From sequence record OR992645.1: a stretch of DNA of 64,000 nucleotides; one strand, given 5' to 3'. The notes below the pieces were generated by a model. It had not been told where the DNA came from, did no database searches, and worked only from the letters and a program-made list of their open reading frames with translations. The translations under genes were made by a program, and so were the position numbers. Source of the DNA: Escherichia phage EI-SP-GF. This document shows, piece after piece, positions 1 to 64,000 of the stretch. How positions within the stretch are numbered: position 1 is the first letter of the stretch; every line of letters starts with the position of its first letter.

Positions 1-96
1 TCTGATGAAGCTTACACTACAAACGATATTGTTGCAAACATGACTGAGGTGTTTGACCTAGACGAAAGTAATATAACTTTCCAACAAACTATTTAA
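1..96 (+). CDS. 3' end of an upstream CDS (partial)
   Basis: Open frame from the window edge to TAA at 94-96; same strand as the downstream structural genes. Confidence 0.3.
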   Translation, partial: SDEAYTTNDIVANMTEVFDLDESNITFQQTI

Positions 97-107
97 GGCG
101 GTGAGAT

Positions 108-794
108 ATGGCAGAGATTAAGTCGGATGTCAACCACATCCACACTCTGCCAGATTTTGTTCAGGGAGGTCTTGATTACCTGCCTGGAGATTTTCTGGCT
201 GAGAAGGTTAATTTAGTCACATTCTTAACCGTGTACCTTAAAAGGTTGGAGGATGTTGATAAAATGCTGGTAGGCTTGGCTGAAGGAAGATTGCTTAACA
301 ATGCCAGCGGGAGATACCTTGACGAAGTTGGTAATCAACTCGGTATTCTTCGGAATGGGCTTTCAGATGCGGATTTTCGTGCTACCCTGGTTATTCAGCA
401 AGCAGCAGCATCAAGGGGTGGGACTCGCGAAGATGTCATCTCCACCTTGCGACAATTGTTCGGAAGAGACAATTTCGATACGTGGAAAGGTGACAATTTC
501 AGGTTTGACATAAACATTAGAAAAACTTGCTTTGACATATTGCAGTCTATCGACCAGATCTTAGATATGCTGCCATTGCCTTGTCATTTGCGTCTTACGG
601 AGTCGCAAGGGCAAGCTTTTGGTTTTGAAGGGGACTCTACAGCTCTCGGCTTCGGATCAGTGTGGGAAGAAAACCAGTTCGGGGTTGGTGGGCTGGCTAC
701 TTTGTTATATGTTCCTGACGTAAGACCTGATTGGGATACCACAACTATTTATTGTGAAAGTATTACAGTAAACGCAACTAGACAGGAGGGTTAA
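108..794 (+). CDS. hypothetical protein, tail/structural module (228 aa)
   Basis: ATG start with purine-rich RBS; stop overlaps the next start (TAATG); no motif recognised. Confidence 0.5.
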   Translation: MAEIKSDVNHIHTLPDFVQGGLDYLPGDFLAEKVNLVTFLTVYLKRLEDVDKMLVGLAEGRLLNNASGRYLDEVGNQLGILRNGLSDADFRATLVIQQAAASRGGTREDVISTLRQLFGRDNFDTWKGDNFRFDINIRKTCFDILQSIDQILDMLPLPCHLRLTESQGQAFGFEGDSTALGFGSVWEENQFGVGGLATLLYVPDVRPDWDTTTIYCESITVNATRQEG

Positions 795-2866
795 TGGCAA
801 CAGCTGTTTTTAAACCTTACCGTGATTACTCTACAATGGCTGCACGGTTTCATTACCGCACAGTTCAGGATACTGCAGTTCCGGGTAGGGATTATGATCA
901 TGTTGAGGGCGATGTAACTATCCCGGTTGGGGCAACCAGTATTGAGATCCCTGTAGAAATTGTTGACAAATTGCCAAACAGGTTGCCAAGAAGCTTCTTT
1001 ATGGAGTTTTCATCAAACTCCCAAGGGGTTATGATTGGAACACAAAGAGCGAAATGTACAATAGTTTCAGATGAGAATCTTGACAGAATATCTTGGGATA
1101 CCGTTGAGGAGAGAATGTTTCACCCAAGATACTGGGTTACAACCACACAGCAGACTGAAAGCACCTGTATTGTTGCGGATAATAACTGCTGTATTAACCG
1201 TTTAGTGTCAAGAACATATGGGGGCATGGCTGGGTGCATTTGGGAAACAGTTGACAAGTATGACCATTTCGGCATTGGATTTGATGATCACTACGAGATG
1301 AGAAACACCAAGCTTTGGTTCAGAATGTCAATAACCAATGCCAGCAACTTCTCCACCCCTGAAAAGATGATTATGACTGTAGACCTTGTTGATGGTACAA
1401 TCATCTATGTTCCTTTAGCTCAATATGCTGTCAGCATCTCAGAGGATAAGAATGTTGCAGAAATTCATATTGATTTCGAGGACTGCGTCGGGATGGACCA
1501 GAACAACAACATGATGGGTGTTGATCCTCGGCAGGTGAGAAGGATTCTAATACCACTTATGCCTAAAGATTGGGTAGGTAATAGCACAGACCCGAGAACG
1601 GAAAATGTAGAGTGTGAGTTGCGTCTAGATCTTCTTCAGCCGGACACAGGCTGGAAAATGATGCAACTTAACAATATTCAGGTGAAAGAACACGATGTTG
1701 GGATCTGCACAGCATATGACGATATGTGGAACGTATCCCCTTTAAGGGTGTTGAGCAATATCAAGCGTCTGGGCTATACAGGAACCATAAACCATTATGT
1801 TGGTATGAGCCATTATTATGACTACACATGGTCAGGAACCCAATGGTCTATAAACAAAACAGGAGCTCTAAACGCTGCAGCTTATAAATGGCATGATGAT
1901 TTTATGTACAATGCCAAACGACATGACTTCGACGTTATGCAGTCTGTAAGCTTTGAGCTTTATAGCGATGCCTGTCCGTTGGAATGGACCCAGAGAGACT
2001 GGAACGATAACTATGCTAAAACAGGCTATACGCCTTGTAGTTACCTCCTGTCTCCAACCATTGAAGAGGGCATGAATTTCCTTACTGCAGTATTTAAGAA
2101 TTTTGCATCAGCCGCTATGAGAAACAACCTGCCAGTGATTATGCAGATTGGTGAACCGTGGTGGTGGTTCAATACCGATACTCGTAAGCCTTGTATTTAT
2201 GACTACCCTACAAAGCAGGCGTTTTATGATGAGACTGGTGAATATGCACTAGACATTGGGACTATTGACGATCCTAAAACTGGCGGTGTTTATGACAAGT
2301 ATGTAGCATTTTGTCGTGGTAAGCTTGGCGCTCGTATTGCAGCCATTTCAAAGGCAATAAAAGCACACGCTGCATCGGCTCAGATGACAGCTTTACTGTT
2401 TTTCCCCACTATTATGGAAACCGAGCTTACGCAAAAACTGAACCTTGCTGACCAATATAAAAAGGAAGCAGGTGCTCTTGATTTCTTCTGCACTGAGTGC
2501 TACGATTGGGTGATGCAGGGAGGTATTGAAAAGGCAAAAGAGTCTGTAAACATACCTATCGTTAAGTTAGGTTGGAAACCGTCTGAAATACAATACCTTG
2601 CAGGGTTCGTTCCTAGCAAAGAGCTTGCTCCGGTATATGGCTACGACCCAACCAGGAATTACCAAGAATTTTTATGGAGATGTATTTGCGGAAACATGGC
2701 AACCATAGAGTATAGATACCCTGAGGTAAAACAGTATGTGTGGGCATACCCGCAAGTAATGTCTGACAGCATCACTGTTACCGCCAGAGATTCTACTGTT
2801 CTGCATATGGGGCAGGTTGCTCTGAAAGGGTATGTAGAAGATGTTGTTCCGCCAGACTTCTCATAA
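794..2866 (+). CDS. hypothetical structural protein (690 aa)
   Basis: Long ORF translationally coupled to neighbours inside the fibre module; no motif recognised. Confidence 0.5.
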   Translation: MATAVFKPYRDYSTMAARFHYRTVQDTAVPGRDYDHVEGDVTIPVGATSIEIPVEIVDKLPNRLPRSFFMEFSSNSQGVMIGTQRAKCTIVSDENLDRISWDTVEERMFHPRYWVTTTQQTESTCIVADNNCCINRLVSRTYGGMAGCIWETVDKYDHFGIGFDDHYEMRNTKLWFRMSITNASNFSTPEKMIMTVDLVDGTIIYVPLAQYAVSISEDKNVAEIHIDFEDCVGMDQNNNMMGVDPRQVRRILIPLMPKDWVGNSTDPRTENVECELRLDLLQPDTGWKMMQLNNIQVKEHDVGICTAYDDMWNVSPLRVLSNIKRLGYTGTINHYVGMSHYYDYTWSGTQWSINKTGALNAAAYKWHDDFMYNAKRHDFDVMQSVSFELYSDACPLEWTQRDWNDNYAKTGYTPCSYLLSPTIEEGMNFLTAVFKNFASAAMRNNLPVIMQIGEPWWWFNTDTRKPCIYDYPTKQAFYDETGEYALDIGTIDDPKTGGVYDKYVAFCRGKLGARIAAISKAIKAHAASAQMTALLFFPTIMETELTQKLNLADQYKKEAGALDFFCTECYDWVMQGGIEKAKESVNIPIVKLGWKPSEIQYLAGFVPSKELAPVYGYDPTRNYQEFLWRCICGNMATIEYRYPEVKQYVWAYPQVMSDSITVTARDSTVLHMGQVALKGYVEDVVPPDFS

Positions 2867-2878
2867 TCAGGAGATAAA

Positions 2879-3919
2879 ATGTCAAAACCTAGTTTTCCAT
2901 TAGAGATTTGGGCAGAGGAGGATCAGGTTCTGCCTAACACCCACAGACAGAACAGGCTACGCCCGATTGATGATTTGTGGAGAAAAGGTTGGGATCTTGG
3001 TCAAAAGCCGTCATGTGAAGAACTTAACTATATTTTCAATATGCTCGGGACTTGGGCAAAATATATTGCTGACGAGCAGATCCCCGCCCAAGAGGGCCGT
3101 TATCTGGTACGTGATAATAACCTGAGCGATCTTCTGAACATTCCTGTCGCCCGTAGAAACCTTGGGATTATTACTAAGGAAGAGGCAGACGCCAGGTATG
3201 TAAAAGTTACAGGAGATACAATGACAGGCCCCTTAGGTTTGCAGCGTATCAACTTTAAAGCTGCCGAGACAGATAAGGCTTGGATAGAGACAACTATTGG
3301 TCCAGATAAGACAACTCTCGACTTTGGGTTAAGTGATAACACTGGGGCGTTTGATGATGGTGGCACATCTACAGTAGATGCGTTTCGTTGGAGATTCCAG
3401 CCAACTCAGCCAGACATTAATCCAGAGTTCACTTTGATGTACCTGAACGCGATCACGGCTAACCGTGCGCTGTTGAAAGTGGTAGGTAATGTTGAAGTTG
3501 TCGATAACATGCGGTGTAACAACCTTACCATCAGCAGCACAGCAACATTCACCAACTGTAATGTGGCTAGTCAGTTGACAGCTGGGTCCGTATATGTTAA
3601 TGGCGGCGCAAGTTGTGACAGTATGGTTGTAAGAAGCCAGCATTGTGTTGTCGGTAACAGAAATGTGGTGCGCTCTGTGAATGGAGTGACGGCTAACGGT
3701 AACGGCGATGTAACGATCACCATCCCGCAGACAGGGGTACAGGATATCAGAATCGGTGCAAGACTTGTTGATGGTGTTTCTGAATCTCCAGTTCGCAACG
3801 GCTACGTTGTCACAGGTTGGCATTTTGGTGATAAAAAAGAGATGCGTGGTTCAACCTACTGGGCAGGACCTTTACAAAAACTTGTAAATGGTCAATGGAT
3901 CACTGTTAATTATGCGTAG
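2879..3919 (+). CDS. tail fibre protein, paralog A (346 aa)
   Basis: RBS GGAGATAAA before ATG; motifs YV.KTGDTMTGPL, LGLQRI, FRWRFQP, LNAITANRA; C-terminus KLVNGQWITVNYA shared with the 4932-5978 product. Confidence 0.6.
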   Translation: MSKPSFPLEIWAEEDQVLPNTHRQNRLRPIDDLWRKGWDLGQKPSCEELNYIFNMLGTWAKYIADEQIPAQEGRYLVRDNNLSDLLNIPVARRNLGIITKEEADARYVKVTGDTMTGPLGLQRINFKAAETDKAWIETTIGPDKTTLDFGLSDNTGAFDDGGTSTVDAFRWRFQPTQPDINPEFTLMYLNAITANRALLKVVGNVEVVDNMRCNNLTISSTATFTNCNVASQLTAGSVYVNGGASCDSMVVRSQHCVVGNRNVVRSVNGVTANGNGDVTITIPQTGVQDIRIGARLVDGVSESPVRNGYVVTGWHFGDKKEMRGSTYWAGPLQKLVNGQWITVNYA

Positions 3920-3933
3920 ATCGGAGGACTAGC

Positions 3934-4518
3934 ATGAAAATACTTCAAGAGTTTAAACTTTACCAACCGGGATCTGGCGAATACTACACCAACAAGGAGA
4001 CCAAGGAGCTGACTCCTCAGGAGGTTGAGGATTACACAGCATACACTGGATATTTTTTACGTAATGATGATGGCGATTGGTATGTGCAATCACGAACACT
4101 GCGACAAGAAAATCCCGGCTGTATCTTCTTACTTGTTGACGAGAAGGGTATTCTTAAGACATCTACAGAAGAACCTGATGCCTTGTGGCCTGCTCCAGGT
4201 CTTCGTGTGGTTATCGCCAAAAAAGAAGAGGTACCAGAAAACATTATGCTCCACCACGACGCTTTGCGTTTAGTTGGTGATGAATTTGTCACAGACAATG
4301 AATTCTTTGTTCAACAGGCAGAGGGTGTCATAGAGACAGAACTTGCTTGGGCTACTGCTAGAATTGGTGCCTATCAAGACATGATTGACCTTGAATACGA
4401 TCTTACTGATGACCAAAAACGCAACATCAGAGATTTGAAAATGTACAGGGTAAAACTTCTTGAAATAGATACATCTAAAGCCCCTGACATTTTCTTCCCG
4501 GAACGACCTACCCTCTAA
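3934..4518 (+). CDS. hypothetical protein downstream of fibre A (possible fibre accessory/assembly protein)
   Basis: 194-aa ORF with RBS GGAGGA; function inferred from position only. Confidence 0.4.
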   Translation: MKILQEFKLYQPGSGEYYTNKETKELTPQEVEDYTAYTGYFLRNDDGDWYVQSRTLRQENPGCIFLLVDEKGILKTSTEEPDALWPAPGLRVVIAKKEEVPENIMLHHDALRLVGDEFVTDNEFFVQQAEGVIETELAWATARIGAYQDMIDLEYDLTDDQKRNIRDLKMYRVKLLEIDTSKAPDIFFPERPTL

Positions 4519-4529
4519 GAGGAGGTGTT

Positions 4530-4844
4530 GTGGAGTTGGATTTGGCGGCATTGTACGGTATCTGCATGGGTACCGTTGTCCCGATCTGTGTATGGGCTTT
4601 CAACCAGTGGCACACCAAATGGAAAGGTATTTCCAAGAGGTTGGATGAGCTGGAGAAAGACCTCATTTTAGTGAAAAATAGCATGGTTACAAAAGATAGA
4701 CTTGATTCCATTATCGAGACCCGGTTAAGTAAGCTAGAGGCCGATATTAACGACCTTAAGCAAGATGTCAGGACAGATGTCTCCGGTATCCGAGCTGATG
4801 TACAAAAGATTTTGCACATGCTTGTAGAGCATAGTAAAAGGTAA
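4530..4844 (+). CDS. small membrane-anchored coiled-coil protein
   Basis: GTG start after RBS AAGAGGAGG; hydrophobic N-terminal segment followed by a charged heptad-like region. Confidence 0.4.
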   Translation: MELDLAALYGICMGTVVPICVWAFNQWHTKWKGISKRLDELEKDLILVKNSMVTKDRLDSIIETRLSKLEADINDLKQDVRTDVSGIRADVQKILHMLVEHSKR

Positions 4845-4931
4845 ACAAAGGTAAGAACGGTAAGGATGCCGTTCTTGCATTTTGTTCTCTAAAGTGTTAA
4901 AATAGTCCTTAAGGAATTTTCTCAGGAGAAT

Positions 4932-5978
4932 GTGATGACTAAACCAGTTATCCCTCTCGATATTTGGGCCAATCAGGATGTTGTGCTTGAAAATACAGGA
5001 GAGTTGAACAAGTCTCAACCGAACAAAGAAGAGAGATTGAAAGGTTGGGATATGACACAAAGGATAGCATGTGAAGTTGTTAACTTTGAACTCCACATGC
5101 TCTCTGCGTGGCTAAAGCATTTAACAGAAGATGTTGTCCCTGGATGGGATAATAGATTCTTAAGGGTCACTAATAATCTGGCAGACGTTCCAGACAAAGC
5201 TGCTGCACGTAAAGTCCTCAATGTATACTCGCCTGAAGAAATGGATGACCTGTATGTTGACAAGACTGGGGACACAATGACCCAGACTCAAACTTTGGGT
5301 CTTCAAAGAATCGAGTTTGCATCCGCGTCAACAGACAATGCAGCGATATACACCACCATAACTCCAGACAAAACGATGATGGATTTCTGGATTATGGACA
5401 ACATCGGCGGCGCTGACGGCACAGACCTTGATGATCCTTCTCACCAAATAGACGGTTTCCGTTGGAGATTTCAACCTTCTGGTGGGCAGCCTGTGTTTTC
5501 GGCTATGAAGCTTAATGCTATAACTGCCAACCGTGCAAGACTGGCTATCCAAGGGAATCTTGAATGCAATGATGCAAAAAGCTCCTCTGCAAATGCTAAT
5601 GCGGTAACGATACCAAGAGCCACTGTTAATGGACAACAATCCTGCGGCAGCGCTCAAATAGGTGGAAGAGTGGATTGTAACGATAACACCGCCAGGGGTC
5701 AATATGCAACAGTTGGTGGGAGAAACGTGGTCCGCAGGGTAAATGGTAGTAGCGCAGATAGCAGTGGTAACCTTACTATTCCTATGCCTAGTAGGGGTGT
5801 TGAAGATGTAAGGATAGCAAACCGTTTCAGAACCACCTACAGAGAATCAAGAGTATACCCTGGGCATGTAATGTGCTCCGGCAATTACGCCTATAAACAC
5901 CCGTATCAAGGCGACTATTGGACTGGTGCCATTCAAAAATTTGTAAACGGTCAATGGATCACTATATCTTATGCTTAA
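4932..5978 (+). CDS. tail fibre protein, paralog B (348 aa)
   Basis: Colinear similarity to the 2879-3919 product (DKTGDTMT, LGLQRI, FRWRFQP, LNAITANRA, C-terminal KFVNGQWITISYA); start may be the ATG at 4935. Confidence 0.6.
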   Translation: MMTKPVIPLDIWANQDVVLENTGELNKSQPNKEERLKGWDMTQRIACEVVNFELHMLSAWLKHLTEDVVPGWDNRFLRVTNNLADVPDKAAARKVLNVYSPEEMDDLYVDKTGDTMTQTQTLGLQRIEFASASTDNAAIYTTITPDKTMMDFWIMDNIGGADGTDLDDPSHQIDGFRWRFQPSGGQPVFSAMKLNAITANRARLAIQGNLECNDAKSSSANANAVTIPRATVNGQQSCGSAQIGGRVDCNDNTARGQYATVGGRNVVRRVNGSSADSSGNLTIPMPSRGVEDVRIANRFRTTYRESRVYPGHVMCSGNYAYKHPYQGDYWTGAIQKFVNGQWITISYA

Positions 5979-5987
5979 AGAGGGTAA

Positions 5988-6254
5988 ATGAAATTAACTC
6001 AGTTTTTATGGGGGTTGGTTGCGGCATCGGATGACCCTACGAAAGTGTCCCAATCTAAGCTATGGTCAAACATAGGCATGGCAGTGATGACTGGGGTGTT
6101 TATTCATATGGGGTACAATGATACGCTTCCTGAATGGTATGCGTGGATATACGCACCTTCAGTAGCCTGCCCCCAGCTTATTAGCAAATTCATCTCGCTC
6201 CGGTGGGGTTGCCAGCACCCTGACCACGTTAAAAACGAAGAGCAAAAAGCTTAA
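5988..6254 (+). CDS. small hypothetical protein downstream of fibre B
   Basis: 88-aa ORF with RBS AGAGGG; hydrophobic stretch. Confidence 0.4.
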   Translation: MKLTQFLWGLVAASDDPTKVSQSKLWSNIGMAVMTGVFIHMGYNDTLPEWYAWIYAPSVACPQLISKFISLRWGCQHPDHVKNEEQKA

Positions 6255-6263
6255 GGAGAAATC

Positions 6264-8009
6264 ATGGCGCAAGACATGACAAGCTTCGAGCAGGCGGTAG
6301 ATCAAGTAATTGTTGATTCTGAACGTTTGCACTTGGTTGTCAACGGTAACGCTGTGGATGAAGTTGTCGTAGAGGATGGGACCACTATCCCTACGGTACG
6401 AAAAGCCATGCTTGACAACCTTTATTTTAAAACGCCACCGATCCCTTGGGCGTATGGTGCATCCACAACAGTTTTTAACCAGCTGTATGAGTTTAAAGGA
6501 GATACAGGCCCTCAGTGGTGGTACGCTCCAGCAGCGTCAAAATCTAACCCGGTTAGGATGCCAGCAGATCCTTCACAATCTCCGAACTGGAGATTATACA
6601 CCGACTCTGCAGTAATGGCAAAATACTACGCAAAACTTAACAGCCCAAGGTTCGAAGGTGACCCGAGAGTACCTACACCTCCAATGGATGATAAGTCCGA
6701 GTCTATAGCAAACACAGAGTTTGTTGTTGACTATGTGGATAGCATATTTAAAGCCATGGAGGGGATGAAAGTTACTGTAGGATCTTTGGTGGTAAAAGGT
6801 CTTACAGAACTTGCTAACACTATAGTTGGGGGTACCCTTACCTTACACGGACCTGTTAATGGAGCAGATTCTACTGCACGCTTCAGGAACCTAATCCTTA
6901 CGGCAAATACTTCTACACTGACTTTTGCGTGGAGCGATCCTAAGCATGCAGACTGGAGAAGCACAGAGCTGCAACCTCATGAAGTATCAACTCACAGAGT
7001 TATAGCTGACACTATAACTTCTGGGAAACCAGTGGCTAATAACAACGATGTGCATTTTGATGGTCTAGGTAATAACTTTTTTGACTACGTGTACATTCGC
7101 GGTAATGCCATGAAGGCAGCCACCGAACCGACATTGCAGGTTGATGGGACCACCAGGGTTAAGAACCTTGAGGTGACAGGCACCGTTACAGGGATAACCT
7201 ACTCTGTAGATGGCACCATGATCTACCCTAGCTATATTGAAAGCACGGGAGATGCACTGATCAATGGAGATTTAGAGGTTGGCGGATCTATAGTCATTCG
7301 TGGCACAGCATCTGTCCAGAACATATCTTTAAATACTCTGAGGGTGAATGAGCGTGCCACTTTTGAAGGAGAAGGGCTTACAGCCAACAAAGGTGTAATT
7401 ACCGAGCTGACAACCACCACTTTAACTGCAACAACTGCAAACTCTGAAAACTGCAACGTTACCAGAAACTTGCAGGTAAATGGAGATGTTAGTTTAAACG
7501 CAGCAGGGACTGGCACCACCTACCTTCACAACCTTGAAATATCAGGTACAGTGACTGGGTGGCTGCCAGACTTCTCTAATGTCAACTTTGTCTGTAATGG
7601 CATTAACTCCAGTGGCAAGATAACCACCTCTCAAGAAATTGAAGCTGGTAAAACTATTACTGCCCCTGCTTTCCATGCAGGGAAGGTGGAGTTTGACTTA
7701 GAGGAGGCTGACGCATCTAGTGGGACATGGACACCTAACGGGCAGGCCAATATGTATGTTGTCCACGCGAAAGGGGACTTTACAATAGGGCAATGGCCTG
7801 GAACATCGGCTGAAGATAAACCTTACCCGTTCACTGCAATCATCTATGTCATTCAGGATGCTGTAGGCCACAACGTGACTTTACACGATAAATATGCCAT
7901 ACTGTCGGCTACTCCTGTTATTAACAACAAAGCCAACAGTGTCACCTTGCTACAATTGACATATTGTGGTGTTGGTGATATTGTGGATGTGGTTATTGCA
8001 CAACGTTAA
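6264..8009 (+). CDS. tail fibre / tail spike-like protein (581 aa)
   Basis: RBS AAGGAGA; repetitive G/T/V/N-rich beta-type segments (NLEVTGTVTG, TLTATTANSEN) typical of fibre shafts; terminator-like hairpin downstream. Confidence 0.5.
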   Translation: MAQDMTSFEQAVDQVIVDSERLHLVVNGNAVDEVVVEDGTTIPTVRKAMLDNLYFKTPPIPWAYGASTTVFNQLYEFKGDTGPQWWYAPAASKSNPVRMPADPSQSPNWRLYTDSAVMAKYYAKLNSPRFEGDPRVPTPPMDDKSESIANTEFVVDYVDSIFKAMEGMKVTVGSLVVKGLTELANTIVGGTLTLHGPVNGADSTARFRNLILTANTSTLTFAWSDPKHADWRSTELQPHEVSTHRVIADTITSGKPVANNNDVHFDGLGNNFFDYVYIRGNAMKAATEPTLQVDGTTRVKNLEVTGTVTGITYSVDGTMIYPSYIESTGDALINGDLEVGGSIVIRGTASVQNISLNTLRVNERATFEGEGLTANKGVITELTTTTLTATTANSENCNVTRNLQVNGDVSLNAAGTGTTYLHNLEISGTVTGWLPDFSNVNFVCNGINSSGKITTSQEIEAGKTITAPAFHAGKVEFDLEEADASSGTWTPNGQANMYVVHAKGDFTIGQWPGTSAEDKPYPFTAIIYVIQDAVGHNVTLHDKYAILSATPVINNKANSVTLLQLTYCGVGDIVDVVIAQR

Positions 8010-8057
8010 TATATCTGACCGCTCCTGACGGGGCGGTTTTCTTATCTGGAGAACACA

Positions 8058-8834
8058 ATGCTTCCAATCCCTTTGCTAAAACTTGGTCGTCATTTCCTCG
8101 ATAAGAGGGGTGGAGTTAAGGAACTTGCTGTTCTGTCATACCCAATAGACAACAGTGACGGTACAAGCACTACAGTAGCCTATGTAAATAGCTTAGCTAT
8201 ACTTTTTGACGATGGTCAGCTTAATATTACTGGCTATAACAAGTTCGGGGAGTGTCGCACTGGGGATCGTAACCCTATAAACTACCCGAGCGAGACGGCC
8301 TGGAATGTTGATCATGTGTGGAGAGCAGACCGTGCGTTTGTGATCCGGACTTTTGATAACCAGTTTTTCTACATCGGCTGCACTGCAGGTCTTATCGGAT
8401 CCACTGCGGCAGGTGGTAACGATGTTTGCGTAAACGAGTGGACACCTCTTCCGGAACAGATTGTTAAAGGATTGCACCTTGACACCCACCCAGAGCGCCT
8501 TATTGAGGTAATGGGAGGTATTAACAACACTGTCTGGGTTATTGCAGAGGCAGAAGGTACTGGCATACTGAACCTGTATGGGTCTGGTAACAACACCTAC
8601 GGATCTTTACATGTAGATAAAAACCAGCATGCAACTCCTGTAAAGATTGGTGAAACATCAGAAAATCCTGAAACAGGCCCTTGGAAAAACCCAAGTATCA
8701 ACTGCGAGGTGCATGACAACTCTGTTATTTTCGGTGGGCCTAGAGGTTTTTGGATTGCTGGATACGACTTTCTGAGAAACAACAGTAGAAACGACCTTGT
8801 TTGGCCCCTGCTCAGATTACTCGCAACGATTTGA
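8058..8834 (+). CDS. hypothetical tail-associated protein (258 aa)
   Basis: ATG with RBS TGGAGAA; 3' end overlaps the 5' region of the next long ORF in another frame. Confidence 0.4.
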   Translation: MLPIPLLKLGRHFLDKRGGVKELAVLSYPIDNSDGTSTTVAYVNSLAILFDDGQLNITGYNKFGECRTGDRNPINYPSETAWNVDHVWRADRAFVIRTFDNQFFYIGCTAGLIGSTAAGGNDVCVNEWTPLPEQIVKGLHLDTHPERLIEVMGGINNTVWVIAEAEGTGILNLYGSGNNTYGSLHVDKNQHATPVKIGETSENPETGPWKNPSINCEVHDNSVIFGGPRGFWIAGYDFLRNNSRNDLVWPLLRLLATI

Positions 8835-8869
8835 AAGGCATTCCTGCAGATGAGGAGTGGAAAGGATTC

Positions 8870-11800
8870 ATGTGTGGTCCGAACGGGGCGATAATTGCAA
8901 CGCAGAGGATGCACAAGCCTAATGATCAGCAACTTGTTAACGTATTCTACGGGCAAGATGTCTGGGGAGATGATACATGGCGTTCCTTAAATATTACCTA
9001 CACCCATGAAGTAATAATGGCTCGTGGGTACGGAACAAGTGGCATTTTCTTCAATAATGGTACTAAGCAGTATCGCGGATTCTCTCGCAACCTGTGCAAC
9101 GATATTGGAGCACAATCTGCAAACAATAATCCTCGCGCCAATTTTATCCATTATCAAGCTCTTGCTACAGCCAAGTATGTTGAGCAACGACTGCCAGTTA
9201 GCTGGACAGAGAGTGTTTACTTCCAGGGTATTCATAGAGAAGGTTTTTTAGGGACCTTTACCGTTGTTAATGGCAAACTTTGGTGGTCAGGCATCCCAAG
9301 GGGAAGTTTTGCAGGATCTAATAACCTGTTTGGCGGCAGACTTAACAGCCAGGGGTTCACAGAGGTTCCTGAGAATTGGTATAAAAATGTCCCAGTAGAT
9401 AGTTGGGATATTGATGATATTTTTGACGTTAACGGTGTTAGCAGTGTTAGCAATATTTACATCGGTGACACGGTCAAGATGAAATTGAAGCCTCAACCAG
9501 AGGGGGCCACGTTCATTATTGACAAGATTGAACTGGTAAATGCTGCAGGCACGGTTGTTACAGATGCAAATTACCAATTCTCCACCAACTGGAACCACGG
9601 CGGGGCCAACGAGGTTGTTGTTACTCAGTATAACAGAAATGTTAACAGACGCGGTCTGTACTCTGTAAAAATAACCTATCATGACAAGCATGGCACGGGC
9701 AGAACTCACACAACAAGGACTTTGAACTGGAACACTATAGTTCCTGCGTATCCGTCTGATGGTAAATGGCACACTGTAGGCAGAAACAAACAGTTCCATG
9801 TTAACGATACTGTGTACTTTGGGCTTAACGCTGCTCAGCCAGCTCCAGAAAGCGATACAGCGTATATGGTTCGGCTGCACAGGCAAGATGCTGGGTCTGT
9901 TACCTACGATGTGACCCAAGAGATCTACAATCAGAGACGCTCCACGTATGACAATATTGTGAAAACACAAGCCTTGTGGGAGTTCAACCCTAACGGCAAA
10001 GGTGGTAAAATGTTGCAGGTTAACGAGCAAAACGGAACATCGTTAACTGTCCACGAACACCCAGACCCTTGGCCTGACCCTGGTAAACCTAACTCAGGTG
10101 CTCGCACACTGCAAGTTGTCAGTCATGATGTAGGCTATTTTGGGATACGTTGGGAGGCCACAGTAAAATATGCCGATGGGACAACAAACAACATAGGGAT
10201 TACGCTTGGTGGCACTAGTGAGAGTAACTCGCTGAAAATTGCCTACACTCCTAGAGGTATCTCTATTGACAACATGGATATAGTCCGTAACGGTTACGGA
10301 GATGTAAACATCAAAGTTACTCTTGGTGAGCATCTTGGCGGAGAAAGGATCATTATGTATGCCTTTGATCATGACCCTCGAACCAACGGAACTTATGCAA
10401 ATCAGGCCTGGAGTTACCTGATAAGTGCACCTGAGCCGAATACTAAAGAATTCTACTACGGTATGAAGCGAGATGTGTGCAAGAAAACAGGAACACACGA
10501 CTGGATTGCTATCTGTGTTAAAGATGAGAGAACAGCTTGGGATGAGCCTGTTAACCGCTGGTTCATAGGTATTCCCACCAGAAGTGATAAATACGTTGAA
10601 GAATATATTGTATGTATGGGCGGCACCAACCTCAACATGTGTTGGAACGAGGACGCAAACAAATATTCTGATTATGACTATATGAGGGACTACTCTTGTA
10701 ATCAATGGTTCAACCAATCCGGGTATGCTAATAGACAGTCAAGGGTAAACCCTGCAATCTTCACAGATACGCAGGTTTTCTTGACAAAACAGGCCAACGA
10801 GGTTCAGACCTTCAAGAACAACTATGATCCTAACAAGTGGTTCTACAACTGTTCCGGAGCAATATTCTGGGGGCCTGGTGAACTGCCTGATAGTGGTTCT
10901 TGCTTCGAGGCTGCAACCTATGGCAGTGACTATATTATGGGGCAGGTCAAGAAGTACAAGATGATTCCAGGACCTGAAACTTTAGGTAATGCTGTTGACC
11001 CGTACATAAATTTCGCAGCTATACATGCTAATATGGATGGAGAGAGATATCCGTTTGTTGTTCCGTTAACTTGGGGGTACAAACGTGTCGTGATGATTAT
11101 TAAATGCGATCTGATCGGGAAGCAAGTTCTTGCAGAAAATGGAACATCCACACACCCTTTTGAAGTTGCTCTGCACTACCAGTTTGCAGACTCACCATAT
11201 GCAGGGGATAAAAGAATATCCGACACAGACTCTAAGCGCTGTAAGAAAGTTTTACTTGGAGCCGGGTGGTGGTGGTACGAGTTTGATTTGACAGATAAGT
11301 TCACAGATGATACCAAAACTCTCACAGGTATCCGTCTGGACCTTGGTGAGAACATGCATAAAAGTGTTTGTGATGGTACCTACGGTGACCCTACGGTATA
11401 TCTAAAGTATGTTTCTCTTGAGCATCGCGAAGAGGATGTTTACGGTCCAAAACTGAGATTGTTTGGCGCATGGATTGCCAAAGACAGAGTAGGTATGGGT
11501 AAGAAGGTGAGAGGCTTCTTGATAGATGTAGGGACAGAGGACATGCTGGTTAATGCAGTATGGCCTGAATTACCCGGAACTCAGTGGAACAACTCTGCCA
11601 AATCTATAAACTGGTACAATATTCACAGAGCTATGTGGACCACTAACTGCTACTTGTGGAGAGAGCTTAACGATCAGGCCTTTGGCTTTAGTAACGGCAG
11701 AAGGATGGCGATCATTTGCTGGACAACATTGCAAAGATGTTATGACCATGACTATGAGATTGGTGGTAGGGCATGGAAAGATATCAGGGACAGAGTTATA

Positions 11801-13681
11801 TACAATTTTGCAGACGATAATGGTGGCGGGGCATATAACTTTGGCACAAGCCGACTTATCCATTTGAACGGATCCTCAGCCTACAAGAAAGAGGGTTACT
11901 CTGGGTCTATGATTGAGTGGGGTCTGGTGAAAGATGCTCGCGTATTGATGGGTCAACAACTTGCTGCTGCAATAGGACCTAGCGCAGTGCAGTCGGTTAA
12001 ACCAGCGTGGTTCGATATCCCAATATGGTCATCTGGAACACCAGGAACTGCGGCAATTAACCCTACCACCGGAGATTTGGAAATCTCTTGGGAGGACTTA
12101 AAGCAGGTCGGTGGCTGGGATAAGACTGGGTACCAGGTGCAATGGTGGAGATCTGACGGATCGTTAGCGGCTGATGAGTTTGTTAAGGACAATTTCTACA
12201 CCATGTCCTCTGCAAAAGCACAACAATTGTTTGGTCAGGCCACCCCGTCAACGATCACTATGTCCATGTGCTGTAAAGACAACAGGACGGGAGCTCTGGG
12301 ACCAAGGGTTGCTAAAGTTTTCTCAGGTATTAAATGGAATCTCCCTGTTCAAAGTGTTTCATGGAAGCAAATAGGTGATAACAAGCTGCTGGTTACTCCT
12401 GCCTGTCAGTTCAACGCAACTCTTAACGTTGATCCTGCTGTTGCGGCAAACTCAGCTAAAGCTTCTGACTTCTCTGTGTCTAACACTGCTATGGCAGATG
12501 TGAGGAAGATTGACACACTGAACGCCAGAATTACCTGTAAAAACACTTATGGCACATTCCAGATCATCAACAACTTCACAGATGCTGATTCTAAGGTAGT
12601 AAGGACAGCAAGCCAGACTATGCAGTTGGGCACTCTGGCATACTCTGCCCTGATCACTGAACAATCTCCTACTCTTCAGGGTGGGGGTGTTGGTAAGTTG
12701 ATCACAACACCTGTGTGGAAGCCAAATGAGTGGGTTGTGTTTGATTTGACTGTAGACTTCTCCAGTGACAATAACTGGACATGGGTAAGGAATTGCTTGC
12801 CACAGTTGATGGGCGGTCCAAATTCCGTTAGTGATAGCCACGACTCTACCGATCCGAGCGTGTTCCAGGTGGGGAAAACTCACCCAGAGACTGGGGAAAC
12901 GTTGCCTGACAGGAAGTATGCTTTAGTTTGCATCTCCAACGGCAAGGCAGATATAACCTTCTCGGGGATACACTCGTATAACGGCACTTACAACTTCTCT
13001 AAAAAGTACAGCCTCAAGGCAGGTAACATTATAGACGAAGTTGGTCCGTTATATAACCCAGGTAACGGTATTGGGATTGTAACTGGTATTCTTCCTATGC
13101 AGGAGCCTTCTATAACCCCAGCCAACGTGCCTGGTATCAGAAAAACTTGGGAAAGTAGCAATACCAATATTGCAACAGTGGATGCTACCACAGGACTGGT
13201 AACATTTAAGGCTACCGGGAATGTCACCATAAGGTTTGTAGTTACAGATGATGCAGGCCGCAAAACGTCTTCAACATCGTTTACTGTCAAACAGATGGCA
13301 CCTCAGTGGTTTATTTGGGAAGGAAATCCTCTTGACGGGGCTTACCCTAGACCTGCAGGAACGTCTAATATGAGGGTCTTTACCGGTCCAGTCATGGACA
13401 ATCCAACCACAACCACCAACCCTGCATTTTTTGGTGCTTACATACCTGAAATTATTGGCCTACCAAGGAACCAAATACAATTGCTTTTCGGGGCAGGCGT
13501 TGATGGTCTAGCCACTTTCGGGTACAGTGACAACATTGATGCAGCCAGAAGCTCGGGTTGGATTGGATTTAAGTTCCAGTGGAACCCTGGTGGTAGAACA
13601 TTAGGTCTTGCAAGTGTAGGTGTTATGCTGCCTGGCAACCAGCAATACCATCTCGAAGCTTATACAAACTTCCCTAGTTAA
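8870..13681 (+). CDS. large tail fibre/host-specificity protein with Big_2-like Ig domain (about 1,600 aa)
   Basis: Long ORF; first ATG at 8870 with AAAGGA RBS (frame opens at a TTG at 8801); C-terminal segment NIATVDATTGLVTFKATGNVTIRFVVTDDAG resembles bacterial Ig-like group 2; followed by a strong hairpin terminator. Confidence 0.55.
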   Translation: MCGPNGAIIATQRMHKPNDQQLVNVFYGQDVWGDDTWRSLNITYTHEVIMARGYGTSGIFFNNGTKQYRGFSRNLCNDIGAQSANNNPRANFIHYQALATAKYVEQRLPVSWTESVYFQGIHREGFLGTFTVVNGKLWWSGIPRGSFAGSNNLFGGRLNSQGFTEVPENWYKNVPVDSWDIDDIFDVNGVSSVSNIYIGDTVKMKLKPQPEGATFIIDKIELVNAAGTVVTDANYQFSTNWNHGGANEVVVTQYNRNVNRRGLYSVKITYHDKHGTGRTHTTRTLNWNTIVPAYPSDGKWHTVGRNKQFHVNDTVYFGLNAAQPAPESDTAYMVRLHRQDAGSVTYDVTQEIYNQRRSTYDNIVKTQALWEFNPNGKGGKMLQVNEQNGTSLTVHEHPDPWPDPGKPNSGARTLQVVSHDVGYFGIRWEATVKYADGTTNNIGITLGGTSESNSLKIAYTPRGISIDNMDIVRNGYGDVNIKVTLGEHLGGERIIMYAFDHDPRTNGTYANQAWSYLISAPEPNTKEFYYGMKRDVCKKTGTHDWIAICVKDERTAWDEPVNRWFIGIPTRSDKYVEEYIVCMGGTNLNMCWNEDANKYSDYDYMRDYSCNQWFNQSGYANRQSRVNPAIFTDTQVFLTKQANEVQTFKNNYDPNKWFYNCSGAIFWGPGELPDSGSCFEAATYGSDYIMGQVKKYKMIPGPETLGNAVDPYINFAAIHANMDGERYPFVVPLTWGYKRVVMIIKCDLIGKQVLAENGTSTHPFEVALHYQFADSPYAGDKRISDTDSKRCKKVLLGAGWWWYEFDLTDKFTDDTKTLTGIRLDLGENMHKSVCDGTYGDPTVYLKYVSLEHREEDVYGPKLRLFGAWIAKDRVGMGKKVRGFLIDVGTEDMLVNAVWPELPGTQWNNSAKSINWYNIHRAMWTTNCYLWRELNDQAFGFSNGRRMAIICWTTLQRCYDHDYEIGGRAWKDIRDRVIYNFADDNGGGAYNFGTSRLIHLNGSSAYKKEGYSGSMIEWGLVKDARVLMGQQLAAAIGPSAVQSVKPAWFDIPIWSSGTPGTAAINPTTGDLEISWEDLKQVGGWDKTGYQVQWWRSDGSLAADEFVKDNFYTMSSAKAQQLFGQATPSTITMSMCCKDNRTGALGPRVAKVFSGIKWNLPVQSVSWKQIGDNKLLVTPACQFNATLNVDPAVAANSAKASDFSVSNTAMADVRKIDTLNARITCKNTYGTFQIINNFTDADSKVVRTASQTMQLGTLAYSALITEQSPTLQGGGVGKLITTPVWKPNEWVVFDLTVDFSSDNNWTWVRNCLPQLMGGPNSVSDSHDSTDPSVFQVGKTHPETGETLPDRKYALVCISNGKADITFSGIHSYNGTYNFSKKYSLKAGNIIDEVGPLYNPGNGIGIVTGILPMQEPSITPANVPGIRKTWESSNTNIATVDATTGLVTFKATGNVTIRFVVTDDAGRKTSSTSFTVKQMAPQWFIWEGNPLDGAYPRPAGTSNMRVFTGPVMDNPTTTTNPAFFGAYIPEIIGLPRNQIQLLFGAGVDGLATFGYSDNIDAARSSGWIGFKFQWNPGGRTLGLASVGVMLPGNQQYHLEAYTNFPS

Positions 13682-13691
13682 CAGGAGACAA

Positions 13692-13722
13692 ATAAAAAGG
13701 GGCCAAACGGCCCCTTTCTTTT
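13692..13722. terminator. bidirectional Rho-independent terminator between convergent genes
   Basis: AAAAAGGGGCCAAACGGCCCCTTTCTTTTT: GC stem flanked by an A-tract and a T-tract. Confidence 0.6.
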
Positions 13723-13727
13723 TATAG

Positions 13728-13928
13728 TTAGTAATACTCCCAACATGCCCCATCTTCAGACGGCTTGACTCGCTTACCCTTGTGGTCCACATAAGTGTAA
13801 CCGCAACCTTCGCAGATAACAGGTGCCGCATAACCTTCCTTCCACTGATCTTCTGTGATCAGTCCTTCCAGATCTCTGCAGTCAAAACCAAACAACTCTT
13901 CAGAACAATTTTTGCAAAAATCAGCCAT
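13728..13928 (-). CDS. small zinc-ribbon protein
   Basis: 66 aa with CxxC...CxxC (CKNC ... CEGC); ATG start. Confidence 0.4.
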   Translation of the reverse strand: MADFCKNCSEELFGFDCRDLEGLITEDQWKEGYAAPVICEGCGYTYVDHKGKRVKPSEDGACWEYY

Positions 13929-13931
13929 TTC

Positions 13932-14339
13932 TCAGTCCTCGCATTTAACAAATTTTTCTACAGATCCACCAAGCACAGCTTGTTGTTTGATGGCACTTTC
14001 TTCATCATAGTGGATAGACTTATGTTCCGTACCTCCGAACTTACCTGTGTGGAAGGTGTGCACCCAAATCTCTTTGGGAAGGGATTTATTCTCTTCTTCC
14101 ACCAATTCCCACATACCCCACAAGTGATCTGTGATATCTTTGATGAAATATCCCTCGCCGAGGTTTGTATTCACACTATAGGCCGATTCGTGATCTCCGT
14201 GAATATAACGGAAGGCAGTATACTCTTTCCCTGGCGTGAAGTGGGTATCCATCAGTATAGCTGTTAGAGAATTAGGGTCTCGAAAGCCCAAGAACTTTAG
14301 TTTAACAATTTCGACGTTCACACTTGCAAGATTATCCAT
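13932..14339 (-). CDS. hypothetical protein
   Basis: Start moved to the first ATG with GAGGAG RBS (the frame opens at a TTG at 14414); no confident motif. Confidence 0.4.
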   Translation of the reverse strand: MDNLASVNVEIVKLKFLGFRDPNSLTAILMDTHFTPGKEYTAFRYIHGDHESAYSVNTNLGEGYFIKDITDHLWGMWELVEEENKSLPKEIWVHTFHTGKFGGTEHKSIHYDEESAIKQQAVLGGSVEKFVKCED

Positions 14340-14502
14340 GACAATCTCCTCTGCTTGGTTGATGAGATAATCATATATAAATCTGGTGTTGATGTCAAGC
14401 TTAATTTTAAGCAATTTGAGAGGGTATTTTATTTAGAGAGGTAATCACACAGAGGTAGGCAGTTTATGAAGGCACAGGCCTCGTTTGAGGCCTTAAAACA
14501 GA

Positions 14503-14883
14503 TTATGACGATTTGACGTAGCGCTCTGACAAAGCTGGGAAGCCAAAAGCAGCACCTACACTACCGTACGCTATCCACCATTGAAGTTCATCGTGACACC
14601 ATTTTCCGATCAGAAAGGTGCTGGGGTAGCGAGTCAGTATTTTGGCATAAGCTTTAGGGTCTGCATCCTCTGGGATAATGATGCTTGGAACATCTTTGTT
14701 ATGACCACAGCAGCAGTTTAGAGTTTTCAATCCTGCCGCCCATAGACTCATGATAGGTTTAGCCATGCACTTATCAAGGCACACACGTTTTTTGCCGTCA
14801 CGGAGCTTTTTAGGCACATCAACGATAACATTTGGATGCTTGGCACCTTTCACTTTCCAATTATAAGATTTACACTTGCACAT
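14503..14883 (-). CDS. Cys-rich hypothetical protein (possible metal-binding/nuclease-like)
   Basis: 126 aa with CKCK, CLDKC and CCCGHN clusters; ATG start. Confidence 0.4.
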   Translation of the reverse strand: MCKCKSYNWKVKGAKHPNVIVDVPKKLRDGKKRVCLDKCMAKPIMSLWAAGLKTLNCCCGHNKDVPSIIIPEDADPKAYAKILTRYPSTFLIGKWCHDELQWWIAYGSVGAAFGFPALSERYVKSS

Positions 14884-14913
14884 TTAGTCAGTCTCCATCT
14901 AGAAAGCCATACT

Positions 14914-15084
14914 TTACTTAAAGTCTTTGTCACCTATTACGATTGCACGAATCCACTCATTGTGATGCTCAATGGATGTAAGGTGTAACATAATGCAGTG
15001 ATTGTCATTACCGAACACGGCTCGATAAGCCTTAGCAGCACCATGATATAACTTCCACATCACGTAATGGTATCTTCGTTTCAT
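14914..15084 (-). CDS. small His/Cys-rich protein (56 aa)
   Basis: Translated by hand; ATGA overlap with the stop of the upstream HAD gene; absent from the ORF track because it is under 60 aa. Confidence 0.3.
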   Translation of the reverse strand: MKRRYHYVMWKLYHGAAKAYRAVFGNDNHCIMLHLTSIEHHNEWIRAIVIGDKDFK

Positions 15085-15554
15085 GGTTCTTTCTCCGGTT
15101 CAGGATCTGGGTAATCTTCAATAATAAAGGGCCATCCGTTACGCTTAGCGTCAGACTTATACTCAATCTCCTTCATTGCAAACTCTAACTGATTCTTAGC
15201 CGGAATGCAAGCTGGAGAGTCATCAACCCAGATGTCTGGGTAGATATCAAACTGCGCCAGATAAGCGGCCTTCTGAACGCCTCCAGTATAAAACACTCCA
15301 ACATCGAGCTCCTTGCGCCAGTATTCGATGTCCACGTTGTCTTGAGTGATGAATCGGGAAGTCACAAGATAGACTGTCCACCCTTCCTTCTTCAGGTCCT
15401 TAATAAGGCGGGAGAAGATGAAAGGGCTCGCATTAAACGTTCCATCAAAGTCAATAGCAATGATGTGTGTGCCGTGACGAGTCTCATATGGATTACTCGT
15501 GGTGAGATTGCTGTAGTTAAAAGGTACTTCTTCTCCGCAGTAGCTGTAGTCCAT
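15081..15554 (-). CDS. HAD-superfamily phosphatase (nucleotidase-like)
   Basis: Motif I IAIDFDGT, motif II VYLVTSR, C-terminal acidic motif IWVDD; ATG with AAGGTG RBS. Confidence 0.55.
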   Translation of the reverse strand: MDYSYCGEEVPFNYSNLTTSNPYETRHGTHIIAIDFDGTFNASPFIFSRLIKDLKKEGWTVYLVTSRFITQDNVDIEYWRKELDVGVFYTGGVQKAAYLAQFDIYPDIWVDDSPACIPAKNQLEFAMKEIEYKSDAKRNGWPFIIEDYPDPEPEKEP

Positions 15555-15556
15555 AT

Positions 15557-15832
15557 TCACACCTTCTCGTTGATAAATTTACGGGCGGTTTGGTGAGTTG
15601 TTTCTGCTGTCTTCAGAATGATATTAATTTTATTGTCAAGATCATTCATCTCAGCAGTTAATTCAGGAATCTCTCCAGCATGCATGGTGAAATCATACAT
15701 AGACATACCCAGGATCTCATTGATGCGGCGGTTGCATTCTGCAGCACGCTGGTTCATTTTCCAAGCTAACACCAAAGCCTCCTGCGTAGCCTCCAGTGCA
15801 AAGTCTAATACGTCAGCTTCTTCTTTCGTCAT
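15557..15832 (-). CDS. hypothetical protein
   Basis: 91-aa ORF, ATG start, coupled to neighbours. Confidence 0.4.
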   Translation of the reverse strand: MTKEEADVLDFALEATQEALVLAWKMNQRAAECNRRINEILGMSMYDFTMHAGEIPELTAEMNDLDNKINIILKTAETTHQTARKFINEKV

Positions 15833-15888
15833 CTCAGTCTCTCTTGTTGTATTGTTGATAGGTGTATGAATGCTTTATAACTCACCTT

Positions 15889-16455
15889 TTATTCAAACTG
15901 CAATAGCAAATCCACTACCGCGCTAGGTCTGTCAACAAATTCCCCAGGCCCACATGCCCACAGAGGGTATCCGTCTACATACCGCCAAATCCAACCTGCA
16001 GTGTGGAGTTCTAGCAGGGCAGTACCGTCTTTACTGTCAACCACTCTTTCCCACAGTGTTGGGCAGCGAAGCTTGAGGATCGGATCCCCTCCCTTATACC
16101 CATCCATGTAGATACCCATCGCAAAGTTTAACATCATCTTTTTGTGCACTGACCTCTTACTGAGGGTGCTCATCACTTCCTCTTTGTGAATGTTTGTAAG
16201 CTTCTCCTTGGCTACCCGCAGATCGTTGCAGCCATTGTTCAGAAGATCTTCCAGACACTTGATCCGAAGGTCGTGAATATCTTTGTCGTGCACCGTTGGT
16301 ACAGGGTCGTAGCGATAGAGCACCGTTGATACAAGGTTGCTCGGGTGTGGGTCTGACAGCAACCCATAACCCCAATACTCCTCTGTATCTGAAAGGACAA
16401 GACACCCAATGTCTCTGTCAAGCTTTCCTGTGTTGTAAGCCACATTGACCGCCAT
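15889..16455 (-). CDS. hypothetical protein
   Basis: 188-aa ORF, ATG start. Confidence 0.4.
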   Translation of the reverse strand: MAVNVAYNTGKLDRDIGCLVLSDTEEYWGYGLLSDPHPSNLVSTVLYRYDPVPTVHDKDIHDLRIKCLEDLLNNGCNDLRVAKEKLTNIHKEEVMSTLSKRSVHKKMMLNFAMGIYMDGYKGGDPILKLRCPTLWERVVDSKDGTALLELHTAGWIWRYVDGYPLWACGPGEFVDRPSAVVDLLLQFE

Positions 16456-16457
16456 GA

Positions 16458-16703
16458 TTATAGCTCCACTAGCAAAGTGCTCTCAAAATGCCTCTCATGC
16501 AGACCGTTATAAGGAACCACTTCCACAACACCGTCGCGGATGTATGGAGCCATCATGGTGACATAATCACCGAACGGGTTGACATTATCACTAACCACGA
16601 CCACATGCTGGCCCTCCTTGGCAGAGTGCCAGATAGATCTGCACTTCATCATGTGTTCGAGAGCGCCAGGTAAAATCTTGTTACGTTCTTTACGGGTCTT
16701 CAT
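16458..16703 (-). CDS. hypothetical protein
   Basis: 81-aa ORF, ATG start, tightly packed. Confidence 0.35.
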   Translation of the reverse strand: MKTRKERNKILPGALEHMMKCRSIWHSAKEGQHVVVVSDNVNPFGDYVTMMAPYIRDGVVEVVPYNGLHERHFESTLLVEL

Positions 16704-17149
16704 AACAGATATAGCTCCTTATGAAAGTGGGCTTTCAATTTCTCACCGAGAAACTTCTTGATACCTTCCTCTAAAGTGTTTTCGATGTAGTCCAACTTAA
16801 CTGCTTCGATGGACATATCATAGATCGCCAGCTCTAAGCTGTCAAGTCCCATCATAGCATGAACCATAAGATTTTCATCTTCAGATACATTCAGGGGACT
16901 TCCTATAACATCTGGAGGTAGAATAGTTTCCCAATTATTCTGGGCGGTAGATCTCCCGCCATCCACCTTACGTCTCAGCTCGAATGTATTCTTAGTGTAG
17001 AACACTTCATAAGAAACGATACGACTGTCACTCTCATAATGGACGAAGTTCAAGTAGGAGCCCAGCCGTAGTCGGCAAACTTCTACCCCAAACCATTGTT
17101 TCTTATAAGAATTCAGGCTAATGCTGTCGCATTCACGTTTGCTCAACAC
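16700..17149 (-). CDS. hypothetical protein
   Basis: 149-aa ORF; GTG start preceded by AAGGAGAG RBS; ATGA-type overlap with the downstream gene. Confidence 0.4.
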   Translation of the reverse strand: MLSKRECDSISLNSYKKQWFGVEVCRLRLGSYLNFVHYESDSRIVSYEVFYTKNTFELRRKVDGGRSTAQNNWETILPPDVIGSPLNVSEDENLMVHAMMGLDSLELAIYDMSIEAVKLDYIENTLEEGIKKFLGEKLKAHFHKELYLL

Positions 17150-17165
17150 GGCTCTCTCCTTCTTG

Positions 17166-17399
17166 TTAATCTTCGTAAATAATGATTTCTGCTTTAGGTT
17201 TTCGTGCTTTCAGGTCCAGCTCTATCCAGTGCACCATCGCTGTTTCAAGAAAAACAGCCTGGATGCATCCGTCTTCAGCGTGCCCTACCAGCATAACAAG
17301 ATCTTCACATTCATCATCTGCATCACGGACATACAAGATCTCTCCAGATTCAAAGTCTTTCACAACCTGATTGCTGGATAATTTACGAATTTTTGCCAT
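17166..17399 (-). CDS. hypothetical protein
   Basis: 77-aa ORF, acidic. Confidence 0.35.
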   Translation of the reverse strand: MAKIRKLSSNQVVKDFESGEILYVRDADDECEDLVMLVGHAEDGCIQAVFLETAMVHWIELDLKARKPKAEIIIYED

Positions 17400-17400
17400 A

Positions 17401-17664
17401 TCAGAAACCCTCTAAAAAGCTCTTGTAGAAAATAATCTCAGTATCCACACCAGTCACGATCTTGTCGTTCCTGATTTCATCTGTAAGATAGGTGTCAAAA
17501 CGCAGCACCTGTGTGGTATTGTCACACATCCACTCGGCTGTGACCATGGCAAAAATCTTGGCATCTTCATTATCTGGTGTGAATGTTACCACCTCACCGC
17601 ATTTAAACTTTTCGATAGGTTGCGTGTTAGCTTTTGGTTCTGCAATGGTGATTTTTGTAGTCAT
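17401..17664 (-). CDS. hypothetical protein
   Basis: 87-aa ORF, ATG start. Confidence 0.35.
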   Translation of the reverse strand: MTTKITIAEPKANTQPIEKFKCGEVVTFTPDNEDAKIFAMVTAEWMCDNTTQVLRFDTYLTDEIRNDKIVTGVDTEIIFYKSFLEGF

Positions 17665-17930
17665 TACTCTTCCTCCATAGTTTCACCAAATACTTCGATA
17701 CGAGCGTCAAGCTCTGTTGCTTTCAGCTCCCCGACAAAATCTTTCAGTTCTTTCTCGTCAAGATCGTATGCCCACACACAAGATGAGCATGCAGATTTCA
17801 CGATTAGCAGTGTAGATACACGGCCTGACTCTGTAATCATGCTCACAATGGTTCCTACAGGGAACGTGTTGATAGCTTTTTTAACTGGGCGTTCAGCTTT
17901 AATTACTACCTCTGTTGCCATAAATACCAT
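17664..17930 (-). CDS. hypothetical protein
   Basis: 88-aa ORF, ATG start overlapping the upstream stop. Confidence 0.35.
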   Translation of the reverse strand: MVFMATEVVIKAERPVKKAINTFPVGTIVSMITESGRVSTLLIVKSACSSCVWAYDLDEKELKDFVGELKATELDARIEVFGETMEEE

Positions 17931-17936
17931 CCTCTC

Positions 17937-19397
17937 TTACTTAGCATACTCGATTAATTCCACAGTTTTCCCAAAGCTCGGGATATAATTTTTATTATAC
18001 CCTTCAGTGAGAACCCATAAAGTATCGTACTTTTTCCACTTGTTGTCAACAGCCTTTTGTTCAAAGTTATGCTCAAAGTAGAGGTCGGTAAGGACGATGA
18101 CATCTTTTGCATTCGGTATGTTAGCATCCAGATACTCGAACACGCAGGCGGCTGTTGTGCCCCATGTTGAGTGGACCTCATAGTTGATCATCTCATCGAT
18201 GTTACCGCGAGTGTATACTTTAACCTCTCCAACCTCGGTTGACCAACAGAACATCGTAACCTTAAACTCTTTATACAAATTGCACAACCCGGTGATCTCA
18301 TTGAACATTTTCTTTAAAGTTCTTTGCGAGATCGATCCAGAAACGTCCAAAGCCACTACAATATCTATGGTGTTTTCCGGATTACGACCAGGAACAATAA
18401 TGTGTTGATTCTTGTTTATAGCTCTAACTTTTCGCATTGTGGTGGTCAAAGACCCAGATCGGCGACCAGGTTTTCTGTAGGTTAGCTCGGCCTTTCGTTT
18501 AGACAACATACGTTGCTTAATAATATCTATATAGTTGATTACAGGCTTGCCTCTGTTTTTGACAAACTCGCGCACCGCCTCAGGGCAACGACCTCCTGAA
18601 GCTTGCATTGCTGCTTCCAACATGTCACCAGAGTCCTGCATGGCCTGATCTTTATCAGATTGACTGATTACTGGTTGCGGCTGATCATACCCCATAGCCT
18701 TTCCAAGATCATCACTAGTGCCACCGTTCCCGCTCATGTGATCATCGGTTTGTCGTTTATCTCCTTGGGAGTTCTCGCCTTTACCATTCTTACTTTTACC
18801 GCTATTCTGATCTCTTTGTTTATCAAGAACTGCATAGACGTTCTCAGCAATCCATCCATGAAACTTCATGTCGCAGTAGCAATTAGCTAAGAAGCCAAAA
18901 GGCTTACCTTTTACGAACTCAGTGCTTTTCCCCTTCGGGAAGAAAACACAAGGAGGCTTGCTAAAGTCAACCACAAGACCTGTGTTGATAACGTGATCAC
19001 AAGCAATATTGAACAGTTCCGGCTCAAAGCTTTTACCACGGACCAGATGATCACAGATAATATGCCCCACCTCATGTGACAGAAGGAAGGCCACCTCTTT
19101 CACAGATTTTGGGGAATAGAAAACCTCAGCCATCTCAAACTGCTTGTCAGTCAGAGATGCTTTAAGAATGGTTTTACGCTCATCTGCCAACCCCATAATG
19201 AACTCAGGGCTGTAGTAGATGCGTTTATGGTCTGTTGCCATAGTGGAGCACCATGTGTGGTTTTCTACGAACTGCAACCCTGACAACAGTGTGCCATAAA
19301 ACGGCAGCTTTTCAAGAAGGTACATGCGAGCGGCCTGCAGCATTCGCAAGGCATCATCTTTTTGTGCGGTAATGATTTCTGAACTTCTGCTATCCAT
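17937..19397 (-). CDS. vWA-domain protein with N-terminal HExxH metallopeptidase-like domain
   Basis: HEVGH zinc-binding motif in the N-terminal half; C-terminal MIDAS-like VVALDVSGSIS; start taken at ATG (MDSRSS) with GGAG RBS. Confidence 0.6.
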   Translation of the reverse strand: MDSRSSEIITAQKDDALRMLQAARMYLLEKLPFYGTLLSGLQFVENHTWCSTMATDHKRIYYSPEFIMGLADERKTILKASLTDKQFEMAEVFYSPKSVKEVAFLLSHEVGHIICDHLVRGKSFEPELFNIACDHVINTGLVVDFSKPPCVFFPKGKSTEFVKGKPFGFLANCYCDMKFHGWIAENVYAVLDKQRDQNSGKSKNGKGENSQGDKRQTDDHMSGNGGTSDDLGKAMGYDQPQPVISQSDKDQAMQDSGDMLEAAMQASGGRCPEAVREFVKNRGKPVINYIDIIKQRMLSKRKAELTYRKPGRRSGSLTTTMRKVRAINKNQHIIVPGRNPENTIDIVVALDVSGSISQRTLKKMFNEITGLCNLYKEFKVTMFCWSTEVGEVKVYTRGNIDEMINYEVHSTWGTTAACVFEYLDANIPNAKDVIVLTDLYFEHNFEQKAVDNKWKKYDTLWVLTEGYNKNYIPSFGKTVELIEYAK

Positions 19398-19430
19398 TAA
19401 AACTCCAGAAGGGGCCATTGGCCCCTGTCA

Positions 19431-20420
19431 TTATTTAACGTGCTTGAAAATACCAGCCAACTCGGTCATTGTCATGCGAGTGGTCTTCATAAGGTCTGTC
19501 ATAGCCTTCTCCATGATTGGAGATACTACCATGAAGTTACCTTTGGTGAAACCTTTGTTCCAGTCGGTAACTAATAGGGGTTTAAGTCCGGCACCGAGAC
19601 GTTCACCAGTTAAAGCACAACATTTTCGAATGTATGTGCTCTTAAACTGGCTGAATGACAGATCAACTTTCATACCTGCATCGTAGAACGTCTGGCAATA
19701 GAAAGTGTAAGCTTTGGCAATCTCAACATCGTCAGGCAGTGCAGGAACCTCTTCTGTAAGCTCTTCTTCGACCCCTTGAGGCTCTTTTTCCTCTTCGTAA
19801 GCCTGTTGCGTCATCTCTTCAATCTCCTCTACTACAGGCTCGTTTACAATGTCAGAAATGTGCTTGTTGGCTCCACGATTAGCCATGAAGTTTTTAAAAT
19901 CCTGCATTGGTGACATATCTTCCTCCCATTCTTCGTCAAAGAGTGCTAGTTTATCCTCTTCCGTTCCATATTGCAAGATGAAATCTTCAAAAGTGTAATC
20001 ACCTTTCAATTTCTCCATACGCTCTTCGCTCAGGTGGAGCATCATCTGCTGGACAATTTTTCGATCAGTTTTATCTTTAATCAGGACTGCGGTCTTTTTA
20101 TCTACCAGACAATCCTTTAGAGAGTTGCATCTCAATCCCACCACACAACAGTTATCAACCGCATAAGGACCTTCATCATCTATCCGCTCTAGAGATGGGT
20201 AGAAAGGATTTCCCAGTCCGTTTTCATCTGTGTGCATGTCGAAAGGTATAAGGGTATAGTCGCATACCCCCTCTCCTAAAAGTTTTTTACCAAATAGGAG
20301 ATATTCTTCCCATGACAGGTTGAACTCTATATCTCGTTTCCGTGCATTATTCTGTTTGCGTCTGTATTTTTTGAGCAAGCGCTCTAACTCTTCTGGTGTA
20401 TAATATTTTTCAAGATTCAT
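19431..20420 (-). CDS. hypothetical acidic protein
   Basis: Start taken at ATG (MNLEKYY); the frame opens at a TTG at 20486; Glu-rich central region. Confidence 0.45.
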   Translation of the reverse strand: MNLEKYYTPEELERLLKKYRRKQNNARKRDIEFNLSWEEYLLFGKKLLGEGVCDYTLIPFDMHTDENGLGNPFYPSLERIDDEGPYAVDNCCVVGLRCNSLKDCLVDKKTAVLIKDKTDRKIVQQMMLHLSEERMEKLKGDYTFEDFILQYGTEEDKLALFDEEWEEDMSPMQDFKNFMANRGANKHISDIVNEPVVEEIEEMTQQAYEEEKEPQGVEEELTEEVPALPDDVEIAKAYTFYCQTFYDAGMKVDLSFSQFKSTYIRKCCALTGERLGAGLKPLLVTDWNKGFTKGNFMVVSPIMEKAMTDLMKTTRMTMTELAGIFKHVK

Positions 20421-20493
20421 GAGTTGTCTCTTGTTCTCTGTGGGTGGAGAAATCTTACCAAGCGCCTGGGGAGATGTCAACCTCAAAAACGTG

Positions 20494-20522
20494 TTGACTT
20501 TACTCTAAATCTCCGATATAGT
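20494..20522 (+). promoter_or_regulatory. sigma70-like promoter for the rightward transcription unit
   Basis: TTGACT-17 nt-TATAGT in the divergent intergenic region; overlapping TCAAC/GTTGA inverted repeat. Confidence 0.45.
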
Positions 20523-20562
20523 GCACCCATTCGAAAGAAAACTAACATAGGAGCACTTATTC

Positions 20563-21462
20563 ATGGCAAATCTTAACAGTTTTAGCACCAGGTGGCAACA
20601 GGATATAACAACCAATCTTTCAGCTGGAGATATCCTTTCTGCAATTTACGAGGCTTTGGATGATAAAGCTACTTCAAGATCGGTTTGTACTAATCCGCTA
20701 ATTCCTATGGTGATGAAGGTAATTGAGCGGAGGTTGGTATCTGGGTCCGATAAGTGGACATACCTTGATAATGGAGGGCATACTTACTCCAACGGATATG
20801 TTGATATAAAAGTGGAATACGCAGTATCATACCGCCGGAGCGGTTCTGTAACTTTCAACTTCTCTGGAGGTTTCCGATCTCTGGCAACTTCACCTTTTGT
20901 TTCCTCAGAGGAGAAGTATGAGCTGCCATTTCTTTGGATGATGGCTAACGCGACAGGAAAAACCCCCGTTAGCATCCGAGTAAAATACAACTACAACGGA
21001 TCTAGTAAGATCTATGCCGAGAGTGTCTCAGCAAGTTTTTATTTTGTGATGGGGGATGGAATCCTCAAACATATAAAGATGTGCGATATGCATGATGTTA
21101 TAAATGAAGTGACTGATAAGAATGTCCTAGTGAAAGACCTCAATAATTTTTATACACCTGGAGACTATTACGTCAACCGCCCACTGTGCATCTTTAATGC
21201 CGCACACCCTTTAGGTGAGTATTTGATCGCCAATAGCGATATTGCCAATAATCGCTTCGAGGTAGCAAGAGTACAGAATGAGGTGTTGACATCTTGCAAG
21301 AGCGGTGATAAGTTTACCGAAGAAGAGATGGGTGTTTTAGAGATGATGGGATATAAGTGTAGCCTTTGGGTAGATGAGGTGTTTAATGACGGCATCTATG
21401 GACAGGATATTTACCCACTAAAGAAGTATACTGATTCCAGTTTAATTTACGCGGAGATTTGA
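20563..21462 (+). CDS. hypothetical protein (299 aa)
   Basis: ATG with AGGAG RBS; first gene of the rightward unit. Confidence 0.45.
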   Translation: MANLNSFSTRWQQDITTNLSAGDILSAIYEALDDKATSRSVCTNPLIPMVMKVIERRLVSGSDKWTYLDNGGHTYSNGYVDIKVEYAVSYRRSGSVTFNFSGGFRSLATSPFVSSEEKYELPFLWMMANATGKTPVSIRVKYNYNGSSKIYAESVSASFYFVMGDGILKHIKMCDMHDVINEVTDKNVLVKDLNNFYTPGDYYVNRPLCIFNAAHPLGEYLIANSDIANNRFEVARVQNEVLTSCKSGDKFTEEEMGVLEMMGYKCSLWVDEVFNDGIYGQDIYPLKKYTDSSLIYAEI

Positions 21463-21737
21463 CTATGATGAAGTCATGTGGTAGTGTATATTATGTTGGT
21501 GAGAATGTTCAGGCAGATAGTGTGTGGAAATCCATTAAGTCCACCACCGATGATGCCTTCTTGAGCGGGTTATGTTTCCCCAATCCTGGGGACATTCTCC
21601 CTCACCCTGGGGATTTTGTTGTCAACAAGACAGACGGTTATACCGTGTGCCTGATGGTTGAAAAAATCTTTTTAGACACTAGACACAATCACCGTCTTGT
21701 GCTAAAATTTCAAGAATGTAAAATGACAGTTGCCTAA
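21459..21737 (+). CDS. hypothetical protein
   Basis: 92-aa ORF, ATGA overlap with the upstream gene. Confidence 0.35.
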   Translation: MTMMKSCGSVYYVGENVQADSVWKSIKSTTDDAFLSGLCFPNPGDILPHPGDFVVNKTDGYTVCLMVEKIFLDTRHNHRLVLKFQECKMTVA

Positions 21738-21749
21738 GGAGGCCTATCA

Positions 21750-22106
21750 ATGTCTAAAGTTACTTATCGTGCAGCTATTTACTGCAATGAGCAACCAATC
21801 AATAGTGATGGTCACTGCTTTTTTAAAGAAAATCAGTTGGGCTGTATTGCCCTCCCTGATGAAGGGGAAGGTTATATGATTGCATTGACAGGGTTTGAGC
21901 CTGAAGCCTTGGAAGCCAATCTGGACTACCTAGTAGAGAAGGGTGCTGCAGACTTGGTTGCCAATGGCCTCTCCATAAGCCTTGAAGAAGTGGAGCGCTT
22001 CATGGGCAATTACCGTGTAGTGCGTGAGTTCACTATCGAGGTGGAAACTCCAGAGTGGGGTAGCACTGAAACTAATGCTGAAGAAAAAGAAGAGGGGGTA
22101 GAATAA
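21750..22106 (+). CDS. hypothetical acidic protein
   Basis: 118 aa, RBS AAGGAGG, Glu-rich C-terminus. Confidence 0.4.
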   Translation: MSKVTYRAAIYCNEQPINSDGHCFFKENQLGCIALPDEGEGYMIALTGFEPEALEANLDYLVEKGAADLVANGLSISLEEVERFMGNYRVVREFTIEVETPEWGSTETNAEEKEEGVE

Positions 22107-22363
22107 TGAAAGTGCAGATCTTGACTAATGCCGAGAAGATGTTTATCGAAGATACGCCTTTTGAAACTGGTGAGCTACAGTTTGTATATTTTGTTGACTT
22201 AGATAAGGTTTTTCCTGCGCTGAATCTGGGTTTGGAGAAAGTACCTTATAAAACTCTATGCCAGGTTGTCCGTGCCTTAGCAGCAGATGGAGAGTTCCAC
22301 ACCCTTGAAGATATCCAGACCTATGGGTATCTTGAACTGCAACGAGAAGAAGAGGTAGACTGA
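22106..22363 (+). CDS. hypothetical protein
   Basis: 85-aa ORF coupled (TAATG) to the upstream gene. Confidence 0.4.
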   Translation: MKVQILTNAEKMFIEDTPFETGELQFVYFVDLDKVFPALNLGLEKVPYKTLCQVVRALAADGEFHTLEDIQTYGYLELQREEEVD

Positions 22364-22365
22364 TA

Positions 22366-22746
22366 ATGGCCCAGTGGAAGACAACAGTTGACCTTCATGA
22401 TCAGTGGTTAGGACGCATAACTGAAGACGGGAAACTGGTAGAGTGGGACAACAAGCATGTTAGCGAGTTGGCAAGTATTGTGGCTGGCAAGTTACGCTCC
22501 AAGTTCCCTGAACAACTGGATCCTGATAATTCAAAGTTCGATCCTGAGTTGGAGGATGTTGTATACTACTTCGATACCGTGGATGACTACGATGCGTGGC
22601 TTGCAGCACGGAATCTTTACCCGCAAGGCTCTGCTATGCGCCAGATGGAAGAAGATTATCCTCCGTGTGAGCAATTCAATAGCGCAATGACTTGCCTCTA
22701 TGATTGGGCAGATAAGAACCTTGTCTGGATTCGAACTGCATTCTAG
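22366..22746 (+). CDS. hypothetical protein
   Basis: 126-aa ORF, ATG start. Confidence 0.4.
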   Translation: MAQWKTTVDLHDQWLGRITEDGKLVEWDNKHVSELASIVAGKLRSKFPEQLDPDNSKFDPELEDVVYYFDTVDDYDAWLAARNLYPQGSAMRQMEEDYPPCEQFNSAMTCLYDWADKNLVWIRTAF

Positions 22747-22749
22747 TAG

Positions 22750-23055
22750 GTGGTGGCAGGGATGCCGCTTAGAAGAGTAATAAACATGTTATACCAGAAA
22801 CACGAACTTTGTGCAGAAAAAGAGTTAAATTTTGACAAAGTTATCCACAGATATTGTTACGGGAAAACCGGAAGATACCTAAAAAGGTGGACTCCAGCAT
22901 TCTTTCACCCCAGCAGGAGACTAAGCCCTGAAGAAGCAACAGCAGAAAGGGTTGCATACAACTGGGAAGTTGTGTACGATATTGACAGATCCGATGTGAC
23001 ATCTGTTTTGGAAAACTTTGAAAACACTTACACACAAGTAGAGGACTTTTACTAA
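22750..23055 (+). CDS. hypothetical protein
   Basis: 101-aa ORF; start codon uncertain. Confidence 0.35.
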   Translation: MVAGMPLRRVINMLYQKHELCAEKELNFDKVIHRYCYGKTGRYLKRWTPAFFHPSRRLSPEEATAERVAYNWEVVYDIDRSDVTSVLENFENTYTQVEDFY

Positions 23056-24239
23056 TGTCAAGAAACGTATTTGAAAGTGGTCAAATCACTGTCCGTGAGT
23101 TGCCAGCTATTATTCAGTTTGCCCAGCGTCATAACCGATCTGTCCTGATTTTAGGACCAATGGGCGTGGGTAAGAGCCAGGTGATGAAGCAGATTGCCGA
23201 TAATATGTTCGGTGAGCGAGATGACAACCTGGTTGACGTGCGACTGTCAGATAAAGATCCTGCCGACTTATCTGGGCTACCTATCCCTGTAGAAGCGGAT
23301 GGAACTACACGTACAGTGTTTGCAATTCCAGAATTTTGGCCTTCGGATCCGGACTGGAGCGGAATTATCTTTCTGGATGAGCTTACTCATGCAGATAATT
23401 ACCTGCAAAAGGTTGCAATGCAGATTATGCTCGACCACAAGTGCGGCACCTATGCATTCCCTAAAGGCTCTGTTTTTGTGGCTGCGGGTAACCGTTCTAC
23501 AGATGGTGCGGTTCTTTCGGCGCTCGAAGCTCCTCTGGCTAACCGCTTTATCATTGTAGAGGTTACAAGCAATGCAGAGGTGTTTATTGAGGACTACGCA
23601 TTCCTTAATGGGGTGCATTCCTCTGTAATTGGATATCTGAAAAGAGTTCCATCAGCTATCGATAATTATGAGGCTATGGCTGAGATTAATTGTCCATCTT
23701 TTGCCACACCGCGATCTTGGGTTGCTGCATCTGATATCTTGCACGATTTTGACAGCGGTATTATTTCTGACGCTATGGCCCGTGTTCTTCTGCAAGGTGC
23801 TATTGGTCACACTGCAGCGGTAGAGATCTGGACCTACCACACCAAGAAACGCAACTTACCGGAAATCGGTCGGATTATGGCAGGTGGTTGCAAAGAATAC
23901 GTAGGTCCTAAGCAGCCAGACATCTTGTGGATTCTTGGATCTGAAGGTTGTATCGCTATTCGTAATATGATGGAAAATGCAAGTATCTCTGACGAAGATC
24001 TTGTCAGCTGCGTGGCAAACTTCCTCGATTTCCTTTGGGAAAACTTCAAGGACGAGAACCGAGATTTTGTATTCTCAGTCTTTATGGCGATGATGAAACC
24101 TAACGCCTTAGGAAATGCCTTGCTTATCGGTAAAGGGCGTGACAAGATCGTTGCTCAACTGATCAAAGCGTACCCAAACCTGATGAAGATTGTAAAAGAG
24201 TTTGGTGAAGAGTTTAGCGCCATTTTAGCTAAAGCTTGA
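23055..24239 (+). CDS. MoxR-like AAA+ ATPase
   Basis: Walker A LILGPMGVGKS, Walker B IIFLDELTHAD, downstream AAGNRS segment; about 390 aa as in MoxR/CbbQ-type ATPases. Confidence 0.6.
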   Translation: MSRNVFESGQITVRELPAIIQFAQRHNRSVLILGPMGVGKSQVMKQIADNMFGERDDNLVDVRLSDKDPADLSGLPIPVEADGTTRTVFAIPEFWPSDPDWSGIIFLDELTHADNYLQKVAMQIMLDHKCGTYAFPKGSVFVAAGNRSTDGAVLSALEAPLANRFIIVEVTSNAEVFIEDYAFLNGVHSSVIGYLKRVPSAIDNYEAMAEINCPSFATPRSWVAASDILHDFDSGIISDAMARVLLQGAIGHTAAVEIWTYHTKKRNLPEIGRIMAGGCKEYVGPKQPDILWILGSEGCIAIRNMMENASISDEDLVSCVANFLDFLWENFKDENRDFVFSVFMAMMKPNALGNALLIGKGRDKIVAQLIKAYPNLMKIVKEFGEEFSAILAKA

Positions 24240-24248
24240 GGAGGTTGT

Positions 24249-24629
24249 ATGGCTAAAGTAGGTAAGCGGGGAAACTACTTGGTGGTATTGACCGAGGAGC
24301 CGGAGAAGGAGTACGAATGCAGCTCCACTTGTGTGATCGATATCCGAGAAAAAGATGTGGATGAAATCTGGTTTAAAATACTGGACGCTTGCGACAGCAG
24401 TGACTATTTCTTCATCTATGTCAACGATAAAGCTGGGTTCTTCCATGACGATGGGGAATTACCGTATGAAATTTATGAACTTGTAGAGGCTTGCCATCGT
24501 GGAGATGCGGAGTTGTTTGGTCTACGGCTGAAAAGCGGTAAATTCTTCTATCAAGATGAATGCATGAATCTTCACAACTTCGTAGAGGGGACTTGCAACG
24601 ATGGAGAGATTTTGGCACACTACGATTAA
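24249..24629 (+). CDS. hypothetical protein
   Basis: 126-aa ORF with GAGGAGG RBS; followed by a hairpin terminator. Confidence 0.4.
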   Translation: MAKVGKRGNYLVVLTEEPEKEYECSSTCVIDIREKDVDEIWFKILDACDSSDYFFIYVNDKAGFFHDDGELPYEIYELVEACHRGDAELFGLRLKSGKFFYQDECMNLHNFVEGTCNDGEILAHYD

Positions 24630-24643
24630 TTTCTAAGACACAC

Positions 24644-24670
24644 CCCCGCTTCGGCGGGGATTTTCTATTT
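24644..24670 (+). terminator. Rho-independent terminator
   Basis: CCCCGC-TTCG-GCGGGG followed by ATTTTCTATTT. Confidence 0.5.
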
Positions 24671-24679
24671 GGAGCTATT

Positions 24680-25180
24680 GTGAAAATTAAAATCTTTGCT
24701 ATTATTTTGAGCGCATTTTTATCGCTGCCTGTTGTTGCAGCACCAAAACAAAAAGTATATCACACTTGCAAGCCGTCGGATACTAAGGAAAACATTCTAG
24801 CATGCAATATCTACAGGGAGGCTAGAGGGGATGGCACGATGGGTATGCTGGCATCCGGATTTGCCACACTAAACAGGAAATCCCACCCCAAATACCCAGA
24901 CACTATAAGAAAGATTGTCTACCAACCTAACCAGTTTTCGTGGACAAACCACGGCAAAACTTTTAAGGTGACAGAAAAAGATTCATGGGATCACGCTAAA
25001 AGTCTTGCAAAGATGCTTCTAAAGGTCTATAATAACAACCATGTTGCATACATGGCTATGGATATAACAGGTGGAGCAACACACTACCATACAACAAAAG
25101 TACGACCGAAATGGGCAAAAAAGATGCAGAGGACAGCTCAATTCGGGAGTCATATCTACTACAAGGAGCGCAATAAATGA
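24680..25180 (+). CDS. secreted SleB/CwlJ-like cell-wall hydrolase
   Basis: GTG start with GGAG RBS; N-terminal signal-peptide-like KIKIFAIILSAFLSLPVVAAP; motif CNIYREARGDG...ATLNRK...QPNQFSW resembles the SleB hydrolase family. Confidence 0.55.
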   Translation: MKIKIFAIILSAFLSLPVVAAPKQKVYHTCKPSDTKENILACNIYREARGDGTMGMLASGFATLNRKSHPKYPDTIRKIVYQPNQFSWTNHGKTFKVTEKDSWDHAKSLAKMLLKVYNNNHVAYMAMDITGGATHYHTTKVRPKWAKKMQRTAQFGSHIYYKERNK

Positions 25181-27159
25181 TTGTAAACAGCAATGAAACT
25201 AAAGCGGTGCTAACTGGGAATATGGAGGTAACCCGGGGATCAATTTCTCTGAACAAAGAGACTTTTGGGCTAATCATCAAAGGGATTTATGAAGATAAGG
25301 TACTGGCAAGCTGCCGTGAACCGATCTTCAATGCTGTGGACTCCCATGTTGAGTCTGGACGGGGTGATGTTCCGATCATCATTCACTCTCCTACAGACCT
25401 TGAACCATACTTCTTTGTGCAGGACGTTGGATTAGGCATGTCAGAAGAGATGGTCCGCAACACCTTCATGAACCTCGGAGAGTCAACCAAGCGCAACAGC
25501 AACGCTCTGGTAGGCAATAAAGGTGTTGGTTCAAAGGCCCCGTTCAGTATGGTGGACACTTTCGATGTAATCAGTGTGCACAACGGTGTGGAAAGCACAT
25601 ACCTATTGTTCTTAGACCAGGGTATCCCAAATGTCACCAAGATCCGTGAGCGGAAGACTGAAGAGCACAATGGGGTAAAAGTTCAGTTTCATGTTAAGAA
25701 AGAGCATGTTCTGAAATATCGTACCGCTATTGCATCATGCCTGCGCTATGCAAAATTTCCGTTCACTGTCACCGATCCGATGACGAGCAAGATGCTGGAG
25801 GGGGACAAAGTAGAGGCGCAGTATCGCTACGAGAAAGATGGTTGGAAAATGACTATCCTGAAAGGTTATACCAGCTCTGATGAGAGCCGTGTTGTGATGG
25901 GTCACCAACCTTACCGCTCTAAGTTCCTGGAGACATTGACCGATTACCCTGCAATCTGCGTGGAAATTCCTATTGGGGATTGCAATATTAACCCTGGGCG
26001 TGAATGGACCATAGAGGGCCATGACGACGGTGGATTCCAGGATCGCCTGGAGGCCTTTGTCAAAGAAGGTATACGTCTTCGCGGGGCAGAAGTTGTTGCA
26101 GAACTGGAGACGGCAAAAACCTCCGCAGAAGCACGTGAAATGATGAAGAATAGTGGGGTGTTCGGACACATCTTCGGTAAAAACTTTATGTGGAACCGTT
26201 GGGAAGAAACAGGACTTGGAGACTTAGGCGATTGTGAAATTTTCGCTGGCGGCTTAAATAAAGGCCGCATAGGCTATGCTCGTTATGGAAAGTCAGAGTT
26301 CTTACGGGGAGTCTATTTAGTATTTAACGACGGAGACGGCAAATATAACCGAAATAAGTGTAACTACTTAAGCGAGATCACCGGACGCAACGTTTTCTAT
26401 TGCCGTAACACGGATCTGGTGGAAGAGTTTAAAGAAGCGGCACACCACCCGTTCTTTGCAGATACGGTCAAATTGTTATCAGAGCTCCCTCGCCGACCTG
26501 TCAAGAAAGGTGAAACAAAAACTCGTTATGAGCCAGGCTATTGGGTTAAAAAACTTGAGAAGGATGGTTACTTCCGCCGTGAACGTATTACTAAGGCAGA
26601 GTTCCGGAAGATTAAACACTGCATCCCTTATGAGGGTGATATCCAACGTGGAAGTTGTTGGCTGGGGCAGATGAGTAACATCTACCAGCAAGATTATGAC
26701 CGTGTACGTGCGGCACTTCAGATTCCTGAAGGTGAAGATCTGTATCTGGTATCTGAATCTCGTCTGCTTTGGACTGATCCTGATTGCCAGTATGTTACAG
26801 AGAAGAATGTGGAGCACCTGTTGAAAGAGGATGCTTGGAAATTCTTACTGACCCGTGCAGCAAATGAGACTTCTTATGACAGCCTGTATAGACAATTAGG
26901 GAAAATTATTCCCATGCAAGATTTTGGAAATTATCGGCCACATTTCCACAAGTGGGAAGGTAACACCACGTGGAAGCACAGTGAGCTAAATCATCGTGCC
27001 AAAATCTTAATCGCCAACCGAGTTAAATGCGGGAAGGCCTATATTGCAAGATTGGAAAAGAAATACCCACTTTTGAAGCATGTAGGCTTGAAATATTGGG
27101 ACACCCCTGCTATGATTGAATACCGTGAGCTGATTGATACAAAGAATAACACCAAATAA
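25177..27159 (+). CDS. rIIA: rIIA-like protein with GHKL-type ATPase domain
   Basis: N-box-like EPIFNAVDSH, G1-like QDVGLGMS, G2-like GNKGVGSKAPFSM; as far as I recall these match the T4 rIIA N-terminal ATPase motifs; followed by a co-oriented partner gene. Confidence 0.6.
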   Translation: MIVNSNETKAVLTGNMEVTRGSISLNKETFGLIIKGIYEDKVLASCREPIFNAVDSHVESGRGDVPIIIHSPTDLEPYFFVQDVGLGMSEEMVRNTFMNLGESTKRNSNALVGNKGVGSKAPFSMVDTFDVISVHNGVESTYLLFLDQGIPNVTKIRERKTEEHNGVKVQFHVKKEHVLKYRTAIASCLRYAKFPFTVTDPMTSKMLEGDKVEAQYRYEKDGWKMTILKGYTSSDESRVVMGHQPYRSKFLETLTDYPAICVEIPIGDCNINPGREWTIEGHDDGGFQDRLEAFVKEGIRLRGAEVVAELETAKTSAEAREMMKNSGVFGHIFGKNFMWNRWEETGLGDLGDCEIFAGGLNKGRIGYARYGKSEFLRGVYLVFNDGDGKYNRNKCNYLSEITGRNVFYCRNTDLVEEFKEAAHHPFFADTVKLLSELPRRPVKKGETKTRYEPGYWVKKLEKDGYFRRERITKAEFRKIKHCIPYEGDIQRGSCWLGQMSNIYQQDYDRVRAALQIPEGEDLYLVSESRLLWTDPDCQYVTEKNVEHLLKEDAWKFLLTRAANETSYDSLYRQLGKIIPMQDFGNYRPHFHKWEGNTTWKHSELNHRAKILIANRVKCGKAYIARLEKKYPLLKHVGLKYWDTPAMIEYRELIDTKNNTK

Positions 27160-27169
27160 GGAGACAGTT

Positions 27170-28375
27170 ATGATTTTCATCTACGAACACTTCAAAACTC
27201 GTAAAGAAGCACGCGACCGCCGTGCAGAACTTGAGAAGAAGGGTTTCACATGTGCCATTGAGAAAGGTGACACAACCTGGACACTGGCAGTTGGTGCCCC
27301 AGAGTTGTTCGATCCTGACCGTGACAGCGTCTGCTACACCCGTGAGGATTTTGAAACCCGCGAAGAGGCCCGTTTATTTCGATACGGTCTGGAAGATAAC
27401 GGTAAGTACGCTATGATCTTAGATTTAGGCGAAGGTTCCGTTAAACGTTGGGGCGTGGTATACCCACTGTGTGTTGTTCACGGTGTGGGGTTCACTGGGG
27501 TAGCAATCAAGTCAGAAGAACCTTTAGTAGAAGTCAAAGATCCGGTGCTGGAGGTGGTGAGCAGTGTGTCTCAGCAACAGACTCGAAGCATCGAGCCTTT
27601 GGTGGTTATTTGCGGGGAACTCCTCCAGATCACCTGCAACGAAGGCATTTTTGAAATTCGCCGCAGTGAAAGTGAGGAAGTTTACCAGAAAGTCTTCGAC
27701 CATATCTCTGTTCAGGAATATGACGAGGCAATTGGTGAAATCCTTGTCTGGCTGGAACGCAAGAATGAGTTCACCACACTTGCAGACAACCTGATCATGA
27801 AAGATGGTAAGCTCTACTACTACGGTGTAGAGATGCGATCCACCATTGCAAAGAAAATTGAGAAAGATTATGCAGACGGAACACTGGATGACCGCTATGT
27901 GAAATTCCTCGTTCGCCTGCTACGCAATCCTTCTGCAAAATCTGTAAACATGCTCTACGATTTTATGCAGGCAAACGACATTCAGATTGCAGAAGATGGT
28001 CGAATCATTTGCTACAAAGGGGTTCAGTTTAACGGCGACAAGTGGGTGGATTGGCACAGTGGTAAAGTCCCACAATACCAGGGGGCTTTTGTATCCATGC
28101 CTCGTAACTTTGTAGAGGATGATCCGGAAGCTGCATGCTCTTATGGCCTGCACTGTGCCAGCAAAGAGTATGCAAAGAGCTACGGAACTGTGATGACGGT
28201 TATGGTTGACCCTGCCGATGTAGTTAGTGTACCTTACCAACACAACAGCGCCAAGTGTCGTGCATGCCGCTACGAAATCGTAGTAGCTCCAGAATCACGC
28301 AAAGATGGCGACCCAATTGAGTACGTGGTTGACCGCGACGGTAATACTATCGACATTATCTACGAGGAGGCGTAA
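27170..28375 (+). CDS. rIIB-like protein (assigned by synteny only)
   Basis: ATG with AAGGAGA RBS, directly downstream of and coupled to the rIIA-like gene; no motif recognised. Confidence 0.4.
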   Translation: MIFIYEHFKTRKEARDRRAELEKKGFTCAIEKGDTTWTLAVGAPELFDPDRDSVCYTREDFETREEARLFRYGLEDNGKYAMILDLGEGSVKRWGVVYPLCVVHGVGFTGVAIKSEEPLVEVKDPVLEVVSSVSQQQTRSIEPLVVICGELLQITCNEGIFEIRRSESEEVYQKVFDHISVQEYDEAIGEILVWLERKNEFTTLADNLIMKDGKLYYYGVEMRSTIAKKIEKDYADGTLDDRYVKFLVRLLRNPSAKSVNMLYDFMQANDIQIAEDGRIICYKGVQFNGDKWVDWHSGKVPQYQGAFVSMPRNFVEDDPEAACSYGLHCASKEYAKSYGTVMTVMVDPADVVSVPYQHNSAKCRACRYEIVVAPESRKDGDPIEYVVDRDGNTIDIIYEEA

Positions 28376-29745
28376 TGGAAAAAGGGCAGTACGATGTAGG
28401 CACAGATGCTGCCCTTGTTGCAATCATGAGTGGTGAGAATGTCTTCGTAAGTGGACCTGGTGGAACCGGGAAGACATATCTTATCAACATGATCCAGTCC
28501 ATGTATGGAGACTCTTGCATAACGGTTGCCCCGACAGGGGTAGCCGCTTTAAACGTTAATGGAGCAACAGCGCACCGAACTTTCGATCTTGCCGCAGGTG
28601 TGAGCATGGAGTCAGACTGGACAGCAATAAGGGCAAAAACAGCAAAGCCTCTGAAAAGCAAGGCATTTACCATCCTAATTATCGATGAAATTTCTATGAT
28701 CCGTGCTGACAAGTTCATAGAGATGGATAGAAAACTCCGCTTTCTTCGGAAAAATGACAAACCTTTCGGGGGCATTCAGGTGTTATTGTTTGGAGATTTC
28801 TACCAAGCACCTCCGGTTGTCTCTTCTATGGAGAAGGAAGCCTACTTCAACTTCTACCACACAGATCTGTGTTGCTATACAGAGTCTTGGGAGGATCTTA
28901 ATCTTCACAATATAGCTTTAGTAGACCAGTTCCGTCAGGAATCTGTTCGCTTCGCCACAATGTTGAACTGTGTTCGTGAAGGTCGTCGCATAAAAGAGGT
29001 TGTAGCAGAGCTTAACACTCGTTGCTATCATGGTGGTGTCCCAACCGATGCCTTGACCATCTGTGCCACCAATAAGCAAGCAGAAGAGGTGAACAGACGT
29101 TTCTATGATGCCATCAAGGCCCCAGAGAAGACCTACATTGGTAAAATGAAAGGTAAGTTCCCCTCCACACTACCTGTGGAGCAGGAAATGAGGCTGAAGA
29201 TAGGGATGAAGGTTATGATAACCTCAAACGATGTTGACCCGACACACAAAGTTCCGTACTATGTCAACGGGACACGCGCCACAGTGGTAAAATTCAAGAC
29301 CAAGTCTGTGGTGGTTGAGCTGGAAGACGGGACACAGGTTGAAATCGAGCCGAGATTGTGGGAGAATAACGAGTACAAACCTTCCCAGAGGTACAATATT
29401 GCCGAAAGGAAGATGGAGAAGTTCATAGAGAGGGTTGTGATCGGGTCTTATGAGCAACTTCCTTTGAAATCTGGGTACGCAGTAACATCGCATAAAAGTC
29501 AAGGACTTACGTTAGATTGTTACAACCTAGACCTCGGAAAGAACGGAGCTTTCTCTCCCGGAATGACGTATGTTGCCTTGAGTCGGGTTAAGACGATACA
29601 AGGAATAAACTTGTTGCGTCCATTAAGAGAGGTGGATATTATTGTTGACCCGAGAGTCGTAGAGTTTTATAATACAACTTTCCCTGGCTTAGACGAGAAA
29701 GTCAGGAAAGATTTTGAAACTAGAGCAGAAAAGGGGGACGTATGA
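28375..29745 (+). CDS. Dda/Pif1/RecD-like superfamily-1 DNA helicase
   Basis: Walker A VSGPGGTGKTY, Walker B ILIIDEISM, C-terminal VTSHKSQGLTLD motif typical of RecD/Pif1-type helicases. Confidence 0.7.
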   Translation: MEKGQYDVGTDAALVAIMSGENVFVSGPGGTGKTYLINMIQSMYGDSCITVAPTGVAALNVNGATAHRTFDLAAGVSMESDWTAIRAKTAKPLKSKAFTILIIDEISMIRADKFIEMDRKLRFLRKNDKPFGGIQVLLFGDFYQAPPVVSSMEKEAYFNFYHTDLCCYTESWEDLNLHNIALVDQFRQESVRFATMLNCVREGRRIKEVVAELNTRCYHGGVPTDALTICATNKQAEEVNRRFYDAIKAPEKTYIGKMKGKFPSTLPVEQEMRLKIGMKVMITSNDVDPTHKVPYYVNGTRATVVKFKTKSVVVELEDGTQVEIEPRLWENNEYKPSQRYNIAERKMEKFIERVVIGSYEQLPLKSGYAVTSHKSQGLTLDCYNLDLGKNGAFSPGMTYVALSRVKTIQGINLLRPLREVDIIVDPRVVEFYNTTFPGLDEKVRKDFETRAEKGDV

Positions 29746-30083
29746 GTTTGTGGAGAAATATAGTTAACTACGTGTGCGGTAATCCAAATCCTGAAGAGAA
29801 GGATGTTGTGATTCACGATTTTACTAAAAGATCTCGTGAAAAAGACCTCCTGCTAACAAAGGTGATCGATAAAGACCCTGCAGTAGGAGATTGGGCAGGT
29901 TTTGCGTTTACATCTGACAAATACACCTTTAACAAAGGTGACTACCTTGTTGTGGATTTTAACGAAGACATCGAGGGTGCTGAACCTTACTATCAGACCC
30001 TTATCGTTGCAGAGTGTGTTGAGCTCTCTGCAAACATGCACAGTTTGATTCTTTTTGAGCTTGACTCTGAAGACCTTCAGTAG
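29742..30083 (+). CDS. hypothetical protein
   Basis: 113-aa ORF, ATGA overlap with the helicase gene. Confidence 0.4.
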   Translation: MSLWRNIVNYVCGNPNPEEKDVVIHDFTKRSREKDLLLTKVIDKDPAVGDWAGFAFTSDKYTFNKGDYLVVDFNEDIEGAEPYYQTLIVAECVELSANMHSLILFELDSEDLQ

Positions 30084-30143
30084 TAAGATGTGAGTCTAAA
30101 GGGGAGGCACTCCTCCCCACAAAAACTAAGGAAGCACTAAACG

Positions 30144-30446
30144 ATGAAACGTTATAAACCATACACTTTTGAAATCGATTTCGAACTTGACGATATGTTT
30201 ACTGTGGAAGCTCAGGCAGTTGTCCAGTTGCCAGACCCGGAGTGCCGTGATTCTGATGTTGACTATTACGGATTTAGACAAATTACCGATGTGCATGTTT
30301 ACCACAACGGTGAAGAGGTGAACTTCCACCAACTGCCAAACGATATGCGCCACTCAATTTACAAACGTGCAGCCCGTGAACTAGAGTCCTATCTGGATGC
30401 AGCGACGACAGCAGCTGCGTTTGCGGAAGAAGTAGGAGGTTTCTGA
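30144..30446 (+). CDS. hypothetical protein
   Basis: 100-aa ORF with AAGGAAG RBS. Confidence 0.4.
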   Translation: MKRYKPYTFEIDFELDDMFTVEAQAVVQLPDPECRDSDVDYYGFRQITDVHVYHNGEEVNFHQLPNDMRHSIYKRAARELESYLDAATTAAAFAEEVGGF

Positions 30447-30841
30447 TGATTACAGGTGTGAAGATTATCCAATACCACTTAACCAAATTGGAGGATGCTG
30501 AAAAAGAGCTTGCAGAAGTTCTGAATAGTGGATATACTTTGCTATCATGCGCCTGCTCAGACACCTACGCTGTGTGGACACTTATCCGGAAGGAAGAGCC
30601 TGCGGGGATCTTGGTGCCAAACCCTAAGATCATTAGTGAGGTGGATGACTACGCTCAGGACGGCCTTCCAGAAGGCTGGGAAGTATGGGAAGGTGGTGAA
30701 AACCCTGCGCCAGGTAAGTGGGTAAAATACAAACTACGTAGCGGTGCACAGCACGCTGGATACTCTGATAACCTGGACTGGAGTCATTCTTCACCGGAAT
30801 CATTGGTAAGTGCATATGATATCATAGCTTTTAAGGAATAA
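30446..30841 (+). CDS. hypothetical protein
   Basis: 131-aa ORF coupled to the upstream gene. Confidence 0.4.
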   Translation: MITGVKIIQYHLTKLEDAEKELAEVLNSGYTLLSCACSDTYAVWTLIRKEEPAGILVPNPKIISEVDDYAQDGLPEGWEVWEGGENPAPGKWVKYKLRSGAQHAGYSDNLDWSHSSPESLVSAYDIIAFKE

Positions 30842-30853
30842 GGAGAAGGCGGT

Positions 30854-31336
30854 ATGTCAGATTTTATGTGGAAAGTGGGTTATGCCTCTCCTGAAATGTG
30901 CGAGGCTTGCTTTGTAAAAATAGGCCGCGAGGATATTGACAAAGTAATCTTTAAGTTTCGTGATGTATCTGTGATCGGCAACCGAGTGCTTAAGCACTTA
31001 AAGAATCTGAAGCTCACCAAAAAGAAGTTCTTCGGACTTTTCGAAGAGAAAGTTGATGCTTGGACCCATTGCATTCAGGAAGCTAAATCTCACTACAGTG
31101 CTATCGTTACCCCAGAACGGGTAGCCAAGATGGAAGGATTCATCAACAGCACAGAGTTTGAGTGCCTAAAGGCTGCCCTTGATAGCTATCCAAAGTGCCT
31201 CAAACACCTTGACAAGTATGTAGAAAAGGATGGTGAAATGTATCTCACTCTGGACGCATACTATGAGATGCAAGAAATTTTAAATTTAGATTTGACATTG
31301 GTATCCACCGAGTATACAATAGGTATCCGGGTTTAA
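30854..31336 (+). CDS. hypothetical protein
   Basis: 160-aa ORF, RBS AAGGAGAAGG; terminator downstream. Confidence 0.4.
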   Translation: MSDFMWKVGYASPEMCEACFVKIGREDIDKVIFKFRDVSVIGNRVLKHLKNLKLTKKKFFGLFEEKVDAWTHCIQEAKSHYSAIVTPERVAKMEGFINSTEFECLKAALDSYPKCLKHLDKYVEKDGEMYLTLDAYYEMQEILNLDLTLVSTEYTIGIRV

Positions 31337-31341
31337 CACTA

Positions 31342-31370
31342 GGCCCTGCCCGAAAGGGTGGGGCTTTTTG
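31342..31370 (+). terminator. Rho-independent terminator (copy 1 of a duplicated 22-nt hairpin)
   Basis: GCCCTGCCCGAAAGGGTGGGGC followed by TTTTT; identical hairpin at 42142. Confidence 0.55.
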
Positions 31371-31387
31371 CATTAGGAGACAGCAAA

Positions 31388-32152
31388 TTGAAATTTATCT
31401 ACAAAGACCACTACCACAAAGGTGTTGTGTGGAGTCTATTTGACGGGTCTGGTGGTGCAGTTATTGACTGGGCAAAAGCTGGGTACCTGTGCCTGTGCTT
31501 TAATGCAGAAGGTGCTGACCACGGTAGTTATGCAGAGGTGATAACCGATCATCCCAATATTCACTATGTGGATTATTGGATTGACCCATGGTTCCCTCAG
31601 GAAACTTTTTGCATGTACCCAGCTCCAGACTTTATTCTTGCATTTCCTCCGTGCACGCATTTAGCGGTGTCGGGTGCTGCACATTTTAAGAAAAAGCTGG
31701 CTAAGGACCCCCTGATCCAAATTAATGCTGTAAAGGATGCTCGGGTTGCGGAAGAGCTGGGAGAGATTTACGATTGCCCGTGGCATGTAGAGAATCCTGT
31801 TGGTGTTATGTCCACACTGTGGCGCAAACCTGATTACCGTTTTCATCCTTCTGACTATGGCGGGTATTTACCGGAGGATGATGTAAACCCCTGGTTTCCT
31901 GAATTTATAGCTCCACGTGATGCCTATCCAAAAATAACTTGCGGCTGGATAGGTAATGGATTTATAATCCCGGCCACAAAACCTGTCCCGCAAATAGTTG
32001 ACGCGGTTAGCGGGTATTCCATGCAACACGCCAAGCTGGGTGGAAAGAGTGCAAGAACGAAGATGATCCGAAGCCTCACACCACGTGGCTGGGCAAAAGC
32101 CGTATTCTTAGCAAATGAGCCTGTAGTAAGGAGCAGAATTAATGGGAAGTAA
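31388..32152 (+). CDS. C5-cytosine methyltransferase-like protein (short, PCT variant)
   Basis: Motif I-like SLFDGSGG, motif IV-like FPPCTHLAVSG, motif VI-like HVENPVG in canonical order; TTG start 7 nt after AGGAGA; only about 254 aa. Confidence 0.45.
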   Translation: MKFIYKDHYHKGVVWSLFDGSGGAVIDWAKAGYLCLCFNAEGADHGSYAEVITDHPNIHYVDYWIDPWFPQETFCMYPAPDFILAFPPCTHLAVSGAAHFKKKLAKDPLIQINAVKDARVAEELGEIYDCPWHVENPVGVMSTLWRKPDYRFHPSDYGGYLPEDDVNPWFPEFIAPRDAYPKITCGWIGNGFIIPATKPVPQIVDAVSGYSMQHAKLGGKSARTKMIRSLTPRGWAKAVFLANEPVVRSRINGK

Positions 32153-34220
32153 ATTTATGGCATCTGCATACAACCGTTTCGGTGAGCCAAACCCGAAAGC
32201 AACTAAGTATAAAAGTGGGGGAAGTGTGAAACGAGACTATCGTGATGAAAAAGAAGTTGAAACTGTAGAGACTGTTTTAGAAAATACTAAAATTGTCCCT
32301 GTTCCACAACAAAATATCGGACTGATGGCTGCACAGTATTTCGGTGTACGATCATCCCTATCCCAAGAGGATGGTGTAACTGTTACTGCCACCTACTTCC
32401 CGTATTATGACCGCTACGGTAATCTATCTGGCTTTAAAAAGCGTGACTGGACAATCCCTAAAGAGCAAAGGGGCCATTTCTCAGTTGTTGGCATAGTAAA
32501 AGCCAACTCCCAGATGTTTGGTCAAAAGCTGTGTGCATCTTCCAACAACCGTAAGCAGATTAACGTTTGTGAGGGAGAAGGTGATGTTATTGCAGCATGG
32601 CAGGCTGCATATCAGGTGCAAGTAAAAGGAATTCTCACCAATGCTAAAGCCCCAGCGAAGGTGGAGCAGTGGGCTAAAGAGGTCCAGGATGGGATCGATG
32701 CAGTTATCAACGGCGGCGATCTTGCAGGAAAACCCTGCCTACCTTTTGTTGGAATTAACTGCGGGTGTGCAAACGCAGTAGACACTTTTGCGAACAATGA
32801 GAAATTTATCCGTAGCTACGGAACAGTAGTCCTTGCAATGGACAACGATGCAGCTAACGAGGTAGAGAAGCAAAAACACGTTATCAAAGGTGTTGAAGCC
32901 ACACATAATATCGCGGCATTTTTGATGGCTGATAACGTTTACCACGTGGAATACCCCAGTGAGGTAAACGACCCTGACGGTGTAAAAGATATCCGTGACA
33001 TGCTGAAGGCTAAAAAGCTGGAAGATATTGTCAACATGTTCCGTCACCCAGTCAAATATGTGCCTGATGCTGTATCTGATTTAGAAGACTTCTCCATTGA
33101 ATCTCTTCGTAAGAAGACTTCTAATGGCGTAGATATCAGCGCGGAGTTCCCTAAATTGCAGAAGATGCTGAAAGGACTTCACAAAGGCACCTTGATGATG
33201 CTGACAGGCCCATCTGGCGGTGGTAAAACAACTGTAGCCAAGAAACTAGAACACTGCATTGCAAAATACTTGATGGATCCTACATGCCCTAAAGCCGATG
33301 ATTATGAAGAGGATGATCGCCTGTGTCTGATTCACCTTGAAGAGGACCCTGAGGAAGCAATTAACTCTCTATACGCCAACCAGTTGGGGTTTGATGTTAA
33401 AGAGTTTGTTGAAGACCCTAGTCAGTTCCTGACTGATCAGGAGCATGCTGAGATTCACCAATCTTGGGCCAAGGCTGGAAAAATCAAAGTGTTCAAGCAT
33501 TTTGGGTCTATTCCTGTAGATGAGTTGATCACTAAGCTTAAACAAATGGTGTGTCTGTATCACTGCCGTTATATTGTGCTGGATCACCTATCCATGGTAA
33601 TTTCAGGGCTTAATGTTAAGGATGAGCGAAAAGAGCTGGACATGGCTATGACCCAACTAGCCGCGTTCTGTAAGCAGTTTAATGTATTTATCTTGGTGAT
33701 CGCTCACCTGAAACGCACAGAGATTGTGCCTCCAAAGGACAAGGATGGGAATCCGTTACCTTTCTGGTATCCTGTACGAAAAGAGAACCTTCGAGGTAGT
33801 GCCGGATTGGAGCAACTTAGCTGGGTAGTTGTTGGGGTGGAGGCAGAAGAGATGGTGGATCGTTCCCGTGGACGTGTCCGACTGGTAGGTCTTAAAAACC
33901 GCCCAGCAAAAACGTTAGGCATTGCGGATACCTTAGTTATGGATCCTCACACAGGTAAGTTCCATGATGCCAGCAATTGGTACTGGGACAAAGAAATGCA
34001 GATGTTCACAGACGGCGAAGGCGGGGAGGTTGTTTGGAGACCTCAAGCTATGTTTGAGGATCAAGAGCACGCAGTTGTAGAAACACCTGTAGGTAGGGTT
34101 GTGGCTGATAAGGTTGTAACTCCTACTGTTAACCCTGTTGACACACAAGAAGACCTTCCGTATGATGATCCGTCCTCTGACCCTGTTCCCGGTTTTGAAG
34201 ACGATGAAACACCTTTTTAA
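32142..34220 (+). CDS. primase-helicase (TOPRIM primase fused to DnaB-like helicase)
   Basis: TOPRIM-like CEGEGD and LAMDNDAANE; helicase Walker A LTGPSGGGKTT and Walker B YIVLDHLSM; arrangement as in T7 gp4-type proteins. Confidence 0.65.
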   Translation: MGSKFMASAYNRFGEPNPKATKYKSGGSVKRDYRDEKEVETVETVLENTKIVPVPQQNIGLMAAQYFGVRSSLSQEDGVTVTATYFPYYDRYGNLSGFKKRDWTIPKEQRGHFSVVGIVKANSQMFGQKLCASSNNRKQINVCEGEGDVIAAWQAAYQVQVKGILTNAKAPAKVEQWAKEVQDGIDAVINGGDLAGKPCLPFVGINCGCANAVDTFANNEKFIRSYGTVVLAMDNDAANEVEKQKHVIKGVEATHNIAAFLMADNVYHVEYPSEVNDPDGVKDIRDMLKAKKLEDIVNMFRHPVKYVPDAVSDLEDFSIESLRKKTSNGVDISAEFPKLQKMLKGLHKGTLMMLTGPSGGGKTTVAKKLEHCIAKYLMDPTCPKADDYEEDDRLCLIHLEEDPEEAINSLYANQLGFDVKEFVEDPSQFLTDQEHAEIHQSWAKAGKIKVFKHFGSIPVDELITKLKQMVCLYHCRYIVLDHLSMVISGLNVKDERKELDMAMTQLAAFCKQFNVFILVIAHLKRTEIVPPKDKDGNPLPFWYPVRKENLRGSAGLEQLSWVVVGVEAEEMVDRSRGRVRLVGLKNRPAKTLGIADTLVMDPHTGKFHDASNWYWDKEMQMFTDGEGGEVVWRPQAMFEDQEHAVVETPVGRVVADKVVTPTVNPVDTQEDLPYDDPSSDPVPGFEDDETPF

Positions 34221-34278
34221 TGTTTAACCAAGAGTGGGAGGGGTAGTACAACCGCCTCCCCTTTAAGGAGAACTGTAT

Positions 34279-37056
34279 ATGAGTATGTGGTCTTTCGACC
34301 TGGAGGCCTCTGGTTTACTAGAAGACCTAGATCTTTATTATCACTGCGGCTTGTTTAAAGAGCTGAATAAGAACCGTTTTATGCTGTTCCTTCCTCTAAA
34401 TGACCGCACACACTACTCTGAAGAGGATATAGAGAAGGCTAAGAACTTTATTCTGGCAAAGAAAACTCTTTATAAAGATTTTGAAGTTCGCATAGCAGAT
34501 TTTTCAGAGTTGGAAGGTTGGCTTACAGGCAATTCTGACTGGTCACCCACAGCTTTGAACTGCCACAACTGCTACAGCTACGACTTTATGCTGATGGAGA
34601 GATTGTCCGGTATTCATTTTGATATGTTCCGTGACCCTAAGTGTATGGGGACTATCAACGACCACCAGGTTAATCTGTTTGATACGTTGGCGATGAGCCG
34701 AATCTTGTGGCCTGATCGCCCTTTACCAAAAGGTTGTCCGGACTCTGTATTCAACCCGGTTACTAAGAAAATGCAGCCTGTTGGTCCTCACGGACTTATG
34801 GCATGGGGCTACGCCCTTGGTAACCAGAAAGTTCAAATTGATGACTGGCGCGATCTTCCGTTGTGGAAGTATGTGGATCGTGTATTCGAGGACGTTATCA
34901 TCCAGGAGCTGCTCTGGAAAGAGCTGGTAGCGGAATCAAAAGGTGTATTCTACGGCAAATCTGACATGCAGAACTTTATGTACGATCCAGCCAAAGAGAA
35001 GCCGAAAGGGTTCAAGAAGATCACCTGGAAGAACGCATTACGTCGAGGCATGCTGCAGCACTTCCTGATGGAGCTGCAGGCCCGTCAGGGTGTATACTTC
35101 GACATAGATGGAGCTATTGCTTTACGTGACCGTTGCGATGCGTGGATGAAAGAAATAGCTGATCGTGTTGAACCACAACTGCCTTTAAAAGAGCTGTCAA
35201 TGTCTCAGCGGCCCAAGTTCCCTGAAAAGCCGTTTAACCAAGACGGGACAATCTCTAATAATGGTTGGAAATGGTTAAAAGATAAGCTTGGCTATCCTGT
35301 AGACATGAGCGCTTTAGAGTTCAAAGCCCCGCCTAAGAGAGCATTTACCTCTACAGGGGATGTCAGCAAGATGGGGATAAAATGGTGTGAAGAGATGGGC
35401 TGCAAAGACCCCGATAAGATGGCTGATTTCTTGAGAGGCTATATTAAGGGCACTTCCACACCACACCCTTTGCCTAAAGAGCTGATGGATCAGGCAATAA
35501 GTGATCTACAGCAGAAGCGAATGCCGGACTGCAAGATACCTATGAAAATCAGCAATCAGGACGACATTAAGCGGTATCTGATCAGCGCTGGCTGGCTCCC
35601 GACAATGTGGAGAACTAAGGATGTAACTAAAGACAGCAAGAAGAAAGCTCTACCTGATGCAGATGTTGATGCACGAGTATATGCTTATATGGACGAGCTT
35701 TTAGAGTCAGAGTATTGTGACCTAATTATCAACTTCTGGAACAAAACTGATGCTAAGTTCCAGACAACCGTGCACAAGTTCCGAAGCTTTCCTAACTCCG
35801 AAAGGATTAAAAAGGAAGTGTTCGGGAAAATACGTAGAAAAGCCAGGGCACTTATTACTTCTCCGCAACTGAAAGATACGTTTGGACACCTGTGTCCGAA
35901 TCTTGAAAAATTGAACGGAGAGATGGCTAAAGATATCGTCTTGTGGTTATCATTGCGAAACCGCAGATCGGTCCTTGACCCAATCAAGGAGGATAAGGTT
36001 GATACTGGTCTTCTTAATCACCCACGTTTGAAGATTGACCATAAGCTTCCTGCTAAAAGTTCTGGGCTAACAAACACTTCCAGACAGAAACACAGTATTT
36101 GTGCAAACATGCCTAAACCATCTCCTAAAGTGGTTATGGGTAAAGAGATGCGTAGTCTATGGGGTGTTCCTCCTGGATACTTTCAGATCGGTATTGACGG
36201 GTCCAACTTAGAGCAGCTTATCGGGGCTTGGGGTGCCTTTGAGTTCGACAACGGCCTGTATTATGATGTTGTAAGTAACGGAGACGCACACCAAAACAAT
36301 GCTGAGGCATATACAAAAGTAGCAGGCAGAGAGGTGTCCCGTAACGACGGTAAACCTATCACGTATGGTGTTATGTACGGGGCACAAAAAGATAAAGTTG
36401 CAGATATGCTGGACATCTCTCCAGAGTTGGGGCAAAGGGTAATAGATGCACTTTGGGATGCCAACCCCGGTCTTAAGGGGCGCAAAGAGGATCTGGAGAA
36501 ATTCTGGGAAGCAACAGGTAAGAAGTTTATCTACTCTTTTGACGGTCATGCTATTTGGACACGCTCTAAACACTCTTTGCTTAATGCATATCAGCAAAAT
36601 GGCGGTGCATCACTGTGTGACCTAGTTGGGATACTCATGCACCACCAGATGGTGAAGCGTGGATGGTATGATGAGGGTGTTCGTCGTATTATCTATTACC
36701 ATGACGAATATCAGCTTCAAGTGCCTGACACACCTAAGTATAAAACCGTATACACCTTCGACACAATTGAAGAGCTGGAAACATTTAAAGCCCAACAAGA
36801 GGCTAAACTTCATGTGTTCGACGGTCATAAGTACAAAAAGGCACGCAAAGATGAGGACGGAAACGAAGTGGTTGACAAGGATGGAAATACGGTATACGAT
36901 CCTATCTTGAACGATGACGGAAAGCTTGAACTTATCTGGAGCCCTGTGGGCGAAATGGTGGTGCATTGCTTCTGGCAGGCTTCTAAAATGATGGGCGTTC
37001 CGTTCCAGATCACAGGTGAATACTTGTGCGGTCGTAACTGGGGCGATTGTCACTAA
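34279..37056 (+). CDS. family-A DNA polymerase with 3'-5' exonuclease domain
   Basis: Exo I-like FDLEASG near the N-terminus; motif B-like R..GK.ITYGVMYG; motif C YYHDEYQ; 925 aa. Confidence 0.75.
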   Translation: MSMWSFDLEASGLLEDLDLYYHCGLFKELNKNRFMLFLPLNDRTHYSEEDIEKAKNFILAKKTLYKDFEVRIADFSELEGWLTGNSDWSPTALNCHNCYSYDFMLMERLSGIHFDMFRDPKCMGTINDHQVNLFDTLAMSRILWPDRPLPKGCPDSVFNPVTKKMQPVGPHGLMAWGYALGNQKVQIDDWRDLPLWKYVDRVFEDVIIQELLWKELVAESKGVFYGKSDMQNFMYDPAKEKPKGFKKITWKNALRRGMLQHFLMELQARQGVYFDIDGAIALRDRCDAWMKEIADRVEPQLPLKELSMSQRPKFPEKPFNQDGTISNNGWKWLKDKLGYPVDMSALEFKAPPKRAFTSTGDVSKMGIKWCEEMGCKDPDKMADFLRGYIKGTSTPHPLPKELMDQAISDLQQKRMPDCKIPMKISNQDDIKRYLISAGWLPTMWRTKDVTKDSKKKALPDADVDARVYAYMDELLESEYCDLIINFWNKTDAKFQTTVHKFRSFPNSERIKKEVFGKIRRKARALITSPQLKDTFGHLCPNLEKLNGEMAKDIVLWLSLRNRRSVLDPIKEDKVDTGLLNHPRLKIDHKLPAKSSGLTNTSRQKHSICANMPKPSPKVVMGKEMRSLWGVPPGYFQIGIDGSNLEQLIGAWGAFEFDNGLYYDVVSNGDAHQNNAEAYTKVAGREVSRNDGKPITYGVMYGAQKDKVADMLDISPELGQRVIDALWDANPGLKGRKEDLEKFWEATGKKFIYSFDGHAIWTRSKHSLLNAYQQNGGASLCDLVGILMHHQMVKRGWYDEGVRRIIYYHDEYQLQVPDTPKYKTVYTFDTIEELETFKAQQEAKLHVFDGHKYKKARKDEDGNEVVDKDGNTVYDPILNDDGKLELIWSPVGEMVVHCFWQASKMMGVPFQITGEYLCGRNWGDCH

Positions 37057-37107
37057 TGTAAACTATCAACACACGGAAGTGTTGTTAGACAAAGAGAGGA
37101 GACTTTT

Positions 37108-37392
37108 ATGGTAGTAGAACCAACAAAAACATTTACCTCCATGACTATCCCTGTCATTATGCAGGTAGAATGCGTTCAGGTGTCCCAAGTATGGCCCGGT
37201 ACTAAAATTCCAACAGGACCTGATTTCTTTCAGGTTGGCAAAGTGTACAATGTCTGGAAGGCACCAGATTGTTATCCTTTCATTAAAGATGACCGTGGAA
37301 TGCTGTGGTATCTTGGAAATGATTTGACACTGCACCTTGGGAATGCTATTATTGCAGTATTCAGACTTAACAAGAAGGAGACTGATCAATGA
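37108..37392 (+). CDS. small protein, member 1 of a tandem paralogous family
   Basis: Shared pattern GKxY...KDD.G..WYL with the next two genes; RBS GAGAGGAGA. Confidence 0.4.
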   Translation: MVVEPTKTFTSMTIPVIMQVECVQVSQVWPGTKIPTGPDFFQVGKVYNVWKAPDCYPFIKDDRGMLWYLGNDLTLHLGNAIIAVFRLNKKETDQ

Positions 37393-37616
37393 CGACTTTG
37401 GTTAAAGCTACCTTTGTAGAAGAAAAGATGACAGACCTGTCATTCTTTAAAGAAGGAAAGACCTACGAGGTTTATTACGATAAAGCTCGTGCAAATAAAA
37501 TGATTAAAGACGAGGAGGGTATCTCCTGGTATATCTCCCATCTGGCAAATGGTGAGTATCATATCTATGGAACCACCCTACTTGCCAAGTTTGTAGCTGT
37601 TGAAGAGGATCTATGA
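37389..37616 (+). CDS. small protein, member 2 of the tandem paralogous family
   Basis: GKTYEVYYD...KDEEGISWYIS; ATGA coupling. Confidence 0.4.
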   Translation: MTTLVKATFVEEKMTDLSFFKEGKTYEVYYDKARANKMIKDEEGISWYISHLANGEYHIYGTTLLAKFVAVEEDL

Positions 37617-37807
37617 AAGTAAAGTATCTGGCTGAAGGTATGAGTAGGTATTTTACCCTTGGAGAAGAATATTGGCCCTTTACAAGTAACGGCGATGTCT
37701 ACGTGAAAGATAATTTCGGTACGCCGTGGTTTTTACACTCTAACGGGTTAGGATATTCTATTTATCGCAGTGCAATGAGTAACACAACCCTTGCAGAGTT
37801 TGTATAG
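37613..37807 (+). CDS. small protein, member 3 of the tandem paralogous family
   Basis: GEEYWPF...KDNFGTPWFLH; ATGA coupling. Confidence 0.4.
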   Translation: MKVKYLAEGMSRYFTLGEEYWPFTSNGDVYVKDNFGTPWFLHSNGLGYSIYRSAMSNTTLAEFV

Positions 37808-37817
37808 AGGAGGTAGA

Positions 37818-38189
37818 ATGTTAGTAAAAGGTACCCACACAGTCAAACAGCGTATTGAAGTTGAGATTGATGATTGTGAGCTGAAGCATATTCTACGGTC
37901 ATGCTCTAACGTTTTGCTCCTTAGTATTCTCCAGGAGCGAGCGGAGAACGAGTTCTTAAATGCACTGGCAGGCCACCCTGGCGACTTCTGTGTGCGTAAA
38001 CGTGGAAATAACAAGCCTTGGCTATGGGAAATTGATGCCAGTTGGGATTACCACAAAAATGAAGGCATAGACGAACCTATCCGAGAGCTAACCGAAAATG
38101 AGGTTCAGATGTATGAAGATGTTTGCCAATGGGCAAAAAGTCAACAGACCTATCTCGATCCCTGGTGGATGATTGAAAATAGTCGTTGA
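37818..38189 (+). CDS. hypothetical protein
   Basis: ATG after GAGGAGG RBS; 123 aa. Confidence 0.4.
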   Translation: MLVKGTHTVKQRIEVEIDDCELKHILRSCSNVLLLSILQERAENEFLNALAGHPGDFCVRKRGNNKPWLWEIDASWDYHKNEGIDEPIRELTENEVQMYEDVCQWAKSQQTYLDPWWMIENSR

Positions 38190-38265
38190 CAAGAAGTAAG
38201 ATTAGATATAAGATGCTCCACACAAATAGGGAGTTGATTTTTAAACAATTGAGGAGACTGCTAAA

Positions 38266-38520
38266 ATGAAAATTACTTTGAAGCCAGAATGCGTTGCAAA
38301 TGACCGAGCTTTTAAAGATTGCACACTCGGTGCAATTTATGAAGCAGAGTTTTGTGAGAACCCTCTGGTAAAAGCCCTTCTGGAAGAAGGAACCTGTTTA
38401 TCACAAGAAGAACTTGATGAGTTGGAAAACTCGGCCCAGTGTCTTACCTTTAAAGATGATGAAGGGGATTCTGTCTGGTGCACTGTTAACGAAGTAGTTT
38501 TTGTAAAACCTGAGCATTAA
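38266..38520 (+). CDS. small protein, related family member
   Basis: KPECVANDRAFKDCT...FKDDEGDSVWCT parallels the next gene's product; RBS GAGGAGA. Confidence 0.4.
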   Translation: MKITLKPECVANDRAFKDCTLGAIYEAEFCENPLVKALLEEGTCLSQEELDELENSAQCLTFKDDEGDSVWCTVNEVVFVKPEH

Positions 38521-38583
38521 TACTTGACAATAGAGATGGGGTCTAATATAATGGCCCTATCAAAACGAAAGGAGACCACAGCA

Positions 38584-38856
38584 ATGACCAAACAATATCA
38601 ACGAATTAAAGCCAAGGTTAAGCCAGACTATCTGGAGAAGGACTCTGCTTTTCGGGACTGCACAGCAGACAAAATTTACACAGGGGCCGTCCTGCTAAAC
38701 GATGAATTTGAAGTGGATGTGCTAGGTAAGGAGGCTACTATCAAGGATGACCAGGGAGATTATGTTTGTTGCACCACCAGAGAGCTGGAGGTATTAGAAT
38801 ACTTCGGTGAAATCTTCACCTCTCTTGATGATTACTTAGATGACGAGGAAGCGTGA
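38584..38856 (+). CDS. small protein, related family member
   Basis: KPDYLEKDSAFRDCT...IKDDQGDYVCCT; start taken at ATG (MTKQYQ). Confidence 0.4.
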   Translation: MTKQYQRIKAKVKPDYLEKDSAFRDCTADKIYTGAVLLNDEFEVDVLGKEATIKDDQGDYVCCTTRELEVLEYFGEIFTSLDDYLDDEEA

Positions 38857-39257
38857 TGAAAAACATTTGGGATATTAATATCTTTGAAGCCTCTGAGCTT
38901 GACGGTGCCGATGGAGTTATTATAGTCTCTGATGGAAAGGCAACATTGACCTCTGGACTGACCTATGAGGACACTACCTACGCACTGGGAGATCTTGCCT
39001 TGTTGAAATCCACAGGTGACTCTCTGGAAGAACGTCTGCAAGGATTTGCCTTTAAAGAAGGCACAAGCACCACACTGATGTGCACTACACGCACTGTTCA
39101 GTTGGGCAACGGAGTCTATATGGTCATTGCAGTGTGCCCCAAATTCAGCAACATCAATAAAGATGATGCTGACGCTGTCAACGACGTGGTTGTCCTCTTC
39201 GTTGGTGACGCTATGGCAGATCTGATGAATGCAGGAGAAGCAGCAAATGAAGACTGA
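38853..39257 (+). CDS. hypothetical protein
   Basis: 134-aa ORF, ATGA coupling. Confidence 0.4.
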   Translation: MMKNIWDINIFEASELDGADGVIIVSDGKATLTSGLTYEDTTYALGDLALLKSTGDSLEERLQGFAFKEGTSTTLMCTTRTVQLGNGVYMVIAVCPKFSNINKDDADAVNDVVVLFVGDAMADLMNAGEAANED

Positions 39258-39549
39258 AAACATAAACCCAACAGGGTTCTTGAAAGTATACCGTGAACTG
39301 CTGTATACTACAGAGGACAGTGTTCTAGAGTATCCAGAATACCTTTTGCTGTATAAGTATCTACAGGAAGCTGGTGAAAATCTACCAGTTAGTGCAGAAG
39401 GCGGTCCGAACTGGATATACAGCGCATGGAGAAAGGTTGACATTCTCCCAGATCCAGGAAAAGATATGGTAGTTTGGCAGCTTATCAACAACATCGGGAT
39501 TCCAATCTTTGATGAAGCTGTTAAAATCTATTTTGAACTTGACGATTAA
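39247..39549 (+). CDS. hypothetical protein
   Basis: Start at ATG (MKTENI) with AGGAGA RBS. Confidence 0.4.
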   Translation: MKTENINPTGFLKVYRELLYTTEDSVLEYPEYLLLYKYLQEAGENLPVSAEGGPNWIYSAWRKVDILPDPGKDMVVWQLINNIGIPIFDEAVKIYFELDD

Positions 39550-39566
39550 TATCAGGAGACCTTAAG

Positions 39567-39812
39567 ATGGCTGAAGTAGTTGCTCGCGCAGGACAGAAAG
39601 TACGTTGTGTTGAAGTAGGTTTTGGTGGCAAAGGGTGTCAAAACTTGACTCAAGGTAAGGAATACACTGTTGTTTCTGGTGGTGGTGACGAAAGTATTGT
39701 GTTCGATGACCATATTCTGGATGTTGAAAACTTTGAAATAATTGACGATGATGGTGATCCGATCACCTGCCTGCTGAACGGGAGTTGGGGCACTTTCGAA
39801 GTAATTGGCTAA
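39567..39812 (+). CDS. small protein, possible distant family member
   Basis: 81 aa; GKEYTVV...DDGD pattern; RBS AGGAGA. Confidence 0.35.
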   Translation: MAEVVARAGQKVRCVEVGFGGKGCQNLTQGKEYTVVSGGGDESIVFDDHILDVENFEIIDDDGDPITCLLNGSWGTFEVIG

Positions 39813-39849
39813 TAAATAGCTGTTGTAATTTACAGAAGGAGATGCTAAA

Positions 39850-40260
39850 ATGGTGTCTCCTTTATGTTGTTCAAATAAAATCGGAGATTCCACAATGGAA
39901 CAAATGAACGATCAAGCGTCGGTTGCGATGAACGAGCAAGAACAACCTCAAGAATTTTTCTTAGGGTTAAGCAAAGATCAAGTGTCTCTTCTGCTGGTAC
40001 TTTCTTCTTTTATGGGAAGACTTCAGGAGCTCACACAACAACCAGAGGCTGAACAGTTATTTCAGGCTCTGCGCGAAGAAGAAAAATATCGTCGTTTGGA
40101 TTATGCCTTAGGTTGGGTAGCTCAGCAACGAGATATGCTAATGGCCCTTTCTGGGACGACAAGTTTTGCAATGGGCCTGTTGGCTCAAGTGCAGGACAAA
40201 TTAATTCAAGCAGGGTTTGCACACACAGCAAACACCAACGAAGAACAAGGAGACAAATAA
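39850..40260 (+). CDS. hypothetical protein
   Basis: 136-aa ORF, RBS AAGGAGA. Confidence 0.4.
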   Translation: MVSPLCCSNKIGDSTMEQMNDQASVAMNEQEQPQEFFLGLSKDQVSLLLVLSSFMGRLQELTQQPEAEQLFQALREEEKYRRLDYALGWVAQQRDMLMALSGTTSFAMGLLAQVQDKLIQAGFAHTANTNEEQGDK

Positions 40261-41531
40261 TGAGCGTTATTCAACAATTTGCCAACCCGATGAATCCGCG
40301 TGAAACTGTTTTACTGGCTCACGGTATGATTAAACGTGTCAGCATCAAGCCCATTAAAGGTGCTGATCCTACAACAGGTATTAAAACCACTGTGTGGCAA
40401 GGTAAGAAAATTGAATCCAGCCACACCATCTCTTTACTGATTTCTGAACTGGACTCCTCTGATAACCTGCTCCAAGGTGGTGAAGAAGTTTGGATCAGTA
40501 TGGGTGATAAACTGCTTAAGCATGGTCATCAAGACTCCGTCTCTGTTAAAATTGACGACAAGTGGGAAACCGTAACGCCAGGATGGATCGTAAATATCCC
40601 TTTGAAGGCAAACGAGCATAACGGCAAGACCTACTACAAAGGCTCACTGGCTAAAATGGTTAAGTTGGGGGCAGGAGAGGCTCCAGCAGCGCCACAGCAA
40701 CAAAAACAGCAACAAGGCACACAATCACAAGGCCAGAAGCAGAAACCTCAGCAGAATGCCAATCAGGACGTTTTACGCATCTATGGTGATGTGACTCAGA
40801 TTGTTGGCAACGTGGTTACTGTCAATGATCACAAGATTGGTGAAGGTGCTATGGTTGTCACGGATGAGCAGCTTAAAGACCTGGTGGTAGGTGGTCGTGT
40901 TGCAGCCATTGTTGACAAAGACACCGGAAACATTATCAGTGGTTTCAAAGCCTACCCACCTAAGGCAGAGAACGGTACACAAGGTTCTGGTGGTAAGCGT
41001 AAATCCTCTTACGACCCCATCGGTGTAGAGACAGGGCACAGTATCAATGCATTGCAGATCATCCTGGATCGCGGGTTTAAGATTGACAGCCCTTTAGATG
41101 TGGCTAAAACACTGCACGTGGTCACCATCGAGCTTAAGAAAGAGTACGCTCAAGCCACTAACCGAACTGAAGATGAAGTAGGTGCCAGTGTTGGTAATGC
41201 GGTATTGAACGCTTGTCGCCGTATTGACAAGAAAACGAAAGTTGATGATTTTGCAGTAGCAATTACTGCAGAGGCAAAAGATGTCTTGACTAATCTTGCT
41301 GAACCGTTGTATGATTGGATCAAGAACGGTGCTGGAGCCACTGACCATCAAGAGCCTCAAGCTGCCAAACAGGAAGCCGCCCCACAGCAAAACACTGTAG
41401 ACGCTCCTCCTGTAGATGATGCGGAAGACGACCCGATGGATCAGAATCCGGCACAGTACGACTTCTGTGATGACATACCTTTCGCTCCGGTAGGTCTGCA
41501 ATATGGTAAAAGTAGAATCTACGCATTGTAA
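40260..41531 (+). CDS. putative ssDNA-binding protein with Gln-rich linker and DDIPF motif
   Basis: Start at ATG overlapping the upstream stop (TAATG); low-complexity Q-rich linker; acidic C-terminal region containing DDIPF about 17 residues before the end; sits between polymerase and nuclease-like genes. Confidence 0.4.
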
Positions 41532-42126
41532 GAGGTGCATCAAGTGCGGAGAGGTGAAAAACCTCTCCGAGTTCTACAAACATCCAAAGATGGCTGACGG
41601 TCATCTTAATAAGTGCAAAGAGTGCTGTAAGAAGGCCAGCAGAGAGGCTGACCAGTTTTCCCACAACTCTTCGGAAAAAGGTGTAATACGCGTGCTGTAC
41701 AAGTCTCAAAAGTGCAACAGCAAGCAAAGAGGTCACCCTCCTCCGACTTACACCAAAAAAGAGTTTAAGGAGTGGCTATACCTAAACGGTTACAAAGAGT
41801 TGTATGATCAGTGGGTAGCCAGCGGATACGACAAAAGGAAAAAGCCTTCTTGTGACAGGATAGATGATTTCAAAGGGTACTCTTTTGATAATATCCGTTT
41901 AACGACTTGGGGAGAAAATAAAGATAAGCAGACGGAGGATATTCTGTTGCATAGAAGCACCAGCGGTAGACGGTGTAAAAATGTAAGGAGGCTGGACATG
42001 AATGGCAACGTTCTTAAAGAATGGGTATCCCACAATTCTTGCCGAAGAGAAACAGGGATATGTGTTGATTACTACATTCATGAAAAAATTCCAGCTCCCG
42101 ATGGATACCTCTATGAATACTTCTAA
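41503..42126 (+). CDS. HNH-like (degenerate) endonuclease / zinc-finger protein
   Basis: N-terminal CxxC...CxxCC cluster; later CDRIDD...[12 protein letters not shown] resembles an HNH core with the His replaced; start uncertain. Confidence 0.4.
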
Positions 42127-42141
42127 CATTTAGTTAACATA

Positions 42142-42170
42142 GCCCTGCCCGAAAGGGTGGGGCATTTTTG
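42142..42170 (+). terminator. Rho-independent terminator (copy 2 of the duplicated 22-nt hairpin)
   Basis: GCCCTGCCCGAAAGGGTGGGGC followed by ATTTTT; identical to the hairpin at 31342. Confidence 0.55.
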
Positions 42171-42187
42171 TATAAGGAGATCTAAAA

Positions 42188-42604
42188 ATGACATTAGAAG
42201 ATATCATTGTTAAACCTGAGAACTATGACCGATACAACCTGTCAACTCAATCTGTAGACCTTGGATGCGCCACGGTCAGTGCGTGGCTGGTTAACGGAAA
42301 AGAGCTGGATAAATGCTTAGAAGCTCACATGTCTATTAACAAGTTTCTGGATGAAAATACTCACTGGCTGGAAGGTGCAGGTGTATACGCTTCGTGGCTA
42401 GAGAGTATGGGATTTGACTACCAATCTGAAGAGGGGTGGTGGAGCTATCTGGCTATCTGTCCAGAGACATTGCAATGCTTCATGAAATATTCTGAAGATT
42501 TGGAGTACCGGGCGGTGGTTGACAGTGCTATTGCTCGTTATAGCCGTAAACCTTTTTCCCACGACATTAAAACTGTGGAAGAATTTGTTGAAGTTTTCTG
42601 TTGA
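42188..42604 (+). CDS. hypothetical protein
   Basis: 138-aa ORF with AAGGAGA RBS. Confidence 0.4.
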   Translation: MTLEDIIVKPENYDRYNLSTQSVDLGCATVSAWLVNGKELDKCLEAHMSINKFLDENTHWLEGAGVYASWLESMGFDYQSEEGWWSYLAICPETLQCFMKYSEDLEYRAVVDSAIARYSRKPFSHDIKTVEEFVEVFC

Positions 42605-42700
42605 CACAGGTTGTAAGGTGTGCAATTATAACCTTGTTGAGCTGGAGGATGTGATGAACGAAGAAAACTGGGATGTATAACTAACAGGAGGCCACTGCCC

Positions 42701-42898
42701 ATGATTTATCGAATCCGTGTGAGAGAAGATGCACCAGGTTGTTACTTTGACTGGCGTGGGTGGTGGTTTCTCCACCCAATGGATGGACTCACAGATAGAA
42801 TGCTAGATGCTGCCCTTTACACAGATACTGACATAGAGTATAATCTTTACTTGAAGGATGGTATCGATAACGGCCTGTTTGAAGCAATTCCTGCGTAA
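42701..42898 (+). CDS. hypothetical small protein
   Basis: 65-aa ORF with AGGAGG RBS. Confidence 0.35.
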   Translation: MIYRIRVREDAPGCYFDWRGWWFLHPMDGLTDRMLDAALYTDTDIEYNLYLKDGIDNGLFEAIPA

Positions 42899-42963
42899 GA
42901 GAATGTGATCGCCATGTTTTATGATCTTCCTGTAGCACCACCTATTGATCCTGGAGAACTACG

Positions 42964-43389
42964 ATGATTTATGAAATGCCAAAACTGATTCGTGACGATG
43001 CACGAAACGCCCACACCTTTATTATGGGCAAGCGCATGGATATTATTTGCCACAAAGACTTCTGGGAAGGAAGCTACTTCACAGAATATTTTGGAAAAAT
43101 GGATGATGGCCTACTGATCCAGTTTTACACCGATGCGGAAAACAACATTAGTTGGGAGTTCGAGACCGAAGATATCCATAAACTTTTCACCTTCCTCGAC
43201 ATTAAGGTTAAGGCCAAGTTTGAAGAAGGTGAGTGCGACGATTGTGGATTTTATGAGGTAACAGATTTCTATCTTCCGAGCGGTAAAAACCTTTACTATG
43301 AAAGCCACTTCGGTAACTCCAATATGCCACAGTGCTGGACTGAGTTTTTTGAAATTGTGGAAGAGGAGCTGGAATATCGTGATTATTGA
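42964..43389 (+). CDS. hypothetical protein
   Basis: 141-aa ORF, ATG start. Confidence 0.4.
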   Translation: MIYEMPKLIRDDARNAHTFIMGKRMDIICHKDFWEGSYFTEYFGKMDDGLLIQFYTDAENNISWEFETEDIHKLFTFLDIKVKAKFEEGECDDCGFYEVTDFYLPSGKNLYYESHFGNSNMPQCWTEFFEIVEEELEYRDY

Positions 43390-43837
43390 TACTGTAGAGG
43401 GAGATTTAATCTCCCTTTTTAAGAGCGGTGCTGGTCACCTGATCCACGGTTGTAACTGCTTCCACACAATGGGTAAGGGTGTAGCAAAACAGATTGCCCG
43501 TGAGTTCCCTCAAGCATTGGAAGCTGATAAAATGACTATGCACGGTTGCCTAAGCAAACTGGGCGCGTTCTCCCGCTGGGAGCACTTATCTCCGATAGGT
43601 ATTGTCTACGGAATAAATCTGTATACTCAGTTCTACCCAGGGCCTAATGCTGAATATTTCTCAATACTGAAAGGCTTTGAGCGAGTCAATGAAGTATTTG
43701 AGGGGTCGATTTTACCATTCTACATCCCTAAGATCGGGTGCGGCATAGGCGGTTTGAAGTGGGAACATGTAGAGGACATTATTAACCTTGCCACTTTTGA
43801 TATAGATATTATAGTGGTGGAGTACAAAGGGTGTTGA
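43379..43837 (+). CDS. macro-domain protein (TARG1/DarG-like ADP-ribose hydrolase fold)
   Basis: GTG start after GAGGAG; EGDLISLFKSGAGHLIHGCNCFHTMGKGVAKQIAREFP resembles, from memory, the TARG1-type macro-domain signature GDLF...AH.IS.DC.MGAGIA. Confidence 0.45.
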   Translation: MIIDTVEGDLISLFKSGAGHLIHGCNCFHTMGKGVAKQIAREFPQALEADKMTMHGCLSKLGAFSRWEHLSPIGIVYGINLYTQFYPGPNAEYFSILKGFERVNEVFEGSILPFYIPKIGCGIGGLKWEHVEDIINLATFDIDIIVVEYKGC

Positions 43838-43891
43838 CAGCTATATTTTAAGGTGGTATAGTCACCACAACGATTAAGACAGGGGAGCACT

Positions 43892-44086
43892 ATGGAGACT
43901 AAAATCCTAATTCTAGCTGTGATAGATACAACAGAAGGAGCCATGTTTGAATCTGCAGGAGGGTATTTCTACCTGCCCTATGGAAAAAGAACTTCCGAGC
44001 CGAGTAAAGATTCAATCCTCAAAGTGTTCCCGTGTGCTTTCTGGCTGGAGATTCTGGTAGAAGATTGCAGAGGACTAGGGAGATAA
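43892..44086 (+). CDS. hypothetical small protein
   Basis: 64-aa ORF with AGGGGAG RBS. Confidence 0.3.
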   Translation: METKILILAVIDTTEGAMFESAGGYFYLPYGKRTSEPSKDSILKVFPCAFWLEILVEDCRGLGR

Positions 44087-44088
44087 TT

Positions 44089-44283
44089 ATGAGAAACAAG
44101 AAAGAGCTTTACTCTGGTGAGTGGATAAACGATCAACAGGTAGGAGAGGTAACCTGCTTCCGGTGCTTTACTCGGTACAATCTTAAAACTGCACCAAAAA
44201 GTGTTCCAAAGACTGATGGTTATTACATAAAAGAACCCCATTGCCCGAAGTGTAAATGCCGATTATACTGGAGTAACCTGTAA
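44089..44283 (+). CDS. small zinc-ribbon protein
   Basis: CFRC...CPKC pair; ATG with GGGAGA RBS. Confidence 0.4.
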   Translation: MRNKKELYSGEWINDQQVGEVTCFRCFTRYNLKTAPKSVPKTDGYYIKEPHCPKCKCRLYWSNL

Positions 44284-44346
44284 AAGGTTGACATCTGAAA
44301 ACTGCAGTATATAATACAAACATAGACTAGCAGAGAGGGATAAATT

Positions 44347-44538
44347 ATGGTAATTTTTAATCGAGACGGTATCATAGTTAGACAGCACCCATTCCTTGAA
44401 TACTATCAAGTTGAGCAATGGTGTTACGGGGATTGCAGTCATTCCTATGGGCAAAGTTGGGGATATCGCACAGTTTTTGAATCAACAGACATTGATAAAG
44501 TAAAACAGAAAGTTTTAGAACTTCTTAACAACAAGTGA
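44347..44538 (+). CDS. hypothetical small protein
   Basis: 63-aa ORF with AGAGGGA RBS. Confidence 0.35.
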   Translation: MVIFNRDGIIVRQHPFLEYYQVEQWCYGDCSHSYGQSWGYRTVFESTDIDKVKQKVLELLNNK

Positions 44539-44548
44539 GTATCGTACC

Positions 44549-44881
44549 ATGGTAACATTAGAAAGACGTAAAGCTATCGCCGCCACACTGGCAGACATTT
44601 TTTGGGATTGTAATTTAAAATCTACCCGAAATTGTGGCGCATCTGTAGATGTATTATTCCCACGGCCTACTATTGTTGCAATGGGCAACCTGCTCGATGT
44701 GGTATATGGAGCATGGGACAAGGAAGGTGGATTCTATATCTGGCAACCTGACTACGGGACTTGGAAAGAGGTTAGTGGTTCTACGGACTTCACCCCTGCA
44801 GTGGCTAAAATGGATGGCTGGAAAATCTATGTCGGTAACGACATGGAACTGAAAGGCGAAATTGTTTACTGGTTACCTTAA
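44549..44881 (+). CDS. hypothetical protein
   Basis: 110-aa ORF. Confidence 0.4.
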   Translation: MVTLERRKAIAATLADIFWDCNLKSTRNCGASVDVLFPRPTIVAMGNLLDVVYGAWDKEGGFYIWQPDYGTWKEVSGSTDFTPAVAKMDGWKIYVGNDMELKGEIVYWLP

Positions 44882-44901
44882 GAAAGTGCAGGAGATAAAG
44901 T

Positions 44902-45147
44902 ATGAACAAAGGGTGGACATTTGTAGACGGCGTTAAAAACATGCCTCTCGGAAAGTATATTGTAGCCATGGCAGATGAGAATGGCAAGGTGGATTTCGGA
45001 GTTTGCGAGATTGTTCTTGCAGGATCTGGTGACTATGCCCACAAAACTGGGATAATTAACGGTCATTTCTACTTTGATTACAACCCTGTCGTGGCGTATA
45101 TGGCTATGCCAGAGTTAGAGCTCCCAAAGGAGGGTGCAGATGTTTAA
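44902..45147 (+). CDS. hypothetical protein
   Basis: 81-aa ORF with AGGAGA RBS. Confidence 0.4.
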   Translation: MNKGWTFVDGVKNMPLGKYIVAMADENGKVDFGVCEIVLAGSGDYAHKTGIINGHFYFDYNPVVAYMAMPELELPKEGADV

Positions 45148-45337
45148 GCTTAAATCTGCATGGAACATTGCTGTGGGTGATGAGATCCGCATTCCGGGTG
45201 GGAAGACCGTTATGAAGATATCCCGTATTGAATACGAAGGAGACCGTGTATTCCACATCTTTGCAGAAGATGGTCGGGAAATTTATGTACAAGCAGGCTC
45301 TCACATCTATATCCGTAAGAAAGGGGATGACAAATGA
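45134..45337 (+). CDS. hypothetical protein
   Basis: 67-aa ORF coupled to neighbours; RBS AAGGAGGG. Confidence 0.4.
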   Translation: MQMFKLKSAWNIAVGDEIRIPGGKTVMKISRIEYEGDRVFHIFAEDGREIYVQAGSHIYIRKKGDDK

Positions 45338-45663
45338 CAGAGATCATTATTTCAACTGCAGGGTATGTATTCCTGACAATCATTGCTCTGACCATTTTGG
45401 TGGCGGTATATGGATTTGTTATTCTACCTATTCTTGAGACAATTAGTTTGTGTCGGTGTTGGAGAAAGGCTTACGGTCCACAGCCGTGGAGGGACTGGCC
45501 CCACCTGGTTCGCATAGCGTTCTCTTATGCTTATGATCACGCCAGCAGTGCATGCATAACAGGGTATCACGCTCACAATTGGAACTGGGAAGGGTTGGGT
45601 AGATGGAATGTTATAAAGACCATACCTCTACGTATGCACAAGCCTAAAAACAAAGACAATTGA
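45334..45663 (+). CDS. small membrane protein
   Basis: 109 aa; N-terminal hydrophobic segment VFLTIIALTILVAVYGFVILPIL; ATGA coupling. Confidence 0.4.
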   Translation: MTEIIISTAGYVFLTIIALTILVAVYGFVILPILETISLCRCWRKAYGPQPWRDWPHLVRIAFSYAYDHASSACITGYHAHNWNWEGLGRWNVIKTIPLRMHKPKNKDN

Positions 45664-45974
45664 TACTTGAAAATCCCTGGCACATCAAGTATAAGGAGGA
45701 TTTCTAAAATGGATTTCCTCCTTTTGATATTTTACCTAGCCGGATATTTTAAAATTCTTAGAAAATCAGAAAATGGATCGAAAACTAAAATGGATTTTTC
45801 AAGACAGGCGCGATAAGATGTGCTGCTCATTCTATCGTTCGCACCGTACTTTAAGTTACTATTCCAGATTTTCCGCACATACCCTCACCCTTCTACCAGA
45901 ACTTTCCCAGCTTACCTTTGACCTTTTATAACAATAAGCCCATTATTCTCAGTAGGTTTTGATACATCTCTCTC

Positions 45975-46062
45975 AGTACTCGATCTGTTTTTCGTTTCAA
46001 AGATTGAATTTTCTGAAAATTTTTCTCGATAAATTTCTTAGTACTCGATCTGTTTTTCGTTT
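45975..46062. repeat. tandem repeat in an AT-rich non-coding region
   Basis: AGTACTCGATCTGTTTTTCGTTT at about 45975 and 46040 (65-bp period) with degenerate further copies (CGATTTTTCGTTTTC, TTTTCTGAAAAT/TTTTCTGGAAAT). Confidence 0.6.
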
Positions 46063-46267
46063 TCTGAATCAGATTTTCTGGAAATCGTTCCGGAGCTCGA
46101 CCTGAAATTTTTGGGGACGAAATCGATTTTTCGTTTTCGGAAATGGATTTTTAAAATTTGTATATGGAAATATTTAAGGAGGTATTATTTTATATAGAAT
46201 TGTCACGGTAGGTAATTAGCATGCTAACTAAATTTATGAAATGCGAAAAGTTCTCATTTAGAATTTT

Positions 46268-46478
46268 GAATGATAATCATTCTCGTTTGCAGAATAACGG
46301 GCACCCCCGGTGATTGTCTCCCGGCCCCTGTTGCCCCGGCTTGTTATTATAGTATCACACAGGACAAAGAAAGCAAGGATTTTTTGCATAAATTTTTAAA
46401 TGATAATGATAACCGTTCTCATTTTATGCAGCGCCCATCCCCGGTGGTTGTCTCCCCCGTCACCGGTGCCTGCCGTCC
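46268..46478. repeat. two paralogous GC-rich elements of about 75 nt (possible structured RNAs)
   Basis: AATGATAATCATTCTCG...GGCACCCCCGGTGATTGTCTCCCGGCCCC versus AATGATAATGATAACCG...GCCCATCCCCGGTGGTTGTCTCCCCCGTCACCGG; no convincing ORF. Confidence 0.5.
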
Positions 46479-46923
46479 TTTCGATAGGTATATTGTGCCA
46501 CCTGTCGGGGCCGCTGTCAACACTTTTCAAAAAAAAAATTCTAACCTGATGCGCTAACCGTTGCAACCTGGCGGGGCCAGCCTGACCAGGTAGGAGAGAG
46601 TGAAAGCTTGCAAACCTGGTAGGCCTATGCTACAGGGCAGGTAACAATTGAAGAGGAGGTACAAAAATGAAAGGTAATTTGATCCCCTGGAAATGTAGCG
46701 ATTAATGACGCTGAGGCTATCGCCCTGGTTGAAAAGGCTATGGCGGGAGCGTTGGAACATAAAGAAGAGTACGAAAAAATGATGGTTAACCTGGTAGGGG
46801 CGGCGGCTGGAGAATTCTGCCCAAAAAATAATTCTAACTAATGGTTGACAGCTCGGATAGTTCTGTTATTCTTATCCTTGCAAGGTGAACAACACCACAC
46901 TAATTAACAGAGAGGATAAAATC

Positions 46924-47121
46924 ATGAACGCCTACGGAATTAAAGTACGTCGCAACACTTGCCAGGCCGTCACCGATCAAATGATTTGCCAGGTGGACGT
47001 AACCATCAACAACGGGCAAGGCCTTTATAAATTCCGTCGCGGTCAGAGCTATACCCGGCAACAGCTTAATCGTTGCGCCCTGACAAAAGGCCAGATCAAC
47101 CACTGGTTTAATAAAAAATAA
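46924..47121 (+). CDS. small early-region protein
   Basis: ATG after AGAGAGGATAAAATC; TTGACA promoter-like box upstream; 65 aa. Confidence 0.45.
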   Translation: MNAYGIKVRRNTCQAVTDQMICQVDVTINNGQGLYKFRRGQSYTRQQLNRCALTKGQINHWFNKK

Positions 47122-47124
47122 GTA

Positions 47125-47153
47125 TTGACATACAGTCCGACACCAAATACACT
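47125..47153 (+). promoter_or_regulatory. sigma70-like promoter
   Basis: TTGACA-17 nt-TACACT. Confidence 0.45.
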
Positions 47154-47185
47154 AAAAGCACAAAAGACACTAAGAGGATAAAATC

Positions 47186-47584
47186 ATGAAAACCACTACC
47201 TTTAATTTTGATAATGCGGACTTTTCTTTTTCTGATGTCAAGAACTGCCGCCGTGATCGTGGATTTTACAAGGCTTATAATCTGGTGGGCCTGGACGATG
47301 ACAATAATTTGCACGAAGTAGCTGAGATCCGGTATTATGCCGCCGCCAGCGGGAACACTCAATACTGCGTTTTTTGGATTCACGACAACAAGAACAATAA
47401 GTACGGTTATACTGGCGGGAAGGCGAGCGGTCACGGTTACGATAAAGCTAATGCAGCACTTGAGAGCGCATTAAATGCTATGGGGATCACTGCCAACGGC
47501 TGGATCTATGAAGAAGAGTTTTTGTCGGCACTTGCTAACCACCTGGGCTATAAAAAGCACATTGTAACATGCGCCCACGAATAA
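47186..47584 (+). CDS. small early-region protein
   Basis: ATG after AAGAGGATAAAATC (same leader as the previous gene); 132 aa. Confidence 0.5.
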   Translation: MKTTTFNFDNADFSFSDVKNCRRDRGFYKAYNLVGLDDDNNLHEVAEIRYYAAASGNTQYCVFWIHDNKNNKYGYTGGKASGHGYDKANAALESALNAMGITANGWIYEEEFLSALANHLGYKKHIVTCAHE

Positions 47585-47591
47585 AAAATTA

Positions 47592-47619
47592 TTGACACGC
47601 TGCAAAATTAAAGTAAACT
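47592..47619 (+). promoter_or_regulatory. sigma70-like promoter
   Basis: TTGACA-16 nt-TAAACT, followed by leader hairpin GGCGGGAA-TGTT-TCCCGCC. Confidence 0.5.
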
Positions 47620-47667
47620 AGGCACAAAAGGCGGGAATGTTTCCCGCCAACACAAAGGAAAAAGATC

Positions 47668-48063
47668 ATGAATAAGAACGTACGCCGCATCATGAACGAA
47701 CTGGCAAACGATGAAAAAATTATTGATATGCATTTGGTCAACATTTGCCGCCGTTGTGTAACATATAACAACCGCGCCGCAAAAGCGCGTGAGATGAACG
47801 CAAAAGGCACCTTAAAGCCCTTTCAGGTGGTTGTAAAATCTATAACTAATGCAGCAGGCCAGGCGCATGACCACAACAACGAGAGCACTAATATTGATCC
47901 GTCTTACGTAATGAAACGGATCCGGACTTGCAAGAATAAAGATCAGGTGTATAACGTCATAGATTGGCTGGACTCCATGGGCGATGTTGTTTATAATAGG
48001 TTTTCTGCAGCTATCGAGATCCAGCTTGACAGACTGGACGGGAAAGTACTGAAAACTTACTAA
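47668..48063 (+). CDS. small early-region protein
   Basis: 131 aa; RBS AAAGGAAAAAG. Confidence 0.5.
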   Translation: MNKNVRRIMNELANDEKIIDMHLVNICRRCVTYNNRAAKAREMNAKGTLKPFQVVVKSITNAAGQAHDHNNESTNIDPSYVMKRIRTCKNKDQVYNVIDWLDSMGDVVYNRFSAAIEIQLDRLDGKVLKTY

Positions 48064-48074
48064 GTTTATTTTTA

Positions 48075-48111
48075 GATGGCCTTGACTCCAGGGCCATCAA
48101 TAAAGTAAACT
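48075..48111 (+). promoter_or_regulatory. palindrome-embedded promoter element, copy 1
   Basis: GATGGCC-TTGACTCCAG-GGCCATC hairpin with TTGACT as -35 and TAAACT 18 nt downstream. Confidence 0.5.
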
Positions 48112-48142
48112 AATCCCAGTTAAGCTAAAAGGGGGCTTAAAG

Positions 48143-48262
48143 ATGAGCACTACACGCCAGCACACAAAGGTAACTATTATCGTTTGCATCATTGGTTATA
48201 TCCTGGCGCAAATGTTGATGGGTAGCGCCAACAGTGTCGCAAAATTTTTCTTAAACTTTTAA
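48143..48262 (+). CDS. small hydrophobic peptide (39 aa)
   Basis: Hand-translated: MSTTRQHTKVTIIVCIIGYILAQMLMGSANSVAKFFLNF; RBS AGGGGG; directly after promoter element copy 1; under the track threshold. Confidence 0.3.
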   Translation: MSTTRQHTKVTIIVCIIGYILAQMLMGSANSVAKFFLNF

Positions 48263-48290
48263 TTGACAAGCTAACTTAGATCAGTATACT
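48263..48290 (+). promoter_or_regulatory. sigma70-like promoter
   Basis: TTGACA-16 nt-TATACT; leader hairpin GGGAAAACTTCCC downstream. Confidence 0.55.
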
Positions 48291-48340
48291 AAACACATCA
48301 ACGGGAAAACTTCCCAGAACACACAAAAGGAGAAAACACC

Positions 48341-48682
48341 ATGACTACTATGACCGCCGCAGAAAAAGCTATTCAGATCGCTGCCCTGAAAAAACAGATC
48401 GCAGACCTTGAGAATAAGATCGATAACTTTGAAATCGACGAGGACAAGTACGACGAAAACTATGATGAATGGTTAGACGAGATCTACGGCGAAATTATGA
48501 TCGGAAACATTTCTTTTCTTCCGTCGCGTATCCTCAAGGAGCTAGATCCTATCGCTTACCGCTGCGGATTTAGCGACTACATCGACAGCCTGGATATTGA
48601 GGACGATGAAGAATACCAGGAATTACAGACAGAGTTGGAAGAAGCAAAAGAAGAGCTTGCGGAGCTGGAAGAAAACGAGTAA
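48341..48682 (+). CDS. highly acidic coiled-coil protein
   Basis: 113 aa, strongly D/E-rich (DEDKYDENYDEWLDE, ELEEAKEELAELEENE); RBS AAGGAGA. Confidence 0.5.
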   Translation: MTTMTAAEKAIQIAALKKQIADLENKIDNFEIDEDKYDENYDEWLDEIYGEIMIGNISFLPSRILKELDPIAYRCGFSDYIDSLDIEDDEEYQELQTELEEAKEELAELEENE

Positions 48683-48693
48683 GATTATTTTTA

Positions 48694-48730
48694 GATGGCC
48701 TTGACTCCAGGGCCATCAATAAAGTAAACT
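48694..48730 (+). promoter_or_regulatory. palindrome-embedded promoter element, copy 2
   Basis: Identical to copy 1 (GATGGCCTTGACTCCAGGGCCATCAATAAAGTAAACT). Confidence 0.5.
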
Positions 48731-48771
48731 TTATACTGTTAACACTGAACTAATGCATAGGAGTTAAAACC

Positions 48772-49017
48772 ATGGCAGCACTAATCACTAAATATTACGC
48801 CCCTACCAACACCAAAAGCGCCCGTATCATGGTAAAAGGCTTCGGACGTAAAAAGGTTTACACCTGGGATTATTCCCTAGACATGGAAGACAACTACACC
48901 AACGCGATGACTGATTTTATTAATGAACTAAATAAGCAGATCTTAACCAATTATAAGGTGACCGACATCGCCTATGTTGGGGAAGGTGGGATCTGTTTTG
49001 TCGGTATTGTCAAATAA
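48772..49017 (+). CDS. small early-region protein
   Basis: 81 aa; RBS TAGGAG. Confidence 0.45.
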   Translation: MAALITKYYAPTNTKSARIMVKGFGRKKVYTWDYSLDMEDNYTNAMTDFINELNKQILTNYKVTDIAYVGEGGICFVGIVK

Positions 49018-49092
49018 ACTGTTTTTTCGGTGGCCCTGGTGGCAGGGCCATCTATAAAGATAGTTTATTAACACCATGAAAGGAGAAAGTAC

Positions 49093-49446
49093 ATGATCAG
49101 CGGGGCTAGTTTTATTATTGGCGCTATTGCTACAGCTTTAATTGTAAACAAGATCCAGGATAAAAAGGAAAGAGGAAGTACCGCCCTTGCAGAATATCCA
49201 TTTTGGACATTCAACGATAACGAAGATTATATTATAAAGTATAAAAATAAAGAAGGTTACCAAGTAACACCGCGACCGATCCCGGCTTACAAGATGCAGG
49301 AAACACTATACCGCTTGGAGGCAGGGGGCGCAAAAATTGTGGACTTTTGGGGATACGATCACACAGATCAGGAAGTTATAAAGCGCCGTATCCGGGCTAT
49401 TCAGGCCAATATTGAAGTTAGCAAGGGGGGAATATATGAAGATTAA
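49093..49446 (+). CDS. small membrane-anchored protein
   Basis: 117 aa with hydrophobic N-terminus ISGASFIIGAIATALIV; RBS AAAGGAGAAAG. Confidence 0.45.
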   Translation: MISGASFIIGAIATALIVNKIQDKKERGSTALAEYPFWTFNDNEDYIIKYKNKEGYQVTPRPIPAYKMQETLYRLEAGGAKIVDFWGYDHTDQEVIKRRIRAIQANIEVSKGGIYED

Positions 49447-49633
49447 TTTTGAGAAAATTGTAAAGCGATCTCATGATTCCGAAGAGCTGCCGGAACGCCG
49501 CCAGCGTAACAATAAACTGAATAAGCCAAAAAGATTTGGGAAGATCTGGCGGAATCATTATGATCGTAAATTGCCGGGCCTCCTTTTGGAACGTGAACGG
49601 CAGGCGGAACGATACCGCCACAAAGGCAACTAA
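49436..49633 (+). CDS. small basic protein
   Basis: Start at ATG (MKINFEK) after AAGGGGGG; Arg/Lys-rich; canonical terminator downstream. Confidence 0.4.
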   Translation: MKINFEKIVKRSHDSEELPERRQRNNKLNKPKRFGKIWRNHYDRKLPGLLLERERQAERYRHKGN

Positions 49634-49641
49634 CAACCAAC

Positions 49642-49670
49642 GCCCCGCCATCGTGCGGGGCTTTTTATTT
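49642..49670 (+). terminator. Rho-independent terminator
   Basis: GCCCCGC-CATCGT-GCGGGGC followed by TTTTTATTT. Confidence 0.6.
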
Positions 49671-49791
49671 CTACCCTACAAATAGCGCCCCTGGTTGGCC
49701 CCACAACGCCCTAAAAGCCCCCTACCCATGCAATCCCCTTTCTTAACCTGAAAACATCGTCAAAGGCTGTTTTAAAGCGTTAAAAATATTG

Positions 49792-49819
49792 TTGACATCT
49801 AAAATATTCTAGATATACT
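49792..49819 (+). promoter_or_regulatory. sigma70-like promoter
   Basis: TTGACA-16 nt-TATACT. Confidence 0.55.
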
Positions 49820-49854
49820 AATCACATCAAAGCGAGAAGTAAGGAGTAAACGCC

Positions 49855-50115
49855 ATGCGTAAATTGAAAAATTTTGATAAAGTCGATGTTGTCCTAAATA
49901 ATTTTTACTACTGCAATAACAAGGCCGTTTGGTGGCGTGATAGTTCCACCGATAAAGTCAAGGCGCGCTTTCTCCAGGGGCACTGGCAAGGCCGCCCAGT
50001 GATTAAAATCATGGGGCAATTGGTAGCGTTTAAAAATTGCCGCCGTGTTGATGACGTTGAAGAGATTTTAAACATTTTGCGCCACAATAATTTAAAAAAT
50101 AGTGTTGACAAGTAA
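49855..50115 (+). CDS. small early-region protein
   Basis: 86 aa; RBS TAAGGAG. Confidence 0.45.
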   Translation: MRKLKNFDKVDVVLNNFYYCNNKAVWWRDSSTDKVKARFLQGHWQGRPVIKIMGQLVAFKNCRRVDDVEEILNILRHNNLKNSVDK

Positions 50116-50132
50116 ATCTCAATAAGTATACT
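50105..50132 (+). promoter_or_regulatory. sigma70-like promoter
   Basis: TTGACA-16 nt-TATACT overlapping the end of the upstream gene; leader hairpin GGCGGGAAAACTTCCCGCC. Confidence 0.55.
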
Positions 50133-50189
50133 TAAACACACAGGCGGGAAAACTTCCCGCCACCAACAAAGAAAATAGGAGAAAATATC

Positions 50190-50813
50190 ATGACTACCGT
50201 TAACATTACCACAGGTTACAATTTAGCTTTCGACGTGCTGACCGACGAACAAAAAGAAAAAGCCGTGGAAATGGTCCGCGAAAGAGAAGAACACAGCGGG
50301 GATAACTTTTTTGCAGAAAGTGTAATTGAGTACTATAAAGAATATGTTTTTCCAGAGTACGGCCTTGAAGATACCGATGTACATTGGTCAGGCTTTTGGT
50401 GCCAGGGTGACGGCGCGTCAATCAGTGCGGAAAACGTGGATTTAGAAAAATTCTTGCGTAAAGTCAAGTCTCTGACTAAATTCCGCTCAATTCGTCACTT
50501 GTTCGGCACAATGCACGATGGCGAGTTATCCGCAAGTGTTGAGCGTGATCCATATAGCCGCTATAGTCACGAAAACACTGTAAACGGGTACATCGATACT
50601 ACATGGCTAGACCTGACCACCAAGCAAGAAAACAAAGTGGAAGATCTGGAAGAGCTGATCACCGAGACGGTACGGGAGTTATCCCGCAAGGTTTACGTAG
50701 ACCTGGAGGAGGCCTATCTAGAACAGTTCACTACCGAAAACCTGATCGGCCTTATTGAGGCCAATGATTGGCGGTTTGATGTCGATGAACACGGTGAGAT
50801 GACTTTTTCATAA
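50190..50813 (+). CDS. acidic early-region protein (207 aa)
   Basis: RBS ATAGGAGAAAA; D/E-rich throughout. Confidence 0.5.
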   Translation: MTTVNITTGYNLAFDVLTDEQKEKAVEMVREREEHSGDNFFAESVIEYYKEYVFPEYGLEDTDVHWSGFWCQGDGASISAENVDLEKFLRKVKSLTKFRSIRHLFGTMHDGELSASVERDPYSRYSHENTVNGYIDTTWLDLTTKQENKVEDLEELITETVRELSRKVYVDLEEAYLEQFTTENLIGLIEANDWRFDVDEHGEMTFS

Positions 50814-50821
50814 ATAAAGTG

Positions 50822-50849
50822 TTGCAATAACCTAAAAACCTGCTATATT
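50822..50849 (+). promoter_or_regulatory. sigma70-like promoter
   Basis: TTGCAA-16 nt-TATATT; leader hairpin GGGGCAAGACGTTTGCCCC. Confidence 0.45.
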
Positions 50850-50902
50850 AAAACTCAAGGGGCAAGACGTTTGCCCCCACACAAAACAAAGAGGTAAACA
50901 TT

Positions 50903-51283
50903 ATGAAAAACACTACTAAAGCTATTGACACCGTTATGTTTAACCTGGTTACCTTTCGCGAGGATATGAAAGATCTTCCACGTGAAACAGTGTGCGATCA
51001 CATTGAAAACTATCGCAAACTAATCAAAGAGTTGCCTTTAAAACGTGATCAGTATGCGGCTAACGCCATGCTTAATGCCATGATCAAAAAGATGATCCAG
51101 TGTGATTTAACTTTGGCCTATGACTATGCTGGTGGTCGTTTTGCAGTATACAATCAGCCCGTGCCCGGTATGGGCACCACCGAAGAATTGCACGCGCTCA
51201 ATCTAAAACAAGACGTGTGGGATAGTATGCCCCGCGTGGTGGTGTGGGCAGAAAGCGGAAAGATTTACGGCGATAATTTTTAA
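50903..51283 (+). CDS. small early-region protein
   Basis: 126 aa; RBS AAAGAGGTAAAC. Confidence 0.5.
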   Translation: MKNTTKAIDTVMFNLVTFREDMKDLPRETVCDHIENYRKLIKELPLKRDQYAANAMLNAMIKKMIQCDLTLAYDYAGGRFAVYNQPVPGMGTTEELHALNLKQDVWDSMPRVVVWAESGKIYGDNF

Positions 51284-51293
51284 TCAGGTAACA

Positions 51294-51319
51294 GGCGGCA
51301 TATTTGCCGCCTTATTGTT
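51294..51319 (+). terminator. Rho-independent terminator
   Basis: GGCGGCA-TATT-TGCCGCC followed by TTATTGTT. Confidence 0.5.
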
Positions 51320-51347
51320 AAACAGAACTGCAAAAGAGGTACATAGA

Positions 51348-51719
51348 ATGGAATTTATTATTTTGGCTGTATTGGTTGCCTTGTTTAACGCCTGGATCGC
51401 TGGCAAGATGGGCAGATCCGCCTTTTTATGGTTTATTATATCTATTTTCCTGGGGGTGGTTGCAACTATTGTATTGGTTATCCTTGCAATTGTTGACAAG
51501 GGGAATAATAGAAAGGGTAAAGTATTTTCAGACCTGTACGACGCTCAAACGTTTGTCAACGCCTATTATAGTGATCTTCCAGTCTCCCTACGCTGCAGCC
51601 TGGCACAACAGGTTTTTGATGAGGCTAAAACCAGAGATCAAGCCCATGAGATATGTTTAACTGAGGCGGATCGCCTATTTGAGAGGAATAGAAAATATGT
51701 GGGCCAACCGTTTAAATAA
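51348..51719 (+). CDS. small membrane protein
   Basis: Start at ATG (MEFIILAV) after AAAGAGG; two hydrophobic segments. Confidence 0.45.
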   Translation: MEFIILAVLVALFNAWIAGKMGRSAFLWFIISIFLGVVATIVLVILAIVDKGNNRKGKVFSDLYDAQTFVNAYYSDLPVSLRCSLAQQVFDEAKTRDQAHEICLTEADRLFERNRKYVGQPFK

Positions 51720-51942
51720 TGCCACGTTAATTAATTCCTTTAGTGAAGATTTGAAGCCAGCCGCCTGGCGTGACGGATTCAATAACGAACGCTTTATTTT
51801 CAGGCCTGATCTTGAGGAATTTTATAACAATGGATCGAACAACAGCGGAGATAATTTTTCTTGTGGTGTGTGTCGTGATAGGACTCCTGGGGGCCATTGT
51901 AGATCGCGTCACTACTACCGGGAGGAAAGGGGGAGACGATGA
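51697..51942 (+). CDS. small early-region protein
   Basis: Start at ATG (MWANRL) after GAGAGGAA; overlaps the upstream gene by about 23 nt. Confidence 0.35.
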   Translation: MWANRLNNATLINSFSEDLKPAAWRDGFNNERFIFRPDLEEFYNNGSNNSGDNFSCGVCRDRTPGGHCRSRHYYREERGRR

Positions 51943-52062
51943 CAACCAAGGATAAGCCATGCACCGATAAGGTGCGCCGCGTTATGGTATGGCTTGAGAT
52001 TATCGCCCTTGAAATATTGCTAGGCGTAGGGATGTACTTTATCGCTGTAAGTAACTAGGAAC

Positions 52063-52091
52063 GGCCCCCGATCATGGGGGCCTATCTTTTT
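52063..52091 (+). terminator. Rho-independent terminator
   Basis: GGCCCCC-GATCAT-GGGGGCC followed by TATCTTTTT. Confidence 0.55.
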
Positions 52092-52197
52092 AAAAAATTT
52101 TTCTTCCGTGGTGTTGCAATCCGGTCCGGAATGTGGATAATAACAATCAACGGGGAGCTAATCCTCACCACCACAAAAACCAGAAAGGAGAAACAAA

Positions 52198-52398
52198 ATG
52201 AGCAACAATATCCGCGTTATTAACTTCAAAAAAGAAGAAAAAATTGCCGTGCTGATTGACGGTCAAGAAATCTTCAAGGGCGACTATGAAGATCATCAAA
52301 CGGCGATTAGTATCACTCGCGTGATTGGTTACCATAATTTTTACCCCCAAGGAGCTGAGGCAGCGGTTAAACGAATCAAAGAGATTGTAGGCCTGTAA
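52198..52398 (+). CDS. small early-region protein
   Basis: 66 aa; RBS AAAGGAGAAAC. Confidence 0.45.
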   Translation: MSNNIRVINFKKEEKIAVLIDGQEIFKGDYEDHQTAISITRVIGYHNFYPQGAEAAVKRIKEIVGL

Positions 52399-52410
52399 AA
52401 TTTATTTTTA

Positions 52411-52447
52411 GATGGCCTTGACTCCAGGGCCATCAATAAAGTAAATT
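52411..52447 (+). promoter_or_regulatory. palindrome-embedded promoter element, copy 3
   Basis: GATGGCCTTGACTCCAGGGCCATCAATAAAGTAAATT; same element as at 48075 and 48694. Confidence 0.5.
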
Positions 52448-52491
52448 TAAACCCTGTTAAAATACCACGCAGTTAACAAGGAGTGATAGAC

Positions 52492-52791
52492 ATGTTTATC
52501 CAGGCTAATAATCTTTATTTCTTTGATGGTCAGATCGTAGATGGTGTGGAAGTGGAGATCACTGGGTGCCCTGGCGGTCAGGCTATGACTTTTCGGAATA
52601 ATGCCTTTGATGATTCTCATATCGTTATGAGAATGGAAGTTACGAAGCTGGATGACAAGAAAACACTCATTGACTATTCTGTGAAAGATCATCCAGACTA
52701 CCACATGATCTATGGTGATTTGTGCATTGTTGACCGTGACAAGGTGAGCGGCATTGTGATCGCTATTGTGAACGATGTTTTCTCAAACTAA
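52492..52791 (+). CDS. small early-region protein
   Basis: Start at ATG (MFIQANN) after AAGGAG. Confidence 0.45.
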   Translation: MFIQANNLYFFDGQIVDGVEVEITGCPGGQAMTFRNNAFDDSHIVMRMEVTKLDDKKTLIDYSVKDHPDYHMIYGDLCIVDRDKVSGIVIAIVNDVFSN

Positions 52792-52808
52792 TTTCAACAG
52801 GTGATTTT

Positions 52809-53159
52809 ATGAAAGTTAAATTATATTACCTTAATGAGCTTAACCCCCTTGCCCAGGTCCGCGCCCTAGCTAATACCTTGATTTGTGAGAAATCTGTATA
52901 TTGTGTTGAGCTTAACGCCATGCGTGAACGTCTCAAAGGTGGTTACTTTAACATCCATGCTGCAATCAACGGCCTGAATATGGAATTTATCCGTTTACGT
53001 AACAGCCGCCGGAATCTGGCAAGAATGGAACAAGATCCGGCCCACCTTCGTAAGCTGGTTATTGAAAATCATCTGATGTTTAATGCCGAGGGTGATTATT
53101 ACCATTTTCACCGCAAACGCTGGTACCGTGGCGGCAATACAGGCAAGAATGCAAAATAA
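52809..53159 (+). CDS. small early-region protein
   Basis: 116 aa; basic C-terminus. Confidence 0.45.
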   Translation: MKVKLYYLNELNPLAQVRALANTLICEKSVYCVELNAMRERLKGGYFNIHAAINGLNMEFIRLRNSRRNLARMEQDPAHLRKLVIENHLMFNAEGDYYHFHRKRWYRGGNTGKNAK

Positions 53160-53197
53160 GGCCCCAGGCAGGGCCTACAGCGACCTAAACACTAGCA

Positions 53198-53228
53198 GGC
53201 TATGCAATCGCATAGCCTTTATTGTTTT
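53198..53228 (+). terminator. Rho-independent terminator
   Basis: GGCTATGC-AATC-GCATAGCC followed by TTTATTGTTTT. Confidence 0.55.
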
Positions 53229-53275
53229 GACGTTACAACGGCCCTAAGGCGCTTAAAAAATTTTTAAAGAAGTAC

Positions 53276-53304
53276 TTGCATCATTCCCGACAATATGGAT
53301 AATA
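53276..53304 (+). promoter_or_regulatory. sigma70-like promoter
   Basis: TTGCAT-17 nt-(G)ATAATA. Confidence 0.45.
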
Positions 53305-53361
53305 AGAGTTGTCGAGGGGGGAGGCCCCCAATCATTGACCAGATAGATAGGAGTTAAAATC

Positions 53362-53646
53362 ATGGCTATTGTTACCGCTGGCGATGTAGTAGAAATGGAA
53401 GCAAAATACTTAAAAGCGGGTATGCATATCCTACGGAATGATCAAGAGTTATTATTAACGATGGTTGACTATAATCCCGGCCAGGATTATCCAAGCATCG
53501 ACTACTTTTTTGAGTATGTTAATGAAGAGTTGAAAGAGGATGAGGCCTACTGCGGTGAGTTCTGCAACTTCTTTTGTCCTGATGAGGTTGTAAAGGTTAT
53601 TTATCAACCTGGCGTAGCTTTCCCGCTGCACGCTATCAATAAATAA
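53362..53646 (+). CDS. small early-region protein
   Basis: 94 aa; RBS TAGGAG; N-terminus MAIV.. like the 54020 product. Confidence 0.45.
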   Translation: MAIVTAGDVVEMEAKYLKAGMHILRNDQELLLTMVDYNPGQDYPSIDYFFEYVNEELKEDEAYCGEFCNFFCPDEVVKVIYQPGVAFPLHAINK

Positions 53647-53710
53647 ACCTGGCGGGGCCGAAAAGGCCCCTACAGCATAAAATTATGAAAATAAAGAGAG
53701 GTAAATCATC

Positions 53711-53944
53711 ATGATGGAACAAATTAAACGCACCGAGGCTATTAATGGCAATGTGATCTATTTTGTTAGCAATAACGAGAAAGGCGTACCATATGCAGCG
53801 GTAATAGTACAGCCTGACGGTGATTATTGGTTTACTGTATACGGATCTTATTCTTTCGGGCGTCCGGTGCATGATAGAATTTTGAAAGTAGCGAACCCTA
53901 CCGGGAAGAATATCACAGCAGAAAAATTTTTTGAAAATAGTTGA
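53711..53944 (+). CDS. small early-region protein
   Basis: 77 aa; RBS AGAGAGG. Confidence 0.45.
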   Translation: MMEQIKRTEAINGNVIYFVSNNEKGVPYAAVIVQPDGDYWFTVYGSYSFGRPVHDRILKVANPTGKNITAEKFFENS

Positions 53945-53968
53945 CATGACCATATAAAACTGTAATAT
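53941..53968 (+). promoter_or_regulatory. sigma70-like promoter
   Basis: TTGACA-16 nt-TAATAT overlapping the upstream stop. Confidence 0.5.
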
Positions 53969-54019
53969 ATAAATCAAAGGGAGCAACAAGCCCCACCAAC
54001 CACAAAGAGGATAAAAATC

Positions 54020-54199
54020 ATGGCTATTATTGCAAAGACCGAGATCGTAGGCTTAGATTCTATTCTCCTCGCATATGAGGAAGCTATAGAAATGTATGTG
54101 GTTTCCTATGGTGAGTATATCCGTGAATATGAATCTATTGATCTAGCTTTTGAATGTTATATTCGCCAGGTTAATAAAGCGTACGATGATTATCGTTAA
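54020..54199 (+). CDS. small early-region protein (59 aa, absent from ORF track)
   Basis: Hand-translated MAIIAKTEIVGLDSILLAYEEAIEMYVVSYGEYIREYESIDLAFECYIRQVNKAYDDYR; RBS AAAGAGGATAAAAATC identical in style to other leaders. Confidence 0.4.
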   Translation: MAIIAKTEIVGLDSILLAYEEAIEMYVVSYGEYIREYESIDLAFECYIRQVNKAYDDYR

Positions 54200-54291
54200 A
54201 ATAGTTTGACAACAAACAACCATCTAACAAAGCATAATACATAAGGTGGTAGAATGATCCGCCACCCCGGAACAAAGAAGAGGTAAACACC

Positions 54292-54537
54292 ATGAAAAGC
54301 AATAAAGGTTATAACGGTTACAAAAACAAAACTCATTGGAATGTAAGCCTTTGGATTAATAACGATGAGTCATTGTACCGGTTGGCCCAAGGCTTTATTA
54401 ACGCTAATGCTAATCGTAATGATGCGGCGCGGGATATGATGCTTTTTCTGGAGCTAACCGGACAAGATAAGACCCCGGACGGCTTCAAGTACAGCACTAC
54501 GGCGATCCGTGCCGCGATGGTTGGAATGAAACACTAA
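54292..54537 (+). CDS. small early-region protein
   Basis: 81 aa; RBS AGAAGAGGTAAAC. Confidence 0.45.
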   Translation: MKSNKGYNGYKNKTHWNVSLWINNDESLYRLAQGFINANANRNDAARDMMLFLELTGQDKTPDGFKYSTTAIRAAMVGMKH

Positions 54538-54614
54538 AAGCACATAGCCGCCTTACCCTGGGGCTGTGGTAGCGGCCCCATGAATAAGGTTACTAACAGA
54601 AGAGAATAAACACC

Positions 54615-54719
54615 ATGAAACAGAAATTAATCGATGCAGTGATCTTGATTATTGCCCTGGGTATTGGCCTGATTGCAACCATGTCTAATATGATCTTGTC
54701 TTCCAACGGTATCGGGTGA
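54615..54719 (+). CDS. small hydrophobic peptide (34 aa)
   Basis: Hand-translated MKQKLIDAVILIIALGIGLIATMSNMILSSNGIG; RBS AGAGAATAAAC; under the track threshold. Confidence 0.3.
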   Translation: MKQKLIDAVILIIALGIGLIATMSNMILSSNGIG

Positions 54720-54728
54720 GGTTGGCAA

Positions 54729-54944
54729 ATGATCACTAACAAAACTGGCAAAACAGAATTTTTACGCAACTTACAGATCGGCAAGCCTGAGATCTGGTAC
54801 TGCACTAAAACACCGCGTGACGAAATGAAAGACTTCACCGCCACGCTGCAACGGGTAAAGATATCTATCACGCAGAAAAAGGCCTTACTAGTGGTGGAAG
54901 GGGAAATCCCCCAAACCGTTGTTATAGTTGAGCGTACAGCATAG
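54729..54944 (+). CDS. small early-region protein
   Basis: 71-aa ORF. Confidence 0.4.
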   Translation: MITNKTGKTEFLRNLQIGKPEIWYCTKTPRDEMKDFTATLQRVKISITQKKALLVVEGEIPQTVVIVERTA

Positions 54945-55035
54945 TTTAATTTATACCGATACCCGAAAATTAACCAACAAATCATAAACAGGCGGTTACC
55001 GCCGCCTTAAACGTAGCAGAAAGAGGATAGACACA

Positions 55036-55326
55036 ATGAAAAAGATGATCGCAGTGGTTGCCCTGGTTGTTGGACTTAGTGCGCCTGCAATGGCTAATGA
55101 GCTGGCAAAAGAGGTTAATCTAACGGATATTCATGCCGTCAATCGAATCGGGGTTACTTATCGCTTATGCCTTGCCACTAAAACTTTTAATGACGGTACA
55201 ACAGAGTACTACGGATTCGAGGGTATCCGGTGCGGTGAACTTGCTCGCGACCTTAAGGAAGATCCAGACCTGGAAGATTTGCCGATGACGGTAAACGGTA
55301 AAGCTTACGTAAACCGCCAACAATAA
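55036..55326 (+). CDS. small secreted/periplasmic protein
   Basis: Signal-peptide-like N-terminus MKKMIAVVALVVGLSAPAMA; RBS AAAGAGGATAG. Confidence 0.5.
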   Translation: MKKMIAVVALVVGLSAPAMANELAKEVNLTDIHAVNRIGVTYRLCLATKTFNDGTTEYYGFEGIRCGELARDLKEDPDLEDLPMTVNGKAYVNRQQ

Positions 55327-55342
55327 GTAAGGGCGATGTAAA

Positions 55343-55534
55343 ATGAATACTGAACAAGTTAGAAAGGTATTGGCGGTACTGCGTTATCATAATCATAAAA
55401 AGGTGATAGACGATCCTGATTATGTAGATTCAAGCCTGGAAGAGGACACGCTACAAGCTATAGGCCATATGCAAGAATTGCTTAAACGCATGACAGAGAA
55501 AAACCGACCGGACTACATAGGGGGTAAAATATGA
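55343..55534 (+). CDS. small early-region protein
   Basis: 63-aa ORF. Confidence 0.4.
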   Translation: MNTEQVRKVLAVLRYHNHKKVIDDPDYVDSSLEEDTLQAIGHMQELLKRMTEKNRPDYIGGKI

Positions 55535-55842
55535 TCGCTATTACGCCAACCGTTTTAGATTGGTATCGGCAACGCATAGCGCCTCCACTGGCTATCTTCA
55601 AAGATGCGGAAGCAAAACAACGCCGGATCTCAATACATGAGATCATCAACCTTAACGCTGGAGGCACACCATACCGCCCAGGACCTGGCCGTGAGATGGA
55701 CAATACATTGGCGATCCTGAAGATACGCCGTAAACGGTCCTCCCTTACGCTGGATTCATTACACACAATGCAGTCTCCGTTCCAGGTGACTGGGAAACGG
55801 ATCGCCAGGTCCTGGACAAAGGCCAATGACCGGACCGTATAA
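55531..55842 (+). CDS. small early-region protein
   Basis: 103 aa; ATGA coupling; basic. Confidence 0.4.
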   Translation: MIAITPTVLDWYRQRIAPPLAIFKDAEAKQRRISIHEIINLNAGGTPYRPGPGREMDNTLAILKIRRKRSSLTLDSLHTMQSPFQVTGKRIARSWTKANDRTV

Positions 55843-55976
55843 ATAAAAGTGTTTTGGTACTGATTTTGGGGTTGACTTGTTCGGCCCCTTTTGCTATTCT
55901 TATTAAACGGGCGGCACTTGGGAACAGGTGGAGACAATCACCGGGCCTGCCTGTCATATAAGAACTATAAAAACCG

Positions 55977-56005
55977 TTGACATCTGCCATGGGGTGGGGT
56001 AACAT
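55977..56005 (+). promoter_or_regulatory. sigma70-like promoter
   Basis: TTGACA-17 nt-TAACAT. Confidence 0.45.
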
Positions 56006-56059
56006 TTATCTTGAAGGGGCAAAGGTGCCCACACAACAACCAGAAGAGAGGAAAACACT

Positions 56060-56332
56060 ATGTCAAGCTGGATTAATCAAGAAGTCGAATCACGTTTTAA
56101 TGCTATTTGGGATCTCATCGAAAAAGAAGACGGCACATCAAGCCCCTACCTCAACAATTTGGAATTCCATTTTGTGGAAGCGATGAACGCAGAACATGAT
56201 CACGAAGGTGGTGCGGACGAGTTCGCTAAAGGGTATGGCTTCAACAATGCCAACGAAATGATCGAGGCGGTTGTACTCCAGGCTGAGGAAGATTATCAAT
56301 TAAAAACGCTTGAATTCTGCCGCCGTAAGTAA
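56060..56332 (+). CDS. small acidic early-region protein
   Basis: 90 aa; RBS AGAGAGGAAAAC. Confidence 0.45.
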   Translation: MSSWINQEVESRFNAIWDLIEKEDGTSSPYLNNLEFHFVEAMNAEHDHEGGADEFAKGYGFNNANEMIEAVVLQAEEDYQLKTLEFCRRK

Positions 56333-56392
56333 TAAGATAATGACACGGGCCGGGAGGCCCACTAATCAGAACCGCACAAAGAGGTAAACATC

Positions 56393-56656
56393 ATGAAACG
56401 TCTTGATCAGCTTAAACTAGTTCAGTACATGGCCTACAAAATTCTTGAAGTCCAAAAAGGTAGCAAAAAAGAGGTTTGCGAGAAAGCGTACAAGATCTTT
56501 ACTCGTAAAAAAGACGATTGGATGTTGCGCCAGACTAAAAAGGCTGACATCTTGGGGTACCTGGAAGAAGAGATCCGACTTGAAGAGCAAGAAGAGATCC
56601 GCCGTAGTGAGGCAGATTATCAGGCAGCCTGGGAAAGCTGGATGAATAACAAATAA
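56393..56656 (+). CDS. small early-region protein
   Basis: 87 aa; RBS AAAGAGGTAAAC. Confidence 0.45.
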   Translation: MKRLDQLKLVQYMAYKILEVQKGSKKEVCEKAYKIFTRKKDDWMLRQTKKADILGYLEEEIRLEEQEEIRRSEADYQAAWESWMNNK

Positions 56657-56723
56657 TACAACAGGTTGCATGGTCAGGGGCGATAAAGCCCCTTGATCAC
56701 ATAAAAAATTATGCTATCCCTTG

Positions 56724-56752
56724 TTGACAGGGATCGGCAGTTTTGCTATATT
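56724..56752 (+). promoter_or_regulatory. sigma70-like promoter
   Basis: TTGACA-17 nt-TATATT. Confidence 0.5.
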
Positions 56753-56801
56753 CTTTTTTGAAGGGAAGTTGTAAGAAAATTAACTAAGAGGTAAAAACAC
56801 C

Positions 56802-57221
56802 ATGAACATTAAATCTGATAATCCGGCATATAGCTTTGATAACGCTTTTTGTCACGGTCCGGCGGCGAAAGGATTCGAAATCGATGGTAAACTAGTTATT
56901 GTCAATGTTGACGGGGAAGAGGTTGCAGTATATCCGGTGGCAGACGTTAAAAGCCGTCTACAATGCCGCATCGATGTTACCGCCTACCAGCTTGATCCGG
57001 TCCGGGTAGTTGCCCTGGTCCTGGAAGAAGAAATTAAAGCAATGCACCACAGCAACAAGTTTATTGGTGACGCTCAAGATAATATGAAGGTGTGCCGCCA
57101 TAAAGTTAATGAAGTGCTTAAAGAATATGGCTTTAAAGATCTGATGATCAAACGTGAGGAAAAATTCCGCTACCGTAACGACCTGGCAAATCGGATTTTT
57201 GAAATATACGAATCATTATAA
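56802..57221 (+). CDS. early-region protein (139 aa)
   Basis: RBS TAAGAGGTAAAAAC; last + strand gene before a strong terminator. Confidence 0.5.
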   Translation: MNIKSDNPAYSFDNAFCHGPAAKGFEIDGKLVIVNVDGEEVAVYPVADVKSRLQCRIDVTAYQLDPVRVVALVLEEEIKAMHHSNKFIGDAQDNMKVCRHKVNEVLKEYGFKDLMIKREEKFRYRNDLANRIFEIYESL

Positions 57222-57240
57222 TTTCTTAACTGAATTATCA

Positions 57241-57266
57241 AGGGGCTTAAAGGCCCCTTTCTTTTT
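57241..57266 (+). terminator. Rho-independent terminator ending the rightward early unit
   Basis: AGGGGC-TTAAA-GGCCCCT followed by TTCTTTTT. Confidence 0.6.
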
Positions 57267-57874
57267 GTCTGCTCTTCTCCTACCATAAACGGCCCTACCT
57301 GGCAAGTGGAATAATTGACTAGCCATCAATCCCACACACTGTACAAATATACATGGAAAATAACTATTGCATAATCTTTCATTGTGTGGTAGCAAGGCCA
57401 TTTTTACCCGTTTTCTCTCCCAAAAGTGCACGTAATGCAGCTATTGCACAAATTTTAACCTGATGCATATCTCCAATATCTTGTCAACAACTAAAAATCT
57501 TTATAAGTCATACACTTACACAGCATCGAAAGCGTGTTCTACGCGAAAAATCGAGTATAACTATAGCCGCCAGATCTCAGAATTCACGTACGCACGCCAT
57601 TCTATAGCCTGCAAAGTATTTATTCCAACCACAGAATAACGGAATAGTCAATACCTGCATAAAATAATTATTCGTGTAAACTGCATAACATAAATCAGCT
57701 CAGGTGTCAACATTTTTCGTAAACAGTCCGAAATTATCACGATGAGTTATCATAAACAGAGAAATCTTTAGTCGTCTAATGTTTACTGTACATTACTATA
57801 CTGACTGGAATCATTAGATGACTAAGAAAAAGATAAGAAATAATTAATAATGTAATTGTTTTACCTGTAACAAT

Positions 57875-58053
57875 AAGGCAACTATGCAAACGAATGGCAT
57901 GGCGCGACGGAGTCGCGACATAATATAAAAGCAGTAACCATCACCCCCGTGATGGTTTTTCTGCAATCTATTATTCAGATCATAGTTGCCTTGTATTTAG
58001 TTAATCATGACATAACAAGCAAGGCAACTGTAGATCTTCTAATAGTTGCCCTG
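57875..58053. repeat. alternating-orientation 12-mer repeats (ATAGTTGCCTTG family) plus a duplicated 20-mer
   Basis: ATAGTTGCC(T/C)TG at about 57983 and 58042, reverse complement at about 57875 and 58018; ATGCAAACGAATG(G/T)CATGGC at 57884 and 58142. Confidence 0.55.
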
Positions 58054-58174
58054 CTTTTATATTATGTCATAGATTATTAACTTATTAACTGTCAGCTTGT
58101 TGGCTGTTAGCTTGTCAATTGTTATCTTGTTAATTGTTTTCATGCAAACGAATGTCATGGCTTATCATCTCTGT

Positions 58175-58227
58175 GTAAACAGTTTGGGCGTAAACTATTC
58201 AGGCGTAAACAGTCTATGAGTAAACAG
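58175..58227. repeat. phased iteron array
   Basis: GTAAAC(A/T)(G/A) at 58175, 58190, 58205 and 58220, exactly 15 bp apart; further GTAAACAG copies at about 57719, 58532 and 59273 and inverted at about 58387. Confidence 0.6.
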
Positions 58228-59761
58228 TGAGATATGGAATAGTAACAGCCGTTATTGTGTCATATTGTGCTGCAGTGCGTTATGTTGTGCCATATTGTGT
58301 CACTATTATGTCAGACAAGTTTTTCCTCTCTTTGTCAAGTGCTGCATGAAAAATTTACAAACTGGTATGGTAGCATTTTTGCGGCCCTGTTTACATTCAG
58401 TTGTGTATGTATAACCCTTGTTGTGTGGGCGTTTAGACGTCTGGACGGTCAGAAGTCCGCAGGTTAATATCTAATCTATTGGCTGCTGACTATATCCCAC
58501 ACAAATAGTAAGAAATATAATTGTTATATGCGTAAACAGTAACCCATGTTATCAATCCCTGTATGTATCGCCAGTGGTGCGCATAATGGGTATTATGTTA
58601 AATTGCCCGTAATGATAACCATTCTCACAATGATAGGTATTCTCATTCACTCCCACAAGATAGATTGCAAATGTTGTGCCACTGTGTGAACGGCCTGGCC
58701 TATTAATTTGCCTCACTGCCTCGATATTTGAGAATTATTATAAAAATGAGAAGTATTCCCATTCCGTCCGCCTGGCAGCACTCCAGTCGCTACCGGCTCC
58801 TGACAGGGCAGCACTCCTGTAGGACAAGCACAAAATCGGGGCATAACTGCCTGTTCAGATATTTCTGGCTAACTCTTCAGGCCTGTGTGGGAAAAGCCAA
58901 CCTCTCCGGCGGCGGGGAGGGGTCAATTAAAAAATTTAGGTGGTGTATGAAGCGCTCTTCAGGCAAGGTGTGTATTATGGGATGAAACCCTCTTCAGGTG
59001 ATGATATTTGTGGGTGTGATATTTGCTGGAAAGCCAGATATGACGGGACTCCCGGCGGGGCAGGGGTAGTACAGGCAGGGAAAATGTGAGGATGTGGTGG
59101 GAGTAAATTGATCAGGCAGGTAGGATATGGAATATGTTACAAGTATGTTAAATATGGAGGCAGGATATTTGTAAGATTTGTGTGTAAAATCAAAGACTTA
59201 AGTGGTGTTGTGGTATTTTCTATAAATAATTCAAGTTTAATAGGTAATATTTGTCTCTATCCGCTTTGTGTGGTAAACAGATTCTAATTGAATTGGTTTA
59301 CAAGTGTATATAAAGTATACAAATTAAAGATATAAGAAACCCCCCTCCCCCTTCGGCTACCATTCACCTTTTCCTCTGACTGGTACTTAAACACTTATTC
59401 AGACTCTTCAGGTTATCACCCATATACTATATGGCAGTGACTGGTGTCCTCCGGCCCCTCTTTCGTCACCCGTCCGCTTCGCCATGCTAATGCCATAGCT
59501 AAAGGTTCGGTTGTTCACCCTGTTCACTCAGGTGTATCTCCATACCCCTTCAAACCGAAGAGAACAGAAAACCCGAATTACTCGGTAAAAGAAAAGAGAA
59601 GAACTTAATTTTATCAGGATAGGCAAGAATGTCAAGGGATGACTGCTCACTAAACAAGCAAACAGTCATGTGTGGTAGGTAAGTGATTGTGGTGGTGGAA
59701 AATTTAGTTGAAAGATGTGTTATAGTGCTTCCAGCACTTTAGCCGGGCGGCTAATTGTGTG

Positions 59762-59977
59762 TCAGTCCAGCGGTTCATCCTCCACTTCACTGAAATCAAT
59801 GTTCAGGGTCTCTTCCCAACCATCGATCTCAGCACAAGAGTGAAGTTCTTTAGGGTTTACTCCCAAAGCCTCAGCAACAGAGTCTATATTTAACACCTCT
59901 GGCAGGTATGATTCATCGAATTCAAGGTAAATCAGGCCACGAGTGTTGTCAGCTCCACCAAATATTTCTATCTTCAT
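59762..59977 (-). CDS. small acidic protein
   Basis: 71-aa ORF; its 3' end faces the large non-coding region. Confidence 0.4.
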   Translation of the reverse strand: MKIEIFGGADNTRGLIYLEFDESYLPEVLNIDSVAEALGVNPKELHSCAEIDGWEETLNIDFSEVEDEPLD

Positions 59978-60098
59978 GAAATCTCCTCTGGAAATGAGAG
60001 TGTGAACAGGGTTTTATACGTCCCAATGCACAGGAATTATGCACGTTTGCCTCTTCAGGCCATGCTTTAGCATGAGGAACCTGTGTGGGCTCGGTGCT

Positions 60099-60437
60099 TC
60101 ATAGTCTACCACCTCTGAACTCTTCGTGCTCAGGCATAATAGAGAACCAGATATCTACGATGTCCTCCCACGTCAGGTCATCAGCCTCAGGATCTACCTG
60201 GAGCGAAGATGGAGAATCTTCAGAATCGAAGTTTTCCTCTTTCACTGGCTCAGCCAATGGACATATGGTCACTCCTTCAGATGTCTCTTCAGATGCATGT
60301 GTGTTGATCATGTTCCACCCGTGAGTATTCCGGCAACAGCCGCTATGGACGTAATGATCATCAGGATCACCACTAAAACTTCGGACAATGTTCTCATTGT
60401 GTATTCCATATTCTCCAAACTGTGTGGATACTATCAC
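60099..60437 (-). CDS. hypothetical acidic protein
   Basis: 112-aa ORF. Confidence 0.4.
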   Translation of the reverse strand: MIVSTQFGEYGIHNENIVRSFSGDPDDHYVHSGCCRNTHGWNMINTHASEETSEGVTICPLAEPVKEENFDSEDSPSSLQVDPEADDLTWEDIVDIWFSIMPEHEEFRGGRL

Positions 60438-60669
60438 TGTAGCGGTAATGTGTCAACAGAAACGCCGCGAGGGTTTGGTTAAAATCCGAGCGTATGGTGA
60501 TTTGGGTCAAAACGGACGTGCGTTCTCGCTACGCTCGAAATAGAGAGTTGTTTGTAGGAAGCTCTTAAACGCTTTGTAATGAGATTAACTACCCAAGGTA
60601 TGCAATCGTGCACCAGATAAAGAAAAGGACGCCACAGAGCGTCCTAGGTGTCTTAAATTTGATGTTTTG

Positions 60670-60981
60670 CTATACCCATGAGGGCTTATCAAGGTTGGAG
60701 TAGCTGAAAGGTGTCAAAAGGTGACTGTCAAAATCTCTCAAACTATCCAGATCTTTTTCCTCGTCCTGACACCATCTGTGCCTACATTTATTGTTGTAGT
60801 GCATAGAATGCATAGCGTTCTGCAACTTAACAGGCACAAGCGATTCAGGAGTAGATAGTATTGTTGGGTATGCCAGGACTATCTCAAACAATGGAAACAC
60901 ATCGAAACTGAAGTTTGTTTCTGCAGAGGTTGATGGCATGTAGGAGTATTTAGCCGCCTTTGTAGACATAATCCACCTCAC
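60670..60981 (-). CDS. hypothetical protein
   Basis: 103-aa ORF coupled to the upstream gene. Confidence 0.4.
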   Translation of the reverse strand: MRWIMSTKAAKYSYMPSTSAETNFSFDVFPLFEIVLAYPTILSTPESLVPVKLQNAMHSMHYNNKCRHRWCQDEEKDLDSLRDFDSHLLTPFSYSNLDKPSWV

Positions 60982-61310
60982 ACAGGTTTGATAATACCTT
61001 CACCGAATAACTCTTCGTATCTAATCTTGTCCGGATCCCACTCCTGGATAATTTCGAAGATAATATCCAACCCTGGGATAATCACTTCTCCAGTGTCAAG
61101 CTTAGCAAGAACAAAACCGGAAGGTTGAATGGTTTCCCAGTTACGGCGATCAGAATAAAATACTTCGAAAATATCACCAACCTCAATCCGTTTCTGTTGC
61201 TCAAGATGCTCAAGGTTCTCTTTCATACGGATGCAGCGGATTTTTCGTGCAGGCCATAGACCACCTGCATCACGTTCATTCAATTCTTTTACAGTGATCG
61301 GCATACCCAT
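60978..61310 (-). CDS. hypothetical protein
   Basis: 110-aa ORF. Confidence 0.4.
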   Translation of the reverse strand: MGMPITVKELNERDAGGLWPARKIRCIRMKENLEHLEQQKRIEVGDIFEVFYSDRRNWETIQPSGFVLAKLDTGEVIIPGLDIIFEIIQEWDPDKIRYEELFGEGIIKPV

Positions 61311-61363
61311 CTCAAATCTCCTTCATAGGTAGTAAAAAGAGGGGCTTGGGCCCCTCTTTGTCA

Positions 61364-61669
61364 TTATTCTACAGAGCGTTTGAACAGAATGTCTGCCTCA
61401 GACATGTGCTCAACCTCTTCTTCGATTTTAGCTCGACGTTTTTCAGCCTCATAGCGAATATCGAACTCGGTAGCCACCAGAGATTTGATGAATTTAGGAG
61501 AATACAGGTGATCCTGCTTCTCAACGAGAATGATATCCTTAATGGCATCTTTCAGATCTTTAATCTGAAGTTGGAGTTCCACCAGTTCTTCGATTGTTTT
61601 GCGGAGGCGATCACGCTCTGCAGTGTCAGAAGGAAGAGAGGTGAACAGTTCAACTTTAGATTTAGCCAT
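61364..61669 (-). CDS. hypothetical coiled-coil protein
   Basis: 101 aa; charged heptad-like sequence. Confidence 0.4.
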   Translation of the reverse strand: MAKSKVELFTSLPSDTAERDRLRKTIEELVELQLQIKDLKDAIKDIILVEKQDHLYSPKFIKSLVATEFDIRYEAEKRRAKIEEEVEHMSEADILFKRSVE

Positions 61670-61697
61670 AGTAAGAGTCTCCTTATGTTGTTTTAAA

Positions 61698-61949
61698 TTA
61701 ACGTTCTACAAAAATACCGTTCAGTTCAATAACCAGGAATTTCTGGTCTTCACTATCGTCTCGTGCCAGCACCTCACAGACGTATCGGTCATCTCCATCA
61801 TCATCGCAGTCAAATACAAGACTGAGGACTTTATCATGATAAACCTTCGCCACTACCGCCTCGTAAGTATTGCCGATTGTGAATCCAAGATAATCTCCAA
61901 TGCATTTGACAACAACATGATCGCCAGCATTCAAGTCAATCTTCGTCAT
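61698..61949 (-). CDS. hypothetical protein
   Basis: Start at ATG (MTKIDLNAGD) after AAGGAG RBS; the frame opens upstream at 62015 with no start signal there. Confidence 0.4.
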   Translation of the reverse strand: MTKIDLNAGDHVVVKCIGDYLGFTIGNTYEAVVAKVYHDKVLSLVFDCDDDGDDRYVCEVLARDDSEDQKFLVIELNGIFVER

Positions 61950-62104
61950 TACTGCGCTCCTTGGGTAATAATACTGTATGTAAAACTTTAACCAGAGATG
62001 TGAATAACGCCCCAAAACACACCGATAGCGCTAAAACAGACAAGGCCATCATTAAAGCTTCAGTAAAATCAGTCACTCCTCACCTCTTGTTAGTCACTAT
62101 ACTG

Positions 62105-62368
62105 TCATTTATCCTTGCCGTCAAGAACTTTTTTAAATCTTTCAGGTATATCGCCTGTTCTTAGATAGCTCATGACCTCACAAGGTTCCCATTTGAATTT
62201 CTTGCAAAGCAGGGCGGCTGAGATTGTTTCATTGCGAAAAGAAAGGATATTAATATCCCATTCTGAGAACCCCAACTTCCGAAGGGTAGCTACAGAAATC
62301 CTCACCGCAACCCAGCAGCAAAAACATGCAACAAACGCCACTGCTATAACCCACATCAGGATGTTCAT
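62105..62368 (-). CDS. small membrane protein
   Basis: Hydrophobic N-terminus ILMWVIAVAFVACFCCWVAV. Confidence 0.4.
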   Translation of the reverse strand: MNILMWVIAVAFVACFCCWVAVRISVATLRKLGFSEWDINILSFRNETISAALLCKKFKWEPCEVMSYLRTGDIPERFKKVLDGKDK

Positions 62369-62457
62369 ACAAGCACCTCACTGAAATACAAGACACAGTG
62401 TTAAGGTTGCAGACCAGCAAATAATTAACAGTGCCGTTGCAACCTTGGCAAGATTTA

Positions 62458-62745
62458 TCATAGTGCCTCTAAGATTTCATACCCTTCGGGTCGGAATACA
62501 AGCCACTCCGTGGATCCGTTTGGTCGATACGCTTTATACAGAACAACCTGATCTCGGCACATGCACATAGCTACATAGTTTTCATCCACACCTGCAGCCT
62601 GCATTGCATCTTCTTCTCCGGTAACTGCTTTGCTTACAACCTCCTTAGTAGGCAGGTGTGCGATCAGCTCGTCACCATCATTAATTCCAAAATGGCTGAG
62701 TTCTCCACTGGTATCTTTAATCTTGATCTTAACCAAATCCTTCAT
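62458..62745 (-). CDS. hypothetical protein
   Basis: 95-aa ORF. Confidence 0.4.
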   Translation of the reverse strand: MKDLVKIKIKDTSGELSHFGINDGDELIAHLPTKEVVSKAVTGEEDAMQAAGVDENYVAMCMCRDQVVLYKAYRPNGSTEWLVFRPEGYEILEAL

Positions 62746-63074
62746 TAGTCTTCCCCCAAGTTCAAAGGTCCTAAGATTTCATATGCCAGATTAGAAGTTA
62801 CCAGGGGATCTTCTGCATCTTTAGTATTATACCACCCGTGAATAACCAGAGTCCCACTTTGCTTCATGTCTAACTGGAACTGTTCTGCCGTTTCCTCATC
62901 CATCTCCAAGATCTCCATGAGGTATTTGATGTTAGGAAGGTATGCAGCTGTTACAGTCCCCTCTACCAGGCCTTCAGGCCAACCTACATCCGGATGACAA
63001 GTAGGGACCAGAGAGGTCAGCTTGATAGTGTATGCTTTTTCTGCACGAGCCTTCAGTAACGGATCAATTTTCAT
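62745..63074 (-). CDS. hypothetical protein
   Basis: 109-aa ORF coupled to neighbours. Confidence 0.4.
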   Translation of the reverse strand: MKIDPLLKARAEKAYTIKLTSLVPTCHPDVGWPEGLVEGTVTAAYLPNIKYLMEILEMDEETAEQFQLDMKQSGTLVIHGWYNTKDAEDPLVTSNLAYEILGPLNLGED

Positions 63075-63424
63075 TATTCTTCCTCCTCTTCGGTGCCTGC
63101 TTCCAGTAGTAAGTTAAGAACATCTTCAGCAGAAGGTTCGTAGAACTCTTGGCCTTCGTTGTCGATGATACGATAGTCATCACCACGAATAATTAGAGGA
63201 TCGTCATCAAAACCTTCAAGACCTTTAACAACGACAACACGGTCGATTGCCATCATTGTAAGAACTTTATCAACATCTTCCTCTGCTACACCATACTGCA
63301 GCAGAATGTCTTTGGTAGGAGGGACAGCATCCACCACAACACCGTTACCAAAACCTTCCGGAAGTTTAGCTAAAATATCTTCCGGAACCACATTCATATC
63401 AAAACCTGTGATCTCTACTTTCAT
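63074..63424 (-). CDS. hypothetical acidic protein
   Basis: 116-aa ORF. Confidence 0.4.
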   Translation of the reverse strand: MKVEITGFDMNVVPEDILAKLPEGFGNGVVVDAVPPTKDILLQYGVAEEDVDKVLTMMAIDRVVVVKGLEGFDDDPLIIRGDDYRIIDNEGQEFYEPSAEDVLNLLLEAGTEEEEE

Positions 63425-63685
63425 TTACAGAACCTCTTCGTCAACTACTTCATAAAAATGGCTTGGGATTGCAATGGCGTTCTCGCCTTCACCTAAGAAC
63501 ACTGTCCCACTAACGATTAACATTAGAAGAACGTCTGCGATACCTTCCTCTGGGACGTTGCCAAAACCTTTAATCAGCTCGTAGGTTGGAAGATTTACCT
63601 CTAAGATGTCACCATCCTTAGAACGGAAATCAACACCGTCCTGAATCTCTGCCGTTTCAAGGTTTTTCAATTTAATCTTCATCAA
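63425..63685 (-). CDS. hypothetical protein
   Basis: 86-aa ORF. Confidence 0.4.
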   Translation of the reverse strand: MMKIKLKNLETAEIQDGVDFRSKDGDILEVNLPTYELIKGFGNVPEEGIADVLLMLIVSGTVFLGEGENAIAIPSHFYEVVDEEVL

Positions 63686-63761
63686 TCAGTCTCCTGTCTT
63701 GTTAAGATGAAGGTATTATTGCACACAGGGTTGGTGTTGTCAACACCTGTGTGTCATAAAA

Positions 63762-64000
63762 TTACTGAAACAGTGCAGATAAATTACCTTCTGGTGGGAA
63801 CTTATCTGCCAGGAATGGGGTTAGAACAGTGGCCTTCTGAAGATCAGGGGTCCACTCATTGTTCAGAACATCCCAGTAGTACGCAATGTTGCTGTGTGGG
63901 TGACGCATTACGAACTTTTTCCCTTCGTAGCCATCTGAAACCTCTACAGAAGAAATAACAACAGAATCTTCAAGGGTTTCTTCATAGAAAGATCCGCCTT
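63762..64000 (-). CDS. hypothetical protein (partial; 5' end beyond the window)
   Basis: Hand-translated minus-strand frame open from the window edge to a stop at about 63762; preferred over the + strand ORF 63707-63958 because it matches the orientation of its neighbours. Confidence 0.3.
   Translation of the reverse strand, partial: GGSFYEETLEDSVVISSVEVSDGYEGKKFVMRHPHSNIAYYWDVLNNEWTPDLQKATVLTPFLADKFPPEGNLSALFQ

Follow-up and report, generated by a model that had tools for sequence, protein, structure and literature searches.

A strand-specific two-tier RNA hairpin repeated between early ORFans of an rV5-like coliphage: a candidate RNase III processing site and recombination joint

Introduction

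The early RNase III sites of phage T7 (R0.3, R0.5, R1, R1.1 and R1.3) are hairpins between the cistrons of early transcripts that host RNA polymerase makes. They begin at the upstream stop codon or just past it and consist of a lower stem, an asymmetric internal loop whose 3' side is 3 nt long (AAU or UAU), and an upper stem of 9-10 bp closed by a tetraloop or pentaloop; the element described here shares all of these features. The minimal RNase III substrate requires 11 bp from the cleavage site to the tetraloop, and its distal box is a UA pair and then a UG pair within the 11-bp helix (PMC1540722). RNase III sites of E. coli are overrepresented in intergenic regions within transcripts (PMC6212723).

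Promoter-early stem-loops (PeSLs) occur in the T4-like phages RB49, phi1, T4/PST and KVP40/nt-1, whereas the present element belongs to the Vequintavirinae. Both are repeats of ~50-100 nt which fill stop-to-start gaps in ORFan-rich early regions (PMC2839356, PMC4122927). Both combine an AT-rich tract with sigma-70-like hexamers and have a stem-loop able to overlap the promoter boxes, and in both, ORFan cassettes are deleted or moved when copies recombine. PeSL promoters conform to the sigma-70 consensus and have been shown to be active, whereas the present element matches at 9/12 positions and has no such match in one of its four copies. Stem-loops of PeSLs are short polyG/polyC structures of variable placement; in the present element the stem-loop is a fixed, covarying two-tier hairpin, and is the conserved part.

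Repeat copies and their position

The window, that is, the whole 64-kb stretch of DNA analysed, is from an rV5-like coliphage (Vequintavirus). A 24-nt core, GATGGCCTTGACTCCAGGGCCATC, matched the + strand exactly at 48075-48098, 48694-48717 and 52411-52434 (0 expected by chance; 0 occurrences in 100 dinucleotide-preserving shuffles), in agreement with the three near-identical copies reported in an earlier, sequence-only reading. In a repeat search the unit extended to ~50 nt (51 nt at 48061-48111, 48680-48730 and 52397-52447; 94-100% identity). A hairpin near 49030, previously listed as related, was a fourth, diverged copy (69% identity; 49015-49065 by repeat search, 49013-49069 as the full hairpin).

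All four copies were inside 4.4 kb of ORFan early genes. Each began at a TAA stop codon, as had been claimed: copy 1 after a 131-aa ORF (stop 48061-63; next ATG 48143), copy 2 after a 113-aa ORF (48680-82; ATG 48772), copy 4 after an 81-aa ORF (49015-17; ATG 49093) and copy 3 after a 66-aa ORF (52396-98; ATG 52492). A covariance-model scan of the 64-kb window returned four matches, exactly copies 1-4, and the model found no further element in the other 75 kb of the rV5 genome. The related phage genomes examined, whose search had been proposed as a check, carried four copies each, deletion variants excepted. With only four sites in the 137-kb genome, the signal is not in general use by the phage. 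The proposed coordination of a subset of early genes was borne out to the extent that a repeated regulatory cassette was limited to such a subset.

Structure of the RNA hairpin

In every copy the sense-strand RNA folded into two tiers, an A/U lower stem of 10-14 bp and, beyond a 2x3-nt internal loop, a G/C upper stem of 10 bp capped by a tetraloop, with a total of 20-24 bp over ~50 nt. Copy 1 (48063-48111, + strand, as are all copies; also recovered by descriptor scan) folded at -25.0 kcal/mol (z -6.2) and scored 83.6 bits with the covariance model. Its lower stem pairs 48063-48072 with 48102-48111 and its upper stem pairs 48075-48084 with 48089-48098, with the 5' internal loop UA at 48073-74, the tetraloop ACUC at 48085-48088 and the 3' internal loop AAU at 48099-48101. 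Copy 2 (48682-48730) was built like copy 1 except for one A.A mismatch in its lower stem (-22.3 kcal/mol, z -5.3; 80.4 bits). Copy 3 (52398-52448) had an 11-bp lower stem (-23.6 kcal/mol, z -6.3; 80.0 bits), an upper stem at 52411-52420 and 52425-52434, the loop ACUC and the 3' internal loop AAU at 52435-52437. Copy 4 (49013-49069; -32.1 kcal/mol, z -7.0; 77.7 bits) differed from copies 1-3 by compensatory changes and had a 14-bp lower stem (49013-49026 with 49056-49069), an upper stem with a G.U pair (49029-49038 with 49043-49052), the tetraloop GUGG and the 3' internal loop UAU (49053-55), and no -35-like hexamer.

The inner inverted repeat described before was present, but with 10 bp and a 4-nt loop (the U.G pair counted) instead of 7 bp and a 10-nt loop. 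The -10-like hexamer was also present, but not beside the palindrome: the outer A/U helix of 10-14 bp surrounds the inner repeat, so that TAAACT is inside the structure. Folding depended on the strand. In two copies folded on both strands, the RNA reached -25 and -32 kcal/mol on the + strand versus -17.6 and -20.2 kcal/mol on the - strand, and the covariance model gave ~80 bits on the + strand versus ~40 bits on the - strand. Folded as DNA, the strand asymmetry was nearly gone.

Conservation and covariation across phages

Across 25 distinct copies taken from 10 phages, the paired fraction of cells was 90.5%, versus at most 54% with slid partners. The upper stem was 100% paired in all 25, and its three variable positions alternated only between Watson-Crick and G.U pairs; these G.U variants are A.C mismatches on the opposite strand, and pairing was kept on the sense strand only. 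Four pairs of the lower stem had double compensatory changes. The observed pairing or covariation score was reached by none of 500 shuffles, and two further phages agreed. Close relatedness of the sequences reduced their effective number to 3.45, and the covariation therefore represents only about five or six independent compensatory events. The conserved feature is the structure of the sense-strand RNA.

Loop positions 1-2 (AC) were invariant in copies 1-3 and their orthologues, and positions 3-4 were variable. The upper stem of copies 1-3 was conserved beyond the known needs of RNase III, and this surplus, with the invariant AC, would accommodate a further user of the sequence, such as a -35 function or some other protein, or gene conversion alone. 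A protein site, either a phage RNA-binding regulator on the hairpin or a dimeric DNA regulator on GATGGCC-N10-GGCCATC overlapping a promoter, would be consistent with an upper-stem sequence nearly invariant among copies 1-3 and across phages, more than pairing demands, and with the perfect DNA inverted repeat of copies 1-3. It is nevertheless considered very unlikely. Changes in one arm (A to G, C to U, U to C) break the DNA symmetry while RNA pairing is kept, a DNA operator has no use for the covarying outer helix, and a centre-to-centre distance of 17 bp between half-sites is unusual for a dimer. For an RNA regulator, at least 16 nt separate the end of the hairpin from the Shine-Dalgarno sequences downstream, unlike in known translational operators. 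No candidate regulator was identified, and every flanking gene is of unknown function.

Promoter-like hexamers

The hexamers previously reported were present as TTGACT-18 nt-TAAACT (48082-48111 and 48701-48730) and TTGACT-18 nt-TAAATT (52418-52447). The TTG of TTGACT forms the U.G and U-A pairs and contributes to the loop-closing pair. The 3' strand of the lower stem supplies the putative -10, TAAACT, whose variable positions covaried with bases ~44 nt upstream; between copies 1 and 3, a G-C to A-U compensatory change converts TAAACT to TAAATT. Matches of 9/12 with an 18-nt spacer were near background (54 found versus 32 expected in 14 kb), and the phage's own early promoters, including those of rV5 Table S4, have 10-12/12 matches and 16-17 nt spacers. 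Copy 4 and its orthologues retained the structure without a -35, with the loops GUGG, GCUG, GUAG, GUAA and GUUG, and the copy-1 variant in L127 had an altered hexamer spacing.

A composite promoter and stem-loop cassette of the PeSL type was weighed against these results. Copies 1-3 would be internal sigma-70 promoters with a T-rich upstream tract, the stem-loop would attenuate transcription from upstream, and the repeats would mainly move ORFans with their own regulation. Copies 1-3 do carry hexamers at the right spacing, TTGAC was invariant in all 17 distinct orthologues of copies 1-3 while loop positions 3-4 varied, and recombination footprints of the PeSL kind are present around the element. 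In the rV5 paper, the predicted promoter P194 has TAAACT as its -10, and no promoter is predicted between the terminators t181 and t177, where copy 3 is located; in T4-like PeSLs the stem-loop often lies between or over the promoter boxes. This reading is nonetheless unlikely, given hexamer matches near the background level, exact consensus sequences in PeSL promoters and in the phage's own, a copy 4 structured in every phage without a -35, the changed spacing in L127, -10 positions that covary with the 5' arm, the absence of a U-tract for intrinsic termination, and a CCUUG...CAGGG stem with GNRA loops and no promoter in Pseudomonas-type prophages. It is compatible with RNA processing, and both can coexist.

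The promoter-like hexamers are most likely incidental to the RNA structure, and copies 1-3 may have weak promoter activity. A sigma-70 promoter with its -35 in a dimer-bound DNA palindrome, as first proposed, was not supported, given the strand-specific RNA structure, the covarying -10 and the lack of a -35 in copy 4.

Comparison with RNase III substrates

The element is interpreted, with moderate confidence, as acting at the RNA level and not as a DNA promoter: a hairpin for RNase III processing and mRNA stabilisation, which has also served as a recombination joint for gene cassettes. Its copies are located between cistrons inside operons with no terminator between. Host RNA polymerase would transcribe it within polycistronic early mRNAs, with strong consensus promoters upstream (47592, 48263 and others). 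The transcript would fold into the ~50-nt hairpin directly after the stop codon of the upstream ORFan, the kind of substrate recognised in T7 early mRNA by RNase III of E. coli. No transcriptome or 5'-end map turned up for any Vequintavirus.

In copy 1 (48082-48091, + strand), pairs 2 and 3 from the loop are U48083-A48090 and U48082.G48091, next to the closing pair G48084-C48089; copies 2 and 3 have the same pairs. These correspond to the positive determinant of the distal box, including its "stringent" U.G (PMC1540722), at positions equal to those in T7 R1.1 (from the loop, GC UA UG here versus CG UA UG in R1.1). Counted together, the 10-bp upper stem and the first loop mismatch span the 11 bp required between cleavage site and tetraloop. 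Position 2 of the proximal box (A-U) and the two middle-box positions are also compatible with PMC1540722, but proximal-box positions 1 (U-A, not G-C) and 3 (G-C, not A-U) deviate from the uR1.1 consensus, and copy 4 has C-G where the distal box calls for U.G.

In the T7 R1 fold, a lower stem and a 9-bp upper stem topped by a tetraloop are separated by an internal loop with 2 nt on the 5' side and AAU on the 3' side; the R0.5 and R1.1 folds have 9-10 bp upper stems and 3' UAU. In R0.5, as in the present element, the stop codon of the upstream gene is within the lower stem. The T7 cleavage coordinates 1468, 3138 and 5887, reportedly those given by Dunn and Studier in 1983, coincide in the folds with the 3' end of the UAU/AAU loops. 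By analogy with R1, R0.5 and R1.1, cleavage is predicted in copy 1 at 48101/48102, after the U of the 3' loop AAU, and at 48720/48721, 49055/49056 and 52437/52438 in the others (+ strand). The lower stem is longer and fully paired compared with T7, and the copies are nearly identical to one another while T7 sites differ more. The covariance model had no match in T7 and there was no sequence homology, so the likeness is analogy, not homology. The operon that contains the element also has a T7 gp1.1-like ORF.

RNase III binding, partly guided by the U-A/U.G distal box adjoining the loop, would be followed by a nick in the 3' strand of the internal loop (...CAUCAAU^AAAG...). This would leave the upstream message with a stable 3' hairpin that blocks 3' exonucleases, and the downstream cistron would gain its own 5' end; with separate ends, stability and expression could differ between neighbouring ORFans of one operon.

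A very stable, conserved sense-strand fold directly after stops inside operons could also work passively, without RNase III, as a 3' exonuclease barrier or a pause or attenuation signal like E. coli REP or PeSL stem-loops, and set the relative abundance of upstream versus downstream cistrons. A featureless PeSL stem-loop cut downstream reporter expression as strongly as rrnB T1 (PMC2839356), and copies 3 and 4 are annotated "terminator" in phage Murica. Such a role is improbable: stability alone would suffice for a barrier, which leaves the 2x3 loop, the U.G wobble in a G/C stem and the fixed 10-bp upper stem unexplained, and there is no U-tract 3' of the hairpin on either strand. The last point also sets the element apart from intrinsic (Rho-independent) terminators, as annotated in Murica, which share with it an intergenic G/C-rich hairpin; unlike in terminators, the flanks are U-rich 5' and A-rich 3' and pair with each other.

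Similar hairpins in Pseudomonas-type prophages

An apparently undescribed hairpin family of Pseudomonas/Halopseudomonas prophages, gaUUUCCuc-GAUGGCCUUG-GNRA-CAGGGCCAUC-cGGGAAA, has an identical 10-bp upper stem including the U.G wobble, a small internal loop and a lower stem, and is intergenic, just 5' of the ribosome-binding site, in early operons. It differs in its GNRA loops, G/C-richer lower stem, other hosts and temperate phages. The U.G at position 3 from the loop was retained in 8/9 distinct cores (sampled by flanks only) while other positions covaried, which is the pattern expected of a recognised wobble pair, with no promoter context. The family was found with the pattern of the rV5 element, so that stem identity is partly selection by the search; the two families are taken as unrelated.

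Recombination and gene cassettes

Being ~50 nt long and nearly identical, the copies double as homologous-recombination joints, at which ORFan cassettes have been lost and exchanged. The 620 bp between copies 1 and 2 were lost by recombination in phages magaca (L139) and L016, which lack the interval 48112-48730 (+ strand). Both have one hybrid copy with the 5' flank of copy 1 and the 3' flank of copy 2, and their blastn segments overlap only within the element. An exchangeable cassette (48262-48734, + strand) comprises a sigma-70 promoter (TTGACA-16-TATACT, 48263-48290), a 5'-UTR stem-loop, the 113-aa ORFan and copy 2. It was 93.7% identical over 474 nt to the phi92-like phage KKE7M (L135, 6582-7055), of another subfamily, and the homology stopped at the 3' end of the element. 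The mobility suggested for the element agrees, in an evolutionary sense, with these deletions between copies 1 and 2 and with the cassette common to a phage of another subfamily.

Genomic Setting and Occurrence of the Repeat

More than 100 rV5-like coliphages (Vequintavirus) matched the region at 94-97% identity, the best being MaxTheCat and Murica. Between 44 and 58 kb every gene was on the + strand and the ORFs were short and of unknown function, those flanking the repeat all being PHROGs of unknown function. Near-consensus sigma-70 promoters (47592, 48263, 49792 and 50105) and intrinsic terminators (49642, 51293, 52063 and 53197) were interspersed among these genes, and corresponded to those predicted for rV5 (PMC3606486, Table S4). 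The repeat itself is listed in that table neither among promoters nor among terminators.

Four copies of the repeat occurred within 4.4 kb of this ORFan-rich region, at 48063-48111 (copy 1), 48682-48730 (copy 2), 49013-49069 (copy 4, diverged) and 52398-52448 (copy 3), each with a stem-loop and set after a stop codon in the gap before the next start codon, as in the promoter-early stem-loop cassettes (PeSLs) of T4-like phages. The three near-identical copies that the sequence-only reading had placed at 48075-48111, 48694-48730 and 52411-52447 were confirmed, their 24-nt core being found exactly three times and never in shuffled sequence. All four copies followed TAA at a fixed distance, in agreement with the earlier observation of stop codons directly upstream, and the related hairpin seen at about 49030 was the fourth copy (49015-49065) of a 51-nt repeat unit, with 69% identity. 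TTGACT followed after 18 nt by TAAACT or TAAATT was present in copies 1-3.

A covariance model built from the aligned copies (R1) detected exactly four copies in the 64-kb window (78-84 bits on the + strand, about 40 on the - strand), no copy in the remaining 75 kb of the rV5 genome, and none in distant relatives of the 113-aa gene (L128, L131-L134). The search of related phage genomes that had been suggested as a check found four copies also in 5 other rV5-like phages (Murica, isim, slur12, typing phage 14 and V18). With blastn, the element was found only in Vequintavirus (120 records, about three places each), apart from one occurrence in a phi92-like phage. Scanning IMG/VR with a pattern returned only three rV5-like loci, and a Pseudomonas-type family surfaced too. 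With 185,000 bacterial genomes the same pattern matched mostly unrelated G/C hairpins (GGTGGCCCTG...CAGGGCCACC terminators) and about 10 Pseudomonas/Halopseudomonas prophage copies; no E. coli chromosomal copy was found among these genomes that could have served as a model for phage mimicry.

A structural descriptor (upper stem of 9-12 bp with U-A/U.G adjoining the loop, then an internal loop and 6 bp or more of lower stem) matched only copies 1-3 in the window, and gave 1 match in 20 shuffles; relaxed versions returned no other comparable two-tier hairpin. Rfam 15 at permissive E-values contained no relevant family for window 44-58 kb or for eight Pseudomonas-type loci, the sole match overlapping any copy being rhtB (52393-52452; 23 bits against a gathering score of 55; E = 4.1). 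The sequence of the element was not found in the full text of 8 million papers, and literature searches returned no usable transcriptome, end-mapping or RNase III study of Vequintavirus or rV5-like phages.

Hairpin Structure and Its Conservation

Sense-strand RNA of all copies folded into one two-tier hairpin (-22 to -32 kcal/mol; z -5.3 to -7.0). The A/U lower stem was 10-14 bp long in all four copies; the internal loop had 2 nt on the 5' side and 3 nt on the 3' side in every copy (UA/AAU or UC/UAU); and the 10-bp G/C upper stem contained a U.G (or G.U) pair and was closed by a tetraloop. Both stems were conserved in 25 distinct copies. The opposite strand of copies 1 and 4, the only two folded on both strands, folded much worse (-17.6 and -20.2), and with DNA folding the strand asymmetry was almost gone. 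The -35 hexamer of the sequence-only reading coincided with the last three bases of the upper stem plus the first three of the loop, and its -10 hexamer with the outer portion of the 3' strand of the lower stem.

The alignment comprised the 25 distinct copies, drawn from nine phages besides the window. All upper-stem cells (100%) were paired, and variation was confined to three positions and solely to the changes A-U to G.U, C-G to U.G and U.G to C-G, always on the 5' arm, so that the opposite strand would have A.C mismatches. Compensatory double changes occurred in four lower-stem pairs (GC/AU/GU, UA/CG, UA/GU/AU and AU/UA). Pairing overall was 90.5%, a figure that fell to 54% or less when the partners were slid, and none of 500 shuffles matched the alignment in pairing, in double-change cells or in covariation score. 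The one difference between TAAACT and TAAATT was compensated by a G to A change about 46 nt upstream. In copy 4 and its orthologues the whole structure was kept, with loops GUGG, GCUG, GUAG, GUAA and GUUG and without the -35, and a copy-1 variant in another phage carrying the element (L127) had a 5-nt loop with the lower stem re-paired. Because the aligned sequences were close relatives (effective number 3.45), independent events were few, about five or six; all of them agreed, and in the alignment they point to selection on sense-strand RNA structure. That the element is a sense-strand RNA element of some kind is considered likely. The one-armed, wobble-only substitutions and the covarying outer helix contradicted the dimeric DNA-binding regulator that had been suggested for the palindrome.

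Copies 1-3 may still be sigma-70 promoters (TTGACT-18-TAAACT/TAAATT). TTGAC was invariant in 17 distinct copy 1-3 orthologues although loop positions 3-4 varied, but the -35 was missing from copy 4 and its 8 distinct orthologues, so that the hexamers were not family-wide, and the hexamer spacing was altered in the L127 variant. The 9/12 match with an 18-nt spacer was near background (54 found against 32 expected in 14 kb), and the phage's own promoters differed from it (10-12/12, spacers of 16-17 nt). TAAACT is the -10 of one predicted rV5 promoter, and rV5 has no predicted promoter between the terminators flanking copy 3 (PMC3606486); the -10 positions of the element, however, covaried with the 5' arm. 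With a match near background, no -35 in copy 4 and a covarying -10, the core idea of a promoter embedded in a palindrome was not supported.

Several other candidates were rejected. An intrinsic terminator lacked a U-tract on either strand (3' flank AAUAAAGUAAA; other-strand tail UAAAAAUAAA), and the copies were not among the terminator-like hits computed for the region. A DNA cruciform or operator was discarded on the asymmetry of the substitutions, and a single-stranded DNA hairpin (N4-type promoter or origin) on the small asymmetry of the DNA fold, with no process known here that exposes the strand. Antitermination of nut/put type was discarded as one operon contained two copies 335 nt apart and as the structure was unlike boxB or put, and a translational operator as the hairpin ended at least 16 nt 5' of the Shine-Dalgarno sequence.

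In the Murica record (L001), the equivalents of copies 4 and 3 (2520-2564 and 5907-5951) are labelled terminator and those of copies 1 and 2 are not. The rV5 record (L136 4772-5056) has a 285-nt terminator feature nearly coincident with ORF 196, which is probably a coordinate error.

Comparison with RNase III Sites

By analogy with T7, the best explanation of the element is a hairpin of RNase III type that would serve to process and stabilise polycistronic early mRNA, and the chances for RNase III specifically are put at about even. All four copies formed an intramolecular helix of 20 bp or more, roughly two turns, as RNase III signals do, and the fold of every copy had the shape of the asymmetric internal loop that limits RNase III cleavage to one strand. 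The five early RNase III sites of T7, folded in the same way, had upper stems of 9-10 bp capped by a tetraloop or pentaloop, and three nucleotides (UAU or AAU) in the 3' loop. T7 R1 had the 2/3 internal loop geometry of the element, with AAU, and in T7 R0.5 the upstream stop codon lay within the lower stem. The covariance model had no match in the T7 early region (L032) that would indicate sequence homology, and the relation to the T7 sites, as judged from shared structure, is one of functional analogy only.

The minimal E. coli RNase III substrate is an 11-bp helix from scissile bond to tetraloop, with a distal box formed by a U-A pair and then a stringently required U.G pair, a middle box of 2 bp, and a proximal box of 4 bp, position 4 of which is mismatched in natural R1.1 (PMC1540722, Pertzev and Nicholson). 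Counted from the loop, the pairs were CG UA UG AU CG UG GC GC AU AU in T7 R1.1 and GC UA UG CG CG GC GC UA AU GC in copies 1-3, which therefore have U-A and U.G at the distal-box positions. The 11-bp helix with this distal box was present in copies 1-3; copy 4 had C-G at the U.G position. Both middle-box positions were compatible in copies 1-3. Against the proximal-box consensus, which was derived from the minimal substrate (pb1 GC, pb2 AU/UA, pb3 AU, pb4 AU/UA or mismatch; PMC1540722), pb2 (A-U) and pb4 (A.A internal-loop mismatch; U.C in natural R1.1) were compatible, and pb1 (U-A) and pb3 (G-C) were outside the consensus.

RNase III sites of E. coli are over-represented in intergenic regions inside transcripts (PMC6212723). 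From the structure, we infer that the element would be cleaved by RNase III. T7 cleavage coordinates, reportedly 1468, 3138 and 5887 according to Dunn and Studier in 1983, fell where the UAU/AAU loops of the folds end on their 3' side. By analogy, cleavage of the element is predicted after 48101, 48720, 49055 and 52437.

A motif C(A/T)GTTAA was common to copies 1-3, 5-8 nt 3' of the hairpin (CCCAGTTAAG, 48112-48125; ACTGTTAAC, 48731-48745; CCCTGTTAAA, 52448-52462), and might be fortuitous or mark either the start of a transcript or a second processing site.

Recombination at the Repeat

Magaca (L139) and one other phage carrying the element (L016) lacked the 620 bp that separate copies 1 and 2 (window 48112-48730), with a 39-aa ORF, promoter P192 and a 113-aa ORF, and retained one hybrid copy (L139 6001-6066; L016 208-273); on the aligned sequences, recombination between the repeats deleted this segment. 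Window 48262-48734 was present in the phi92-like phage KKE7M (Stephanstirmvirinae; L135 6582-7055) at 93.7% identity, as a cassette of promoter, 5'-UTR hairpin, 113-aa ORF and copy 2, and the homology ended at the 3' end of the element. KKE7M and the window also shared several further short mosaic patches, such as 54008-54201 (92.8%).

Deletion and exchange of ORFan cassettes at repeats is described for the PeSLs of T4-like phages (PMC2839356, PMC4122927), and the element resembled them in that recombination at the copies deleted ORFans (magaca and L016) or exchanged them (KKE7M). PeSL promoters are identical to the sigma-70 consensus (PMC2839356), whereas the element had no strong consensus early promoter inside the motif, only the 9/12 match of copies 1-3 and none in copy 4; the conserved joint was an RNA hairpin in the element and a consensus promoter in PeSLs. 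The mobile cassette or coordinated control proposed in the sequence-only reading was upheld at the level of RNA and recombination.

Pseudomonas-Type Hairpins

Scanning with the upper stem and a free loop recovered a separate family, gaUUUCCuc-GAUGGCCUUG-GNRA-CAGGGCCAUC-cGGGAAA (DNA: gaTTTCCtc-GATGGCCTTG-GNRA-CAGGGCCATC-cGGGAAA), in prophages of about 35-60 kb of Pseudomonas, Halopseudomonas and Ectopseudomonas (L003-L031, L033, L054, L058, L072, L073, L075, L085, L091, L093, L124 and flank-sampled loci; e.g., L004 minus strand 3620 and L013 1754-1792). The hairpin was intergenic, just 5' of early-gene ribosome-binding sites, with an HNH endonuclease as the next gene in L006 and L013. No Rfam match was obtained with the eight loci searched, and the sequence was not found in the literature. 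As stem identity was partly forced by the search pattern, the family was re-sampled through flanks only, which gave nine distinct cores with U.G at position 3 from the loop in 8/9 and U-A at position 2 in 7/9. Stem positions 1, 6 and 7 switched among GC, CG and AU, and that a wobble ranks with the best-conserved pairs in a covarying stem argues for specific recognition. The U.G is kept in this family without a promoter context, and the TTG of the rV5 element is therefore explicable without a promoter.

A broader interpretation, rather unlikely as a whole, is a portable, sequence-defined module recognised by RNase III or else by some other conserved RNA-binding factor of the host. Convergence or horizontal transfer would have made its upper stem and U.G common to Pseudomonas-type prophages and to lytic coliphages from two subfamilies. 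In rV5-like phages it would be at once a processing and stabilising signal, a weak internal promoter (copies 1-3) and a joint for recombination of ORFan cassettes, that is, an RNA-processing counterpart of PeSLs.

If the copies are RNase III sites, mRNA processing of the T7 style would reach the rV5-like phages, a coliphage group that is large, in wide use and common in phage-therapy and BASEL-type collections, and both the terminator annotation of some GenBank records and the promoter reading would be corrected. The element would then also be a compact natural 50-nt cassette with which to insulate and stabilise cistrons. To our knowledge, few phage RNase III sites are known beyond T7, T3 and lambda, and a U.G conserved in two unrelated phage hairpin families would be a simple sequence signature for finding them. 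The recombination footprints suggest that RNA-processing signals, besides promoter cassettes, can be joints for ORFan exchange between phages. The underlying biology remains inside known principles.

Other Features of the Region

A 65-aa ORF at 49436-49633, in the operon of copies 2 and 4, resembled T7 gp1.1 (45% identity over 31 residues; pairwise E = 2e-4), the gene of which lies directly 3' of RNase III site R1.1 in T7. A second repeated module (48263-48327 and 50105-50170; repeat D8) consisted of a near-consensus TTGACA-16-TATACT promoter followed directly by a 5'-UTR stem-loop, TAAACACA...GGGAAAACTTCCC, and these modules look more like true PeSL-type promoter and stem-loop cassettes than the studied element. 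Three direct repeats, diverged and each about 47-55 nt long (..CAGTACTCGATCTGTTTTTCGTTT..; repeats D2 and D6), lay in non-coding 45959-46160 at a spacing of 65-74 nt and could be protein-binding iterons or an origin-like region; this non-coding segment may be the "non-coding" box of the rV5 map. Seventeen "Campylobacter phage" records (e.g., MG065690 and MG065635; stated host Campylobacter jejuni) were 94-95% identical to the region, and their host assignment looks doubtful.

Follow-up and report, generated by a model that had tools for sequence, protein, structure and literature searches.

The 2.5-kb gene-free, repeat-rich stretch at 57270-59760 in the DNA of Escherichia phage EI-SP-GF is probably the terminal region, or concatemer junction, of a Vequintavirus genome. 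This identification, made at the level of sequence, is based on the match of positions 58314-58772 to a 459-bp direct terminal repeat (DTR) and on the ends of other deposited records at the same boundaries. The window, that is, the whole 64-kb stretch analysed here, is from a Vequintavirus, an rV5-like myovirus infecting E. coli, and the region is the box labelled "non-coding" and left unexplained between converging transcription units in the rV5 paper. The layout is one expected for such phages; some of the detail is new. The region is matched by 121 phage records, nearly all of them named Escherichia phages of the genus Vequintavirus, the remainder being chiefly 19 "UNVERIFIED" records named Campylobacter phage. 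On the left it is bounded by an intrinsic terminator on the plus strand (57240-57259; an 8-bp stem with five G-C pairs, then a T-run) that closes the plus-strand gene unit and has annotated equivalents in related records. On the right it is bounded by the stop of the open reading frame of a 71-aa minus-strand gene at 59762. Both boundaries agree with those proposed in the initial annotation, which had named a left terminator and the 3' end of a minus-strand gene.

In phage EdH4, an identical 459-base sequence opens and closes the record, and it corresponds to 58314-58772. A 459-bp repeat is present at both record ends in three published Vequintavirus records (EdH4, HdK5, and Gotham), and that of Gotham is annotated as repeat_region 1-459 and 136567-137025. 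These repeats and the rV5 "non-coding" box represent the same locus: the repeat is 92-98% identical, with the same boundaries and in the same gap between converging units. A length of 459 bp is given in one paper (PMC7471380), and Korf et al. give terminal redundancies of 458 bp for EdH4 and HdK5 (PMC6563267). Records that begin or end at a DTR boundary include HdK5, Pr121LW, ECP2303, the bov phages, Aya, and YN3. The number of records with an end precisely at 58314 or 58772 is at least nine, at least six of them in addition to EdH4, HdK5, and Gotham, and their names suggest several independent sources. The left cut is accordingly placed by homology between 58313 and 58314, inside TGTCA|GACA, and the right cut between 58772 and 58773, in ...CGTCCGCC|TGGCAGC. 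Both are predicted to be fixed ends, positioned in EI-SP-GF by reference to relatives with 92-98% identity over the repeat.

Three properties of a T7-type terminus are thus found at this locus: the same sequence at both ends of the virion DNA (by homology to EdH4 and Gotham), fixed non-permuted ends at defined nucleotides (in at least nine records), and a gene-free setting for the repeat, with short phased repeats beside it. The possibility of a terminus or packaging region, raised in the initial annotation, is therefore supported by the homology of 58314-58772 to the DTR of three records and by the further records that share its boundaries. A headful (pac) site is disfavored, as records from different sources share identical end positions, which argues against circular permutation; one paper does infer headful packaging with partial permutation, from PhageTerm output, for another Vequintavirus. 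In the sister genus, Klebsiella phage KPP-1 has a 514-bp DTR within the equivalent gene-free gap, and 27-bp tandem units end just before it. No Chi sites are found near the genome ends. In replicating head-to-tail concatemers, the stretch would form the joint between successive genomes.

The junction resembles that of T7 and T3 in several respects, each verified in the T7 sequence record: the ends are fixed and non-permuted, with a short direct terminal repeat where no genes lie; arrays of 7-8-bp cores with a 13-15-bp period occur directly outside the repeat; and a sigma-70 promoter is directed toward the genome end, which in T7 is the leftward promoter A0. In the T7 record, CCTAAAG repeats with a 13-bp period extend from 174 to 340, after the terminal repeat. 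Dunn and Studier reportedly place that repeat at 1-160 (160 bp), and we know of no established function for the T7 arrays. The differences are also considerable. The repeat is 459 bp here rather than 160 bp, the gene-free region is 2.5 kb rather than less than 1 kb, and there is no sequence similarity; EI-SP-GF is a 137-kb myovirus that lacks a phage RNA polymerase. Both flanking gene units are transcribed toward the ends, whereas T7 is transcribed inward from one end, and the terminase genes are not adjacent to the junction here. Replisome genes of the T7 type, namely a family-A DNA polymerase and a gp4-type primase-helicase, are described in the rV5 paper. Excerpts from the EdH4, HdK5, Gotham, and rV5 papers state only how long the repeat is or that ORFs are lacking, with no description of the arrays beside it, the hypervariable flanks, or the invariant promoter element.

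The absence of codon periodicity in the substitutions among 13 relatives indicates that the stretch is non-coding, as had been claimed. Variable sites lack 3-nt periodicity in every sub-block and in every ORF of at least 39 aa (13 phages; p 0.2-0.98), and in the same test the flanking 87-aa gene gives p = 4e-10. Hidden protein genes are rejected on these grounds and because ORFs annotated in some records are hit by frameshifts or stop codons in relatives; no conserved protein-coding gene spans the repeats. The APCEc02 ORFs gp065 and gp066, annotated as "structural protein", likewise encounter frameshifts, stops, or variable starts in relatives.

Conservation across the region is uneven. The left non-coding arm (57270-58050) has a mean pairwise identity of 0.93 with 78% invariant columns among the 13 phages (periodicity p = 0.3), and in virion DNA it would adjoin the right-end copy of the terminal repeat on its inner side. 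The DTR itself has a pairwise identity of 0.94 among the same phages. The inner part of the right arm (58851-59330) has an identity of about 0.92-0.95 (periodicity p = 0.85) and carries three CTCTTCAGG...TGTGTGG composite motifs and two G-rich hairpin-like elements. By comparison with the outer arms (0.93) and the DTR, both flanks outside the cuts fall to 0.52-0.53. From these alignments, the terminal repeat and both outer arms are conserved as well as, or better than, the neighboring genes, and hypervariability is limited to two short stretches directly outside the cuts, the left of which bears a phased GTAAACAG array. The left hypervariable flank (58051-58313; identity 0.52 and gap fraction 0.19, versus 0.93 identity on either side) contains tandem repeats found by repeat scan (58074-58138), the second copy of a 20-mer, the phased iterons, and TGTGTCA-type repeats of about 10 bp (58253-58313). 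The right flank (58773-58850; identity 0.53, gap fraction 0.19 in the alignment) is G+C-rich, indel-rich, and able to form hairpins.

All repeats listed in the initial annotation are present where it had placed them. The four GTAAAC(A/T)(G/A) iterons (58175-58227, plus strand) start at 58175, 58190, 58205, and 58220, an exact 15-bp period, and their distance outward from the left cut is 87-139 bp. Further exact copies of GTAAACAG are found at 57719, 58532, and 59273 on the plus strand and at 58387 on the minus strand. The motif is enriched: the 64-kb window holds eight copies against 2.3 expected, a number reached in 0 of 100 shuffles, and seven of the eight are in the region. Arrays with a 15-16-bp period are found at the same place, between copy 2 of the 20-mer and the cut, in 13 of 14 relatives, with two to at least nine units where an array is present (0 to at least nine overall); the array is thus kept while its copy number varies. 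Phage V18 lacks both the array and copy 2 of the 20-mer, so that either the array is dispensable or the V18 assembly is faulty. Of 13 phages, 9-12 retain the single GTAAACAG copies that lie in other parts of the region. A search among viral and metagenome contigs for more diverged relatives yielded one further clade, here called group B; about nine other metagenome matches were rejected as relatives and treated as chance, since their similarity is limited to the search pattern of about 20 nt, with nothing around it. Group-B contigs carry GGAAACAG repeats at the array position, and the core G(T/G)(A/G)AACAG and its 15-16-bp period persist across the two clades, whose surrounding sequence no longer aligns.

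To the left of the array lies a cluster of motifs (57868-58068) whose elements are identical in 11-13 of 13 phages. The 12-mer ATAGTTGCCYTG occurs there four times in alternating orientation, at 57874-57885 (minus), 57982-57993 (plus), 58020-58031 (minus), and 58042-58053 (plus), two copies being exact and two having one mismatch; its six matches in the window, against 0.7 expected, mark it as enriched. The 20-mer ATGCAAACGAATGKCATGGC is present as copy 1 at 57884-57903 and as copy 2, 95% identical, at 58142-58161. A CGCGAC-GGA-GTCGCG palindrome (57904-57918) can be read from the sequence, and the cluster also includes a CCCC-looped hairpin (57936-57957) and an 18-nt inverted repeat without mismatches (57917-57934 and 58051-58068) that the initial annotation did not list. 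Group B keeps the hairpin and the inverted repeat despite different sequences (GACATAATAACGCTGAG / CTCAGCGTTATTATGTC). A second unlisted family, GATATTTG, straddles the right cut on the plus strand (58723, 59003, 59018, and 59164; span 58723-59171). It accounts for four of the five copies in the window, two of them 15 bp apart, and recurs at matching places in the diverged relative L009. Further left, a weak promoter-like site (TTGTCA, 15 nt, TATAAG; 57481-57507, plus strand), read from the sequence and tentative, is directed toward the terminal repeat. L009 keeps this site and its 15-nt spacing. The spacer is not optimal, however, and in one relative a deletion of 11 nt falls inside it.

The repeats are most likely packaging and end-processing sites, and the phased iterons are proposed to be a binding array for the packaging or end-processing machinery. 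The phage packaging machinery would bind the GTRAACAG array, the cluster of 12-mers, 20-mer, and inverted repeat on its left side, and the GATATTTG copies by the right cut. The terminase and helper proteins would recognize the junction and cleave both fixed sites, permitting duplication of the repeat. The same role is attributed to sequences around the terminal repeat of T7 and T3. Promoters in both arms face the repeat, as A0 faces the T7 left end, and may feed transcription into the junction. The suggestion of a protein-binding hub thus fits the anatomy of the region, the sites themselves being predicted. The proteins of the flanking genes have no recognizable domains or informative family. 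The 71-aa neighbor was considered as an iteron-binding or small-terminase protein on a sub-threshold Terminase_5 match (E = 0.12), and this lead was dropped because the protein is very acidic and restricted to close relatives. The 87-aa neighbor is labelled "DNA translocase FtsK" in some records, a label without Pfam support, and the FtsK-type KOPS motif GGGNAGGG is not enriched in the window (nine copies versus 5.6 expected).

The initial annotation favored a classical iteron origin, a reading that gained no positive support and departs from such origins in several features. A phage initiator would bind the phased GTAAACAG copies and melt the A+T-rich DNA at 58040-58140, with the terminal repeat merely adjoining; we consider this unlikely. 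Like lambda ori and plasmid oriV, the region has tandem direct repeats beside A+T-rich DNA: the repeats are phased and enriched, and neighboring 40-bp blocks have 25-38% G+C (58040-58160), a composition equalled in much of the region. Group-B relatives have two to three perfect DnaA boxes (TGTGGATAA) inside their equivalent of the repeat. The DNA beside the T7 junction also carries replication-associated promoters, phiOL and phiOR, which flank the ends in the T7 record (phiOR being annotated near the right end), so that an origin and a terminus can coexist at one place. However, the unit here is an 8-bp core with a 15-bp period (about 1.4 helical turns), rather than at least three helically phased direct repeats of about 17-22 bp each, and its copy number is unstable, from 0 to at least nine among close relatives. 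No DnaA box (TTATCCACA) is present in 57270-59760, even with one mismatch allowed, and neither flank has an initiator-like gene. The GC skew changes sign only where transcription changes direction.

A different kind of origin could be sought in the most conserved part of the region, a near-invariant, promoter-driven element of about 340 bp on the minus strand (59330-59640), recognized by conservation and promoter scan and regarded as a candidate non-coding RNA or primer transcript. Its sigma-70 promoter (59635-59608, minus strand; scan score 11/12) consists of TTGACA, a 16-nt spacer, and TAAAAT preceded by TG. The promoter is followed in order by a pyrimidine-rich leader, two hairpins, an invariant GTGAACAG-G-GTGAACAA double motif, and, about 250 nt downstream, a G5AG6 tract (59341-59352, minus strand; CCCCCCTCCCCC on the plus strand). 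A+T-rich DNA (59270-59340) comes after the tract, and 59200-59320 has 23-35% G+C. Among 13 phages, identity over the block 59360-59600 is 97-100%; for the longer stretch 59330-59700, the best match in each of the 118 records containing it reaches at least 97%. Group B has a rebuilt promoter, TTGCAA-17-TG(c)TATAAT, at the corresponding position, the hairpins keep their pairing through changes on both sides, and G5-6 U A G5 occupies the position of the G-tract, so that the arrangement of promoter, G-tract, and A+T-rich DNA is kept. A comparable promoter was not found near the C-tract of Klebsiella phage KPP-1. Mimicry of the host by the invariant element is rejected, as it has no match in 5,426 E. 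coli genomes.

The element might be a transcription-primed origin, a reading we hold to be rather improbable. A transcript of about 250 nt made by the host RNA polymerase would stall or form an R-loop at G5AG6 and prime the T7-like replisome, possibly aided by a Pif1-like helicase. The GTRAACAG motifs of the array, the scattered copies, and the double motif would then be sites of one protein coupling replication to end processing. The order expected of such an origin, with a promoter first, a G-rich tract in the RNA next, and A+T-rich DNA last, is found here. The likeness to the T7 primary origin, ColE1 RNA II, and mitochondrial LSP-CSB II extends to the promoter, the structured transcript of about 250 nt, G5AG6 in the RNA and non-template strand, and the A+T-rich DNA, and is a resemblance only. 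The G5AG6 tract itself is, we presume, similar to the mitochondrial CSB II sequence. The CSB II G-run reportedly stops transcription and forms a primer R-loop (PMC3488243), and a Pif1-like helicase is encoded by rV5. Measured from the terminal repeat's right edge, the candidate priming site is about 0.6 kb away; from the physical left end, it is about 1.0 kb away.

Alternatively, the region may mainly encode trans-acting non-coding RNAs with roles in regulation or counter-defence, the terminal repeat merely lying between two RNA genes; there is little probability of this. One transcript, of about 250-280 nt, would run on the minus strand from 59635, and a possible second on the plus strand from about 57515 to the hairpin at 57936-57957. 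A strong promoter kept in two clades despite sequence turnover, the near-invariance of the transcribed stretch, and the absence of a protein-coding signal favor this reading, as does the consensus fold, in which 99% of cells are paired and nine pairs have changed on both sides, compared with 0-2 in slid controls. However, these compensatory changes all trace to a single divergence of two clades, and the sequences that show them also served to derive the structure. The single-sequence fold of the minus-strand element is unexceptional (z = -1.5). No Rfam 15 family matches the whole window at gathering score, a search of the region at relaxed E-value gives one match at chance level only (E = 3.8), and a tRNA/tmRNA scan finds none. 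The plus-strand promoter is weak and disrupted in one relative, and the iterons would be left unexplained.

Equally doubtful is the view that the arrays are by-products rather than signals, only the cut sites and the conserved arms being functional. Slippage-prone short repeats would accumulate if end processing, strand-displacement synthesis, and recombination between copies of the repeat were mutagenic near the cuts. Consistent with this, the two flanks are the sole indel-hypervariable parts of the region, the copy number and unit sequence of the array drift freely, and V18 has no array at all. Against it, the core and its period persist across two clades that otherwise cannot be aligned, isolated GTAAACAG copies are retained in most of the phages compared, and the same core, as GTGAACAG-G-GTGAACAA, is the invariant heart of the minus-strand element.

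As a terminal region, the stretch is relevant to a widely isolated group of phages. The rV5-like phages are used in typing, biocontrol, and therapy of pathogenic E. coli, and most of their deposited genomes are opened at arbitrary points, without the terminal repeat. Placing the true ends would allow genomes to be mapped correctly and to be rebooted synthetically with the right termini. It also defines the DNA fragment to examine for packaging signals, whether for making transducing particles or for avoiding unwanted transduction, and shows which non-coding DNA must be left in place during engineering of rV5-like phages. For the replication origin or a regulatory RNA of the subfamily, the near-invariant promoter-driven element offers a concrete candidate.

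Sequence comparison makes it very probable that the genome ends of this rV5-like phage lie inside the repeat-rich, gene-free region at 57270-59760, with a direct terminal repeat (DTR) at 58314-58772. The EdH4 record carries an exact 459-bp repeat at each end that maps to this interval, and the repeat_region annotations of Gotham (1-459 and 136567-137025) cover the equivalent sequence. The consulted text of the Gotham paper describes "459-bp terminal repeats" and one specific packaging start (PMC7471380), and that of Korf et al. gives terminal redundancies of 458 bp in EdH4 and HdK5 (PMC6563267). In HdK5, Pr121LW, ECP2303, the bov phages, Aya, and YN3, the record begins or terminates exactly on one of the DTR boundaries. 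These record ends, together with the EdH4 and Gotham repeats, place the left cut between 58313 and 58314, inside TGTCA/GACA, and the right cut between 58772 and 58773, at CGTCCGCC/TGGCAGC, both in conserved context; they support the terminus reading that the initial annotation had offered as one of three. Headful packaging, inferred in one paper for another isolate from PhageTerm output, is disfavored because different records share these fixed ends.

The region has matches in 121 phage records (86-96% identity), and nearly all of these are named Escherichia phages of the genus Vequintavirus. Nineteen UNVERIFIED records (MG0656xx) bear the name "Campylobacter phage" and share 87-92% identity with it; they appear to be mislabelled, or may derive from contaminating coliphages. 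The Klebsiella phage KPP-1, of a sister genus, likewise has its DTR (514 bp) within the equivalent gene-free gap, and 27-bp tandem units stop just ahead of it. About 130-175 bp outside its reported DTR, KPP-1 has a C6TTC5 tract and a pair formed by GTAAACAGG and an inverted CCTGTTTC (2640-2690), reminiscent of the GTAAACAG core and the C6TC5 tract of the window.

The consulted part of the rV5 genome paper draws the region as a grey "non-coding" box between converging transcription units, the position claimed for it initially, and links the skew changes there to transcription only (PMC3606486). Its borders were confirmed as a terminator on the left (57240-57259) and the 3' end of a minus-strand gene on the right (the stop of the 71-aa gene, 59762), and every repeat on the initial list was recovered in its place. 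Four plus-strand GTAAAC(A/T)(G/A) iterons begin at 58175, 58190, 58205, and 58220, spaced exactly 15 bp apart; further exact copies of GTAAACAG lie at 57719, 58532, and 59273 on the plus strand and at 58387 on the minus strand. The k-mer enrichment expected of the core is present: seven of the eight GTAAACAG copies in the 64-kb window fall in the region, against a whole-window expectation of 2.3. Four copies of the 12-mer ATAGTTGCCYTG alternate in orientation (57874-58053), and two copies of a 20-mer lie at 57884 and 58142, accompanied by a CGCGAC-GGA-GTCGCG palindrome (57904-57918) and tandem repeats (58074-58138). Two elements are additional to that list: a perfect 18-nt inverted repeat (57917-57934 / 58051-58068) and the GATATTTG family, with four of the window's five copies at 58723-59171.

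The region is truly non-coding, as first claimed. Among 13 phages (the window and 12 aligned relatives), variable sites lack 3-nt periodicity in any sub-block or ORF of at least 39 aa (p 0.2-0.98), whereas the 87-aa neighbor gene gives p = 4e-10 in the same test. A tRNA scan and an Rfam search of the region returned no match. The ORFs annotated there by a few records, including the APCEc02 "structural protein," were rejected as real genes, since frameshifts or stop codons interrupt them in relatives.

When the 13 phages are compared pair by pair, mean identity is low only just outside the cuts. The left arm (57270-58050, 0.93), the DTR (58314-58772, 0.94), and the right arm (58851-59760, 0.93) equal or exceed the flanking genes (0.72-0.92); hypervariability and indel richness are limited to the two flanks directly outside the cuts (58051-58313, 0.52; 58773-58850, 0.53). 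Within the left flank, the iterons of the window are 87-139 bp away from the cut. Their slot, bordered by the second 20-mer copy and a short run of ~10-bp TGTGTCA-type repeats, holds in relatives from two to at least nine GT(A/G)AAC(A/T)(A/G) units with a period of 15-16 bp, along with slightly looser core variants. The 12-mers, the first 20-mer copy, and the palindrome, in contrast, are identical in 11-13 of the 13 phages, as are the CCCC-loop hairpin (57936-57957) and the 18-nt inverted repeat. The iteron array is missing from a single relative, V18. In V18 (NC_041937.1), the equivalent of 58100-58300 lacks the second 20-mer copy and the entire array and has a T12 run in their place; the record is short (129 kb) and labelled circular, so the loss may be natural or an artefact of assembly.

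A diverged clade, group B (contigs from IMG/VR and metagenomes, 121-141 kb long, including L009, L021, L023, and L029), aligns with the window in islands only and retains its layout despite this divergence. The 20-mer is present twice, the CCCC-loop hairpin and a perfect 17-nt inverted repeat persist with changed sequences, phased GGAAACAG repeats precede the presumed cut, hypervariable stretches occupy matching places, and the right arm carries GATATTTG and CTCTTCAGG motifs. The co-varying inverted-repeat arms would be compatible with a DNA/RNA stem as well as with a pair of sites for a single protein. In L009, the right non-coding arm is interrupted at 8716-9486 by a 256-aa ORF with an HNH-like motif, recognized by eye, and therefore tolerates insertion at that point. 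Inside the DTR-equivalent stretch, group B has two to three perfect DnaA boxes, TGTGGATAA, clustered over about 40 bp (L009 7845-7884; L029 6430-6457; L021 11959-11998; L023 1004-1043); a search of the window's region found no such box, only degenerate remnants at the group B box position. For an iteron-type replication origin, as the initial annotation proposed, there is no positive support: the repeats have a short core and a period of 15 bp, their copy number is unstable among relatives, and the region has neither a DnaA box nor an initiator gene found nearby, although in T7 origin-associated promoters are able to share the junction region.

A minus-strand element is nearly invariant, with 97-100% identity among the 13 phages at 59360-59600 and, over 59330-59700, at least 97% in the best match in each of the 118 records holding it; it had no match in 5,426 E. 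coli genomes. Its strong sigma-70 promoter (59635-59608, minus strand; 11/12 matches, with TG) is rebuilt at the equal position in group B as TTGCAA-17-TG(c)TATAAT. Downstream follow, in order, a pyrimidine-rich leader, two putative hairpins in which both partners of a pair have changed without loss of pairing, and a double motif, GTGAACAG-G-GTGAACAA, which is invariant and contains the iteron core. Some 250 nt after the transcript start, a G5AG6 tract is followed by A+T-rich DNA. In the consensus fold, derived from these same sequences, 99% of cells are paired and nine pairs changed on both sides (vs 0-2 in slid controls), all nine from one two-clade split. The mitochondrial CSB II G-run is reported to form a primer R-loop (PMC3488243), and rV5, according to the consulted part of its genome paper, has genes for a family-A polymerase, a gp4-like primase-helicase, and a Pif1-like helicase (PMC3606486). 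The layout resembles that of transcription-primed origins; that the element is such an origin we consider improbable, the other obvious candidate function being that of a trans-acting RNA.

A composite motif consists of CTCTTCAGG and a downstream (C)TGTGTGG, at a spacing that varies over ~3-30 nt. Every copy is in plus orientation; the sites in the window are 12672-12718, 58873-58890, 58955-58975, 58990-59016, and 60051-60088, one of them at the other transcription convergence point (~12.7 kb). The motif is retained in group B (L009 8362, 8474, 8718, and 10224). The window contains 7 copies of CTCTTCAGG (0.55 expected) and 32 of CCACACA (10.5 expected), the latter spread over its whole length. 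Directly left of the region, the 139-aa gene (56802-57221) is missing in 3 of 13 close relatives and has 82-89% DNA identity in diverged contigs whose non-coding region does not align; it behaves as a putative mobile accessory gene beside the terminus. The very acidic 71-aa protein (59762-59977, minus strand) adjoins the right arm in all 13 aligned phages, and group B has an ORF of comparable size there. The sole hit of the 71-aa protein, to Terminase_5, a family of HTH type, is sub-threshold (E = 0.12), and the protein may not be a DNA binder.

The Vequintavirus region follows the T7 plan on a larger scale. In the T7 record, CCTAAAG repeats with a 13-bp period (174-340) come after the terminal repeat, which we take to be 1-160 (length after Dunn & Studier). 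A weaker array precedes the right terminal repeat, the sigma-70 promoter A0 is directed leftward to the genome end, and phiOL and phiOR lie at the flanks of the ends. The T7/T3 terminase recognizes junction sequences and makes two fixed cuts, the repeat being duplicated during packaging (Dunn & Studier 1983; Chung & Hinkle 1990; Fujisawa & Morita 1997). By extension from T7/T3, the iteron arrays and the invariant motif cluster would be putative recognition and processing sites; for the iterons themselves, a specific packaging or processing role is tentative, falling a little short of an even chance. The terminal repeat itself is already known, having been published for close relatives; in the published Vequintavirus text consulted, no description of the flanking arrays, the hypervariable flanks, or the invariant promoter element was found. 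The initial observation holds, and most of it is accounted for by the region being where the genome of a DTR phage begins and ends; the explanation as a whole, with the arrays and motif cluster as sites of end recognition and processing, is probable.
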